Shown: in pieces, positions 1 through 64,000 of the stretch
Position numbering within the stretch: the first letter of the stretch is position 1
Layout: each line of letters begins with the position of its first letter
NCBI GenBank assembly: GCA_038087875.1
Contig: CM075977.1
Span: 35,030,001-35,094,000 of the forward strand
Origin: Malacoraja senta
Lineage: Eukaryota
Length of the DNA: 64,000 bases
Direction of reading: 5' to 3'
Program-made: the position numbers and the translations under genes
The notes under the pieces: generated by a model
Told to the model about the DNA's origin: nothing
Seen by the model: the letters and a program-made list of their open reading frames with translations, nothing else
Database searches by the model: none

Positions 1-165
1 CGGCGGCCGTGCTGATCGCGGCACTGTAGCGGTGGCTGTGGCGGCGGCCGTGCCGCACACGTGCCTCACTGGCGGTGCAAGTTCGACGCACGGCGCTCGA
101 GCCACACTGGCGGCGGCTGTGGAGGCGGCCGTGCCGCACTCGTGCATCACTGGCAGAGGCTGTGC
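1..165. repeat. GC-rich degenerate tandem repeat (GGCGGCTGTGGCGGCGGCCGTGCCGCAC-like units), truncated by the window edge
   Basis: Recurrent ggcggccgtgc(c/t)g and ggcgg(c/t)(g)gctgtgg motifs at ~2, 30-58 and 110-140. Confidence 0.6.
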
Positions 166-438
166 GGTAGGAAAATATTTTTGAACAGTGTAGGTTTTAT
201 TTTAGCACCGTGCGGTGTTGGGAACAACGCCGCAAGGCCCCGGAATTGTGCGTTTGACCAAGTGCGCGGTCTATGGCGGCCCAGGAGCGATAGATTGTTC
301 CTGTTTCGCCGCCAATGACCGCAGACTCGTGAGACAGGCCTTTTACAAAGAAGCTGATTGGGATTGAGAAACCTCACTAAAAGGAAGGAATACGAAAAGA
401 GAAACATAGTAGCTGGTGTCAAAGAGAATAAGAACTCA

Positions 439-767
439 TAGCCCTGTCCCACGGTACGAGTTCATTCCAAGAGCTCTCCCGTGTTTAAAAAAAACAAACT
501 CGTGGTAAGCACGGAGAATGAACGTAGCGGGTACGTCGGAGCTCGGGGACGTCTCTTAGCAGCTCGTAACGCTAACGGCAGGTACTCGGGAAGACTCACT
601 AATGGCAAGTAAGCACGGGAAGACTCGTGAAGATTTTTCAACATGTTGAAAAATGTCCACGAGAGCCCCGAGTACCGACGAGTGGGCATTACCGTAAATC
701 TCCGAGTTCGAATCAGGGCAAACTCGGGAGAGCTCTTGGAATGAACTCGTACCGTGGGACAGGGCTT
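439..767. mobile_element. PIF/Harbinger-type MITE
   Basis: ~40-bp TIR (gccctgtcccacggtacgagttcattccaagagctctccc, 441-480, with its inverse ending at 765); 3-bp TSD TCA at 436-438 and 768-770; no ORF. Confidence 0.85.
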
Positions 768-1692
768 TCAAGGGAACTAAACTGGCACTAGGGAGAGAAG
801 AAATAAACTTATTGCGCAGGAGGTACGGGAGTAGGGAAAGGAGCTATTGTACAAACTTGTTACCAAGTTGTTGTGCCTCCAGGACAGTATAACTTACAAC
901 ATGCTACTATCTGGGAGTGAGGTAAAGAGTATGTGGTCCCTTAAGAATGGGCAGAAGACTCAGCTGGTAGGATGTGTAGTTATTATCTCCATTCAGGTAG
1001 CTCCCCAGAGAGCAAAGACCAACAACAAATAAGAAATGATACTGTCCTGTCCCTTTAAGATACATCTGGGAGAGGCCAACAATTGGCTGCTCCCAGGAAT
1101 TTCTACTCCTTTGAAACTAACATCGAGGAAGAAGAAGATACCTACCCTAGTGCCCAACTTTAACATAACATAACGTTTGACACCAGTGAAGGGAAAAGAA
1201 CAACATCCAACATTTTCTAAAGAAGGCTCCGATTTGAAGAATTGAATTTGGAAATTTGAAAATGAAATACTCCTCTGTGGTTCGAGGGCAAGACACTTAC
1301 TTTGCGCCTAAATTATAGTCATTAGAAATAAATTGACAAAATTTTGAATTCGATCTCTAAATTGTATGGTGATGAATTGGAAGGACTTTACAGTTTGAGA
1401 TTTGGAACTGACTTGTGAGATCTGGCTTAGGAGTATTTATAATCTGATTATTAACTTGGTATTTTTATTGTCTCATCCCCAGATAGGCAGCCAAAGATGG
1501 GAAGGATTATTCAAAGAATATCAGGGAAGGATGGAACTTGGGAAGATCTGGTAAAATGGAAGAGTTATTCAGGGAACATGAGAGCTGGCATTGAAAGAGT
1601 AAGAAAGAGGAAATGTGAATAGCAAGACTCCCCTTTGAGAGACCTAAGTTAACCGCCTAAGAAAGAGTTACTCAGTGGTAAAAGGAAACTAA

Positions 1693-2240
1693 TTATAAGG
1701 ATGCATTGAACACCCTGCGGTGCCCAGCGGTCCCGGAATCCCTCCAGGGCGCTCGTGGACAATGCGTAGTCCCTCTCTCACACCACCCGGGTATGGACAT
1801 AACCCCGGAAAAGGGGAAGGCAGCTAGCTCGGTCAGAGTCCTCTTTCGCCTGGTGCCGTGACTCACGGATGGCCAGCTTGGCCAGGCCCAGGAGCAACCC
1901 AACCAGGACATCTTCGGTCCTACCCTCTCCCCTACGCACAGGGTGTCCGAAGATGAGGATGGTGGGTGAGAAGTGCAGCCAGTAGGCAAGGAGCAGCCCT
2001 TTTAGATAATGGAACAGGGGCTGCAATCTCACACACTCCATATTCACGTGGTACACAGACTCTTCCAGCCCACAAAAGTGGCAGGCGGCACTCAAACAGC
2101 ATGGAGGGCTCTGCTGTTCTCTCGGTCACACCTCCTCTACACCAGCAGGTCTCGACCTTTTGGATGGAAAACCCACCCCTTTGTTCACGCGGCAAATATA
2201 CTTGTCCTTGCCCATAAATCTCCATTGACATCATGGGTCG
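1693..2240 (-). mobile_element. Tx1/L1-clade LINE, 3' ORF2 fragment (C-terminal zinc-binding region), decayed
   Basis: Minus-strand frames give CHFCGLEESVYHVNMECVRLQPLF...LLLGLAKLAI and FRDRWAPQG, typical of the Tx1 ORF2 C-terminus. Confidence 0.8.
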
Positions 2241-2524
2241 CTCATTTTAAGAGCAATTGATGTGCCAAATTTATTTTTTGTTTATTTTATTATGAACTTT
2301 CTACCTAAATTATCCCAATTTTATTAAAGGCTTGCAAACCCCTGGTGCTCTGTGGCGCAATTTGCCCCAGTGGTCCATGCACCATAGGTTGTGGGGCATA
2401 GTTGTAGTCTCATTGTTAGTACTTTACTTCTTCCATCACCACCCTCCTTAACCTGTACTAAGACATTGTTTCTTACTCTCTCCTGCCATCCTCCTGTCAA
2501 ATAACCTCCTCTCACAATCTTAGA

Positions 2525-2730
2525 ATACAGTCATAGAACACAGCCATAATGCACAGAAACAGGTCATCAAGCACCCATTTACAGGATCTACATTTTATTG
2601 TCCCAATGTTCCCATCAAACCCGCCTCCCCAGATTCTACCACTCATCTACACAGTAGGATCAATCAGCTGCCAAATAACCTCCTGACTCACACGTCTTTG
2701 GGATGCGAGTGGAAACAGGAACACTTCTCA
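2525..2730 (-). mobile_element. Degenerate HE1/V-SINE-like fragment
   Basis: Similar to the SINE bodies at 60450-60785 and 35940-36140 (acacgtctttgggatg...gaaac motif, acagaaacagg tail). Confidence 0.5.
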
Positions 2731-2819
2731 GAAGCTTGGGTTAAAAGGTTCAAAGGTATTTTATTGTCACGTGTACCAATTAAGGTACAGTGAAACTCGA
2801 TTTACCATACAGTCATACT

Positions 2820-3267
2820 TGTAATGGCCATTTGGCTTGTTTTGCGTGTCATTAATGATGGCATGTGTCTTTATGACGTATTCTTGGGCGTGTTTGGGGC
2901 TCTGTATCTTGCGCAGAAGCTTAGTTTTTAGTTTAGTTTGGAACGAGCCTGGAGAAGGTTTACTCTTCGACCATGCGAAGTGTAGCGGAGACACGAGGAG
3001 TTTTCTAATGTTTAAAGCAATAAGCTGGAGTTCGATGAAGATTATAGTAACGAGTCTGAAGAAGTTTGGATGTACCTTATTGTTTTCATCAACAATAAAG
3101 AATTTATTAATCAAAATACTGTGTTTTTGAAGACTTATCTGTGAAGAAGCTCTGAAGATCTCTGATGGTGAGCTCGCATGCGTATGGAGACATTCCTCTT
3201 AACCATGCTGTCCATTTAGCGGCTAGAGAGAGTAATCTCTTGAACGATATAAAAATCTGCTGCTACA
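2820..3267 (+). repeat. 5' LTR of the BEL/Pao element
   Basis: Direct repeat of 7199-7546 plus 8596-8722; begins TGT, ends ACA; AATAAA at ~3094. Confidence 0.92.
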
Positions 3268-3789
3268 TTAAGTCGAAGGAAACCTCCGGCAAAGGGGTAA
3301 ATACCAGTCTCAGAGATTGGGACAGAAGATTTGGCTAAGATCTCGGAGAGGTTTTGGCCAGAAGACCAATTCCAGCCGAGGAACTGAAGAAAATAGATCT
3401 CGGCCATAGAAGGCCTTGAGGTCTATCAACAGCATCGAGTCTGAAGACACATCACAGAAATTGTGAGTAAAAATCGATTATTATTCTTGGAATTTGAAGC
3501 TACAAGGTTTAGAAGAGCCAGAAGGTGTTTTTTCCCGTCTGTCTGGAGAAACGAGACTGACCTTGGATTGTTTGAATCTTTTGATAAACACGCATTCCTT
3601 TCGAATTATCATCATCTTTTAGCCCATGGATGTTGGAGAGATGTTCTCTAAAATATCAGTTTGTTATGGTTCTGAGTACATTTTTTTTAAATAGCCGCTC
3701 GATGTTTACATAAGGCTGGAGCAGAATTCAGAGAAGACTCTGTTCGTAAAATTTAAAGACTTGGCGATTTGCCAAGACCTCTTTAAAAT

Positions 3790-5528
3790 TATGGATCCAG
3801 AAGATGAAGAAAGAGCCGCACCTGAGGGACCACGAGGTGGTAATGAAAGACCAATTAGACAACTTAAACTCATGTATCGAGAAGAAACAGATAATTCACA
3901 AGCTGCCTGTTTGAAAGAAACCTAGAAGGAGAGAAACAAACTATGGAAACAGGTTACCAGATTAATTGAGAAACAGGTGAAATCTAATATGTACCAACTA
4001 TTGAACCTCTGCCAGGAGGTTGGCAAGAAACAAGATGTACTGCTGTGTTCACAGCCGTCTCGGGAAGAACGCAGAAGACATACCCAATGGGAAGAAGACA
4101 GGTATGAAGATATTCAATGGTTTCATGGGTAAGGCAGAGGAGTGGTTATCTGAAATTATACCACAACTTACGAGCTTAGTAGCTGGAAGTGCGAAGCAAC
4201 AAGGTGCCAGAATGGAAGATGAAAGTTCAAGCAGTGAAGAGTCTGAAAGTTCAGATGATGAGTCTCCTGCGAAAACCAAAGCACAACAAGGTTCGTACAG
4301 TGCGGTACCCCCTCCCAAAGTTCAGAATGGAAAAGCAGGCATGATCAAGAAGAAACCAGCACAGGAGTGAGTAAAATAGAAATCAGTGACTTGTCAGACG
4401 ACAGCTCAGACAGTAGTGATGAAGAGGCACCCCTAAAACCTGGCACAACAATTGCACAGAACAAAAGCTGGCCCCATGCTGGCCAAGGCGGCTGTTGCCG
4501 CTCAGAAGCCTGCGGCCAAGAAGGCCAGTACCAGCTTGGACAGCGAGTCCGATTCTGAAAGTACTGAAGAATCTTCAAGCGACGAAGAGCCTCAGTTGAA
4601 GACCCCCAGAGCCCAACTATGAATGGTAAAAGCCACGCTTTCATCACTGCCTGCAAAGTCTGCGGCCAAAAAAACCAACAGCAGCAGCAGCGGCAGCGGT
4701 AGCAGCCTAGATAGTTCAGGATATAAATCTGGTTCTTCAACCAGTTCGGTATCAAGGGCTTCTGCTCGATTGGGAGTTGAAGCTGATCTAGCTGATCTCT
4801 CAATAGAAGCGGATGCCATGAAGATGAAACATGAAATTGAGTGGAAGAAAGAAGAGATAGGAAGACAAAAAGAAGAGATAAGAAGACAAAAAGAAGAGAT
4901 GAGACAACGAGAAGAACAGATGAAAGAAGAGATGAGACAAGAAGAAGAAGAGCTGAGGCGACGAAAGGAACAACTGGAACTAGACACAAAGATGGCGGTG
5001 GCCAAGACAATGAAGGAGCTACCGGAAAGTGAGTGGTCAAGATGCAGTTCTAGAACATCGAAGGTGATGAACTCCGATTTGGGAAGAAAGATTGCTCGAA
5101 GTGATTTAGCAGTTGGATCCATTCCACAATCGAGGTCCACCGGATTTCATGGCTTTGAAAACCCATTGGAACAGAGGAAGATGGGTGAAACGTCATCTCA
5201 GCAAATGGGTGCTAGATCGAAACCAACTACTATTGGAGCGTCTGTGGATACTCGAGACAAACCAATAGCGGATCATGCTTGTCCGAGACCTGGTGCACAG
5301 ACTCAAGCAAGCCAATTTGAATCACAAAGGCTTGTTTATCAACAGGTGGTGCCAAGCCAAGGTTATCAGGATGAGTTATTGGCACTGTTGAATAGGCAAA
5401 CTGTATTCAACCAGATCATAGCTCAACAAAATACCTCTCTCATTCTACCACCAGCAGAAATTCCTACGTATGGTGGAGACCCTTTGCAGTATGAAGTTTT
5501 CACAAGGGCATCTTACCAGTACAGCTAA
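3790..5528 (+). pseudogene. gag: BEL/Pao gag region (frameshifted), including ORF 4623-5528, with an inserted NOLC1-like segment
   Basis: Ser-rich SSVSRASAR..EADLA..KHEIE coiled-coil, 21-bp EEIRRQK repeats, LPPAEIPTYGGDPLQYEVF (BEL gag/DUF1759-like); C-terminal zinc knuckles absent. Start coordinate approximate. Confidence 0.75.
4213..4720 (+). pseudogene. NOLC1: Captured intronless fragment of a Nopp140/NOLC1-like coding sequence
   Basis: Alternating acidic-Ser and K/A/P-rich tracts (EDESSSSEESESSDDESPAK..., DDSSDSSDEEAP..., KPAAKKAS..DSESDSESTEESSSDEEP) and the motif GSYSAVPPP, matching my recollection of PGPYSSVPPP in human NOLC1. Confidence 0.72.
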
Positions 5529-6815
5529 GGAACAGCAAGACGAAATCAGTGTTACAAACATGCTTTTCTGGATCACGGAAGTTCGACTACCTTTTGCACA
5601 GAAAACCTGACGAGAAGACTGAACATCACAGGAGAAGAGACTAAGATTCGATTACATACCATGACTAAAGATAAAGAGAGCAGGAGTCATTACATTACGA
5701 GTATGGAGATATCCAGTCTGGATGAAGATAATTTTATACCAATATCTGAATTGTTTACATATGGAACCATGCCTGTTGGTCGTCTGAAATAAATTCTAGT
5801 GTTGATCTACTTATCGGAACGAATGTTTTGAAGGCATTGGAACCTATACAGATTGTTAGGAGCCATGGACCGTATGCTATGAAAACCCAAATTGGATGGG
5901 TTATCTATGGCTCCTTGAAAAGGAACCATGAAAACGAGAATCAGAGGAACTATCCTACCATTGCTGTTAATCAAAGATCTACTGATAAATTAGAAAAGCC
6001 GGTGATGAAGCCATACCATTATGACTTCAAGGAAAGTACCAGCAAGGAATCTGAAGAGATGTCGAATGAAGAGTTGAAGTTCATGGATATTATGAACTAC
6101 TCAGTGAAAACTGACGGTCACTATTGTGTGGACTTACCTTTCAAACAAGAAAGTGTTAATCTGCCGAATAATCGTCGTATGGCAGAGCAACGTACCCAGA
6201 ATTTGTAACGCAAGTTTGACGAGAATACTACATTTCATGAAATAAGAATCTCTTTGAAGAATAATTTCTACATGGATGATTGCTTAAAATCCATGTCTAC
6301 TGAGCAGGAAGCAATTCTACCAGTAGAACATCTGACTTCTCTTTGCAATAAGGGAGGATTCACACTCTCCAAGTGGAACAGCGACAATTGTGAAAGCATT
6401 CCACTAGATGATAAAGCCAAAGAAACCAGAGAGTTGGATTTGAACTGAGACAATCTGCCAATGGAAAGAGCATTGGCAGTTACTAATGTTGTACAACTGA
6501 AATATGTTAACACAGAAGAAAATTCTGCAGATGAAGTTTCCAGAGAACTGACAGTGAACCGTTTCTTAAGCGAAAAGAGATGGATCAATGAACTAAAATC
6601 TCTGTGTAAGCCAGACAGAGAATGGCCAAAGCTCGAGCTGGGATTTGAAATCTCTGCTAATGATCCGGAAACTAAATCAAATCTAACGGTGAACTTTATT
6701 GCTAAAGATCCTGTTATTCTTTTGAAGGATTTTCACACTTCAACATAACTGTTACAACACATCCATGAGTTGCTCGGACATGGAGGAAGACGTTTCATGC
6801 TATCAAAGCTTTGGG
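5520..6815 (+). pseudogene. pol: BEL/Pao pol remnants (protease, partial RT/RNase H, integrase N-terminus), heavily deleted
   Basis: AFLDHGS, GPYAMKTQIGWVIYG, HYCVDLPFK, FYMDD, KYVNTEENSADEVSR and HELLGHGG, all within ~1.3 kb. Confidence 0.85.
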
Positions 6816-7009
6816 CTGTTATGTTTTGGACTATATACTGGGTATCATTCCTGATTTTAAGGGTTTGGTGCGCACAGCACGACTTTGAACTAAAACCAGC
6901 GTTTTAATAAGATTAATAATCAAGTTATGCTTGCTTCTAGAAGGCGAAAGTGAAGATGGAAGAGTCGATGAAGAATTCTGATTGCGAATATATAGTGCAT
7001 GCTATTTTT

Positions 7010-7084
7010 TCCTCGATAATATAGTGGTTAGTATCCCCGCTTGTCATGCGGTAGACCGGGGTTCAATTTCCCGACGAGGAGCCA
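7010..7084 (+). tRNA. tRNA-Asp(GTC)-derived sequence with encoded 3' CCA (probably a pseudogene in this copy), inside the BEL element
   Basis: 72-nt TCCTCGATAATATAGTGGTTAGTATCCCCGCTTGTCATGCGGTAGACCGGGGTTCAATTTCCCGACGAGGAG followed by CCA; cloverleaf with GTC anticodon; about 7-9 substitutions from the canonical vertebrate tRNA-Asp; T6 run at 7103-7108. Confidence 0.88.
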
Positions 7085-7198
7085 CGGGGTTCAATTCCCT
7101 GATTTTTTGCTTTTTGATATATGTTAAGCCTTCATGGCCACTTTTTTGATGTTTATTAATAATTGCCTCGTTATATGGTCGGATCAATTAGAGCCCGG

Positions 7199-8722
7199 TA
7201 TGGTGGCCATTTGGCTTGTTTTGCGTGTCATTAATGATGGCATGTGTCTTTAAATTTTAGACTGCCCGTTATATTGTGGGTGGGATTTATGACGTATTCT
7301 TGGGCGTGTTTGGGGCTATGTATCTTGCGCAGAAGCTTAATTTTTAGTTTAGTTTGGAACGAGCATGGAGAAGGTTTACCCTTCGACCATGCGAAGTGTA
7401 ACGGGGACACGTTTTATAATGTTTAAAGCAATAAGCTGTTCAATGAAGATTATAGTAACGTCGGAAGAAGTTTGGATGTACCTTATTGTTTTCATCAACA
7501 ATAAAACAATTATTAATCAAAAGACTGTGTTTTTGAAGACTTATCTTAGGTATGTTACAAAACTTACCTTCAGCGGCGCTGCAGTTCTGTCACTGCCCGT
7601 GTGCGCGACTTTGGCGCCTTTGAGAGGGGGGCGGGTTTAAAATGCGATATTTCGGCAGCCTGTTCTAAACGATCTTGAACAGGCTAAATAGTTGATGAAG
7701 AAAAATCGCTTCGACTGCCGTTTTATTAAGTTTATTAAAATTAGCGCTTTATAATTAAATTGTTGGAGTAAAATTAAAATCATCTTCAAATGCCATGAAC
7801 GCCGACAACGGGACGGATTTCACGCACGGGACAAGGCAAGGTACACCGTTTATTTTTTCATATAAACTTGCTTCTTAGGATGCCTTTAATAAAAATTTCA
7901 AGTTGCGAAAATGTGATTATTTAAATATACCAACCGGCAGTATTTTTGCTGCCGATATTGGGGTTTAATTCAGTGCAACCGCAGCGTTCCAAACCGGCGC
8001 GTTCCACAAAATCCCACTCGCAAGATGATTTAAATGGCCATTAATTTACAGGAATTAAACACTAAATTCCTTCCATTTGGCCTATAAATTAATGACAATG
8101 AGATTTAAAAATAATGTTATATTGTGAATTCTTGTGTGAATGTTATCTGGACACTTAGGCTTTTTAAAAATGTTAACTTTTTCTTAAGAAATGGATAGAT
8201 ATTGAGATCTAGTAATTGAATTTTGTAATTAGCTACAGTTGGGTAACTAACTAATTATATGCTTTAATTTCAGGTCATCCAAGTAAGGTTGTTTCATATT
8301 TGTTTCAGAATGCTTCAATCTATAATAACTGAAAATTTCATTAAGTTCTCTTAATTTTTAAGAAAGTTATGGGCTTTTGACTGTCCTTGATCACAGCTTT
8401 TGTGTTGTCAATGGAAAAGCAATAGGGAACAAGATGCTAATTTCCGAGTATGAAAATGGCCATAGCTTTTTTAATACTGAAGATATGAAAGTGAATTAAG
8501 TGTCAAATTAAACTTATTTTTATGCTTTATCTGATGGGATAAATTGCAGACTTGATTTTTTAAATCTCAAAATTTTGTAACATTGCTACTTATCTGTGAA
8601 GAAGCTCTAAAGGTCTCTGATGGTGAGCTTGCATGCATACGGAGACATTCCCCTTAACCATGCTGTCCATTTAGCGGCTAGGGAGAGTAATCTCTTGAAC
8701 GATATAAAAATCTGCCCCTACA
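7199..8722 (+). repeat. 3' LTR of the BEL/Pao element, interrupted at 7547-8588
   Basis: Homologous to 2820-3267 on both sides of the insertion; ends ...CCCCTACA followed by the TSD. Confidence 0.9.
7547..8588. mobile_element. Non-autonomous TIR DNA transposon (hAT- or P-like), ~1.04 kb
   Basis: TIRs TAGGTATGTTACAAAA / TTTTGTAACATTGCTA; CTTATCT duplicated at 7540-7546 and 8589-8595; the 5' LTR shows the empty site. Confidence 0.88.
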
Positions 8723-9994
8723 ATACTATAAAAAGCAACAAGACACACAACTACATAAAAGTTATCATAAATCCACCACAGCGGATTCGCCACATTTCTC
8801 ACTTTGATGGAAGGCAATAAAGTCTAATCTTCTTCATTTTTCATTCTCCCGCGGTCGGGGCAGTCGAACCATCCGCAGTCAGGGCAATCAAAGCTCCCAC
8901 ATCCGGCGATTGAAGCCCCCACGTTGGGGCGATCGAAGCTCCCATGATTGTGGCGGTCGAAGCTCCTGTGGCCTGGAGCTCCCGAAGTCGGTCCATAACC
9001 CTAAGCTCCACGACATTGAAGTTCGCAGGATCTCGCAGTTGTAGCTCCAAGGTCGATCCTCGACAGGGACCACCAGCTCCATGATGTTAAGTCCTGCAGG
9101 CTCCCGCGGTGGAGCTCCAGCAAAGGCTGCCAACTCCTCGATGTTACGCCGCAGTGCGGTCAGAGATACTATACGGAATAAAATCACTTCTCCGTCAAGG
9201 TAAGAGACTAAACAAAGTTTCCCCCGACCACCACCCTCCCCCCCCACACACACACACATAAAACAAAGCTAAAGAACACTAGAACATACATTTAACATAC
9301 TAAAAAACAACAAAGAAGGAAAAGGACGAGACAGACTGTTGGCGAGGCAGCCATTGCGGCACCACCCGGGTCAATCCTCTTTGTGACAACATAGGGCTCT
9401 GCTATGTGTTTCAGTTCCCCTGCACCCAAAGACGCATGGGTCAGGAGTCTGAGTACAGAATGACCTAGAGGCCATTTAACATCCTCATCCTGCTAAAATC
9501 TGTCTTACTTTTTGTAGGTCGGGGTCAGTTACAGAGGGGAAAAAAGACACTATCAGAAATAAATTAAAATCTAGCTATTTTTCCAAGTGTAACCTTGAAC
9601 GATGCTTTGTATGTTGCATCTAAAGAAATAGGCATGTGTTTGGAGTCATGCAGAATTTTGTTAGCCTTGTTCCTTCGCTTTGCTGACAATGAGGGGGTGC
9701 TTGTTGTCTTGACACCATGTTACTCAGCTCACTATCTCCTTCCTATACTGTTAATACTGGCCAAATTAAAGACACCATAAAATGGAGGATCCCTGCACTT
9801 GTCAGAATTGCTTAACCCTTATCAGCTGAAATTTACAGGCTTTGGATGGCGCGGGCCAGTCCAGGCTCAGACTGGTATGCAGGATGGTGAGGGGTCCAGG
9901 TGTTCTCCTGGTTTCTCCTAAATTGATAACATGTATAGCAGTTTTGCAAACAAACCCAAGATGCATCATTTTGATTGGATCGCTGCAAGGGCAT

Positions 9995-10534
9995 TGTAAA
10001 TAGTATAAATAATGTTGCAAGATGGTCAACCTGTTAATTGATGATTGGTTGAACTGTTGAGCCTTGGAGAAACTGTTTGAATCTCAGGGCACATGTTTCA
10101 ATGTTTGTTCTTGTTTGCTTCCTTCCAGAACTTTCTTTCAAATACAAGGTATTGGTTACTGTATTATTGGGTTAGGGAAATGTCTATCATGTACTGTGTT
10201 AATCGATATCTGTTATTGGACTGTATACAAACCACCCCCATGTGGTTTGGCCCCTCAAGGTTCGGGGACCTATAAAAGGCCGCTCCTACGAGGTCCTGTG
10301 TCGATCTTCCGGGAGAACGCTTAGGACTGCGCGACCTCCTGGAGTGTCTCTGCTTGCACGAGGCGAGGAGGGCTTGGTCAGGCAGATACACGGATCGAAC
10401 CCGCGGTGGTTAGTTATAGTAGTAGGGAATTGTTATTGTGTTTTTCCAAAATAAAGTTTAGATGCGCAAGAGCTTGACTCAGTGGTTTTTGACTGAAACT
10501 AGACTGGGGGGAAGCTTAGAATGAGGTATTTACA
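9995..10534 (+). mobile_element. Candidate solo LTR (ERV/Gypsy-like)
   Basis: Inverted termini TGTAAATA...TATTTACA; TATAAAA at 10271; AATAAA at 10450; no clear TSD. Confidence 0.55.
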
Positions 10535-10769
10535 ATACTTTGTCTCGTCATTATTTGAGGCCGCCTTTTGCAAACCTGTAAATGGAGTTGGAACGGAATT
10601 CCAAATGCCTTTAGAAACCTACATTATTTATGTAGGTATAATGGTCAGGTCGAGGAAAGTTCCCACCGCCATGGGTGCCATGTAATCCCATGCTACCTGC
10701 TCCATGGTCAGATAGTCGGCGACTAAACCGTCTCCCCCACCTGGTTTGCCAGGTGACGACAATAAAAAA

Positions 10770-11390
10770 TACACAATAGACAATAGGAGCAGGAGTAGGC
10801 CCTTTGGTCCTTCGAGCCCGCACCGCCATTCAATGTGATCATGGCTGATCATCCACAATCAGTACCCCGTTCCTGCCTTCTCGCCATATCCCCTACTCCG
10901 CTATCTTTAAGAGCCCTATCAAGCTCTCTCTTGAAAGATTCCAGAGAACGGCTTCCACCACCCTCTGAGGCAGAGAATTTCACAGACACAAACTCTCTGT
11001 GTGAAAAAGTGTTTCCTCTTCTCCATTCTAAATGCCTTACCCCTTATTCTTAAACTGTGGCCCTGGTTCTGGACTCCCCCAACATCGGGAACATGTTTCC
11101 TGCCTCCATCGTGTTCAAACCTTTAGTAATCTAATATGTTTCAATAAGATACCCTCTCATCCTTCTAAATTCCAGAGTATACAAGCCCAGCCTCTCCATT
11201 CTCTCAGCATATGACAGTCCCGCCATCCCGGGAATTAACCTTGTAAACCTACGCTGCACTCCCTCAATAGCAAGAATGTCCTTCCTAAAATTTGGAGACC
11301 AAAACTGCACACATTACTCCAGGTGTGGTCTCACTAGGGCCCTGTACAACTGCAGAAGGACTTCTTTGCTCCTATACTTAACTCCTCTTG
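10770..11390 (-). mobile_element. CR1 (HER1-like) LINE 3' fragment
   Basis: Minus strand encodes LYRALVRPHLE.CVQFWSP; CR1 3' UTR with (ctattgt)n tail. Confidence 0.92.
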
Positions 11391-12409
11391 GAGGGGGCTT
11401 GATCAGCAGGACCAAAAACAAGACCTGTCAAATGGCGGATGAGCTTCTAGCGAGCCAACAGCCATCCACACTTCAGTAGAAGTTGCGATCACTGTTGTAC
11501 ATAGCATTGTAAGGAATGATGATAAAGCACACACACCAAAATCCTATACTTCCAGCGGCGGAAGTCCGCAGGAACTGGAGGACAGAGATGTGTGGTGCAT
11601 CCGTTACTGTTCCCGTTGGAAACCAGTACCACTGCGTCGCTAATGTTTCAATGATTATGAAATTATTTATCTATATCATAAAGATACTGTATATTCAATC
11701 TGGAATGTAATTATCCTACTAAAGTAACTCCTTTCACAAGTGAAAGTATATTTAATTTTTTGTTGATGACTCTTTTTTATTTTGACTATATTATTTAGCA
11801 AGCAAATCTCGTGCTCACTTAAACTAAATCTTTCTCAACCAATGGTACTCTGAACCAAAGCCACAAGATTGCAGAGAATGGAGCCAAGGGGCCACAAGGC
11901 CACGAAGCTGTACTGTAATATTTCTGTGATTTCATGTTTCCTGAGAGTTAAAATTCGTCCAGTTTCATAAGATGCCATCAAAGTAAAATTCAAATCCCAA
12001 ACATTTGGTAGAGGTGCAACCAACGTAAATAATTATGAATCATTGGAATCTTTCCGTGGACGGTATTCTATTGACCACTTCATGTTTATATTATCCAGAA
12101 GTGCACTTACAACAAGAGGCCTGGATGAAAGAGTTTCAACGAACAGTACAATTCTTTCATCCTACTAAAGGCATCTCAAAATTATGATATTTGTGTCAGG
12201 ATGGGGGATTGTCCCGATGTAAGCATTGTCTTTCTGCTGACAGGAGAGCATGCAACAAAAGCTTTTCACTGTACCTCGGTACACATGACAATAAACTAAA
12301 CTGAACTGAACTGATGAAACACTGATGCTTTGTTAAGATGCTATCTACCTGCAAATAATTACAATACTCATAGCTTGAAACAATAGGTATTGTATTTTAT
12401 CAGTCTAGC

Positions 12410-12592
12410 CACTGATTCATTTTCATTTTCGTTCTCATTCTCTCTAGATACTGTATCTGTATCTCTCTCCTTTGATACTGTATCTCCCCTTCGCTCTCTC
12501 TCTTTCTCTTTCTCCTTTCTCTCCCTCTCTCCCCCACTCTTATTCCGTCTCACCCTTCTTTCTTTCTCCCACCTCGCTCACTTTTTCTCTCT
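12410..12592. repeat. CT-rich low-complexity tract
   Basis: (TC)n/(TTC)n-rich sequence. Confidence 0.7.
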
Positions 12593-12719
12593 TGAGATCT
12601 TTGAAGATTCATTGAGATTAATGTATTTCTCTCCATGTATGCTGGCTGATCTGCTGAGCACGCTCTGGTATTTTCTGTTTGATCTTAGATTTTCCGTATC
12701 ACGTAAGTATGGTTGAGAT

Positions 12720-13285
12720 GAATAGTTGCACCATAGAAAGTATATTTTTGAGTTGCATCATTGTTTGGTTTGGGAACAGCTCTGCCCAAGACCACAAGAA
12801 GTCGCAGAGATATGTCGATGTAGCCCAGTCCATCACACAGACCAGACTTCCCACCTACATACAGACTATTCCACCGACAATTCACACTGCCTCAGAAAGC
12901 AGCCAACATAATCAAAGATGTGCCTCAAACGATCATACCTTATTCTCCCTGCTCCCATTCGGCAAAAGGTACAGATGCTTGAAAGCATACACCACCAGAT
13001 TCAGGGACAGCTTCTTCCCCTGTTATCAGGCTTCTGAATGGCCCTACTGTCTGATTTAGCATGACCCCATTGTGGACATTGGACTTTGTCTATGAAGCTG
13101 ATGCGCTACAATGCTGAGAACTATATTCTGCATTCCGTATCTTTCCCTTTATGCTTTATCTATTGTATGTGAATTTGACTTGATTGTATTTATGCACAGT
13201 AACTCTAATCTGTTTGGAAGCATGCAAAACAAAACTTTTCACCATTCTTCGGTGCACATGACAATAATTACACATGACAATAATA
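12720..13285 (+). mobile_element. Rex/Babar LINE 3' fragment
   Basis: CTIESIFLSCIIVWFGN...LPFGKRYR..TTRFRDSFFP; tail catgacaataa. Confidence 0.85.
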
Positions 13286-13674
13286 AAGGGGAAATGGAAT
13301 AGATGGACTAAGAGGGTTAGATGAGGAAGTATTTGCATCAACGCCATTATAGACCAATTCAGCAGAACAACCTTATTCTGGGATCAGATTAGCCAAGCCA
13401 GCGTGGACCCAATGCAAGTGTTTTCTGCCAGTTTTTGGCTCCAAATTATGTCCCAATTTGTTGTCTTTGTAACATTTATGAAGTTTCTGAGCTTGGGAAA
13501 GACACCGACTATAATCAGAGGAAGGCACACAAACATCAACATTATGTATATGACTGTTAAGATCATAAAGTAAATCTAATTAAGAGAATCTGATAATATA
13601 TGTCAACCTACCATTCCACATTGTGACCCTGTTGAGCTACAGGTACATCCAAGTTACTGCTAAAACAAGAAATA

Positions 13675-13862
13675 GCAGGTGCTGGTTTACAAAAATGACA
13701 CAAGTGCTGGAATAACTCAGCGGGTCATGCAGCATCTTTGGAGAACATGGATAGGTGACGTTTTGGGTCAGGATCCTTGGGTCCCGACCCTGAAACATCA
13801 ACTATCCAAGTGCTCCAGAGATGCTGCCCTACCCGCTGAGTTACTCCAGCACATTGTGTTCA
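13675..13862. mobile_element. Penelope-derived inverted pseudo-LTR pair (hairpin)
   Basis: gtgctggaataactcagcgggt...gcagcatct with its inverse at ~13818-13852; central gggtcccgaccctgaaacatc. Confidence 0.7.
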
Positions 13863-15711
13863 CCTTACTGTTCTTTTCCCTCTCAGGGTTAATTCAAGTT
13901 CTACTTCTTGGCATCTGTGGTAATTGCATCAACCACTGATCATGATAGTGAGTCCTGCTCTTTCTCCATGAAGACATTTATTTTATTGGATTCATCTCTG
14001 GTTGTCTTAAATGAGTCTTGGTTTCAAGAGAAGAGTCAAGAATGTTTTATTGGCATATGTCCCGAATGGGACAATGAAATCTGTACTTGCTGCAGCACAA
14101 CAGAATATGTGAATATGTAAACATAGTACATAAATTTCCCTGGTGGTGAAAATAATTTGTCATTGTTCATCCACACACTTCCAAAATCATAAGGATCTAC
14201 AAGAGCTCATCTCTCAGTCTTCTTTTAGCAAAAAATCCTATTAAAAATGATTATACTATATGGCACCACTTCTTACAAATGTCGCTCAATGAAAGGTTAA
14301 TACTTACAGATGTATCAAGCCATATGGAAAAGAGCCACCAGATGGCGATCCATACCCATGTGTGGCAGCACTGCCTTCCTTACACTGGTTTTATATATCA
14401 AGAAAATCACTTGATTAGCAAAATACTTCCCTGCCTATTAAAAAAAAATTGCAGCAAAACGCAAATAATCCACTACTTCACTAATTGAAAATAACAATGG
14501 TTCAGCATCTGATGGTGCGGTGGCGCAGGGGTAGATTTGTGGCCTTACAGCGCCAGAGACCCGGGTTTGATGCCCTGCCCTCTTGTTGCTAAAACCTGAA
14601 GCCACAGACCCACCATCTTCAGGAGCAGCTACCTTCCGACAGTTATCAGTTCTTGAACCAACCTGCACAACCCTAATCCTACCACAGCAGCAGAACACTG
14701 CAGAGCACCTCTTCCATTACCTTGGACATTCTCTTATTACAGTGTGTCATTTGAAAAAAAAGTTTGAAGTATGTAGGTATATTAATAAAAATAACATCCA
14801 ATAGTCTGAAAAGGCTGCCCATATGGTACCACCAAATTCCCAAATTGCAGGATTTTCGGAGTTTTACTGTAATGAAAGTTCAAGCTCGTATTCGGAAATG
14901 CTATTTTGCCGAATTGAAAGACAATAGGTTGCAGTCCCTATGCAGTGCCTATGTGACTGGGCAACTCATGTTGGACTGGATGTGATCATCACATGAGCTC
15001 TCCTCTTGTAGGATGCCCACTATCTCACCTAACCTTGGTGAGCTCATGGCTCCCTACAACTCATCATCCTTTTAAAACAGTTTCCCAATTTACTCATACC
15101 CAAATTTTTCTCTGTTTAGATTTAAGATTTAACTAAACCATGTTCAATATTTGTTTTGATTTTCTTCCCTAAAGCTCCCTGAAATGCAAGATTACCAATT
15201 TACCCTTTCTTAATGCACAACATTAGATCTAAAATGCCTGTTCCCTCATTGGTTCCTCAACTTACTGATATTCTACACTGTTAATTCTCCACAATCTTTC
15301 TGCCAATGTGGTTTGCCTACTTTATATATTTATTTAACTCTTCCATGATTAACGTATTATACTTATCAATGTGCCGTTCATTTACCTAATTAGTGCAAGT
15401 GCCCAACTGTTTGGGGAACAATAGACAACTCTCACCAACATTTTATGGTTTTAGATATTTCTCAGCACCACCCAACTGATTCTACTTTATGAATCACCCG
15501 TCTACTTTATGAATTAGTAAGTTGTGACCATTTCCCTCCACTACTTATATCCCATTATTTATTATGAACAACAGCAACAGCAGCAAACACTGTCATCAAC
15601 CACAAATTATACCATGAAGCCTGTAAAGCTACATGCATGAATTCTGATTGAAGAATTGGGTGGGTCCTGTCTAAGATGTACGGAGCTAAGTTTGTATATC
15701 GGGAGGTAAGA

Positions 15712-15903
15712 TGTGTAAGAAAGAATGCAGAATGCAGATGCTGGTTTAAATCGAAGGTAGACACAAAATGCTGGAGTAACTCAGCGGGTGAGGCAGCATC
15801 TCTGGAGAGATTCCCCTGACATAAGTCTAAAGAGAGTCTCGACTCGAAACGTCGCCCATTCCTTCTCTCCAGAGATGCTGCCTCACCCGCTGAGTTACTC
15901 CAG
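15712..15903. mobile_element. Penelope-derived inverted pseudo-LTR pair with a hammerhead-like core
   Basis: Perfect 40-bp inverted repeat 15771-15810 / 15864-15903; loop contains ctaaaga-gagt-ctcg-actc-gaaac-gtc. Confidence 0.75.
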
Positions 15904-17094
15904 AATTAAGAGTTACTCGGGAAGTAAGATGTTGGCAGAGCAGTGGATGGCAAGAAATATTTCAGCTTTTGGGACACTTCCATTCCTAAGAAAATGTTGG
16001 AGACACAACGAGTTACCATATCTATCAATGACAGGGGTGAAACCATTTTGTCTGTGATGTCTGTATTGAGGGCAGGAAGAAAAGTTAAGTCAGCATTGAG
16101 TTCTCAGCATGCTTGATGCAACTCATCCCTAATCATGATGCATCGATTAATTGCTGAGGTATCTACATCCCACAAATTAAACTGAATTCTGAATTCTGAA
16201 TTCTAACAACCAACTCTGTCTTCACAGAAGCTCCAGTAACATATGTTGTACTGATACAAAGACAAGTAAAATTCTATTGTTTCAGGAGGAAACTTCTCCT
16301 GTACCCAATATTTTTATAAATAATTTCTAATTGATTCATTTACTATTTGTTATCTTTTCTGTTGTATCTTTAAAGATCTTTGAAGTTTATAGACACTGTG
16401 AATCATGTGCTGACATTCCAAATCACATTGGACCAGATGTTGTGGTCTGTTGTGTGAGAGTGGTGCCAAGCTGTACACACTGGGATTTGGTATATAGAAC
16501 TTGCTGTCATTAGGAAGCCATTTTACCACAGGAAACACTACAGATTACCTAGAAATTGCGTGAATGCAGCATGAAATGGGCATTGTCCATAACCCCAACA
16601 GTGAGCAAACTACATCTGACCCAGTTAATTCATTGGTGAATGATTCTCAGAAAGTTATATAAAAAGAGGGGAAAGAACTCAATTCAGAAAAAGTGATAAG
16701 AGACAAAAATAATCAACACAAAAGTTGATATTTTAAAAGAGGAATCCAGTAATAATAAACATGTTAAGCTACGAGTTTCCATATGTGCAAAATTTAAAAA
16801 ATGTTGGAGATGTAGCCGTAACTGTTAAGAATAATGTCTACACTGGAAAATATATGTTCATTCTAATGAGTTTAGTACCCAACCATTTTAAACCCTCTCT
16901 ACATATGAATTCAACACTCATGTACTAAAGCTCATTGGGGAACAGAGAAATGTGAACATTCAAATTCCAAATTCCTGCATTTAGCTGCACATCTATAGTT
17001 TGCTCAAGCCTGTCTCCTATCTAACACTCCTTCAATAATTAAGAGTTCTGACAGCCAAAATCCCAGAAGGTTAAAGCAATGGCCTGGTATGGCA

Positions 17095-17420
17095 ATTTCA
17101 AAGCACAGGAATGCAAATGGCTGCATAGAGTGATGGACACAGCCCAGTCCATTACAGGAGAGTGGTGGACTCAGTCCAGTCGGGTACAGCCCTAACCACC
17201 ATCTAAAGAATCTGTATAAGGCACTGCCTCAAGAACGTAACATCTATCATCAAGGATCCCTACTATCCGGACCGTGTCCCCTGCTTGCTACAACCGCTGG
17301 GCGGTTGGTACTGAAGATTGATGTAGCACACCAATAGGCTCAGGAACAGCTACTTTCTTACAACCATCAATTTCTTGAAATGACCTGCACAATCATAATC
17401 CTCCCTTGGCAATGGAACAC
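17095..17420 (+). mobile_element. Old Rex/Babar 3' fragment
   Basis: acagcccagtccat, atcatcaaggatccc and caggaacagctactt motifs shared with the other Rex copies. Confidence 0.65.
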
Positions 17421-17429
17421 TATTCACAA

Positions 17430-17897
17430 AGGACTTTATTCCTCAGAGTGCACGAGGCTGAGGAGTGATCTTATAAAGGTGTATAACATAATGAGAGAAA
17501 TAGATAGGGTGAGTCTTTTACCCAGAGTAGGGGAATTAAGAACAAAGGTTTATGGTGAGAGAGGAAAGATTTCATAGGAACCTGAGAGGCAACTGTTAAA
17601 CAGAGGGTGGTGGGTATATGGAACGAGCTATCAGAAGAGGTAGTTGAGACAGGTACTATAACAGCATTTATAAGATGCTTGAGATAGACACAAAAAGCTG
17701 GAGTAACTCAGCGGGACAGGCAGCATCTCTGGAGAGAAAAAAATGGGTGACGTTTTGGATCAAGACCCTTGGACCTTTGGACCATGGATAGGAAAGGTTT
17801 AGAGGCATATGGGATAAACACAGGCAAACATGACTAGCTTAGAAACGGCTTCTTGAACGAGTTGGGCTAAAGGGCCCATTTCCATGCTCTATGACTA
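17430..17897 (+). mobile_element. Old CR1 3' fragment with an embedded Penelope pseudo-LTR piece (~17681-17770)
   Basis: RLRSDLIKVYNIM motif; CR1 tail tttccatgctctatgact. Confidence 0.75.
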
Positions 17898-18715
17898 AAA
17901 CAATGGACCACTGCTTGCACTACCATGGGTTTATTTTTTAATTGTGTATTGTTGCACTATTTTGTTCATTTTGCTGTATTTCCTTCACATTGTCTTGTAG
18001 AATTTATGTCATTTATGATTTTTGACGTGTTGTCCAAGCATCTACGTGCTGCTACAAACAAGATTTTCATTGAACCTGTACCTCACTGTACTTTTGAATA
18101 TGACAATAAACTTCAAGAAAAGGAGGAAGCAACAGAAGTTCTGATACTACGTATATGGTTACACATGAAATGCCAGAGCATAAGGATTTCTAATGTGGCA
18201 TAATTGTTTACACTGGGAGGTCAGGTTAGATTCTTTCATTATAGGCCAGTCAGCCCAACACGGTTGATGGGATACGTTATGGAAATATTTCTGAAGAACA
18301 GGATTTATGAATTTGAACAGTTTAGAGTAATCAGGAATATTGAATGCTGATCAAATTGATTGTTTTGGCAGTGCTTGTGAGATTATCAGAACATAAATAA
18401 ATAGGACAGGAACAGGCCATTCATCCCCTCAAGTATGCCCTATAATTCAAAATAATCATGGCTGATTTGCCTCAGGCCTCATCTTCTCTTCTGTGCCAGT
18501 CTCCCATAGTTCACATTTCCATGATCTTAAAAGAATGATCTACTTTTTTTGAAATAAACCAACGTTCTAACCTCTGGGATAGAGAGATTTACCATCTTCT
18601 AGCACAATAAATTCCTACTACCTCTTATTAAATAATTATATTCCCTTATTTGAGATTCTCTCACCAGTGGATAGATCTTGACATTACTGTCATGCCCTTG
18701 AGGGATGTTATGTGT

Positions 18716-19500
18716 CTGGAAGTGGCAGCGCTGCCCTGCAGCTGTGGCTCGCCTGCAGTCCGTTTGTCTTTTTTTTTTTTTTCCTTTTTGTCCTGTTTCA
18801 GTTTATTTTAGTTTATTTTGGTTGTGTATGTGTGTGGGGGGGGGGGGGGGGAGGGGTGGGAGAAACATGTTTTTGGTCCCTTTCTTCGGGGGGATGTGAC
18901 CTTTTCTTGTCGTATCCCCCGTCTCCATCTCCGTCTGCGCTGAGCTGGCGGCCTCCAACTGGGACCGACCTCGAGGCTCTGGAGGCAGAGCCAGGACTTA
19001 CCAATGAGAGGCTGGCCGACTTCGGGGCTGTGGTGGTGCTGCGGCGGCAGCGACCCAACTTCGGAGGCTCGGCCGCAGGCCCAGTGGACGACATCGTCGG
19101 GAGCTCGCAGGTCCCAGGTTGGTGACCTGTTTTCCAGAGCTCCCGCAACAACAGCTTTGTCCGCTGGACTGGAGGGCGGCAGCTTCGTACGCGGAGTTTG
19201 AACCGGCCCGTTCGCAAAGCTCGGATTCAGCCATGGGACTTACCATCACCCGGCGGGGTCACAACATTGGAAGCCTGGATCGCCTCAACGCAGAGGGAGA
19301 ACAAGGAGGGAAGAGACAAGGACTTTAAGACTTTTGCCTTCCATCACAGTGAGGAGGACCTGGTGGACTCACTGTGGTGGATGTTAAATCTGTGTTTATT
19401 GTGTGTTTTGATATTTTATTCTATGTTATGACTGCAAGGCACGAAATTCAGTTCAGACTGAAAAGTCTGAATGACAATAAAGGATACTTTACTTTACTTA
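18716..19500 (+). mobile_element. Non-autonomous retroelement with a Rex/Babar-type tail
   Basis: GC-rich head, T-run then G-run, GC-rich core, tail tgacaataaa plus (acttt)n; no RT; no tRNA boxes recognised. Confidence 0.6.
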
Positions 19501-20194
19501 GTAATATCACCCATCATTCTTCCAAACTTCAAAGAATAAAAACCTAATTGGTACAAATAAAAACTGCGCATGCAGGAAATCCAAAACCAAAGTAGATATT
19601 GGTGGAAATACTCAGCAAGCCAGGCAGCATCTGAAGAGAGAGAAGCAGAGGCACCATTTTGGATCAAGGACCCTTCATCCGAATTGGAGAAATGAGAAGG
19701 CAAGCATGTTATTAGTTGAATTGAGCGCAAAGGTGAAGAGAATAGAGGTAATGCCTGTGACTAAGATTAAAGTTACCAAGGTAACAATTAATTTAAAGAC
19801 TGACAGTTGTAAATAGAGAAGAAAAATGAAACCAATTGAGACAGGAAGGTATAACCACATCCGTGGAGCAAAAGAGAAAAAAAGGGGCTTACCCGAAACA
19901 TCTAAATTTGATATTAAGTTCCAGTACTCAAATCAAAAATGAGGTGCTGTACCTTAAGCTTACACTGGGCATTGTTGGGGTAATGCAGAGGTCTGAAGAC
20001 AAGTTAGGCAGGGTGAGAGTGGGACAGTTAGTTGTGATTGGAAAGTGGAGCTTCAGGCTGGACCGACTGTCTGAAAAGAAGCCGTGTGTATAGACTTAAA
20101 ATGTGTGAGGGAAGATTTAAAGGAGAGAAGACAATTCAGTGCTGGTTTTATGGAATAAGCTGACAGAAGAGGTAGTAGAAGCAAGTAGTTACAA

Positions 20195-20817
20195 TCTATC
20201 TATACTATCTATACAATCTATCTATACTATTACTAAAACTCTCATCTTGACCACTTCCTGTTTGTGTTTTTTTTTAATTTGCACAACAACGGTAACTTAT
20301 ATCGCTAGGATTTCCCCCCCACCTTACTCACCGTTCTCTTCCGCTCCAAGCCACCAGGTTTTGTTCAGATCAGTGAAATAATAGAAAATTTATGAAGGTT
20401 TAAAAAATCATGAGATCAGCAGATTGGTCTTCTTGCCTGTCACCCACTATGAAGGTAACGCTCCCTCCGGCACCCGCAGAGAATAAAGCCCTGGAGGCGA
20501 GGCTGAGTCCGTGAGCAGCGTGCGGGCAGAGAGCCTCTGAGTGAAGTCGGAATGGGACCGGGAGCTGATGCATGAGGCGAGTGCCTCCTCCCCTCCCACA
20601 CATGAAGAGGAAGGGGAGGGGAGTGCTGGGCGAAGGGGGGAAATGAGCCACGCCTGCTCAGTTAGGGGCTATGGGTGAGTTGTGGAATATTGCTTTGGGG
20701 GAACAGGTTGCGTTGGGGCAACAGGTGAGTGGTGGAATATTGCATTGGGGAATGGGTTGCGTTGTGGGGACCAGGCCTCCTGTGTGACTGGGACCCAACG
20801 GGTCCCACTTAGTCTAG
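20195..20817 (+). mobile_element. Non-autonomous Helitron (copy 1), inserted in an old CR1 tail
   Basis: 5' TC(TATACTATTACTAAAA); 3' hairpin GGGACCCAACGGGTCCC then ACTTAGT-CTAG; inserted between A and T; no TSD. Confidence 0.88.
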
Positions 20818-21595
20818 TTATGTTTAAAAAGCAATTGGACAGGCATATGAATAGGATAGGTTTAGAGGAAAATGGGTCAAATGCAGGCTAATGGTATTAT
20901 CTGCAAGGTAGGTATCTTGGTTGGCATGGACAATGTAGGCTGTAAGGCCTGTATCCTATTAAATACTTATGCTTCAAGACCAGCCCACCTTAGCTATGGT
21001 ATCAATGAGAATTAACACCATGGTATATTGTTTCTATTTAATCCTGCTGAATTGAGTCTATTTCCTGTCATTACGTTAAAGATATACAGCGAGGGTATGA
21101 GAGCCAAAAAGGCAAATTGCATTTCTTTTATTCATGCACAATGCTGTAACGGAAAATAAAAATCCTTTCATTTCCCTTAACTGCTCGTGTGTGATCATTA
21201 AATCTCTTCCTGCCCTGCATGGCAGCATGTGTGAAGGATGGAGGCTGCAATGTTAATCTCTTGCATCTCCCTCCAAAAACGTCACATCCACCCTCGCGTG
21301 GGACTTTCTGTCCACAGACATAAGAGGCTGTTCTCAGATTTCTTTCAAGCATTTCTGAACCAGTGAATCTTTTGAACCAGTGAACTCTCCCTCCCCCCAC
21401 AGCACCCACAATAACTGTTCCTTCCCAATCCTATATCCTCTAACTCCCCAGGATGCAGTATTTTAGACTCAGTACCAACTCAGAACTTCCCATCAATGGA
21501 TTACAATAGACAATAGACAATAAGTGCAGGAGTAGGCCATTCAGCCCTTCAAGCCAGCACTGCCATTCAATGTGATCATGGCTGATCATCCACAA

Positions 21596-23508
21596 TCAAG
21601 TTCAAGTTCAAGTGAGTTTATTGTCATGTGTCCCTGATAGGACAATGAAATTCTTGCTTTGCTTCAGCACAACAGAACAGAGTAGGCATTGACTACAAAT
21701 CAGATCAGTGTGTCCATATACCATTCTATAAATATATACACACATGAATAAATAAACTGATAAAGTGCAAATAACAGTTAATGGGCTATTAAAGTTCAGA
21801 GTTTTGTCTGAGCCAGGTTTAATAGCCTGATGGCTGTGGGGAAGTAGCTATTCCTGAACCTGGTCATTGCAGTCTTCAGGATCCTGTACCTTCTACCTGA
21901 AGGTAGTAGGGAGATGGGTGTGTGGCCAGGATGGTGTGGGTCCTTGATGATACTGCCAGCCTTTTTCAGGCAGCAACTGCGATAGATCCCCTCGATGGAA
22001 GGGAGGTCAGAGCCGATGATGGACTGGGCAGTGTTTACTACTTTTTGTAGTCTTTTCCTCTCCAGGGCGCTTAAGTTGCCGAACCAAGCCACGATGCAAC
22101 CAGTCAGCATGCTCTCTACTCTGCACCTGTAGAAGTTAGAGAGAGTCCTTCTTGACAAACCGTAATCTTCTCAGGAAGTAGAGGCGCTGATGTGCTTTCT
22201 TAATAATGGCATCAGTGTTCTCGGACCAGGAAAGATCTTCAGAGATGTGCACACCCAGGAATTTGAAGCTCTTGACCCTTTCAACCATCAGCCCGTTGAT
22301 ATAAACGGGACTGTGGGTCCCCATCCTACTCCTTCCAAAGTCCACAATCAGTTCCTTGGTTTTGCTGGTGTTGAGGGCCAGGTTATTGTGCTGGCACCAT
22401 ATGGACAGTTGCTCGATCTCTCTTCTATACTCTGACTCATCCCCATCAGTGGTGTTGTCAGCGAACTTGATGATGGAGTTCGCACTATGACCGGCTACGC
22501 AGTCATGAGTATAGAGTGAGTACAGCAGGGGGCTGAGCATGCAGCCTTGAGGTGCTCCCGTGCTGATTGTTATCGAGTCTGACACATTTCCACCAATACG
22601 AACAGACTGTGGTCTGAGAGTGAGGAAGTCAAGGATCCAATTGCAGAGGGATGCGCAGAGACCCAGTTCTGCGAGTTTGGTAACCAGCTTGGAGGGGATG
22701 ATTGCATTAAATGCCGAGCTGTAATCGATGAATAACAGCCTGACATATGAGTTTTTGTTGTCCAAGTGGTAGAGAGCGGAGTGGAGGGCCAGCGAGATCG
22801 CATCCACCGTTGATCTGTTGTGGCGGTAAGCGAACTGCAGTGGGTCCAGGTTTTTGTCAAGGTAGGAGTTGATCTGCGCCATGATCAACCTCTCAAAGCA
22901 CTTCATCACCACAGGTGTTAGTGCCACAGGTCGATAGTCATTTAGGCACATCACCTTACTCTTCTTGGGCACTGGTATAATTGATGCCCTTTTGAAGCAG
23001 GTGGGAACCTCAGAACTCAGAAGTGAGAGGTTGAAAATGTCTGTAAAAACTCCAGCCAGTTGGTCCGCACAGGTTTTTAGTACACGACCAGGTATACCAT
23101 CAGGTCCAGGCGCTTTTCAAGGGTTCACCCCTCTGAAGGATTTCCTGACGTCGGCCTCTGTGACTGAGACTGAAATACCATCACAGCGAATGGGGGCTCG
23201 GGAAGGCACATCGGTGTTCTCCCTATCAAAGCGTGCGTAAAATGCATTGAGCTCATCAGGGAGTGATATTTCGCCGACATTCGAGCTGCCTCCTGATTTC
23301 GCCTTGTAAGAGGTGATTGCATTCAGGCCCTGCCACAGCCGCCGAACATCTGTCTCTTCCTCCAGTTTGGAGCAGAAGTCCTTTTTGGCCTTTTTGATGG
23401 CCTTACCAAGGTCGTATCTGGACTTCTCGTAGACCACTGTATCATCAGACATGAATGCCCGGAGTCTGGTCTTCAGGAGAGAGCGGATCTCAAAGTTCGT
23501 CCAAGGTT
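21596..23508 (-). mobile_element. Rex/Babar LINE, 5'-truncated, RT frameshifted
   Basis: ORFs 23117-23452, 22136-22972 ([36 protein letters not shown]) and 21796-22158; tail catgacaataaa(cttgaa)n. Confidence 0.95.
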
Positions 23509-24468
23509 TCAGTACCCCGTTCCTGCCTTCTCCCCATATCCCCTGACTCAGCTAGCTTTAAGAGCCCTATCTAGCTCTCTCTTGAAAGTATCCAGGGAAC
23601 CGGCCTCCACCGCCCTCCACCGCCCTCCGAGTCAGAGGATTCCCAATTGCATTTCAAACAATTCTGACCACAGAGTGAAGCCAGTGTTTGGAAAATCTAG
23701 TGAACTAGAGTCACGACGGCTTGTTCTTCTCCAGTGTCGTTGCCACAGCAAATCATCTAAAGGTGCTTCCCAGGAGCAATAATCAATAAAAGGATAAATC
23801 CAAACAGCGTATTGAGATTTTAAATCCAAGTGACCATAAGCTAAGTCAAAGAAAAATATGCCAAAACTTGATTTCAACGAACTGTTTTATTGTTGGATTT
23901 CAATTTGATTTAACCTACAATCTATTTCTGAGCACATTGAAAATAGAATGATATGAACCAAGTACAGGTGTGTATTTGGCAGGGACATGGTGGGCTGTTT
24001 CTGTGCTACAGAGAACCGGCCTCCACCGCCTTCTGAGGCAGAGAATTCCACAGACTCACAACTCGTTGTGTGAATAAGTGTTTCTTCAACTCCGTTCTAA
24101 ATGGCTTACCCCTTATTATTAAACTGTGGCCCCTGGTTCTGGACTCTCCCAACATCGGGAACATGTTTCCTGCCTCTAGCTTATCCAAACCCTTAATAAT
24201 CTTATATGTTTCAATAAGATTCCCTCTCATCCTTCTAAATTCCAGAGTTTCTAAGCCCAGCTGCTCCATTCTCTCAGCATATGACAGTCCTGCCATCCCG
24301 GGAATTAACCTTGTGAACCTATGCTGCACTCCCTCAATAGCAAGAATGTTTTTCCTCAAATTTGGAGACCAAAACTGCACACAATACTTCAGGTGTGGTC
24401 TCACTAGGGCCCTGTCCAACTGCAGAAGGACATCTTTGCTCCTATACTCAACTCCTCTTGTTATGAAA

Positions 24469-24619
24469 TCCATAATGTTTTATTATTAATGTTTAATGTT
24501 TTATGTGTCATTCCTAACTGTCACTCTATGTCATGTTGTCACTTGCGGGTGGAGCACCAAAGCAAATTCCCTGTATGTGAATACTTGGCCAATAAACTTA
24601 TTCATTCATTCATTCATTC
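24469..24619 (+). mobile_element. Rex1/Babar-type 3' tail inserted in CR1
   Basis: caaattccctgtatgtgaatacttggccaataaa plus (ttca)n; CR1 sequence is near-contiguous on either side. Confidence 0.7.
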
Positions 24620-24826
24620 AACATGCCATTCGCTTTCTTCACTGCCTGCTGTACCTGCATGCTTACTTTCAACCACTTCAGCCCCCACAACATTCCCTCC
24701 AGCCCCTCACATCACCAGAAGTGGAATCTTGTACTCTGATCACATTCCCACCACAAATGTTGTGCTGCCTGGAATCTCGGAGCACTAAGATCTAAGTATC
24801 TCCTCCACTCTGGTAATTGAATCTGC

Positions 24827-27800
24827 CTATATTTTACTTCGGAGTCACGTGAGTGACCACGTGAAGAGCCCACCAGCCCGCATGCGCGTCATTACATCTG
24901 TCGCATGGCGCAGTGACTGATTGGCAGGCGCGTCGCTCCTGCCAGCGGTAAGTTTAAACCTACAGGTACGTTTTGTACTTCTTACCAGGTTCTGCTTTTT
25001 CTTGCAGGAACCTCTTCTTACAGAGTTTTCCTGCTGGATATTGTTGCGAAGTCCGGACGGGCCGCGGGAAACCGGTTATGGGCTGTGGGGACACTCCGGT
25101 CCGGACCGTGGGAAAACAGTTATGGGCCGTGGGGACACTCCGGTCCGGACCGCGGAGGCGCGGGTAGCCGGCGGCCGTCGGGTTCGCTACACCAGTCGCT
25201 GACAATGCGGTCAGCGGCTTCCAGACCGCTGTGGTTCTCGTGGAGGGGTAAATCCAGGAGGAGGGCGGTATCACCACCAGAGTCGCTGACAGTGCGGTCA
25301 GCGGCTCCCAGGCCGCTGTGGTCCCCAGGACATGGGGTAAAACCAACAATAAGGCCTATGGACTCGGGTGAGTCAGGCCAGGAGGGTTCCCCTCCTACAA
25401 CGGACGTCTACCCCACATGGAGCATCTAATGGAGGGGTTGCTCCACAATGATATGCTCCAAAGGAGGGAGCTATCAGCGCGGGTCTCCTCGGGAGCCCGC
25501 GGCAGCGGCAACTGTTACAGGGCTGCACAATGTCTCCCTCTCTGAGGAGGAGAGCATTCGGGGTCAGCTTTCTGACTCAGGAGATCGAAGGTATAGCGGA
25601 GAGCATACCACGAGACATGAAGGGCTTAAATCGACGTGCCCGCAAGGAAAAAATGAAGCATGGATAGCGCCCTCGGGCTTTTATCCCACAAATGTGATGT
25701 TCCATCCTGATATAGATCCGTAGGAGGGGCAATATCAGCGCAGGTATCCTCAGGGGCCTGCGGCAGCACCTGTTTCAGGGCTGCCTACGAATCTCCCTCT
25801 CTATGGAGGGAGTGCGAGTGGTCAGTATGTAACTGACTTCAAATTCTAAAGTATGTCCGTGGAACATACTGGAGCACATGCGTATGGCTTCAAGGGAATC
25901 CTCGCAAATGAAGGTGTTGCTGCCAGAAGAGTTGGTTACCAGCCGTTGGCAGAATACACGGAAGGGGCCAGAGTTCCCCTCACGCTACAAGTGCCGGCAG
26001 TGAACAGCGCTATCAGGGGGACATTAGAGCCAGCCGCCGAATCTTCTATTCAGGTAAGACCTATTCAACAGGCAAAACCTGGATGAGGATGCAAAAGCTG
26101 TCAGACCAATCAAGGTACCAACGGCGAGCAAAGCTTCATAGTTTCGGCGACAACACACCCCACGCGTCCATCGGCAATAAGCGGTTCACTGAAGCTGATG
26201 GCAGCGTGAAAGCTGGGCAGAGGTTCGACACACCCTACCAGTCCTACTTTACAACCAAGGTAACCAGGCAGGTAGGTGGGTCTGGCACTTCCGAAACATG
26301 GGATAAGTGGACCACTTACAAGTTGGTAATATTTACACTTGTTTGTACAACACACAAATGGTTAAGGCATTGTCATCTACTTAGCAGCATCTAACCATGT
26401 AAAACTGCACAATACTAGCATTCCAAGCAGGCTTGGAATTGGGGCCAGAATTGGCTTTTGAGGCAGGCTCAGTATTATGGCCAGGATTGCCTTCGAGACA
26501 GGCTCGGAAATATGGCCAGTTGTCTTTCGAGGCAGGCTCAGAATTATGGCCAGTGTTGTCTTTCGAGGCAGGCTCAGAATTATGGCCTGAGTTGTCTTTC
26601 AAGGTAGGCTCAGTATTATGGCCAGGATTGTCATTCAAGACAGGCTCAGAAATCGGGCCAGAGTTGTCGTTCGAGGCAGGCACGGAATGATGGCAGGCGT
26701 GGCCTGTTCATTGTGAAAGATGGAGAATGTTGTTTAACTCGCATGTGCAGTATAAACTTTTCCGAATAGGAAACTTCGCTACTGACTAACAACTGATTTT
26801 CATAAGGATATTTATGGCATGCATCAATCTCAAAGATACATTCTATTCAGTTCCCATTTACAGGAATCACCGGAGACATTTGAAATTATCAGGATGAGGC
26901 AATGATAACAGTAAAGCATTGCAAAATGGGCTAACTTCAGCACCCAGGTTATTTACCAAATTACTAAAATCGGTGCTTGGACTACTCAGAGTTCAAAAAC
27001 ACTTGTTATGTCTTGGCTGGATGATATTCTAACGATGTATTTTGCTAAAATCAACTGTTTCAGCCTCAAACTATATTTGAGAAATTGGGGTTCCTCATCC
27101 ATCCAGTTAAATTTAAGTTGATACCAAATAGACTTGTTGATCATTGGGATTTACCTTTAACTATTAATTAGCCTGTGACTCCGCCATGGGGCAATAAATT
27201 GGAGTTAATAGAAGCCTGTAACAACCTTGTTGTTATAAAGCAGCCTTCTATTCATCAAGTGTAATTGGCAATATAGTAGCTGTGATTCAGCTGTGCAAGT
27301 GGGGGAACTGACATCGTGCAAAGTAGCAACCTCTCAAGTGCAATGGAGGTCATTGTTAACAGACCTATGCTATTACCAGCTGAAGCTACCAAAGTCACCA
27401 TGATGGACGAACAATATTCAGCATTGCTCCAGTAGTTTGGTCAGTAAAATTTCAGTTATATTTCAAACTGATGCTAAGTGCTCTAAGGTGGAAAATTGCG
27501 AATACCATCTCTAGTTTGGAGGTGGAGGAGATTTGCATGAGTTGCCAATTCTTCAGTTATTGGTATCAACTATTACCAAGACATTAGGTGCATTCTATGG
27601 GTTAAAGGGTTATTGAGCGAATATGCATAATCTGCATGCTCAACTTAAAGTTGATACACTATGGTGGTGGCATATGTTAGTCACATGGGTGCAATCAAGT
27701 AAAAGTATCCTGTAATAATTTACCTAATCTCATTTGCCACTGGTGTATCATCACGTACAGATCAATGACAACACAGAATGGGTGTTGGATCACAAAGTAT

Positions 27801-29440
27801 TTCATGAAATTATGGTTCGATGGAACACCGAATATCGATATGTTTGTTTTCATGCTCATTCACCGGTTGCAAAAATATGTGGCATAACAGTGGCGAGAGA
27901 TACATTCTTGCTACAAGGAGGAGGAATGTTCTTTTATGTCTTCCTCCATTTTGCCTCATCAGTCGGGTCTTGAAATAAAGTCAGCAAGATCCCGCTTTAG
28001 GGTTTCATACTGTCTGACTGGCCTATGCAGCCATGATTCCCGCTTTTGTCTGGAATAATAATACAACCTTATACGGTTATTCTAAACGTAAAACTTTGCT
28101 GGTTCAGCCTGTGGATTGGGAAACCAGCCTCTGCATGATAAAATCAATTTATTGACTTGCAGGTTCTGAGTAGACTGCTCCTACGGCTCGGGTTGTCACA
28201 CCGATCCATGTACGTGCTCACTGCAGAGTGCAGGAATAGCACCAAAAAAGCAGTACATTTCCTCTTCAGAAGATGGGAAGCATTTTGTTTAAATGCTAAT
28301 GTTACATTTAATACGGTACAGATTACTGACGTCTTGGAGTTCATTTTCAAATGGGTCTTTGACAATAATAGAGTTATAGGGCCATTAACTGGGCCCAACG
28401 TGCCTTCCCATCATATTTGCTGCAGCGAACGGGACCCACTCTGTCGGGTTTCACCCTCGGATATCGAGTTTGTAAAGGATATCTTTAACACAAGTTCTCC
28501 CAGGACAAGTACAGGGCAGTATGGAATATTGACATTGTGTTAACACTACTTCACCAGGGGGCTCCAGCTACATCCTTAGCTTTGGCCCGGCTCTCATAAG
28601 GTAGTTATCCTCATGCCGCTGGTCTCAGCGCAACGGGTTCAGTCGCTACATAATTGCGACTGGACAGGATGGTTACATCTGCAAATAATATAATATTTTA
28701 TGTTTATGATTTAGTTAAGCAGAACAGAAGGGGCGTCAGATCTCAAACTAGTTTCATGGCATACCCCAGGGACCTTCGGTTACGTGTGGTCACACATTTA
28801 CAACATTACGTCAAGGTCACCTAGAGCCTTAGAGGCTCTGATACTAGCTATGTTTGTTAGTTACAAAAAAACGTATAAGAAAGTATCAATTTAGACCATC
28901 TCCAGGTGGTTAAAACGGGCCTTTGGCTTATGCAGGAGTAGATACTAAGTTTCTAATCTCACTCCACCAGGGCTGCTACAACATCAGCAGCAAGGGTTAT
29001 GTACGGTCCTCTGGACCACATCCTAGCGACTGCAGGATGGTTTAACGAACGATTTTTCCAAACATCTTATAATAACCCATTGCCAGACCAGGGGTATTTG
29101 CCAACTCTATTTTAGGATCAGTTATATTGTTTCCTCCCGGATGAGAGAGGTTACTATTATTATTATTATATATTCATTATAAATGTTTCCCTTATCTGTC
29201 AATTGAAGCAGTTGTGGTTGTGTAGACTCGTTTCTCACGGCATGAAATTACAGAGCTTTGAAATCTTCACGTAGTCACTCACATGACTCCGAAGTAAAAT
29301 AGTAAGATTAAACGAGAACTTACCAGTTTGAAGTTTGATCTTTATTTTATGAGGAGTTATGATGAGGGATTACGTGCCCTCCGTTCCCAACCCTCTCTCA
29401 TAAAGGTCAGCTGGTAGTTCTAGTTTCTCTAATCTTACTA
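24827..29440 (+). mobile_element. DIRS1-type tyrosine-recombinase retrotransposon, near full length, decayed
   Basis: RT MACINLKDTFYSVPI (~26815), NGLTSAPRLFTK, LDDIL; RNase H QTDA; methyltransferase-like DWPMQP; YR SAQRVQSLH, SHSTRAATTS (~28957), TAGW. Internal complementary region 29264-29326 pairs with the left end (24827-24868) and the right end (29411-29440). Confidence 0.92.
26425..26690. repeat. 36-bp minisatellite (~7 units) inside the DIRS element
   Basis: Unit ggccag(a/t)gttgtctttcgaggcaggctcagaattat; 12-aa periodicity in ORFs on both strands. Confidence 0.85.
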
Positions 29441-29819
29441 TATTCAGTTCATCAACTGTTATCTGTGACTATCCCCTCTCACAGAGCTGAAGATGGGTAC
29501 CAATCCAAAACATTGCCTGTCCATTTCCTCCACAGATATTACCTGATCTGCTGAGTTCCTCCAGAACTTTGTGTTTTGCCCAAAACAGTTGTTGTAAATC
29601 TTTTGTATACCCTGAAACTTGCAAGTGGTAAGTTTGGATGAGGGAAGAAAATGTTAGCGAGAGAATTCCAATTTATCAAATCTATTCTGCTGAAGGAATG
29701 TTTGTTAGTGATGAAATGATTAAATTTGGGGTTGAGAAACAGGCCAAAATTGGAGGAGTGCAAATTTCTCCAAAGGAATTTGAGGTTGGAGCGATTATTA
29801 TGACAGACACTGTGGGCGG

Positions 29820-30437
29820 CACATAGATACATAGATACATAGAAAATAGGTGCAGGAGTAGGCCATTCGGCCCTTCGAGCCTGCACCGCCATTCAATATG
29901 ATCATGGCTGATCATCCAACTCAGTATCCCGTACCTGCCTTCTCTCCATACCCCCTGATCCCTTTAGCCACAAGGGCCACATCTAACTCCCTCTTAAATA
30001 TAGCCAATGAACTGGCCTCAACTACCCTCTGTGGCAGAGAGTTCCAGAGATTCACCACTCTCTGTGTGAAAAAGGTTTTCCTCATCTCGGTCTTAAAGGA
30101 TTTCCCCCTTATCCTTAAGCTGTGACCCCTTGTCCTGGACTTCCCCAACATCGGGAACAATCTTCCTTCATCTAGCCTGTCCAACCCCATAAGAATTTTG
30201 TACGTTTCTCTAAGATCCCCTCTCAATCTCCTAAATTCTAGCGAGTATAAGCCAAGTCTATCCAGTCTTTCTTCATATGAAAGTCATGACATCCCAGGAA
30301 TCAGTCTGGTGAACCTTCTCTGCACTCCCTCTATGGCTTTAATGTCCTTCCTCAGATTTGGAGACCAAAACTGTACGCAATACTCCAGGTGTGGTCTCAC
30401 CAAGACCCTGTACAACTGCAGTAGAACATCCCTGCTC
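29820..30437 (-). mobile_element. CR1 LINE 3' fragment (young subfamily)
   Basis: ORFs 30284-30469 and 29921-30226 encode the CR1 RT C-terminus; near-identical to 40600-41180. Confidence 0.95.
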
Positions 30438-30438
30438 C

Positions 30439-30748
30439 CGGCACAGTGGTAGAGTTGCTGACTTACCATGCCAGCGACCCGAGTTCAAACTTGACTATAG
30501 GTGCTGTCTGTAACAAATTTGTACGTTCTCTCTGTAACAGCATGGGTTTTCTCCGGGTGCTCTGCTTTCGTTCCACACTCGAAAGACGTAGAAGTTTATA
30601 GGTTAATTAGCTTTGGTAAAAAAAAAATTGTAAATTGTCTCTAGTGTGTAGGATAGTGCTAGTGTATGGGGTTGATTGCTTGTCAGAGCAGACTCGGTGG
30701 GCTAAAGTTCCTGTTTCCACGTTGTATCTCTAAAGTCTAAAGTCTAAG
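30439..30748 (+). mobile_element. tRNA-derived SINE (HE1/V-SINE-like)
   Basis: A-box-like ggcacagtggtag, B-box-like gagttcaaac, V-domain-like gggttttctccgggtgctc, (ctaaagt)n tail. Confidence 0.85.
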
Positions 30749-31774
30749 GAATAACAGGGAGCGATCTGAAAACATGCTAGAAAATTGTAAAGGTGTGTGA
30801 CATTGCCACAAGGAGTGGTGTTATTGCTGCCACCAATATGTAGGACTCATCTCTTCATGTCTCACCCATTCACAAACTGTACACTAGCGAGTTCCACAGC
30901 CTCATTTTTACAGCAATGTTGATCTTTCTAAATAACTGTTATTTTATCCCTTCATCAACTCCCCCCTCATCACTATTTTCCAGGCGTATTGGTCCCTCTT
31001 TTTTTATATTCACTCTGTGCTGGTGTCAATGCACTTTCCTCTGTGTCTAATCCTTATAAAGAGCCAGCTAGTCAAAGCACATATCCATAAATTATGGTCT
31101 AAAACCATTACAACAGCTTCTTAAATAACTCCACACTAATGAATAACTCCGATCCAGTGTACAACACTTGCCAATTTTTCTTCAAAAAAAGTCTGATGAT
31201 TATAATTTCTCTTCAAGTATGTTATCAGCAAGGGGTTCCTTCTGAAGTTCCTTTTTTCTATGACTTACATGGGGAGGCATCATTTTTCATTCAGTTCCAG
31301 TTCTAGGTAAACCAATGCAGAGGTAATAATGTTGGAGGAAAGGTCATGAGATACTAAGCAGACACTTCCTCTCTTTTTATTCAGTCAGGGCACTGGGGAC
31401 ATATTTTTACACAGTTTAAAATTTCTCCAGCAATTGTGCAAGTCTTCTGGGAAGGTGGAAGGTTTTAAAATACCAAGGCATTATAAGATTGGGGATGCTG
31501 GGATGACAATATGGAGCTGATGTCCAGAGTATGCCCATGAAGTCTGGGTCAGGAGAAGGTGAACTGCTTGGAAGGTAGTGCATTTTTGGAACACTAACCT
31601 CAGCAACTGTGATCCTCTATGTACTGTGTCTTTGGTTGCATTATGGACTTCAGTTTTTGTACTATTATGGTTACATAGTATTATGATTATGAATTTATTA
31701 TATTTTTTGATTACCACATATTATCTTGGTCTTATTGCATTTAAGGGCCCCGTTGAGCCGCAGAAAGTAAAACT

Positions 31775-32310
31775 TCCTTCTGCTGTCATGTTCTGACCCA
31801 GACTATCCCCTCTCAGGCTTTGCTCCACCCCACCTCTTTTTTGCAGCTTTCTGTCCCATACTGCTATCAATCTGAAGAAGGGTTCCAACCTGAAACATCA
31901 CCTGTCCATTCCTCCCACATATGTGGCCTGACCAACTGAGTTCCTCCAGCACTTAATGTTTTGATCAAGATTCCTGCATTTGCAGTTCCTTGTGTCTCCA
32001 TTTTATTGTTCCACTGCACAATCTCAAAATATGATTACATCCAAAAAACTCTACTCTTCTTCACGACAGGAGTTCCTTGAAGCCCACTCTCACTGCTCCC
32101 CCTCTGTGATTCCTGCTGCTCTTCGACCATGTTCTGACCCAGACTGTCCACCTATGACTTGCTAGACTTTGTCCCACCCCCACCTCCCTTTTCCAGCTTT
32201 CTCTACCCAACAATGATCAATCAGAAGGATCCTGACCCAAAAGTTACCTATCTATTTCCTCCACATATATTGCCTGACTCGCTGCGTTCCTCCAGCACTT
32301 TGTGTTATGC
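31775..32310 (+). mobile_element. Two tandem Penelope pseudo-LTR fragments
   Basis: catgttctgacccagact occurs at ~31788 and ~32128; ctgaagaagggttccaacctgaaacatc core at 31872-31899. Confidence 0.7.
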
Positions 32311-33803
32311 GTAATAAATTCATTGTTCTATGGTTGGTACATATGACAATTAAACACTCTTGACTCTTGTCTCACTATGAGTACACTGGCCAATGCTTAA
32401 AGTGTCCTAATAGATAACAAGAGGGTAGAGGGGCATTGGGCTGACAACCCATCATCTCCATTTTTAGACATAAACTGGAAGTTAAAAGGAAGCCTGAGCC
32501 CAGGGGGAGAGGGGAGATAAATGATGTGCAGTAGCAGATTATCTGGTGGCCAGCAGAAGGCTGTGATATGTTGATGGTCCAGCTGGAAACTTTCTCCCAG
32601 TGGAAATGTTTGTTGAATGGCTTTCAGTGAGCTCTCCATACTAGGATAAAGTGAACACAGCTCCATCCCTCGCTATTTCCACTTCTCATGAAAGGAATCA
32701 CCACCTGCTTGGGGCAGCAGTGTTGAGTAGCAATTGGTGACCATTTAGAATTTGCTTGAGGCAGTCCAAAAGTTAGGAAATGTCTTGGGACAAGATTCAC
32801 CTTCTGATCTAAATGTTAAATGTGTGGTGTAGGAAATGAGTTGCAGGGACTAGGTTCAATGGGAATGCTTCACAGTAAACTGCCTTTGACAATTATTTAA
32901 TTCCATGTATATTATTTAATTCCAAGTGCTATTGGAAATCACCCATTTTCACTTCTGTTAAATCAATTTGTTAAATTATTTATTTATTGTTCATTCATGG
33001 GATGTACATTGCATTGGCTTGATTGGATTCTTAATTTGACCTGCATTGGCATAGTGTTTGAGACCATTTCAAACGCAACTAAGAGCTTAAATGCAGGATG
33101 GTGGGTAAGACAGAACCAGGTGAGTTCCACAGTTATCAGTAATTCCAGATTTTTTAAATCACACGAAGTTAAGTTCCCAGCTGTGGTGGTGGAATTCAAG
33201 TTGATGTCTGCAAATTGACTGGATACTTGTTCAGTGGCGTTAATATTACTGACGATCTGCCGTGGACTAGCCACGTTGATGTGACAGCCAAGAAGGTACA
33301 CCAATACCTCTACTTCCTGAGAAGACTGAGGATTTTTAGCATGTCCTTAGTGACTCCGACAAACATCTCCAGATGCACCATGCAAAGGATACGGTTGGAT
33401 TGCTTCACAGCTTGGTTTGGGAACAGCTCTGCCCAAGACCACGAATAATTGCAGAGAGTAATAGATGTAGCCCAGTCCCAGGCAATACAGACACCGTCTC
33501 ATTGACTCCATCAACACTGCACGCTGCCTCAGAAAACCAGCCAACATAATTAATGACATCTCACCTCACTCATTCCTTCTTCTCCCTGCTCACATCCAGC
33601 AGAAGGTACAGAAGCTTGAAAACACACAGCACCAGACTCAGGAACATCTTCTTCCCCTCTGTTATCAGGCTTCTGAATAGTTCTTCTATAAGCCAGAGTA
33701 CTGTCTGATTCACCTCTACCCTTTTGCAAATATTGGACTTTGTCTATGAAACTGATGTGCTACAATGCTGAAAACCTTTTTCTGCACTCTGTCTTTGCTC
33801 TAC

Positions 33804-35640
33804 AAAAAGAACTTCCCTCAGAACTCAGGGATGCTCTAATAGTGACCATTTTCAAGAAGGGGTACAAGGCTGAATGTGGAAAGTACAGGGGCATCTCGCT
33901 CCTGTCAACAACAGGCAAATTCCTAGCTCGTGTCCTCACAAACTGACTTCTACCACTGTCTGCGGAGGTACTCCCAGAATCACAGCGTGGCTTCCGCCCA
34001 TCCAGAGGTATAGCAGACATGATATTAACAGCACGCCAACTCCAGGAAAAATGCTGTGAACAAGGCAGCCTTTGTACATGGCCTTCATAGATCTGACAAA
34101 AGGCTTTTGACTCGGTAGCCTGCCAGGTTCTTTGGAGCATACTTTCAAGGTACGGCTGTCCAAGGTACAAGTACATCAGAATATTGAGGCTTCTACATGA
34201 TGGCATGCCGGTCACAGTGCTCAGCAACTGCAGCTCTGAGTCCGAGCCCTTCACTGTGGAAATGGGGGTCAAAGAGGAATGCATTATCGCACCCACCCTG
34301 TTTGTCATCTTCATTTCTGCCATACTTCACCTCATTGGTGAAGAGCTGCCACAGGGGATCCTAATCCTCTACAGAACTGACAGTGGGCTCTTCAACCATA
34401 ATAGGTTGAAGGCCAAGAGAAAAGTCAGTAACACTGCTGCCATCATGGAGCTTCAGTACGCGGACGACTGCGCCATTGCAGCACACTCTGCAGAAGACCT
34501 CCAGGGCATCCTGGATGCCTTTGCCAAGGCTTACAGAGCCATGGGCCTAGCCTTAAATATCAAGAAGACCCAGGTCCTACATCAACCTCCACCCAACCAG
34601 CCGTCTAACCAGCCCACTATAAAAGTGGACGACACCACACTTGAAAACATTGACCACTAACCCTACCTTCCATATTGTGTTTTTGATTTTTGTTTTTGGA
34701 TTTAATTCTATCTTTAATTTGTGTACTGGTGATGTCTTTGCTATTTATTTCATTCCGCTTACATGTTTCTACACTATTTGTTAAACTTTGTAAGGTGTCC
34801 TTGAGACTTTGTGAAAGGCGCCCATAAATAAAATCTATTATTATTACCTTGGCAGCATTCTTTCCTCAAAAGCTGATATCGACTCCAAGGTCAACCATCG
34901 CCTGAGTTGTGCCAGCAGAGCCTACGCCAGACTCAGGAAAAGAGTCTTTGAAGACCGAGACCTAAAGGCCCAAACAAAACTGCTGGTCTACAGAGCCGTT
35001 GTCCTCTCCACCCTGTTGTATGGAGCCGAGTCATGGACCACCTACAGCAGGCACCTGAGAGCCCTGGAACAATACCATCAAAGATCCTTACGAAAGATTC
35101 TGAGGATCAGCTGAGAGGACAAACGCACCAACGGAGGAAGCCAACATGACCAGCATCATCACCACAATAATGCAGCACCAACTTCGATGGAGTGGCCATG
35201 TCATCCGCATGTCCAACACACGTCTCTCTAAACAAATCCTGTACTCTCAATTGAAGGAAGGTTGGCGAGCCCCCGGCGGGCCAAAGAAACGCTTCAAGGA
35301 CAACATCAAGAACAGTCTGAAAAAATTCCACATCACATCAATCACTGGGAGCACATTGCACTGGACAGGCGCTCCTGGAGGAAATTCGTGCAGGAAGGAG
35401 CTGCACTTCACGAAATGGAACTACGCCGTGTCGCAGAGACAAAGCGACAGCACCGTAAGGAGAGAGAGAAGGGGGCTCAACAACTACCAACCACCGCCAG
35501 TCTCCACTGTCCACGTTGCACCAAGGTGTGTGGATCGCGGATCGGACTCTACAGACATCTGCAGACCCACAAGTAGATAACCCTATGGAGAGGAGAGGAG
35601 AGGACAGTCATACTCGTTTCGAGTGACCGCCGATGATGAT
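33804..35640 (+). mobile_element. RTE-clade LINE (BovB-like), 5'-truncated, decayed
   Basis: DALIVTIFKKG..CGKYRGISLLS, LQYADDCA, QLRWSGHVIRM, C-terminal CPRCTKVCGSRIGLYRHLQTH; (gat)n tail. Confidence 0.93.
34670..34844 (+). mobile_element. L2-like 3' tail inserted in the RTE element
   Basis: gtaaggtgtccttgag...aaaggcgcccataaataaa(att)n; TSD TACCTT at 34664-34669 and 34845-34850 interrupts the PYLGS codons. Confidence 0.75.
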
Positions 35641-35934
35641 ACTTGAGTTTGACTTAATTGTATTTATGGGTAATATTATTTGATATGATTGGATAGCATG
35701 CAAAACAAAGCTGGATAGATGGGGAAATTGCTTCTTTCTTCTTAAACGTCCTTCTTCAAGGACCTCTCCAATCAATGCAAACCGTCCAGGCAATTGTGGC
35801 TTCCAGCTATCATGGGCGTCAGTACGAGTCTGAGCAAACAACCCTTAGGAGCTAGCTTGTTAAATCAATATAGCTAAGATCACAGTTGCATAACTGTTAG
35901 GTTTTCAATTATGAAGCACCTTGTCAAAGTCAAA

Positions 35935-36140
35935 TTGGTGTTTAGAGTCACAGCGTGGAAACAAGGTATTCGGCCCACCGTGTACACACCGACCATCGAT
36001 CACCAATACACTATTTCTGTATTATACACACTAGAACCAATTTACAGAAGCCAATTAACCTATAAACGAGCACATCATTGGAATGTAGGAGGAAACATGA
36101 ACACCCGGAGAAAACCCGTGCGGTTACAGGGAGAACATAA
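35935..36140 (-). mobile_element. HE1/V-SINE-like fragment
   Basis: acagcgtggaaacagg...cccggagaaaaccc...gggagaac, as in 60450-60785. Confidence 0.7.
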
Positions 36141-36534
36141 ACACTCCAGTTCTTGCAGTATCATAAAGCAAAGGACGGAGAAGAGCGGAATCTCTTCCCA
36201 CCAAGCAACCACTTACACCGCAAATGGACTTGAAGCCTTACACAAAGACACCCACAAATCCATACAAAAACACCAACCAACTCTTTGACCACACTTGCAC
36301 ACACTCTCACACATATAAACACATATATATATATATACTAGACTAAGTGGGACCCATTGGGTCCCATGTTCATGGGAGGGTTGGTCCCCCAATGCAATAT
36401 TCCACCTCTCCACCAATTCCAATATTGGTGGCCAGTCGGGGGGAGGGGCTTTCTGGAGCGCTAGTATGGGTGTTGTGGGCCCAATGGACAGGTTTCCAGG
36501 GGGGTAGCATGGACATTGTGGGCCGAATGGATTC

Positions 36535-36762
36535 TTGGGCTGGCAGCTCAGTCACTCAGGCCTGGTGGGCTGGCAGCTCAGTAACCCAGGCCTGGTGGGC
36601 TGGCAGCTCAGTCACTCAGGCCTGGTGGGCTGGCAGCTCAGTCACTCAGGCCTGGTGGGCTGGCAGCTCAGTCACTCAGGCCTGGTGGGCTGGCAGCTCA
36701 GTCACTCAGGCCTGGTGGACTGGCAGCTCAGGCACTCAGGGCTGGTGGGCTGGCAGCTCAGA
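36535..36762. repeat. 30-bp tandem repeat (~7.5 units)
   Basis: (tggcagctcagtcactcaggcctggtgggc)n. Confidence 0.95.
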
Positions 36763-36839
36763 AACTGCCATAAATTCTGCCCAAAACAGGTGAGAGACTG
36801 TGAGAGAGAAGGGAGCGAGGGTGGAGAATCAATTTTAGA

Positions 36840-37135
36840 CAGTTTCAAGCACAGGGCAGGCCAAACAGCTCATTGCATTTTCAATTCATTTCCCTTACCA
36901 TTGCAGTTTCAAGCACAGGGCAGGCCAAACTGCTCATTGCATTTTCATTTAATCTCCATTTCTATTGCAGTTTCAAGCACAGGGCAGGCCAAACAGCTCA
37001 TTGCATTTTCATTTCATTTCCATTTCCATTGCATTCAAGCACAGGGCAGGCCAAACAGCTCATTGCATTCATTTAATTTCCATTTCCATTGCAGTTTCAA
37101 GCACAGGGCAGGCCAAACAGCTCATTGCATTTTCA
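36840..37135. repeat. ~63-bp tandem repeat (5 units)
   Basis: (gcagtttcaagcacagggcaggccaaacagctcattgcattttc...)n. Confidence 0.9.
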
Positions 37136-38554
37136 TTAAGGGCTAACAAATCATTTATTGCAAGTACATTGCAGACTCACAGTTCAGTTGATTCACAGCT
37201 TAGAATCACAGTCGTGGCTTCTCACTCGTAATCTTCCACAGTGACTGCCTCACGTCCAGGCATCCGGGGTTTTATTGTCCTGCCCCCCTGGAAGGGGCGT
37301 TACCTTCATCGTGGTGATTGAAAGGTGAGAGGACCAAGCAGCTGATCTTAAGGTTTTTTAAACACGCATAACTTTTTTTATTTTTCATCGATCGGAAAAA
37401 TCCTAGGGGCTGCCTCAGCGGGGAGGACCAAAAATCATAGTCATATAGGCCAGCGTTTTTTTCTAAAATCAATATACAGCGCAGACAGGAAGTGGTCAAG
37501 ATGAGACTTTTAGTTATATAGATAACCAGCCACTTGAGCACACAACTTGTACTTACATACACCATTAATGAACACATATGCATTCACTACCGAAACACAC
37601 ACAAACCAGTCTCTTGTTTTACTTGTACACGTCTGTAGATAGTGATGAACTGAATTGTTCCATCCAAGGTCAAGCACAAACATAATGGAAGGTTTGGCCT
37701 GGTTCTATGTTCCTTGTTCTGTGCCAGGGAATAAACCAATGAAGATAAACAACACTACCTTTGTCCATCTAATGAAAGACATGCCATCTGATGACGTGTT
37801 GTTATTCCTACATCATTATAACTTTGCTATCTGGTGGGGCACCAATTTACATTCAGAAATTTCTCACTGTGCCCAGGGTGAATCTGTTGAACCTAGAAAC
37901 CTTGTCAATCTAGCTTTCTTTGGTCCTTAAGATCAAAGAAACAGACTTTTGTTTTCTTTTGACATAGATATAAAGAAATACAGGAAGCCTTTGTTAGTCA
38001 AAGCTTTTGTTTTCATGAAGTTTAGTTACAAACTGAGGAAGTCATTGCAATGAGTTAACTAGTACTGCAGAACTTATTTACAACCAAGGCTTCCTGTACT
38101 CAGATACATCTCCAGGAATGCCAAATTAATGGTCTTTCTCAGCTGGAACTGCTTGGCGAAAATAAGTTGTTATTGTTAAAGCATTGAGTATCATTGCAAT
38201 GCTTCCTTCTGGGCTCGTTGATCATCCAGGAAATACATTGATTTCAGATGCCTTATTAATCATAGTCATAGAGAGAGATATGGCACAGAAACAGCCCTTC
38301 AACCCATCGAGTGCACACTGACCATCAACCACAATAAACACTAATCCTACATTAATCCCATTTTTTAAAAATTGTTTGCAGTCTTATCAAGTTCAAACAC
38401 TCACTTCACATTGGATACATTTTATTGTGGTTAATTATCCTACCAACATGCCTGTCGTGGGATCTGGAAGGAAACCAGAACATCAGGAGGAATTCCATTC
38501 AGTCAAATGGAGAACATGCAAACTCGATAGAGACAGTACTCAAGGCTCTTTAAT

Positions 38555-41183
38555 TGATTGAAAAAATACATCAGGGAAATAAGAAATATTGTATAAGGGG
38601 TAAGAGTGTTGTAAAAACAAGCCTGAAGGCTTTGTGTCTCAATGCAAGGAGCATTCGTAATAAGGTGGATGAGTTGAATGTGCAGATAGCTATTAATGAA
38701 TATGATATAGTTGGGATCACGGAGACATGGCTCCAGGGTGACCAAGGCTGGGAGCTGAACATCCAGGGATATTAAATATTCAGGAGGGATAGACAGAAAG
38801 GAAAAGGAGGTGGGGTAGCGTTGCTGGTTAGAGAGGAGATTAACGCAATAGAAAGGAAGGACATTAGCTTGGAGGATGTGGAATCGATATGGGTAGAGCT
38901 GCAAAACACTAAGGGGCAGAAAACGCTAGTGGGAGTTGTGTACAGGCCACCTAACAGTAGTAGTGGAGTTAGGGATGGCATCAGGAAATTAGAAATGCGT
39001 GCAACAAAGGTAAAACAGTTATAATGGGTGACTTCAATCTACATATAGATTGGGTGAATCAAATTGGCAGGGGTGCTGAGGAAGAGAATTTCTTGTAATG
39101 TATGTGGGATAGTTTTCTAAATCAACATGTAGAGGAACCAACGAGAGGGCAGGCTATTCTAGACTGGGTATTGAGTAATGAGGAAGGGTTAGTTAGCAGT
39201 CTTGTTGTGCGTGGCCCCTTGGGCAAGAGTGACCATAATATGGTTGAGTTCTTCATTAGGATGGAGAGTGACATAATTAATTCAGAAACAAGGGTTCTGA
39301 ACTTAAAGAAAGGTAACTTTGAGGGTATGAGACGTGAATTGGCCAAGATAGACTGGCAATTGATTCTTAAAGGGTTGACGGTGGATATGCAATGGAAGGC
39401 ATTTAAAGGCTGCATGGATGAACTACAACAATTGTTCATCCCGGTTTGGCAAAAGAATAAATCAGGGAAGGTAGTGCATCTGTGGATAACAAGGGAAATC
39501 AGGTATAGTATCAAAACAAAAGATGAAGCATACAAATTAGCCAGAAAAAGCAGCCTACCAGAGGACTGGGAGAAATTCAGAGTCCAGCAGAGGAGGACAA
39601 AGGGTTTAATTAGGAAAGGGAAAATAGATTATGAAAGAAAACTGGCAGGGAACATAAAAACTGACTGCAAAAGTTTTTATAGATATGTGAAGAGAAAAAG
39701 ATTAGTTAAAACAAATGTAGGTCCTTTGCAGTCAGAAACAGGTGAATTGATCATGGGGAACAAGGACATGGCAGACCAATTGAATAACTACTTTGGTTCT
39801 GTCTTCACTAAGGAAGACTTAATTAATCTGCCGGAAATAGCAGAGGACCGGGGGTATCAAATGAGGTGGAGGAACAGAGTGAAATCCAGGTTAGCCGGGA
39901 AGTGGTGTTAGGTAAATTGAATGGATTAATGGCCGATAAATCCCCTGGGCCAGATAGGCTGCATCCCAGAGTACTTAACTAGTAGAGTGGATAAGGGAGA
40001 ACCAGTGGATGTGTTATATCTGGACTTTCAGAAGGCTTTCGACAAGGTCCCACATAAGAGATTAATATACAAACTTAAAGCACACGGTATTGGGGGTTCA
40101 GTATTGATGTGGATAGAGAACTGGCTGGCAGACAGGAAGCAAAGAGTAGGAGTAAACGGGTCCTTTTCAGAATGGCAGGCAGTGACTAGTGGGGTACCGC
40201 AAGGCTCAGTGCTGGGACCCCAGCTATTTACAATATATATTAATGATTTGGACGAGGGAATTGAATGCAACATCTCCAAGTTTGCGGATGACACGAAGCT
40301 GGGGGGCAGTGTTAGCTGTGAGGAGGGTGCTAGGAGGCTACAAGATGACTTGGATAGGCTGGGTGAGTGGGCAAATGCATGGCAGAAGCAGTATAATGTG
40401 GATAAATGTGAGGTTATCCACTTTGGTGGCAAAAACAGGAAAGTAGACTATTACCTGAATGGTGGCCGATTAGGAAAAGGGGAGATGCAACGAGACCTGG
40501 GTGTCATGGTACACCAGTCATTGAAAGTGGGCATGCAGGTGCAGCAGGCAGTGAAGAAAGCGAATGGTATGTTAGCATTCATAGCAAAAGGATTTGAGTA
40601 TAGGAGCAGGGAGGTTCTACTGCAGTTGTACAGGGTCTTGGTGAGACCACACCTGGAGTATTGCGTACAGTTTTGGTCTCCTAATCTGAGGAAGGACATT
40701 CTTGCCATAGAGGGAGTACAGAGAAGGTTCACCACAGTGATTCCTGGGATGTCAGGACTTTCATATGAGGAAAGACTGGATAGACTCGGCTTGTACTTGC
40801 TGGAATTTAGAAAATTGAGGGGGGATCTTATAGAAACTTACAAAATTCTTAAGGGGTTGGACAGGCTAGATGCAGGAAGATTGTTCCCGATGTTGGGGAA
40901 GCCCAGAACAAGGGGTCACATTTTAAGGATAAAGGGGAAATCTTTTAGGACTGAGATGAGAAAAACATTTTTCACACAGAGAGTGGTGAATCTCTGGAAT
41001 TCTCTGCCACAGAATGTAGTTGAGGCCAGTTCATTGGCTATATTTAAGAGGGAGTTAGATGTGGCCCTTGTGGCTAAAGGGATCAGGGGGTATGGAGAGA
41101 AAGCAGGTACAGGATACCGAGTTGGATGATCAGCCATGATCATATTGAATGGCCGAATCGCCTACTCCTGCACCTATTTTCTA
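38555..41183 (+). mobile_element. CR1 LINE with near-complete ORF2 (APE + RT), frameshifted, with an internal deletion
   Basis: CLNARSIRNK, VGITETWL, VYRPP, GDFN, SDHN; RT YLDFQKAFDKVPH, SGVPQGSVLGP, KFADDTK; (tttctatg)n tail. Confidence 0.97.
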
Positions 41184-43742
41184 TGTTTCTATGTTTCTAT
41201 GTTTCACTTCAGTCCAATTAAGGCCCTATGCTCCAGAATTTCTCTACCTCCCTATCTTTGTCATGTTTCTGGATCATCCTCAATCCACTTCTTTACCCAA
41301 ATGTTGCCTGTTGTTCAAAACTTCGCAATGTGGCTTGTTTACAAATCGCTTTTGTGAAGTGCTTTGGAGCAAGTTGCAATGGTACAGACACTACATTGAT
41401 AGAAAATAAATAAATAGACACAACAACTGATAGAACTGATGAGTGTGTGTAGAAAGTTAGCTAATTCTGTCAAATTACACGTTCTGACTTCTGCCTGGCA
41501 TTATTATGGAGAGGAATTAAACAGATAACATTCAACCATCTCATCCCCTGTAATTTGGGCCGTAGCCTAGAAAGTATTCCTTGTGTGCTCTTGTGGTATT
41601 CGATGTTACACCTAAAGTTTGTTTTCCCATAATTTAACCGAAACAAAACAAATAACAAAACGCATTTACGCCAAACCCATTTTATTCCCTTCACATTTTC
41701 AAATCCCCCTGATTCTACCACCCTCCAATTCACGAGGGGTAATTTATGGCTGTCAGTTAACCTACCAACCTGCATGTCATTGGGATGTAGGAGGAAACTG
41801 GAATGCTGGGGGGAAACGTATGTCGTCACTTGCTAACTCCATGCAGACAACACCCACGGTCAGGATTGAACCCAAGTTGTGGAATTGCGAAGCCGTACTG
41901 TGTGCCGCAGTACTTGAACATGTGCTTGAGAAGTCATGACATTGTGCTGGAAGGTGGGATTAGTTTGGGTAGTTCTATTTCCAGCGGCGTGGACATGATG
42001 GACTAACTGGTCTCCTTCTGCTCTATGCTTCTGTTAAGCACAGGGGAAGGAAAGGAAAGTAGGGCAACCTCCTCAAGAATAACACAATCAAAGTATTTCT
42101 GAGAACTCGAGCAGGGGAAAGATTTCGGGCCACAAGAAAATGCAGAAATCACCACTCTTCTTGTACCAACTTACTGCATGTCTTGCTAGAGGTTTGTTTC
42201 ATGTGGCTGTAACACCACGGAGATAGCCATTGGATGATTACACTGTAAGTAACAAAAGCCAAACATAACCAGCAATTTGTAGCAATGTACAACTGTGGTC
42301 TTACAGAAATCTTGACATAGTAGATGTAGCTACACATGCTTCAGGGAAGGAAACCTGTTCGACCTACTCAATCTAGTCTTAGTGGTCCGCAACCCACAGA
42401 AACATGGTTAATTCACAAATGTCCTCACAATAGGCTGAGCCAGCCACAAAATTATGTTAGAAACCACCTTGCACCTTCATGATAGGGCTGCAACAGTTGA
42501 AGAAAGGGTTTCACCATGACATTCTTAGTGGCAGTTAGAGATGTTCAATGCTTGCGAAGGTCATATCCTGTAGATGAATAAAAAGTTAGCAAAACTTGAC
42601 CAGAAGAGGAAAGAAAATAAATATCAACAGAGAAGGAATTGAAAGGGACTGAAAGTCAATCGTCATTAAATGAAGACATGAGAAAATGCAGAAACTGGAA
42701 TCGTGAGCAAAAAAACAAAGTGCGAGAGGAACTCAGTCGGTTTAGGCATTATCTGTGGAGGGAAATGAACAGACAAATTTGTGGGTCAGGACTTTTGCAC
42801 AGATTTAAGGAAAACAGGGATCTTGATGGCATAAATGCTTTTTTCAAGCCAGGATTATGCTAGTTGCATTCCTGTTACCATCATCCCCGTGCTGACACAC
42901 AAGCTGCTATCAAACACAGACATGACATGACATGCTGCACACTGCAATGTTGGGGTGGCATTATTTGTGGTTTATATTCATCTCATGACTTTGTACGCCA
43001 AATGCTTTGGGCAACCCTGCTGAATACTTCCTGTAGTGTCTCCAACCCTTTCTGCCCACAAGCCGGAGAATGTGGTTAACATGCCAGATGAGCTGTATTG
43101 CTAACAGAGGACGAGCAAGATGCTACTGCTGGAAGATCAACAGTACCACTTTCTTCAGCTGTGGTGCTAAGGAATTCTGCCAGCAATGTGTTGATGCCTG
43201 GAAAGGATTTAAAGGGTTGAGCAGGATAGGAACATAAGAACATTATAAATATAAGCAGAAGTAGGCCATTCGGTCTTCTGTACCTGCTGCACCATTCAAG
43301 AAACGCATGTTTACCTAAGAGCCACTTTTCTGCGCCAACCTCATATCCCTTAATATCCATTGAATTCTGTATTGAATATACTTCTGCCTTTCTTCACCAT
43401 TCAGGGCCCCACACACTCCTTCAGGTTTAGCAGTGACTCAGTAACAGTTTTGTACTCCCTTTAGTGGTAATTATGTGGTTTTGTTTGGTTTGGATGAACA
43501 AAATGTAGACTAGGTGACCATTTTAAATAAACTTTTCAGTCTGCAAGAGTCGGCCCTTACAGCCCTTTGAGGTACAAATTTTAACAGTAATCTTGGTAAG
43601 AAATTTATTTTCTATCTCTGTTCTATATTGCGGTAAAGGTAAAAGTTGTAATAATGGAACAAAATCTATCTGGTATTAGACAAAAATGGTGAAGGAGAAA
43701 GTACTTCTTAAAGGATTTCAAATCCATCTTGAGACTTCCTTA

Positions 43743-44073
43743 AGGCCCTGTCCCACTTTCCCGAGTTACTCACAAACTCTCCCGAGTTTTCCCCTTGATT
43801 CGAACTCAGAGAATTACGGTAATATCCGTTCGTAGGTACTCGGGGCTATTTTTTTTAAACTCGTGGACATTTTTTAACATGTTGAAAAAACGTCCCGATT
43901 TACCGGATGCCCCAAGTTCCTACGGCTGGCATTACGAGTCACTACGAAACATCTACGGACTCTTACGTCCTCCTACGAGCTCGCTACCGACATTACCCGA
44001 CATTCCCCGAGTTCGAATCAAGGGGAAAACTCGGGAGAGTTCATGAGTAACTCGGGAAAGTGGGACAGGGCCT
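43743..44073. mobile_element. PIF/Harbinger-type MITE
   Basis: ~65-bp TIR with 2 mismatches, starting AGGCCCTGTCCCAC; TSD TTA at 43740-43742 and 44074-44076. Confidence 0.92.
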
Positions 44074-44401
44074 TTAGCTTATAGATGTCTGGTGTTTATA
44101 GATGAATCTTGAAATGCTTCATGCATCAGACATTGACGTACCTGCCCATGTTTGAGTTGAGATAATGCCTCCGATCATTCTCTTGGAAAGCATTATCCTG
44201 ACCTGTAAACTCTCATCCGTGCTCCTATTCTGATGGCCGATAGATGAAGAAACTGAAATAGGCACTTTATTTTGCTACATGCTCAATGTCAGTGTCAGGG
44301 CATCTCCAAGTTCAGAAGAAAGACACATTTTCAGCTCTGTGGGACTCGTACAATCTCAGTGAATTTGTTTTGCAGTCATTGTGATACTTTTGGAGTGCAG
44401 T

Positions 44402-44644
44402 TGTAGCTGCACCAAACGTGGTGAATATACAGTTGCTTTATTCAGGTATTACATGCAAGTTTGGTCCACTAACATAATTGTCATTGCTTCTGTAGCTGAG
44501 CGAGGGTGTAGCTCGAGGGTGTAGCTCGAGCTCAGCTACCTGTCGACTCCAGTGATCTCACGGTGAGATATGCTTATGTAGCAGGACACTCCCCTTAAAC
44601 CATGACGTCACGTGTCAGCCCTCGTAACCACTGACGAGGGTTAC
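44402..44644 (-). mobile_element. Candidate short solo LTR inserted in a DeuSINE/SacSINE1-like tail
   Basis: Minus strand runs GTAACC...TGACGTCA...AATAAA...GCTACA; the flanks (acttttggagtgcagt | ctgttgcaatgtaggaagc) rejoin into a SINE tail. Confidence 0.5.
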
Positions 44645-45904
44645 TGTTGCAATGTAGGAAGCATTGCCACCAATTTGTGTATAACATGCTCCCACAAGCA
44701 GCAATGAAATATTTATATTTACTTGAGGAGGTATATCCACCTTTATATGAGAGTGGGTTAGAGAGTACTTCAGTGCAATAGAAGAAGGGTCTTGACCCAA
44801 AACATCGCCTATTTCCTTCGCTCCATAGATGCTGCCTCACCCGCTGAGTTTCTCCAGCATTTTTGTCAAGCTTCAAGACAAGAGACATTAATACAACTCA
44901 CTGAAGTTCAATTGCAAATTATTCAGGCCAAGCTTTGTGCGATTGGCACATACAGTTAGAGAACCTTGCTTTCGTCAATAACGGTATTATTATTTTCATT
45001 AAGATTCATGGAAAATGCTTTAACTTATTCCTAAACTGGCTTTAAGTAAAATGATGGATTACCCACAGGGCTTGTGTGCTACTGGAACATATTGCTAGGA
45101 TAAGATGATGCACCACTAACACTGAGGGTAATGTTAATTGTTAATACGATAGTACATCTCCGACTGCAATACACCATTAACAATGAGGAGGACACCTGCA
45201 AAGATTAAGGTTAATACTAATTGTTAATAAGATGATACAACTCTGTCTGCGACACACCATTATCGCCAAGGAGCAAACTTGCAAAGATTGAGGTTAATGG
45301 TAATTGTTGAGACTGGTTGCATTTAAAAAAAAAAGAAAAAATATAAAGTAGCTCATTTAGCCCTCTCCTCCATTCAGTCAGATCATAGCTGATCCACCAA
45401 GCACTCTTCCACCACCAATAAACATATCCCTTGATCCATTTAGTTTCCAATCTCAGCCTTGAAGTTAACAAATGACTGAGCATCCACAGCATTGTTGGAC
45501 AGCTTCAAAGAATTTACAAGCACAACTTAAAAAACCCCACATTATTTATTTCCAAGTCCACAATGCTCTCAGTCCTCGTCATTTTGAGAATGTGGCCTTG
45601 AATTCTCGACCTTGTATTGAGAGAAAGCAGCTTTTCGGCATTGATCACATCACCTCAGACAAGGTTTGCCTATACTGTAGAGTTCCATATTTTCTGTTGT
45701 TTATATTGAGAAAAACTGAATTTGTCAGTGCATAAAATAGAATAGTGCTTCGTACACCATTAATGAAATTCAGTTCCAAAAGATGATACCATGCAAATGC
45801 TACTAAATAGTTCCATAAATTCAAGTTGAATTTCTCATCTGACATACTTCAATTATGAAGGAATGCTCCTGCCTTTCAGAGGAGGAAACAAAGGGAAAAG
45901 TTGT

Positions 45905-46340
45905 TACATTAAACAAGGTTTATGTTTAGGTTTATTATAGTCACCTATGCCGAGATAGGGTGAAAAGCTTTGTTTTGTATGGTATCTAATCAAATCAGAT
46001 AAAAATACACATAAATACTCTCAAGCCAAATTCACATACAATAGTTAAAGTTAAGGGAAAAAGATCCTTGATAATATTAATGCCAAGGAACTTGAAGCTC
46101 TTAATCATTTCCATTTTGGTATCATTGATGCTAATTGAGGCATATACTCTACCATGCTTCCTAAAGTTGATAGCCAGCTCCTTCGTCTTGCTGACATTGA
46201 CGGAGAGGTCGTTGTCCTGACATCGTGTTACTAAGTTCTCTATCACCTTCCTGTACTCTGTCGCTTCCTACTTCGTGCTCTGCTCCCCCATTGTGGTGTT
46301 ATCTGCAAACCCGATTAGCAATGGAGTTAGCGCTGAATTT
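45905..46340 (-). mobile_element. Old Rex/Babar fragment
   Basis: CQDNDLSVNVSKTKELAINF...KSFKFLG. Confidence 0.8.
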
Positions 46341-46639
46341 GGCCTCAGAGTTGTGGGTGTTGGGAGTATCGTATAGTTTGGGGACTGGAGGATTGGGGAA
46401 GATTATTAGAGGCCAGTGGGGAGAAGTTGCAAAGAGTCGAGCGGGGAGAAATAGCCATGTGGATAATGTAAAAGATCCCCAGAGTTCAGGAGGTTAATAT
46501 GAATTCCACCTGCTCAGTGGTGATGGAATGTGTTACAATAGAATTAAGAGCAATAGTGTGATAACAGATAAGATGTAACTTGCTAACAAAAAGCAATGAT
46601 TAAAATGATTTTTAATAAGGAAAGAGTAACAATTATTGT

Positions 46640-47432
46640 TGTTGGGTGACCTTACAGAGATTTATAAAATGACGATTATTTGATGGCCAAGGTAAGGTGA
46701 ATAGCCACAGTCTTTTCTCCATGGCAGGGGAGTCTAAAACTAGAGGGCTATGTTTAAGTTGATATGGGGTACGTTTTAAAAGGCACCCGAGGATCAATAT
46801 CTTCACACAAAGGGTTGGGAAAATATGGAATGAGCCTCCAGAGATGGGTACAATTGTGGCATTTAAAAGACACCTGGACAGCTACATGAATAGGAAAGTT
46901 TTGGAGCGATACAACAAAGCACAGGCAAGTGGGACTAGCTCGGTCAAGAAATTTGGTCATCATGGGCAAATTGGTTCAAAGGGCTTGTTTCTGCGCTAAG
47001 TAACTCTATGACTCAGTGAATCTCTAACTTTAACTTTAGAAGAATGAAGGGGAACCACATTGAAACATACAGTATAGAGAAAGGCTTGGATAGAGTGGAT
47101 GTGGAGAGGAAGTTTCCACTAGTGGGAGAGTCGAGGACTAGAGGTCATAGCCTCAGAATTAAAGGATGTTCTTTTAGGAAGGAGATGAGGAGGAATTTCT
47201 TTAGTCAGGGGGTGAATCTGTGGAATTCTTTGCCATAGAAGGTTGTGGAGGCTAAGTCAGTGGATATTTTTAAGGCAAAGATAAATGGATTCTTGATTAG
47301 TACAGGTGTCAGAAGTTATGGGGAGAAGGCAGGAGAATGGGGTTAGGAGGAAGAGATAGATCAGCCATGATTGAATGGCAGAGTAGACTTGATGGCCCGA
47401 ATGGCCTAATTCTACTCCTATTAAGTATGACC
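46640..47432 (+). mobile_element. Two adjacent CR1 3' fragments
   Basis: GESRTRGHSLRIKG..FFSQ..NLWNSLP; CR1 3' UTRs. Confidence 0.85.
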
Positions 47433-48692
47433 TTGTGACATAATATACATGTAGAATGGCAAACTTATTAGACACCTATGTAAAATGGAGATTATTAGTT
47501 GTAGAATGAAAGAAAATAATCCAAGAAAATTACTTTCAGCAACAACCTGCATTTATTTATTTATTTAGGGTGAAGTGATTAATTTCAGAGATGAATAAAA
47601 TGCCAGAACTAGAATTCTGCAAAGAAACCATTAATGGGTGAGAGGTGATGTAGGAAGTGGCGAGGGCTTGGAGTGATTTAAAAGTGAAGGGGAGACTTTT
47701 TAAGTTGGGCCATTGTTTAACTAGGTGCCAGAGCTGATCAATGAATGTAGATTGGTGGGTGAATGGAACTTAATACATGAGGACAGATAGCATAGTGTTG
47801 GATGAGTCTAAGTCTGTGGCACTGAAATGGACAGAGGGTTAATAGAAGAGTGTTAGAATTGGCAGACCTAAAGGTAATAAAGGTGAGGATGTGGTTTTCA
47901 GCAGAAGAGCTGAGTATTTTTCATAAGGGAAAGATAAATGGTAAACTGACAGCTCTTACAATGGGTTAGCACTCATCCAAGCTGTTAGCTTCCTCGATTA
48001 TTAATCTCTGGAGAAAAAATATAGGTTTGGATAAAATATAAATTATTATTGCTCTAGTTCTGCCAAATTATTGCAATAACCAGAACTGACCTTGTCATGG
48101 TTAACGTGGTATTTACAGCATTGGAAAGTTCAAGCGGTCTGCAAACGTTGGCCTTGATCCAAGTTTAACTCCTCAAAATCACAAGCCTGTAAAGATATGT
48201 TGAAAGCTCGCAAATGATTGTTGGGGTTGTCTGAATACAGATGCTCAGATATCTGGATTATACATCTCAGCTAGAAGTAGAGGTAGTGCCTACTCTAAAG
48301 TAAACTTTCTCATCCAATGGCTACAATCTAATGTGACATAATATTTGAGTTATAGTTAGTCATAAAGCATGGAAACAGCCCTTCAGCCCTACTCATCCAT
48401 GTCAACCACGATGCCCCATCTAAACCAGATTTGCTCATGCTTGGCGTAATCCCTCTAAACCTTTCCTATCCATTTATGTGTCCAAGCATCTTTAAAATGC
48501 TATTTATAGTACCTGCCTCAACTATCTCCTCTGGCAGCTCTTCCAAAGTGAGAAAGTTGCCCCTGTGATTCCTATCAAATCTTTCCCTTCTCATTTAAAC
48601 CTATGTCCTCTGGTTCTTGATTCCCTACTCTGAATAAATATCTGCGCTCTCACCTTATCTATTCCCCTCATGCATTTATACTCCTCCATAAT

Positions 48693-51437
48693 TTAGAAAC
48701 ATAGAAACATAGAAACATAGAAAGTAGGTGCGAGAGTAGACCACCAGGCCCATCGAGCCCGCACCGCCATTCGCTCATGGCTGAACACTAAACAGACACC
48801 CTTACCCACAAACAGTAGACACAAGACACAGAACACAAGACACTACCCTCCCCTTTATATCGCTATCACCCCTCTCCACCCCAAGAACCGCGTGATCTCC
48901 TGGGGGAGGCAAAAAATCGGATAAAAACCCAGGTCCAATTCGGGAAAAAAATCCGGGAAATTCCTCTCCGACCCCAATCCAGGCGATCGACACTTGTCCA
49001 GGAGATCACTCAGGTCTTACTATACTAACCATACCTAGGTCCATATCCCTGCCCTCTCCCCGTAGCCCCTTATCCCCTTGGCAGCTAAAAAACCATCTAT
49101 TTTAGACTTAAATATATTTAATGTTTCTGCTTCCACTGCTCCCTGGGGCAGTGAATTCCATAAATTAACCACCCTCTGGGTGAAGAAGTTCTTCCTCATC
49201 TCAGTTTTAAAAGAGCCCCCTCTTATTCTACAACTATGTCCCCTAGTTCTAGTTTCCCCGATCATTGGGAACATCCTCAGTGCATCCACCCGATCAAGGC
49301 CCCTCACGATCTTATATGTTTCAATGAGATCGCCTCTCATTCTTCTAAACTCCAAAGAGTAGAGTTCCAGCCTACTTAACCTTTCCTCATATGTCAATCC
49401 CCTCATTGCAGGAATTAATCTTGTAAACCTTCGCTGCACTGCCTCCAGGGCCAGTACATCCTTTCTTAAGTATGGACCCCAGAACTGTACACAGTATTCC
49501 AAATGTGGTCTCACTAATACTGTGTACAGCTGCAGCAAGACCTCCGTGTTTTTATACTCAATCCCCCTAGCAATAAAGGCCAAAACTCCATTGGCCTTCC
49601 TGATTGCTTGCTGCACCTGCATACTAACTTTTAGTGATTCATGTACTACTACCCCTAGATCCCTTTGCGTTGCATTACAACGCAGCTCCACCTCATTTAG
49701 AAAATAACTTGCCCTATCATTTTTTTTCCCAAAGTGAATGACTTCACATTTATTAGTATTAAATTTCATCTGCCAAGTTGTTGCCCACTCACCTAGCTTA
49801 TCTATATCCTTTTGCAGACTCTTCCTATCCTCCTCATCCCCTACTTTTCCTCCCATTTTTGTATCGTCCGCAAATTTTGATATATTACACTTGGTTCCCT
49901 CCTCCAAATCATTTATATAAATTGTGAACAACTGGGGTCCCAGCACCGACCCTTGCGGAACCCCGCTAGTTACCGGTTGCCATCCCGAGTATGAACCATT
50001 TATCCCCACTCTCTGCTTCCTATTTGTTAGCCAATCCTCTACCCATGCTAATATATTACCCCCAATCCCATAATTTTTTATTTTTAGCAATAGTCTCTTA
50101 TGTGGCACCTTGTCAAAAGCCTTTTGGAAGTCCAAGTATACCACATCCACCGGTTCCCCTTTATCCACCCGGGTTGTTACTTCCTCAAAGAATTCGAGCA
50201 GATTCGTTAAACAGGACTTCCCCTTCACAAAACCATGCTGGTTCTGTCCGATGAAGTCATGTTTATCCAAGTGCCCCGTTAGTGTTTCTTTAATAATTGT
50301 CTCTAACATTTTACCCACCACCGATGTTAGACTAACCGGTCTATAGTTACCCGCCTTCTGTTTACTTCCTTTTTTAAATATAGGTGTTACATTGGCCATT
50401 TTCCAATCCACTGGGACCGTTCCTGCCTCCAGGGAGTTTTGGAAAATTATCACCAATGCATCCACAATCCCCACCGCTATCTCCCTCAAGACCCTTGGAT
50501 GTAATCCATCAGGCCCAGGGGATTTATCCTCCTTCAGTCTCATTAATTTCCCTAATACCACCTCCTTGGTGATCTTAATAGTATTTAGCTCCTCCATTCC
50601 TACCGCCCCCTGTTTATCCAGCGTTGGAATATTTTTTGTGTCTTCTATGGTGAAGACTGATACAAAATACTTGTTTAATGCCTTTGCCATTTCCATGTTC
50701 CCCACCAACAACTCTCCAGTCTCACCCTCCAATGGACCAACGTTCACCTTAGCCACCCTTTTTCTTTTTATATAGCTATAAAAACTCTTACTATTAGTTT
50801 TTATGTTGTTCGCTAAATTCCTTTCATAGTCTATTTTCCCCGTCTTAATTAATCTCTTAGTTATTTTTTGCTGACCTTTAAATGCTTCCCAATCCTCTAC
50901 CCTCCCACTATCTCTAGCTACCTTATATGCCCTTGCCTTCAGCCGAATACTATCCTTTATAGTTTTACTGAGCCATGGCTGACTGTTCTTTCCCTTACCC
51001 CTTTTTTTCTTCATAGGAATAAATTTTTCTTGAAGGTTATACAGTAGATCCTTAAACGTACACCACTGCTCATGTACCGTCTTATTCTTGAGTCTGCTAT
51101 CCCAGTCAACTTTGATCAGCTCAGTCCTCATACCTTCATAATCCCCCTTATTTAGACTAAGTACCCTAGCCTGAGTTTCAACCTGCTCCCCTTCTATTTG
51201 AATATGGAATTCGACCATATTGTGGTCACTTGTTCCCAACGAGTCCCTAACTATGACATTTTTAATTAATCCTGCTTCATTACACAGGACCAGATCCAAG
51301 ATTGCCTCCCTCCTTGTCGGTTCTGTGACATACTGTTCTAGGAACCCGTCTCTAATACATTCTATAAACTCTTCCTCTAGTCTACCCTGCCCAGTTTGGT
51401 TTGCCCAATTAATATGAAAATTGAAGTCCCCCATGAA
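48693..51437 (-). mobile_element. CR1 LINE, 5'-truncated, with intact ORF2 and a long, distinct 3' UTR
   Basis: Uninterrupted APE C-terminus plus RT; ~340-bp 3' UTR; (tttctatg)n tail at 48693-48722. Confidence 0.97.
49035..51434 (-). CDS. CR1 ORF2 endonuclease/reverse transcriptase (N-terminally truncated, ~799 aa without stops)
   Basis: MGDFN, SDHN, KSPGPDG, NYRPVSLT, QHGF, YLDFQKAFDKVPH, PQGSVLGP, FADD; the first ~37 aa of the ORF-track entry are flanking non-CR1 sequence. Confidence 0.9.
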   Translation of the reverse strand: MGDFNFHINWANQTGQGRLEEEFIECIRDGFLEQYVTEPTRREAILDLVLCNEAGLIKNVIVRDSLGTSDHNMVEFHIQIEGEQVETQARVLSLNKGDYEGMRTELIKVDWDSRLKNKTVHEQWCTFKDLLYNLQEKFIPMKKKRGKGKNSQPWLSKTIKDSIRLKARAYKVARDSGRVEDWEAFKGQQKITKRLIKTGKIDYERNLANNIKTNSKSFYSYIKRKRVAKVNVGPLEGETGELLVGNMEMAKALNKYFVSVFTIEDTKNIPTLDKQGAVGMEELNTIKITKEVVLGKLMRLKEDKSPGPDGLHPRVLREIAVGIVDALVIIFQNSLEAGTVPVDWKMANVTPIFKKGSKQKAGNYRPVSLTSVVGKMLETIIKETLTGHLDKHDFIGQNQHGFVKGKSCLTNLLEFFEEVTTRVDKGEPVDVVYLDFQKAFDKVPHKRLLLKIKNYGIGGNILAWVEDWLTNRKQRVGINGSYSGWQPVTSGVPQGSVLGPQLFTIYINDLEEGTKCNISKFADDTKMGGKVGDEEDRKSLQKDIDKLGEWATTWQMKFNTNKCEVIHFGKKNDRASYFLNEVELRCNATQRDLGVVVHESLKVSMQVQQAIRKANGVLAFIARGIEYKNTEVLLQLYTVLVRPHLEYCVQFWGPYLRKDVLALEAVQRRFTRLIPAMRGLTYEERLSRLELYSLEFRRMRGDLIETYKIVRGLDRVDALRMFPMIGETRTRGHSCRIRGGSFKTEMRKNFFTQRVVNLWNSLPQGAVEAETLNIFKSKIDGFLAAKGIRGYGERAGIWT

Positions 51438-51649
51438 AATGTAGTCTACCAACTTGACTATTTTTAGGTTGTGGATTTTAGGTTTTAGAAAATGGAGCAC
51501 CCACACAGCCACAGGGAGAACATGCAAACTCCACACATAGAGCACAGAAGGTCAGGATTGTATAGTCTCTGAGGCAGCTTCTATAAGCTATGCCACTGTG
51601 CTACATGTAAAACAGTGCAGAACAACAAATATGCAAAAGAGACGCTGCA

Positions 51650-52500
51650 AATGAGAGAAGTCAGAGGGATCAGTGCATGAATCACAAAAGGTTAGCAGGC
51701 AGGTGCAATGCGTAGTTAAGAAGGTAAATGGCACATTGCCTTTATTGCTAATGGGTTAGAGTTTAAGAATCCAATTCCTCAGAATGTTGCTACACCTGGT
51801 ACACTGTGCACTGTTTTGGTCTCCCTACCCAAAAGGTAGCTTTGGAGACATTCCAAAGAAAATTTCCCATGCCAGTTGTCTTACTATATAGAAAGGCCAG
51901 CTTGTTTGGGCTCATATTTATTGGAGTTTAGATGAATAATGGTGAACTTACGAAAACATCTAGGATCTTACGGATGCTTAAAAGAGTAATGTTGAGATGT
52001 TTCCATTGGTGGGAGAGTCACGGGAATATGTTCTCCTAGAGCGAGATTCTCTAGAATTCTCTGTCCATTCTCTTAGATGGTGCTGAGATGCTCAGATATA
52101 TTTAAGGTGGAGATGGATAAGCATTTGCAAGTTCGAAGAATTGAGGGTTAATGGGAATTGACACTGTAGAGGATTTGAGGCCAGGATAGATCATGTTAAG
52201 GGCCTGTCCCACTTTCACGACCTAATTCACGACCTTTTTTACTCGTGGACATTTTTCTTCAGGCTAGAAAAACGGCCCAACCTACTTGATGCCACGAGCA
52301 CCTATGACTAACATCACGGCCTGCTACGACCTACCTACGACCTCCTACGACCTCCAACGAACTCGTGACGACCATGCTGCGAGTACGAGTCAAGGGCAAA
52401 CTCGGCAGAGGTCGTGGATTAGTTCATGAAAGTGGGACAGGCCCTTTAAATGCCAGGGTCAGCTTGAGGGGCTGGGTGGCCTACTCCTGCTCCTATTTTC
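51650..52500 (+). mobile_element. Old, degenerate CR1 3' fragment interrupted by a MITE
   Basis: ttttggtctccctacc, ttggagtttaga and cctactcctgctcctatttt motifs. Confidence 0.7.
52199..52445. mobile_element. PIF/Harbinger-type MITE
   Basis: TIR AGGGCCTGTCCCACTTTCA..; TSD TTA at 52196-52198 and 52446-52448. Confidence 0.9.
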
Positions 52501-55129
52501 CTGTGCATGAATACATTAGGGATACTGGCTCGAAAACTGCAAAGAATACCTAAAGACAATAAACCTACATGCTAAAATGCATGCCTCTCTGGATAGTGAT
52601 GGTGGCAGTATTATAATTTTGAATTTACATTTCACTGACCAAGTATTAAAAGGACTTATCAAAACACCAAAAATCATTACATTATTAATTGATTTAATTT
52701 TCAAGAGGATAGATGGCCATGATTTTTGCTGTCTTGACTTTTTGCAGGTTTATTGCAGGTTGTGTATATCAATGAGAAGTCATTGTCCTAATGATCCTCC
52801 CTCACTGTTCTAACCACCACTGTTCCAACTATCTGTCATGCTCTAATTATGAAATGGATTTAGCAAAAAAGAAAGCAATAGCAAAGATAGAAATCTCTCC
52901 TTAATCTGTGACTTATGGCAGCTCTCCATACATCAGCTGCATGGTGGCCTTGTTACTTCCCTCATATGTGGAAATGGGCTAAGGAATTGGTGACAAAATA
53001 AAATCTGCTAGCAACAGTGAGCTTCAAACGTCACAATGTCACAAGTTACCACTTCTGAACACACAAAGGAAAGCGATTGTGGTTGTGAGAGGTCACCATT
53101 GACCAGAATCTTAACCAGACCAGCCACATCCACAGGTCAGAAGTGTGATGGATACTCTCCACTTGCTTAGATAAAGCATTAACCATGTGCACCAAGGATC
53201 TTTGAGCTTCAACCATTGAGCTGAGCCTATCTGCATTTATTTAAGGGCGTTTACATTATTTGCATACATGCTCACTTTAGATTAAAATAGGAGGGAAAAG
53301 GACAAACGATGACCCAAAATGTCAATGTTATTTTCCCTCTAGATATACTGCCTGGCTGCTGTGTTCCTCCAGCACTTTTCTTTGTGCTAATTGTCTGTGT
53401 ACTCATTGTTTAGGGCAAGTTCCATCTCCCATATTTTTCCTAAAAAAAGTGTTTAATTTTAAATCATGATCAAATCTTTAATTTTCTAATAACGTTTTCC
53501 AGATCCGTATAATTATATTATCAGTTTCATTCTGACTAGTTTCAGTTAGTTGTTAAATAACGGTGTCTTGTGAAATAACTATGGCCTTTCCTTTTTTCCC
53601 CCTTTGCTAACAGCCACTCCTTTCCCTACTTCCGCTGATATCTGTTTTTTTTCCATAATCGCTTGATTTTGTTATCAGTTTGGGTGGACCAGCTCCTTGG
53701 TGTATTATGAGGGTGGGTCACCCTCTTCAGAGGATATCATCTGATGATGCAGCTCTTTGGGCTTTGCGTCATGGAACCTACAACCCATTGACTATTTCAG
53801 TAATGGACCCCTTCTAGCTGATTTCCTCATTCATTTCCTTTGATATTCTGCAATGTTGGACTTGACACTCCAAATGCAGTTAATTATTGAAAGATCTTCA
53901 AATCAAGTGCTTTACTAATGTCCATTTATAAGTTGTTGACATTTCCCAGTATGAACAAATTTTACATTTATACTTTTCTGATCAACCTAATTAATCCGCC
54001 CAATTGTCAAAATAGCAACATTGCAAAAAATGAACATGTTGTTTTAATCTCAAGCTCATATTTCTATTTTTCTCCATGTCTTGAAAAATTGAGTGCAGTT
54101 GCCCACAACAGATTGAATTTTCCATTATCTTGCCTCCTTCCATCATTTAAAATCTTTATTTTAGTTTATTTGAGGGCATATAGGAATTGTTGGTTTGGCA
54201 AGTATTAATTGCTCGTAAACTAAGTGATTTGCTAGATCAGGAAGGAAAATAAAACACATTGCTTTGAATTTAGTCATTTATAGGCCAGACTGGGTAAGAT
54301 ATCAGCTTGCTTTTCTTAAAGGACTGTAGTGAAATGTTATTTTGTTCTTACACCATTCTAGTAATCACCAACACTAAATTTTTATTCCATATTTGTGAAA
54401 TTACTTGAATTCAAATTTCAATTTGCCAGAGTGAGATGTGAACTTATCTCCAAGTCACTGGCCCAGTAATTTAACTTGTTTAATTTAATAAATCTGGAAT
54501 TAAAATCAAGTATCAGAGATGACCATAAACGACAGGAATTATTTATATACACTCTTGGTATCTTTGTTCTTGCAAGGATATTTTCACTGATAAAGAGACA
54601 CCTTATTGACTGATCCCTATAATAATTTTGAAAATCCACTTTGTTTTTCCAATTTTACACATTCCTTTACTGAACTCTCATCACAAACCTGGAATCTGTC
54701 CATCCAAAGGACAGCGCACTTATTATTCTTGGCCTTCATTCTTATTTTGATATCAAATCTCACTACACAGAGATCACTAAAGCCTGAGGGCACCACCTAC
54801 TTCCAGGTTACCAGTCATTTCTGGTAGCCTGCTAAATGTTAAATCTACTTGAACATCTGTCCTCAAATCCTGCCTCAATAACTAATTCTGTATAAACAGG
54901 AAGTGAATTATTTTACTCTTGAAAATATGCAAAGATCTTACTTTTAATATCGCTGCCTTTTCTTCTACTTGACAGATCAGATCTCCATTAGAAGTTAATA
55001 ACATCCCGAGACAGAGATATGGATGTATTAATTTGAATGCCATTATCACAGATTCACAAAACAATGACAGTATATAAGGCCTTTTGGCCCATTGTGTCAA
55101 TGCCTATCTAAAATGGATCACCGCCCTTT

Positions 55130-55670
55130 CATAGAAACATAGAAACATAGAAATTAGGTGCAGGAGTAGGCCATTCGGCCCTTCGAGCCTGCACCGCCAT
55201 TCAATATGATCATGGCTGATCATCCAACTCAGTATCCCGTACCTGCCTTCTCTCCATACCCTCTGATCCCTTTAGCCACAAGGGCCACATCTAGCTCCCT
55301 CTTAAATATAGCCAATGAACTGGCCTGAACTACCCTCTGTGGCAGAGAGTTCCAGAGATTCACCACTCTCTGTGTGAAAAAAGTTCTTCTCATCTCGGTT
55401 TTAAAGGATTTCCCCCTTATCCTTAAGCTGTGACCCCTTGTCCTGGACTTCCCCAACATCGGGAGCAATCTTCCTGCATCTAGCCTGTCCAACCCCTTAA
55501 GAATTTTGTAAGTTTCTATAAGATCCCCTCTCAATCTCCTAAATTCTAGAGAGTATAAACCAAGTCTATCCAGTCTTTCTTCATAAGACAGTCCTGACAT
55601 CCCAGGAATCAGTCTGGTGAACCTTCTCTGCACTCCCTCTATGGCAATAATGTCCTTCCTCAGATTTGGA
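55130..55670 (-). mobile_element. CR1 LINE 3' fragment (young subfamily)
   Basis: ORF 55229-55633 encodes the CR1 RT C-terminus; near-identical to 29820-30437. Confidence 0.95.
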
Positions 55671-55774
55671 ATCTATTTGGAATTTCCAACTATCAACAGG
55701 TTCCGAGCCTTTAATATAGGAGAAGCAGCACTCAATTTGTCCATATAAGTACCCACAACCAGCAATTTGAGTGT

Positions 55775-56195
55775 AAAGTGTCCATTTAACTCCCCCTCCC
55801 ATTCTTACACTGACCTTTAAGTCCTGGGCTTCCTCCATTGTCAGAGTGAGGCCCAGCGCAAATTGGAGGAACAGCACTTCATATTTCGCTTAGGCAGCTT
55901 ACACCCCAGCGGTATGAACATTGACTTCTCTAACTTCAAGTAACTCTTGCTTTCCCTCTCTCCCCATTCCCAGTTCTCTGACCCGTCTTACTGTCTCCAA
56001 CTACATTTTATCTGTTAACTTTGTTGTTACAGTACCTTCTCCCAGCTAACAATGATCTATTCCACATTTTCCTTGATCTCCATTCCCTTTGCCCTGTTTT
56101 CACACATCCTTACCTATCTATCTCCCTCCCCCCTGATGTCATTCCGAGGAAGGGTCACGACTCAAAATGTCACCCATTCCTTCATTCCAGAGCCA
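55775..56195 (+). mobile_element. Penelope-like element 3' end (GIY-YIG C-terminus plus pseudo-LTR)
   Basis: HFNSPSHS...RKLEEQHFIFRLGSLHPSGMNIDFSNFK*, followed by a pyrimidine-rich pLTR and a degenerate hammerhead core at ~56144-56171. Confidence 0.85.
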
Positions 56196-57844
56196 TTTCC
56201 TGCCTTCATCCTATAACTCCTGACACCATTCAGTGAAGCAGATGTCAAATACTTATCTTAATAAAGTCAGAATGTCTGAAAGCCATCCTGGTTTTGAGAA
56301 AGACACAAACTGTTTTGTTCTTGCTCACTGCAGTAGATGGTCCACTATTGATGATGAATATGTGGTTGTTTCCATTTTAGGGATTGATATGCTCATTGCT
56401 GCCCAGGAAATAGAGAATGGTTGCATTTGGGCACTGGTTACAAATAGACCAGATTGTTTACCTGACATCAGCAGCCCTGTGGTGAACCATAGGCTATATA
56501 CAGTCTGTTGTATTGCATTTCCTGGTCTTCCACGAATCTTGAATTCAGAGAAGAAAAAGGAGGTTCGGAGCACTGCATCCGACCTCTGGCTTACTATGCT
56601 TGTGTGGAAGTCTGATTGTGCTGAGCCTCGTGCCACCTACGGTTGGCTGCTCTCCATGGAACTATTGCCTGAGGAAAACTTCAATGCAGTTGACAGAAGC
56701 CAGCAACAACTGAGAAACATTCTGGAAAGCACTTTGAACCTTAATTTTTTCATTGGGAACATTCATATCTCCAAATAGCAGGAGGAGCCCACCACTGGCC
56801 ATACTACCCACTTCCCCACTCCATCAAATAAGTCTTGCCCCACATATAGCAGAATCTATGGATCGATCCCATTTTCTCCTCAGTCACTCCAGGACTCTGA
56901 AAACTGGAGTAGAAGCAAATCACCTTTGACCCCAGGGACTACCTAAGAACCTACGTGAGGTGAACCAACTCAGCCTTTTGATAATATATTAAAATTATCT
57001 CACAATCTTTGATAATTCATTCCAATTTTGTAAAATAGTTATTTGGTTAATCAACAACAGTTGGTTTGAGTCATCAAACTGTCTTTAAGATGAGAAACTA
57101 TACACAGTAACAGGGAAATTGTGCTCCTCAATGAAAGCAAATCCAATATATTAGTTTTCCAAAACAGTATTTTGCAGTAAATAATAATAATGCTATTCAA
57201 AGACATGTATTTGACTTGGTCTAGACAAATTCTGATTAGCTTCACCATACATGCACTCCTTGGGCTTTGTTTTGCCAGCCAAACTGGTGACTAAGCAACA
57301 GAATACTCCCACTTCTGAATCAGATCAATTGGACACTCTCCAAGCCATCTGACAAGTATAAATTCAAATTTGGCTACTGAACTAAACTTAAACTGTTTCT
57401 AATTAAACAAAAAGGCCAGGGTTGTGTTTTAAATGGTAAAGGGAAAGGAACACAGAAATTGGCTTTTGTTAAAGGAACTTTATCGCTATAAAAAGAAATG
57501 AGTCAGGCAATGCAACTGGGGAATAATCATATTTCTTGAAATTGTAAATAATTGGCTTCAGGCAGATTTAAGTTCTAAGAGGTAAGAAAAAGGTCAGGAA
57601 AAAACAAAATGGGCTGCGTTGGAACTGAAGTACTTAGGAGGGCAATGAATTAAAGTTAGGCTTTTCTAGTCATTACTCTAATTTCGGCAGGAGGAAAGGA
57701 CACACCACGATGAAAGAATATAAGACATGTTCCATACATTATATATCTAAGGGATCCAAGTCTGAGAGACACATGTGAACTGTGACTTCCAAACATCCTC
57801 CTGTCCCAAAAAATATTTGGGAGTGGTGTTTCTGGAGCTTACAT

Positions 57845-59345
57845 TCATGGAACGGTACAGCATAGGAATAGACCCTTCAACCTACAATGTCTGTCTTGAA
57901 CACAATGACAAGTTGCACCAATCTCCTCTGCCTGCATTTCATACATATCCTTCCATTCCCTGCATATCTAAGTGCCTATCTAAAAGCCTCTTAAATGCAA
58001 TTGTGTTATTTGACTCTACCACCAGCCCAGGCAGCGCATTACAGATACTCTGTGTAAAAATCTTCCCCCGCACATCTTCTTTAAATTTTGGCCTCAGACC
58101 ATAAAGCTTTACCCTCCAGTCTTTGACGGTACCCGGACGTGGCTCCGATGGATGAGAAGCCGAAGCAAAGAAGTGGAAGCCAAATAACTGAATGGAAACC
58201 AAGCCGAAACGCCAAATAACCGAATGGAAACCAAGCCGAAACGGCGGGATGCCTAAAAGCCAACTAACTGAAAGACTGCGTCGCCTAAAAGCAAACTCAC
58301 CAAATGGCCGCTCTGCCGAAATGCCACCTACCCGAAAGGCGGCGTTGCCTACAAGCCAATGAACCGAATGCCGCTCAACAGAAAAGTCAAATAACGGACA
58401 TGACGTTGTCGGGGGCGGGACTTGTCAGTGATTGGTCCAGACCCCCGCGTCCATCACATCACTGTGGAGGGATGAACACTGTCCCACACCTCCGCTCCAC
58501 CCGACCCACAGCCCGCGGAGGGTGGACGTGGGAGAGTGGGGGCTGTCCCAAGGGATGCGCACCTTCGGCCGCTTACAACTTGGTGCTTGGGTTCAGATTG
58601 CCCAGTCACCTACGGCTTGTGTGGGAAAATGACCCCCAACCTCCCGCCGGTGGAGACGGGAATGTGGGGGCCGAAGGAGCACAACCCTCGGGACAGCCCC
58701 CACTCTCCCACGGCCGCCCTCCGCCTCATCTCCCCCATGCAGCCGCACTGTGACGGACAGTGGGTCGGGTGGAGCAGAGGTGTGGGACAGGCTGGTCCCT
58801 CCGACCACCCAGAGTCACTGACCGCGATGCACCACCATCGGACCCCAACCCCCACACCAGGGCGATTCCCCCCCCCCGACCCCCGGACCCTGACACCCAC
58901 ACGGGCCGCGGGGACAGACGGCTCGGGGCATAGTAAATCGCTTTTAAAACATGGGAACTGGGCAATCTGAACCCAAGCAACAAGTTTTTTAGCGGACAAA
59001 GGAGCGCAACCCTCGTTGGGGGGGGGGGGGGGTGTGGAGTGGAGTGGGAGGATGATAAAATTGTTCGTTGTCATGCACATTTGTCATCGGCCCACCAGGG
59101 AATGTGTGAGTCCCCCCATGTTTTAAAAGTTTGTCTATCCTCATTGTATATAAATTGATGAAGCGTACACAAAACCTCCGATGTTCCAGAGAAAACAATC
59201 TTAGTTTTTACAACTTCCCCTTGTTGCTTATACCCTCTAATCTAGGCAGCATTCTGGTAAACCCCTTCAGCACCCACTCTCAAAGGCTCTACATCTATGC
59301 TGTAATGAGGCAACCAGAACTGCACAAAATTCTCCAAATATGGTG
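57845..59345 (-). mobile_element. Old CR1 3' fragment split by an unclassified insertion
   Basis: CR1 tail at 57845-58127; CR1 resumes at ~59130 (ccagaactgcacaaaattctccaa). Confidence 0.7.
58128..59115. mobile_element. Unclassified GC-rich insertion with subterminal direct repeats and internal inverted repeats
   Basis: Interrupts a CR1 copy; repeated gccaaataac(c/t)gaatggaaaccaagccgaaacg; inverted pairs 58479-58509/58760-58790, 58527-58570/58669-58712 and ~58577-58606/58957-58986. Confidence 0.55.
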
Positions 59346-59664
59346 AAGGGTAGTTCTGATCACCAGAGTGGCAACATAGAACAAGGTGGCAAGTGAAGAA
59401 GGTAAATGTTGCAAGGAAAATGACACAAGGCTTGTAGAAGTGGCTTCCAGTACCAGAGAAACAAGTCCACTTTGTAGGTAACATATTGTGAATCATTTTC
59501 ACTGAGCTACGTTAAATGATGGAAAAAATTAAGAATACTCCATTATTTTCTGTCCACAGTGAAAGTGAAAATTACCCACCTTCTTGCTTGTCCTGGATTT
59601 TTGAAAGAAGGATGCCACAGTGAAAGCAAGGCTTGTATTCATACAGTGCTGTTTAGAACGGTGT

Positions 59665-59990
59665 ACCAGGTGTGGCTCAGTTTGAGCAGACATTCAAGGC
59701 CCTCTGCAGATACTTCAGCATAATGAGTTCAATTGCTACTCCATTGGAGGTGGTGTCTTTTGGACAGCAGTGCAAACTAAGGTCCTATGAACTCTCTCGG
59801 GTGGAAATAGTAGATCTCATGGCTCTATTTCAAAGAAGAGAAGGAGATATCCCTCTGGCCAACAACAGCTGAAAGCAATAATCTGAATGTGGGCGTTTGC
59901 CATATATCACTACATTTAATATAACACTAACCAGTTACTTCAAAATAGTTTAATTGGTTATAAAGCACAAAATTTGCTTTGGAAATGCAA
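59665..59990 (+). mobile_element. DeuSINE (SacSINE1/AmnSINE1-related) remnant
   Basis: ggaggtggtgtcttttgga...aaactaaggtcct...agatctcatggctctatttcaaagaagag..ctggccaa resembles the Deu-domain as I recall it. Confidence 0.65.
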
Positions 59991-60449
59991 ATCTATTTCA
60001 TTTCAGCCATCTTAGTGCTTAACAATCAATGAAGAGCAAGATAAAACATTTAGGATGGGAGTTGATTAACAAATGGTTTCGTTAGATAGGTGAGTTATTG
60101 CCTAGTGTAAGTTACCCATTTCATATATAGATGGGATGTTAATAGGTATGTCAGAGAGAAATGGAAAATAAGGAGGAGCGGTGAGTGGGATTGTCTGGAG
60201 AACTGGCATGTATTCAACGTGTTGAACAGTTTGCTATGTTGTACGAAAGTACATGAAATATATTTCATAGTGGAAATAACAACTTAGACAAGATTAGGAT
60301 GGAAACCTATAGTTAGGTGTCAGATAATACAACAAAGGCAGGATGGTGACACCTGGAGACATGATGATGCCTTTTTAAGGATAATTATCGGTTATATTGT
60401 GACTAAGTGGTGGCAGGTAGTGGATGATTTAGCAGGTCAGTCAGCATGT

Positions 60450-60785
60450 TTTAGTTTTTAGGTTTTTTTCATTGTTTCATACAACGCGGAAACAGGCCCT
60501 TCGGCCCACCGAGTCCACACAGACCAGTGATTCCCGCACACTAACATTATCCTACACACACTAGGGACAACTTTACATTTTACATTAATACCAAAGCCAA
60601 TTAACCTACAAACCTGTACGACTTTGGAGTGTGGAAGGAAACCGAAGATCTCGGAGAAAACCCACGCAGGTCACGGGGAGAACGTACAAACTCTGTACAG
60701 ACAAGTACCCGTATTCGCGATCGAACCCGGGTCTCTGGCACTGTAAGGCAGTAGCTCTACCGCTACGCCACTTTGCCACCCACCG
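60450..60785 (-). mobile_element. Full-length tRNA-derived SINE (HE1/V-SINE-like)
   Basis: Minus-strand head gtggcgtagcggtagagc...gggttcgatc (A and B boxes); CR1-like 3' tail. Confidence 0.88.
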
Positions 60786-60947
60786 TGTGCAAGAAGAATA
60801 TATTTCTCTCCACATATGCTGCCTGACCTGCTGAGTATTTCCTATATTTTCTCTTTTATTTTAGATTTACAATATCTGCAGGTATTTTTTGCTTCTTAGT
60901 CGAAAAAAGAACATAGAGCATAAAACAGAACAGCACAGGCAACAGGC

Positions 60948-61147
60948 NNNNNNNNNNNNNNNNNNNNNNNNNNNNNNNNNNNNNNNNNNNNNNNNNNNNN
61001 NNNNNNNNNNNNNNNNNNNNNNNNNNNNNNNNNNNNNNNNNNNNNNNNNNNNNNNNNNNNNNNNNNNNNNNNNNNNNNNNNNNNNNNNNNNNNNNNNNNN
61101 NNNNNNNNNNNNNNNNNNNNNNNNNNNNNNNNNNNNNNNNNNNNNNN
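60948..61147. other. Assembly gap (200 N)
   Basis: Run of N. Confidence 1.
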
Positions 61148-61350
61148 CAGGGAGTTGCGGAGGGAACAGTTCTATGGAAAGTGGAAAGATGTGGCTAGTG
61201 GTGGGATCCAGTTGGAGGTGGTGAAAAAGTTGGAGATTTATGTGCTGTATGCGTCAGCTGATGGAATGAAAGGTGAGGAGTAGGGAGAGTCTATCCCTGT
61301 TGCGACTGGGAGGGAGGGAAGCAGAGCAGATATTGGTGGATACCGAGAGC
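61148..61350 (-). mobile_element. Penelope-like RT thumb/linker fragment
   Basis: Minus strand reads LTFHSIS..IQHINLQLFHHLQLDPTTSHIFP, a Penelope-type motif. Confidence 0.65.
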
Positions 61351-61713
61351 ATCTGCAGTTCCTTCCTTCACAACTTATACAATCCGTCCTCATAATCATT
61401 GGAATAGTCAATAAAATTCTACTGACGTTGCAATGAACTCTTTTCCAAGAATGCACATTGTGTTTGCAAACATGATAGATATTATTCTATACATGATCTA
61501 ACCCCCAGTGGGCGACAGGAGTGTTTATCAGACAAAATTTAATGCTGAGACACATGCAGTACAGTAGGGTGTCTGACCAAGGGCTTGGGCGCAGGAAAAT
61601 TGCAGAACTACTGACACGGGGTCTGGAAACATTTTGCTTGTGATGCCGGGACCTAATTTTGCATCACTCTGGAGAATGATCATCGATCTCCATCTGAAGA
61701 AGATCATCAATCT

Positions 61714-61854
61714 TCAGCCTGAAGAAGGGTCGAGACACTCAACCCGAAACTTCACCCATTCCTTCTCTCCAAAGAAGCTGCCTGTCCCGCTGAGTTACTC
61801 CAACATTTTGTGTCTACCTTCGATTTAAACCAGCACCTGCAGTTCTTTCCGACA
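61714..61854 (+). mobile_element. Short Penelope-derived insertion headed by a minimal hammerhead core
   Basis: CTGAAGA-A-GGGT..ACCC-GAAAC-TTC at 61719-61753; 9-bp TSD CATCAATCT at 61705-61713 and 61855-61863. Confidence 0.75.
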
Positions 61855-62440
61855 CATCAATCTCTGTTCGCCTTGAATCAGACGTGCTCATTGAGCCTCA
61901 GTAAATATGGAACTTTTGACTCTGCAAATTCCCACACAGATGGTTAATTATAAACAAAATATCATAGCACATTTATTGTAGAAATCCCCAGAGTAATCGA
62001 GAGTTACAGCAATAAACCCGTTAATTGTAAAAAATGTTAAATTTATATACATCATTACCATTTTAGATAATTCTTTGACCTTCTTTCCTTTATCTTTTGA
62101 CACAAGGGCTAATTGATCAAAAATTACTGAACAATGTCTAAAAGAAACGTAAAACAATTCAAAAAACAGTACCTGGAATGAGTGTTCCTCACATAAATTC
62201 CTTGCATTAGATACATACAAATTTCAGAGATACATGAGGTTGTATAATTAAATTGTTTTTAATGCTAAAAGCATTTAAAAAAAATATAATTGCTGGGAAG
62301 GCCACCGTTTATTGCCCATCCCTCAGAAGATTTTCTGGAGGTTTTTTGAAATTCAGAAGGTGGATTAGGAGAATTCCTCTCCCCTCATTCTATTGGAAGG
62401 GCAACCAAAGAGAAAGGAAACAAGCTTAAATTCAGAACCA

Positions 62441-62537
62441 AAGACAGAACCAAAGTGATGGCGTAACTCAGCGGGTCAGGAAGCTTCACCAGAGAGAAAA
62501 AGATGGCTGATGTTTTGTGTTGGGACCCTTCTTCAGA
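62441..62537 (-). mobile_element. Short Penelope-derived insertion headed by a hammerhead-like core
   Basis: Minus strand begins tctgaagaagggtcccaacacaaaacatc; 16-bp TSD CTTAAATTCAGAACCA at 62425-62440 and 62538-62553. Confidence 0.75.
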
Positions 62538-63490
62538 CTTAAATTCAGAACCAGTTAATTGAGCAGAGAGCCAGCATCACTTCTGGTTTGGACAGCATCT
62601 GTGGGGAACTTAGTTCAGAAACTTCACCTCAGTGTAGCTGGCGCTTACTCAGCTTCAATTGTCACCTCATACGTCATGGGGGCATTTCTTACCTTGATTG
62701 TGAGCAGCAACTGGAGCTTTTGGAGGAAACACCTACAAGTGTCGTTGATAAAAACAGAAAATTAGAATAACATCATACAGGGATAGGGATTGTGATGAAA
62801 ACTTAATAGGTCTGCACTGCAACTTGAACCCACAATCTCCCTTCTTTAGTGTCCAATGGCAAGAATTATAAATGGAATGGAGAGAGAAAGTGGGGCTCCC
62901 CTTTAACGATCGTAAGCTTTCACTTAAAATTAAATCTGTAAGTTGCAATTTCCAGCTCCTTAATCAGCCCTCATGTTGCAGTGCCATGGGGCGTTGATAA
63001 ACCCACTTCATCATGGAGGATCATCAGACATACTGGAAAATGCCATGCCCCTCTCTCCCATATCCCCCCCCCCCCCATCTTCTTCGCATCTCTTCCTGTG
63101 GCCATTGAGTGGAGAATTGAGCTCCAGCTCAATTTCCTAGAGTTCATAGCAGTAACAATGCATCAAATACTAGCTTTGCATGCAGGAACTACTGAGGACC
63201 TGTTTTAATGCACAGACCTGTGTGCCAGATGGGAGAGTTTTTCTTTTAATGGGTTGTTGGCCTAATTTTGCAAATCTTTTCCAGTGGGATTTGATTGTGT
63301 GTTCAGGCTACATGAAACACATCTTTAGTGTAGCAAAACAATCTGACGCTGGCACAGAGTTCCTTGGTGCAGTCTCCATATAAAAGGTGGCAGAAGTGTG
63401 GAACACTTGCCAGGATGTGACTTGCCACTTAGATAATCATTCCATGTCTGAGGTTAATAGAGTTTTGATATGCAAGGATATTAAAGAATA

Positions 63491-63836
63491 CTAGACTGTG
63501 GGACACATTAGGGGGTGTGGGGGAGGGTTGGTGGGGGAGGGGGTGTTTGTGGGGGAGGGGGGTGTGTGGGGGAGGTGTGTGGGGGGAGGGGGGTGGGGTA
63601 GTGGGGGAAGGGGGGTGTGGGGGAAGGGGGTGTGGGGGAGGGGGAATCTCAAAATCTTCATACCTTTTGTACTATTTCATTGATCAGAACAAAACTTATT
63701 TGACTTGCAGCAGAGGAGAATGGTGAGTAAGGTGGCGAAAAATCGTAGCGCTATGGGGGATTGTTTTTGTGCAAATTTACTTACAACACAGACAGGAAGT
63801 GGTCAAGATGAGAGTTTTAGTAATAGTATAGATAGA
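63491..63836 (-). mobile_element. Non-autonomous Helitron (copy 3) with a G-rich interior, inserted in an old CR1 tail
   Basis: 5' TCTATCTATACTATTACTAAAACTCTCATCTTGACCACTTCCTG identical to copy 1; 3' CTAG at 63491-63494; A|T insertion site. Confidence 0.82.
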
Positions 63837-64000
63837 TGTGGCCAACAACAAACAATGGAATTAGGATATATACCTGTAAAAGATATTTCTAAATGGCAGG
63901 GCAGGCTCAAGGGGCTGAATCAAATAATAAAACACCAGAATAACTCAGTGGGTCAGTCAGCAGCTGTTAAGGCGAAAAGATGTGTCATCATTTGAGTTTA

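What the first reader, a model, noticed from the sequence alone, without database searches (positions are those of the whole stretch)
4213..4720. Nopp140/NOLC1-like host sequence captured in the gag frame of a BEL/Pao retrotransposon
Seen: between gag-like sequence (..EEWLSEIIPQL..) and the typical BEL gag Ser-rich/coiled-coil block lies ~500 bp encoding alternating acidic-Ser and K/A/P tracts, including GSYSAVPPP. It enters and exits in the same frame as gag (the frame of ORFs 4020 and 4623). Inside are only two compensating frameshifts (~4365 and ~4460) and one stop (4620-4622), and no intron is visible. Established: this alternating repeat architecture defines Nopp140/NOLC1 (and Treacle), and from memory human NOLC1 contains PGPYSSVPPP. 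These repeats are CK2 substrates involved in nucleolar/Cajal-body localisation. Inference: RNA-level capture of host mRNA created a Gag-Nopp140 chimera, which could route the element's particle or RNA to nucleolar condensates. I know of no described case.
Basis: partly seen in the sequence, partly recalled or inferred. Interest (0 to 1): 0.85.

Follow-up and report, generated by a model that had tools for sequence, protein, structure and literature searches.

The report
Host NOLC1 fragment inside retrotransposon gag
A dead copy of a skate BEL/Pao retrotransposon carries about 0.5 kb of the host's nucleolar phosphoprotein (NOLC1/Nopp140) mRNA fused into its gag gene; the chimera spread as a minority subfamily, a rare animal case of gene capture by a non-retroviral LTR element, with no sign that the cargo does anything.

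Summary
Window 4224-4719 is a 496-bp block of 3.5 acidic-Ser / Lys-Ala-Pro repeats. It enters and leaves in the local gag frame, with one missing base after 4359, one extra base at 4460/4461 and a TGA at 4620.

- **It is an insertion, not native gag.** Canonical relatives carry 42 nt there instead: two Logan ORFs, an Amblyraja radiata copy, and "empty" contigs in all eight runs laid.
- **It comes from a host transcript.** Contigs of 2.2-2.8 kb in three transcriptome-like runs match it at about 89% in three collinear blocks and continue unlike the element on both sides.
- **The source is most likely NOLC1.** The three coding pieces match collinear segments of human NOLC1 beyond composition (z 7.0, 5.3, 4.6) and match a treacle repeat less well.
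- **The chimera was mobile.** Contigs bridging both junctions occur in several organism codes. This copy has LTRs and a 5-bp target duplication. The scan noted a second copy in this genome on other DNA (s1-178006).
- **The cargo looks like a passenger.** The family is a shrunken, non-autonomous BEL/Pao derivative, and most insert-bearing contigs share the 4359 frameshift.

Capture by template switching is likely but inferred, because exon junctions could not be tested. Nucleolar routing is untested. This is a new member of a known kind.

The parts
2815..2819 (+). 5' target-site duplication ATACT
   Evidence: The same 5 bases follow the 3' LTR at 8723-8727.
2820..3268 (+). 5' LTR (TG...CA)
   Evidence: Direct repeat with 7198-8722. 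Identity is 94.7% over aligned non-gap columns.
3761..4223 (+). N-terminal gag region, broken (TAG at 3923-3925, frameshift near 4100)
   Evidence: Aligns to L001 9450-9838 and to the start of the L001 ORF 9281-9904. Matches P0001 and P0003.
4224..4719 (+). Host NOLC1-derived insert: 3.5 acidic-Ser / basic repeats that replace 42 nt of the canonical gag linker
   Evidence: Absent from P0001, P0003 and L001, and from the empty-form contigs. About 89% identical to 2.2-2.8 kb transcript contigs. Collinear match to human NOLC1.
4224..4339 (+). mRNA block 1 (contains GSYSAVPPP)
   Evidence: Matches X17 record 10 at 823-938, X15 record 10 at 794-909 and X19 record 14 at 805-923. Smith-Waterman score against human NOLC1 263-302 is 76, z 7.0.
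4335..4570 (+). mRNA block 2. The host mRNA has 174 nt (225 nt in X19) more before it. Carries both frameshift sites: C missing after 4359, extra base at 4460/4461.
   Evidence: tables 4 and 8. The 4370-4468 piece scores z 5.3 against human NOLC1 348-385.
4560..4719 (+). mRNA block 3. The host mRNA has 405 nt (387 nt in X19) more before it. Contains TGA at 4620-4622, which is CGA in the mRNA and in most other copies.
   Evidence: Scores z 4.6 against human NOLC1 441-478.
4715..4719 (+). TTCAG shared by the host mRNA and the canonical element: 5-nt microhomology at the 3' junction
   Evidence: Loose ends of the mRNA contigs and of the empty-form contigs, read against the window sequence.
4720..5510 (+). 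Gag Ser-rich linker and coiled-coil region
   Evidence: Aligns to L001 9881-10741. Matches P0002 and P0003.
5510..5511 (+). Deletion breakpoint: the gag core (DUF1759) and the zinc knuckles are missing in this copy
   Evidence: L001 has about 1030 nt more here (10741-11772), and that stretch encodes DUF1759 at 27.7 bits against a cut-off of 25.4.
5783..6750 (+). Remnants of pol (protease-like, YMDD-region and RNase H-like pieces). The same shrunken layout is found in the A. radiata copy.
   Evidence: Translations. Window 5783-7549 matches L001 12097-13830 at 86% in one piece.
7010..7084 (+). tRNA-Asp(GTC) with CCA, a second foreign passenger of the family
   Evidence: ARAGORN, Rfam at 42.1 bits, sequence.
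7198..8722 (+). 3' LTR, interrupted by a 1042-bp hAT-like MITE at 7547-8588
8723..8727 (+). 3' target-site duplication ATACT

Best explanation
Window 4224-4719 is a piece of the coding region of the host NOLC1 (Nopp140) mRNA, covering 3.5 of its acidic-serine / basic repeats. It became part of a non-autonomous BEL/Pao LTR retrotransposon of skates.

The most likely route is two non-homologous template switches during reverse transcription of co-packaged RNAs. The first switch went from element RNA to NOLC1 mRNA at a shared TTCAG. The second went back to element RNA 42 nt further upstream in gag. The result swapped 14 codons of a Ser-rich gag linker for 164 host codons, in frame at both ends.

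The chimeric RNA was then retrotransposed with helper proteins. It founded a minority subfamily now found in several related species. The window copy is one old, integrated member that has since decayed.

The cargo most probably acts as a passenger with no function of its own.

Shown: foreign origin, transcript source, in-frame junctions, multiple copies, integration hallmarks.
Inferred: NOLC1 as the source gene (strong), the RNA-level mechanism, and the lack of function.
For: 1. **Canonical relatives lack the tract.**
- P0001 and P0003 read ...MEDE + ITSRESISKVST....
- L001 from A. radiata has 42 nt between the counterparts of 4223 and 4716.
- Contigs joining 4224 to 4716 with about 41 other letters occur in all eight runs laid.

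2. **The source is a transcript.**
- Contigs of 2780, 2464 and 2193 nt in X17, X15 and X19 match 4224-4339, 4335-4570 and 4560-4691/4697 with 53-55 mismatches in about 484 nt.
- They continue on both sides with repeat-like coding sequence unlike the element.
- In those runs they are about 10 times deeper than the element's flanks, the reverse of the DNA runs.

3. **The source gene is NOLC1.**
- The three pieces match human NOLC1 residues 263-302, 348-385 and 441-478, in that order, with 0, 0 and 2 of 5000 shuffles reaching the score.
- A treacle repeat scores lower.

4. **Frame and junctions.**
- Both junctions keep the frame, 492 nt replacing 42 nt.
- TTCAG is shared at the 3' junction.

5. 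**Mobility.**
- Contigs bridge the 5' junction (X10 records 1 and 2, X7 records 20 and 21).
- Contigs bridge the 3' junction (X3 record 19, X6 record 23, X10 record 8, X7 records 26 and 27).
- This copy has LTRs and a 5-bp duplication, ATACT.
- Note s1-178006 reports another copy in this genome.

6. **Passenger status.**
- The same shrunken pol is present in L001.
- The gag core is deleted in this copy.
- Most insert-bearing DNA contigs lack the C after 4359.
Against: - The host NOLC1 gene could not be fetched. It is therefore not shown that the blocks cross exon junctions, so a DNA-level event is not excluded.
- The 2.2-2.8 kb contigs could not be read beyond 30-letter loose ends. Their identity as NOLC1 rests on the window's own translation.
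- Searches of large protein libraries with the pieces were blank.
- BLASTP with composition adjustment gave nothing, E 0.74 and E 0.017.
- A treacle peptide also matches piece 2 at z 4.1.
- Run kinds are guesses ('RNA?'; X19 is flagged 'probably DNA'), and the organisms are coded.
- Contig depths are a poor measure of copy number.
- In-frame junctions, with a chance of about 1 in 9, hint that an open gag frame once mattered. That sits uneasily with a pure-passenger view.
Confidence: 0.75

Rival explanations
1. DNA-level event. A fragment of NOLC1 genomic DNA or cDNA was pasted into one integrated element copy during double-strand-break repair, or by gene conversion. That copy later served as a transcribed master.
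For: Replacement of 42 nt, together with 0 nt and 5 nt of junction microhomology, also fits end joining. Exon junctions were not tested.
Against: The insert is collinear with transcript contigs over 116, 236 and 132 nt. It lacks two in-frame mRNA segments, as expected from repeat-guided reverse-transcriptase jumps or an alternative isoform. The element is a retroelement whose replication provides the switching step (PMC13317346).
Confidence: 0.12
2. Functional chimera. The Gag-NOLC1 fusion was selected because the CK2-type acidic/basic repeats changed Gag localisation or condensation, for example towards nucleoli or Cajal bodies, and this helped the non-autonomous element spread.
For: Both junctions are in frame. 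The mRNA has C after 4359, so the un-shifted state is ancestral, and a minority of DNA contigs keep it. The subfamily spread to several organism codes. Nopp140 repeats bind snoRNPs when phosphorylated (PMC6938241). Nuclear Gag is common among retroelements (PMC6042332).
Against: Most insert-bearing contigs carry the 4359 frameshift, which places stops in the gag frame. The subfamily is a minority next to the insert-free form. No chimeric transcript was seen in the RNA-like runs X15 and X17; X19 record 15 is a possible exception. No test for selection was possible.
Confidence: 0.1
3. The source gene is not NOLC1 but treacle (TCOF1) or another protein with acidic-Ser / basic repeats.
For: Piece 2 also matches a human treacle repeat (score 49, z 4.1). 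No full-length source protein could be retrieved.
Against: The cognate NOLC1 segments score higher: 76 against 44 for piece 1, and 60 against 49 for piece 2. The anchors G-x-YS-x-VPPP and LS-LPAK occur only in NOLC1 among the four sequences printed in the supplement. The three matches are collinear. Pfam Treacle did not hit at E <= 1.
Confidence: 0.08
4. Native low-complexity gag tract, convergent resemblance, a nested LINE-made processed pseudogene, or an assembly artefact.
For: Gag has a Ser-rich linker of its own next to the insert.
Against: Canonical copies lack the tract. It is 89% identical at nucleotide level to a transcript. It has no poly(A), no mRNA 3' end and no target duplication around the insert. 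Junction-bridging contigs occur in independent runs.
Confidence: 0.02

Closest known systems
Retroviral transduction giving Gag-host fusion proteins (acutely transforming retroviruses; from established knowledge)
   Same: A fragment collinear with a host mRNA, with no intron seen in it, is fused in frame to gag. The carrier is replication-defective and needs a helper. Junctions show little or no homology.
   Different: The carrier is an endogenous BEL/Pao germline retrotransposon, not an infectious retrovirus. Both junctions lie inside gag and only 0.5 kb was taken. The cargo is a disordered repeat segment with no known growth effect. The chimera survives as a multi-copy genomic subfamily.
Gene-fragment capture by plant LTR retrotransposons (maize Bs1; rice and sorghum surveys; PMC13317346, PMC3726574)
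   Same: A non-autonomous LTR element carries pieces of host coding sequence joined to its own ORF and is amplified with them.
   Different: Those are Ty1/copia or Ty3/gypsy elements in plants. Here the carrier is a BEL/Pao element in a cartilaginous fish, with a single small in-frame replacement within gag.
Abnormal template-switch chimeras between co-packaged RNAs (Veju, BARE-2; PMC13317346)
   Same: This is the mechanism proposed here: reverse transcriptase switches between unrelated RNAs in one particle.
   Different: The partner RNA there is another element or unknown sequence. Here it is a cellular mRNA, and the switch is inferred rather than shown.
Host NOLC1/Nopp140 (PMC6938241)
   Same: Alternating acidic-serine and Lys/Ala/Pro tracts. 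The match to human residues about 263-478 is collinear.
   Different: Only 3.5 of about 10 repeats are present. There is no LisH N-terminus and no SRP40 C-terminal domain. Two mRNA segments are missing, and the sequence is frameshifted and stopped in this copy.
LINE-made processed pseudogene
   Same: Host mRNA-derived and collinear with the mRNA, with no intron seen in it.
   Different: It has no poly(A), no mRNA 3' end and no target duplication of its own. It is an internal coding fragment that replaces element sequence.

Membership tests
NOLC1/Nopp140-derived sequence | Alternating acidic-serine clusters and Lys/Ala/Pro-rich basic tracts | tested here: met
   Four acidic and three basic tracts can be read in 4224-4719. 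Composition is S 23%, A 13%, K 12%. The architecture is as described in PMC6938241.
NOLC1/Nopp140-derived sequence | Sequence similarity to an authenticated NOLC1 beyond composition, in collinear order | tested here: met
   Tested against human Q14978 text and MS peptides from PMC11427299. Scores were z 7.0, 5.3 and 4.6, with 0, 0 and 2 of 5000 shuffles reaching them, in the order 263-302, 348-385, 441-478. Composition-adjusted BLASTP was weak.
NOLC1/Nopp140-derived sequence | Near-identity to the host's own NOLC1 transcript | tested here: inconclusive
   The insert is about 89% identical to 2.2-2.8 kb transcript contigs in three runs. Those contigs could not be read in full, so their LisH and SRP40_C ends were not checked.
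NOLC1/Nopp140-derived sequence | N-terminal LisH and C-terminal SRP40_C domains | tested here: not met
   Pfam found neither domain in any piece. The insert is an internal fragment, so it is NOLC1-derived and not a NOLC1 gene.
Treacle (TCOF1) | Match to treacle repeat units or to the Pfam Treacle model | tested here: not met
   No Pfam Treacle hit at E <= 1. A treacle repeat peptide scores below the cognate NOLC1 segments, 44 against 76 and 49 against 60.
BEL/Pao LTR retrotransposon | LTRs with TG...CA ends and a short target duplication | tested here: met
   LTRs at 2820-3268 and 7198-8722, 94.7% identical, with ATACT on both sides.
BEL/Pao LTR retrotransposon | Gag with the DUF1759 (PF03564) domain | tested here: met
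   Met in the related A. radiata copy L001 10818-11138 (27.7 bits, cut-off 25.4), and nearly met in P0004. The domain is deleted in the window copy.
BEL/Pao LTR retrotransposon | Pol with A17 protease, RT, RNase H and integrase, in that order | tested here: inconclusive
   Only short remnants remain, and they have no Pfam hit. Protease-like and YMDD-region motifs were read by eye.
Retroelement transduction of a host mRNA | Host fragment lacks introns and spans exon junctions | not testable with these tools
   The host NOLC1 gene could not be fetched. Only collinearity with mRNA contigs is shown.
Retroelement transduction of a host mRNA | The chimera is propagated by retrotransposition, with the same junctions in several copies | tested here: met
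   Junction-bridging contigs occur in runs X3, X6, X7 and X10. This copy has its own target duplication. Independent target duplications at other copies were not examined.
LINE-made processed pseudogene | Poly(A) tail, mRNA 3' end, flanking target duplication | tested here: not met
   None is present at 4224-4719. The fragment corresponds to about 820-1870 of the mRNA contigs, which are 2.2-2.8 kb long.

The most novel reading that the evidence does not exclude
The in-frame Gag-NOLC1 fusion was once a working protein. On this reading, a non-autonomous retrotransposon borrowed a CK2-phosphorylated condensate-scaffold module from a nucleolar / Cajal-body protein. This would have changed where its Gag or RNA gathers, or how it competes for the helper's particles, and so helped the subfamily spread across skate species before it decayed.
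Probability: 0.1. Interest if true: 0.8.

Novelty: new member of a known kind. Interest (0 to 1): 0.55.

Why it matters
Capture of cellular coding sequence by LTR retroelements is textbook for acutely transforming retroviruses and well documented in plants. It is rarely documented for non-retroviral LTR retrotransposons of animals. My searches found no described case for BEL/Pao.

Both the donor transcript and the insert-free form of the element are recoverable here, so the junctions can be read to the base:
- 42 nt were replaced by 492 nt.
- One junction has 5-nt microhomology.
- Two in-frame internal skips separate the three blocks.

That makes this a clean natural record of template switching in a vertebrate germline.

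The cargo is also unusual. It is a disordered, multiply phosphorylated repeat module of a nucleolar / Cajal-body scaffold, placed in a gag linker. If unchecked notes of other captures in this genome hold (HEXIM, ASPM/TLK2), skate genomes may be a good place to measure how often LTR elements shuffle host exons.

Tried and rejected
**Searches that did not retrieve a NOLC1 relative**
- phmmer of the 52-residue first piece against 1.84 billion representative proteins: 0 hits. The query is short and low in complexity, so this is no evidence against homology.
- Word-indexed search with the 116-aa ORF: only an insert-free gag fragment.
- Word-indexed search with the 301-aa ORF: only insert-free gag relatives.
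- Word-indexed search restricted to residues 1-40 of the 301-aa ORF: nothing at E <= 10. The length window of that tool excludes full-length NOLC1.
- ESM Atlas: no usable hit.
- PDB sequences: nothing, or only histone H2B tails at E about 0.2.
- Pfam on all pieces: only sub-threshold low-complexity hits.
- Composition-adjusted BLASTP against short human NOLC1 segments: none, E 0.74 and E 0.017. I replaced these with shuffle-controlled Smith-Waterman tests.
- Literature search for the peptide motif YSSVPPP in main texts: 0 papers.

**Readings rejected**
- Native gag tract.
- LINE-made pseudogene.
- Assembly artefact.
- Treacle as the source.

**A search with little power**
- The junction-word search had only 4 sampled words. 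Shares of 0.75 in six further organism codes are suggestive only.

Full report
**1.

Translation of 3700-7000 in three frames shows gag-like sequence in the frame of ORF 4020-4370 up to ...GARMEDE, which ends at 4223. From 4224 the same frame reads an acidic-serine cluster, then a Lys/Ala/Pro tract containing GSYSAVPPP. The repeat pattern continues in another frame from about 4367 to 4460, then returns to the first frame. TGA lies at 4620-4622. ORF 4623-5528 then runs from the last repeat into the Ser-rich and coiled-coil gag block. Read strictly in the gag frame, there are stops at 4368, 4377, 4434 and 4620.

**2. The element**

- LTRs lie at 2820-3268 and 7198-8722 and are 94.7% identical over aligned columns. 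They are flanked by a 5-bp duplication, ATACT.
- The interior is shrunken. Compared with a related copy from Amblyraja radiata (L001, reached through protein P0002), this copy lacks about 1 kb at 5510. In L001 that stretch encodes the gag core, with Pfam DUF1759 at 27.7 bits against a cut-off of 25.4, plus the zinc knuckles.
- Window 5783-7549 matches L001 12097-13830 at 86% in a single piece. The reduced pol is therefore a family trait, not private decay.
- DUF1759 and the overall layout place the family in BEL/Pao. The pol remnants were too short for Pfam.

**3. The tract is an insertion**

- Two Logan-derived ORFs, P0001 and P0003, read ...MEDE followed by ITSRESISKVST... and then the Ser-rich block.
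- L001 has 42 nt between the counterparts of 4223 and 4716.
- When contigs of eight public runs were laid on the window, every run contained contigs joining 4224 to 4716 with about 41 other letters between. Contigs over 4236-4704 were far fewer and shallower than over the flanks.
- Depth is a poor copy-number measure, so I say only that the insert-free form is clearly the majority.
- The insert replaces 42 nt with 492 nt. Both lengths are multiples of three.

**4. The source is a host transcript**

- Three small, transcriptome-like runs (X17, X15, X19) each have a single contig of 2780, 2464 or 2193 nt.
- Each contig matches 4224-4339, 4335-4570 and 4560-4691/4697 with 53-55 mismatches in about 484 nt.
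- Each runs on at both ends into sequence unlike the element. Before 4224 it codes AKAAAATAKE, and after the match it codes SSDSSESEEE.
- In these runs the contig is about ten times deeper than the element's flanks, the reverse of the DNA runs. This argues that it is an abundant mRNA, although the run kinds are guesses and X19 is flagged 'probably DNA'.
- Between the blocks the mRNA carries 174 and 405 nt more (225 and 387 nt in X19). All four lengths are multiples of three.
- The mRNA has a C after 4359, lacks one base at 4461, and reads CGA at 4620.

**5. The source gene is most likely NOLC1**

- Large protein searches with the short, low-complexity pieces were blank.
- I took the human NOLC1 sequence as printed in a supplement of PMC11427299, together with that paper's exact MS peptides.
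- I then ran Smith-Waterman alignments, using 5000 composition-preserving shuffles as the control:

| Window piece | Human NOLC1 segment | Score | z | Shuffles reaching the score |
|---|---|---|---|---|
| Piece 1 | 263-302 | 76 | 7.0 | 0 |
| Piece 2 | 348-385 | 60 | 5.3 | 0 |
| Piece 3 | 441-478 | 51 | 4.6 | 2 |

- The three matches are in the same order in both proteins.
- A human treacle repeat scores 44 (z 2.5) against piece 1 and 49 (z 4.1) against piece 2. The discrimination therefore rests mainly on the G-x-YS-x-VPPP and LS-LPAK anchors and on collinearity.
- Composition-adjusted BLASTP was weak.
- I put NOLC1 as the source at about 0.85.

**6. The junctions**

- At the 5' side the element's ...GATGAA abuts the mRNA's AGTTCA..., with no real microhomology.
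- At the 3' side TTCAG (4715-4719) is present both in the mRNA (...GATAGTTCAG) and in the canonical element (...GGATTCAG).
- There is no poly(A), no mRNA 3' end and no duplication around the insert, so this is not a LINE-made pseudogene.
- The pattern fits two non-homologous template switches during minus-strand synthesis on co-packaged RNAs. This mechanism is described for LTR retrotransposons in PMC13317346 and is classical for retroviral transduction.
- The two internal skips could be further jumps between repeats. They overlap by 5 and 2-11 shared letters. They could equally reflect an alternatively spliced donor.
- All of this is inference. The host gene was out of reach, so exon junctions were not tested.

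**7. The chimera spread**

- Contigs bridge the 5' junction in X10 (records 1 and 2) and X7 (records 20 and 21).
- Contigs bridge the 3' junction in X3 (record 19), X6 (record 23), X10 (record 8) and X7 (records 26 and 27).
- These runs carry four different organism codes.
- A junction-word search had only four words, but it suggests more holders.
I did not check it.
- The window copy has its own target duplication.

**8. State of the cargo**

- About half of the differences from the mRNA are private to this copy. One of them is the TGA at 4620, since most other contigs read CGA there.
- The rest separate the subfamily from the mRNA.
- The loss of C after 4359 is shared by most insert-bearing DNA contigs. 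A minority keep the C.
- The extra base at 4460/4461 is not universal.
- The ancestral chimera was therefore probably open through the insert, but most of the spread seems to have happened without an open frame. That fits a helper-dependent element carrying a passenger.
- In-frame junctions, with a chance of about 1 in 9, leave room for an early period when an open gag mattered.

**9. Known and new**

- Nopp140's central domain has 10 acidic/basic repeats. They are phosphorylated by CK2 and bind snoRNPs (PMC6938241).
- Nuclear and nucleolar Gag is known for retroviruses and retrotransposons (PMC6042332).
- Gene capture by LTR retroelements is known (PMC13317346, PMC3726574, PMC4299795).
- No paper in the library joins Nopp140 with a retrotransposon gag in this sense, or BEL/Pao with gene capture.
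- I class this as a new member of a known kind. It is of moderate interest, mainly as a cleanly resolved natural template-switch product in a vertebrate.

Noticed in passing
window 7547-8588: A 1042-bp hAT-like MITE sits inside the 3' LTR. It has 19-nt terminal inverted repeats (7547-7565 and 8570-8588) and an 8-bp target duplication, ACTTATCT (7539-7546 and 8589-8596).
   Followed up: partly
window 7010-7110: tRNA-Asp(GTC) with encoded CCA, followed by a partial T-arm duplicate and a T-run, lies just upstream of the 3' LTR. Other scan notes call this a trait of the BEL/Pao family. ARAGORN found no tRNA in the matching part of the A. radiata copy (L001 12500-14100).
   Followed up: partly
window 4181-4339 (contigs of runs X6 and X10): Contigs in two organism codes read up to 4339, then 17 other letters, then go back to 4181. 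This is a rearranged or partly duplicated insert-bearing form. 4339 is also the end of mRNA block 1. Unexplained.
   Followed up: no
window 5783-7549 and L001 12097-13830: The same internally deleted pol layout occurs in this copy and in an Amblyraja radiata copy at 86% identity. A shrunken non-autonomous BEL/Pao derivative has therefore itself been amplified.
   Followed up: partly
L001 10001-14104 (A. radiata CM021370.1): NCBI annotates a 209-aa product of this retrotransposon's gag coiled-coil region as 'GRB10-interacting GYF protein 2-like'. This looks like a misnaming driven by low-complexity similarity.
   Followed up: no
same genome, other windows (notes s1-206893, s1-203271): Unchecked scan notes report other host-gene captures by LTR elements in this genome: HEXIM in an ERV, and ASPM/TLK2 fused to a Gypsy gag. 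If real, capture is recurrent here.
   Followed up: no
window 1693-2260 (- strand) and 11131-11310 (- strand): ORFs resembling the C-terminal part of LINE reverse transcriptases. These are ordinary interspersed repeats around the element.
   Followed up: no

What the first reader, a model, noticed from the sequence alone, without database searches (positions are those of the whole stretch)
7010..7108. tRNA-Asp with encoded CCA inside the same LTR element, just before the 3' LTR
Seen: a full 72-nt tRNA-Asp(GTC) followed by CCA, then a 16-nt repeat of its own T-arm (cggggttcaattccct, 7085-7100) and a T6 run, about 90 bp before the 3' LTR. Established: eukaryotic tRNA genes do not normally encode CCA, so this suggests reverse transcription of a mature tRNA; T-runs terminate Pol III. 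Inference: either an RT template-switch capture or an element-borne Pol III unit (own primer, internal promoter or insulator). Stem mismatches suggest this copy has decayed.
Basis: partly seen in the sequence, partly recalled or inferred. Interest (0 to 1): 0.7.

Follow-up and report, generated by a model that had tools for sequence, protein, structure and literature searches.

The report
Captured tRNA riding an LTR retrotransposon
A defective jumping-gene family in this animal genome carries a copy of a finished host tRNA that its sister families lack, most likely pasted in once by a reverse transcriptase and since carried along as a decaying passenger rather than used as the element's primer.

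Summary
In detail: tRNA-Asp(GTC) at 7010-7081, CCA, a 19-nt repeat of its nt 48-66 and a T-run lie 92 bp before the 3' LTR of a non-autonomous BEL/Pao element (2820-8722). The cassette is a family trait: 30 of 30 copies found with a tRNA-free probe carry it, as do contigs of four coded organisms. None of 30 integrase-bearing sister elements has it; they show an empty T-run there. It starts at tRNA nt 1, ends in CCA and shares no flank with 16 host genes, so it was probably reverse-copied once from mature tRNA and then amplified. It does not look functional: it is no more conserved than its flanks, and about half the copies share stem- and B-box-damaging changes. It is unlikely to be the primer. 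The primer site does not start with TGG; it pairs with the element's own LTR and co-varies with it (232 of 240 cells paired), a Tf1-like self-priming signature that this scan noted before in other genomes. Which reverse transcriptase made the capture is open. Verdict: real, a new member of a known kind, modest interest.

The parts
2815..2819 (+). Target-site duplication ATACT, 5' copy
   Evidence: sequence
2820..3267 (+). 5' LTR, TGTA...TACA, 448 bp
2964..2971 (+). LTR segment complementary to the primer site (predicted self-primer), 5' LTR copy
3272..3279 (+). Primer-site position, 4 nt after the LTR; no TGG; pairs with and co-varies with the LTR segment
3900..6960 (+). Broken and internally deleted gag/protease/pol remnants of BEL/Pao type (boundaries approximate); only the last ~45 residues of the integrase end remain
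7005..7009 (+). T5 run upstream of the tRNA (part of the pre-existing T-run target)
7010..7081 (+). tRNA-Asp(GTC) copy, nt 1-72, 7 differences from the host gene
7082..7084 (+). Encoded CCA, intact in 53 of 65 copies
7085..7103 (+). Sense repeat of tRNA nt 48-66 (T-arm, second B box)
7104..7108 (+). T5 run downstream; present as the T-run of the empty site in sister families
7201..7546 (+). 3' LTR, first part (2-nt deletion after the TG); holds the primer-site complement at 7380-7387
7547..8588 (.). Later 1042-bp insert with 16-bp terminal inverted repeats and a 7-bp duplication (7540-7546 and 8589-8595); DNA-transposon-like, also found elsewhere
   Evidence: sequence; other copies
8596..8722 (+). 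3' LTR, second part
8723..8727 (+). Target-site duplication ATACT, 3' copy
   Evidence: sequence

Best explanation
The cassette is a copy of mature host tRNA-Asp that sits in a T-run of the 3' untranslated region of one non-autonomous BEL/Pao family, likely put there once by reverse transcription and likely carried since as a passenger. Shown: family-wide presence, empty site in sister families, start at nt 1, CCA, no host flanks, no extra conservation. Inferred route: a reverse transcriptase whose new DNA ended in A's opposite the T/U-run copied tRNA nt 66 back to 48, jumped to the CCA end of a whole tRNA, copied it to nt 1 and returned to the T-run, adding about four T. I put the element's own enzyme inside its particle slightly ahead of a LINE enzyme (about 55 to 40, my estimate). 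The element is predicted to prime from its own LTR RNA, so it would need no tRNA of its own.
For: Presence: 29 of 30 loci found with the tRNA-free probe 6500-6830 hold the tRNA within the locus; the 30th holds it beyond a 3.2-kb insert. Absence: 0 of 30 loci found with an integrase-region probe of a sister element hold it; 24 keep both flanks and 23 of these have no room for it; 0 of 30 DUF5641 loci and 0 of 20 longer sister stretches hold it (these sets overlap). Empty copies form their own clade, 100/98. Mature origin: of 25 exact matches to the T-arm/acceptor motif, 16 are host-type genes without CCA or shared flanks and 9 are element copies. No constraint: non-CpG diversity 0.099 in the tRNA, 0.075 and 0.104 in the flanks, p 0.38; shared changes G43T in 31, C60T (B box) in 33, G18T in 15 of 65 copies; 28 of 65 have neither B box intact. 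Not the primer: best duplex partner of the primer site in the whole element is the LTR segment, -23.7 and -23.4 kcal/mol against -18.4 for the tRNA arm; 232 of 240 cells paired in 30 copies, with matched changes in 4 of 4 and 6 of 6 variant copies, while the cassette end did not change in the four copies where it could be read.
Against: The insertion replaced no element sequence, whereas LTR-mediated captures in Tan et al. 2016 replaced part of the element and mostly showed microsimilarity (median 6 bp); here at most 1 nt fits at each tRNA junction, which suits a LINE- or repair-type insertion as well. The diversity test is mostly decay after insertion and is weak for short-lived selection. 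One copy (L220) holds a tRNA body identical to the host gene, so early copies could have been transcribed. The covarying copies are related, so the Fisher p-values overstate independence. The LTR pairing was clear in 2 of 5 sister elements (10 and 11 bp) and not in 3. The tree bootstrap had not settled.
Confidence: 0.72

Rival explanations
1. Same passenger outcome, but the copy was made by a LINE reverse transcriptase or during break repair in the chromosome, into an element that later became the master of the family. This overlaps the best explanation and differs only in the enzyme.
For: Pure insertion with about four extra T and no loss of element sequence. A precedent in print: a double tRNA with CCA and a 26-nt duplication inside a Culex gypsy LTR (PMC3286476, passages).
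Against: No 8-30-nt duplication and no A-rich target or tail as described for L1 and tailless retropseudogenes (PMC5322556, passages); no free-standing tRNA-Asp-CCA copy among 25 exact motif matches.
Confidence: 0.35
2. The cassette worked, at least early, as a Pol III unit or TFIIIC site that helped the family spread (internal promoter, insulator, packaging aid).
For: Two B boxes and a T-run in the least-changed copies; one host-identical tRNA body; the family is numerous (710 and 973 first-look candidates, not copy numbers) and kept the cassette in all sampled copies.
Against: Shared A-box, B-box and stem damage in up to half of copies; four copies lost the CCA part by deletion; the T-run predates the insertion; a T5-6 run directly upstream should hinder Pol III starts (established knowledge, not tested).
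Confidence: 0.14
3. The cassette encodes the element's own primer: a Pol III transcript ending in the T-arm repeat plus oligo-U anneals to the primer site.
For: Partial complementarity exists (-13.5 to -18.4 kcal/mol) and would leave a 2-nt gap to the LTR. An element-encoded tRNA in the nematode BEL element Cer7 is recalled, not verified (papers not held).
Against: Sister families with the same kind of primer site have no cassette; primer-site changes are matched in the LTR and not in the cassette; no TGG.
Confidence: 0.05

Closest known systems
LTR-mediated retrocopies (Tan et al. 2016, PMC5131818; passages read)
   Same: Cellular RNA copy inside an LTR element that goes on retrotransposing as a non-autonomous unit; one listed case is in a mosquito BEL element.
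   Different: Cargo there is mRNA ('tRNA' has 0 hits in that text), element sequence is replaced and junctions share about 6 bp; here a whole tRNA with CCA is added with nothing lost.
tRNA insertions in retroviral DNA: HITME in HIV-1 and tRNA-Gly in MLV and HIV DNA (as cited in PMC12220202; passages read; originals not seen)
   Same: Retroviral reverse transcriptases can copy non-primer tRNAs, tRNA-Asp among them, into the viral DNA.
   Different: Those are single laboratory or cell-line events, partial or at element ends; this one became fixed in a germ-line family and spread through several species.
cqgypsy_1 of Culex (PMC3286476; passages read)
   Same: CCA-ended tRNA copies inside an LTR retrotransposon with a flanking duplication.
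   Different: Two different tRNAs at the LTR/primer site, 26-nt duplication, likened to the Twin SINE; Gypsy, single assembled copy.
Cassandra TRIM (5S rRNA in the LTR) and Cer7 (recalled; no paper seen)
   Same: A Pol III gene sequence carried by an LTR element.
   Different: Those are recalled as conserved or functional cargo; this cassette shows no constraint.
Tf1/Tj1 self-priming (PMC4600332; passages read)
   Same: Primer site complementary to the element's own LTR.
   Different: Described for Ty3/gypsy; the ICTV profile gives host tRNA-Arg or tRNA-Gly priming for Bel/Pao (PMC8742986, whole text). The transcript start is not known here.

Membership tests
BEL/Pao LTR retrotransposon | LTRs of 0.2-1.2 kb with TG...CA ends and a short TSD | tested here: met
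   448-bp LTR, 5-bp TSD
BEL/Pao LTR retrotransposon | BEL-type gag and pol domains | tested here: met
   ~80% DNA identity to DUF5641-bearing loci; DUF1759 E 0.0048 in copy L176 and aspartyl protease E 0.0017 in the window, both under cut-off
BEL/Pao LTR retrotransposon (autonomous) | Complete integrase | tested here: not met
   69 of 80 cassette-family loci hit the 200-residue probe, none before residue 144; 11 gave no hit
BEL/Pao LTR retrotransposon | Primer site complementary to a host tRNA 3' end | tested here: not met
   No TGG after the LTR; longest perfect match to tRNA-Asp is 4 nt; other tRNAs were not screened one by one
Retrocopy of a mature tRNA | Starts at nt 1, ends in CCA, no gene flanks | tested here: met
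Functional Pol III tRNA gene | Intact cloverleaf, A and B boxes, purifying selection | tested here: not met
   7 changes in the window copy including C60T; no excess conservation
Functional Pol III tRNA gene | Pol III/TFIIIC occupancy and transcript | not testable with these tools
   needs ChIP and raw small-RNA reads
L1-type or tailless retropseudogene | 8-30-nt TSD, A-rich target or tail, single locus | tested here: not met
   about four extra T only; family-wide
LTR-mediated capture (Tan et al.) | Cargo between LTRs, amplified with the element | tested here: met
LTR-mediated capture (Tan et al.) | Junction microsimilarity and replaced element sequence | tested here: not met
   at most 1 nt at the tRNA ends, nothing replaced
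Tf1-type self-priming | Primer site pairs with own LTR and co-varies | tested here: met
Tf1-type self-priming | Pairing segment at the transcript 5' end, released by RNase H | not testable with these tools
   transcript start unknown

The most novel reading that the evidence does not exclude
A self-priming BEL/Pao family that needs no tRNA captured an intact, terminator-equipped tRNA-Asp gene with a doubled B box and scattered it to hundreds of sites before several species split, seeding live Pol III genes or TFIIIC insulator sites, some still active.
Probability: 0.12. Interest if true: 0.68.

Novelty: new member of a known kind. Interest (0 to 1): 0.36.

Why it matters
It is a germ-line-fixed fossil of a reverse transcriptase jumping onto the CCA end of a tRNA, with filled and empty alleles both on hand, and it is a shared marker across related species. 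It inflates tRNA-Asp counts: ARAGORN of 30 and 22 of 30 sampled loci as tRNA genes against 16 host-type loci found by motif. The side result, primer-site/LTR covariation, adds one more genome to the case that some BEL/Pao elements prime on their own RNA, against the ICTV description.

Tried and rejected
One-off retrocopy after integration: rejected (30 of 30). CCA inherited from a host gene: rejected for the 25 motif matches. CCA-end priming: rejected. T-arm/oligo-U priming: considered (note 2), then ranked low. Short form as the ancestor: four true short copies (L048, L053, L059, L086) nest among long ones and differ from each other, so deletion between the repeats is more likely. In that tree L144 was mislabelled long (it is empty) and L055 short (it is long). 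The 117 exact junction matches are not 117 insertions: 9 of 10 fetched copies from unplaced contigs share flanks and look segmentally amplified. Expression: no RNA holder listed; four guessed-RNA runs were laid but are contigs that may be DNA, so no use is made of them. One search's pairing table was off by one and is replaced; crashed; the loci5 lines's ARAGORN and BLAST checks were invalid and are replaced. Papers not held. PMC3118150 and PMC554778 had no hits for tRNA or primer-site terms. Ten searches (listings only, except papers cited) showed no report of such a cassette or of BEL/Pao self-priming; subscription journals and Repbase are not covered, and no supplements were read.

Full report
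Observation. ARAGORN and Rfam both call the tRNA at 7010-7081. CCA follows, then a sense repeat of tRNA nt 48-66 (7085-7103, 17 of 19 identical to the host gene) and a T-run to 7108. A T5 run also lies directly upstream. The window copy differs from the host gene at 7 of 72 positions.

The element. Direct repeats and the sequence define LTRs at 2820-3267 and 7201-8722 with the TSD ATACT. The 3' LTR is split by a 1042-bp insert with terminal inverted repeats. The LTRs are about 94.7% identical; other copies give 88-98%. The interior holds broken gag, protease and pol remnants. Pfam support in the family itself is weak, but the 3' end is about 80% identical to loci that carry the BEL/Pao integrase-end domain DUF5641. 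Of 80 cassette-family loci, 69 hit an integrase probe and only in its last 36-57 residues, so the family is non-autonomous.

Family distribution. All 40 scored matches to 6830-7210 are essentially full length, but that query held the tRNA. With a tRNA-free probe, 29 of 30 loci hold the tRNA and the last holds it beyond a 3.2-kb insert. An integrase-region probe from a sister element gave 30 loci with no tRNA; 24 keep both flanks and 23 of those show a plain T-run. The closest sisters have T6 where the family has T5, cassette, T5. Empty copies form one clade (100/98) apart from cassette copies (two labels were wrong and are corrected under Tried and rejected). The terminator-like T-run is therefore older than the cassette. 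Fourteen DNA-type runs from eight coded organisms hold 28-35% of the sampled words. In the four laid (organisms B, C, E, G), contigs bridge both cassette junctions and empty-site joints also appear. One of the eight may be the window's own species; the capture still predates the split of several species.

Origin. Of 25 exact matches to the T-arm/acceptor motif, 16 are host-type genes with other trailers and unrelated flanks, and 9 are element copies. The cassette starts exactly at nt 1 and ends in CCA, which eukaryotes add after transcription (established knowledge; also stated in PMC3315495, passage). A mature tRNA template follows. The order tRNA-CCA-nt 48-66 in sense is what a reverse transcriptase leaves if it copies nt 66 to 48 and then jumps to a CCA end; this is inference. 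Retroviral enzymes do copy stray tRNAs (PMC12220202) and LTR elements capture cellular RNA (PMC5131818). Against the LTR route, nothing was replaced and junction similarity is at most 1 nt. Against the L1 route, the target is T-rich in sense and there is no 8-30-nt duplication (PMC5322556). The enzyme stays open.

Function. In 65 copies (left out: exact duplicates, L051, the split L033, eight segmentally amplified copies, and the empty sisters) non-CpG diversity is 0.099 in the tRNA and 0.075 and 0.104 in the flanks, p 0.38. CCA is intact in 53. Changes shared by many copies hit the anticodon stem (G43T, 31), the B box (C60T, 33), the D-loop GG (G18T, 15) and the second B box (20 and 23); 28 copies have neither B box intact. 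Masters with a damaged cassette thus kept spreading. Against this, one copy has a host-identical tRNA body, and decay after insertion limits the power of the test.

Primer. The LTR is followed by TTAA and GTCGAAGG, not TGG. I first considered pairing with the T-arm repeat and U-tail, but the best partner in the element is a segment of the LTR. Of 33 5' ends examined, 30 had both parts; 232 of 240 cells pair, a C-G pair is A-T in 4 of 4 variant copies and a G-C pair is A-T in 6 of 6. In those four copies the cassette end is unchanged. Two of five sister elements show 10- and 11-bp perfect pairing with different letters; three do not. This works like Tf1/Tj1 self-priming and departs from the ICTV profile. 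It is a prediction: the transcript start was not mapped. I reached it before looking up the scan's notes, which list the same signature in other genomes; those notes are not counted as support.

Verdict. The feature is real and old: a mature tRNA-Asp captured once by a defective BEL/Pao lineage and spread with it. The evidence favours a passenger. It is a new member of a known kind, interest 0.36.

Noticed in passing
window 3272-3279 with 2964-2971 and 7380-7387; L191, L202: Primer site pairs with the element's own LTR, with matched changes within the family and in two sister families: Tf1-like self-priming signature in BEL/Pao.
   Followed up: yes
window 3268-3331; L165-L167, L170-L172: The 63-nt unit that starts at the primer site is tandemly repeated, up to about seven times, in some copies.
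   Followed up: no
window 7547-8588; also L123, L135, L138, L160, L162: A 1042-bp non-coding insert with 16-bp terminal inverted repeats and a 7-bp duplication, found in several BEL elements.
   Followed up: partly
window 4235-4705: A serine/lysine/acid-rich coding-like segment present in a subset of copies (41 matches from 44 candidates) and absent from most; possibly a second captured host RNA. The parent was not identified.
   Followed up: partly
L165-L168, L170-L174 (unplaced contigs of G000): One short element copy is multiplied with its flanks, several times per contig: segmental or satellite-like amplification.
   Followed up: partly
L220 (G000:C2:172749875): An element copy whose 72-nt tRNA body is identical to the host gene, followed by CCC.
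   Followed up: partly
L092-L100 (G000 C5 and C14): Host tRNA-Asp genes in repeated clusters, some beside tRNA-Met and tRNA-Lys.
   Followed up: no
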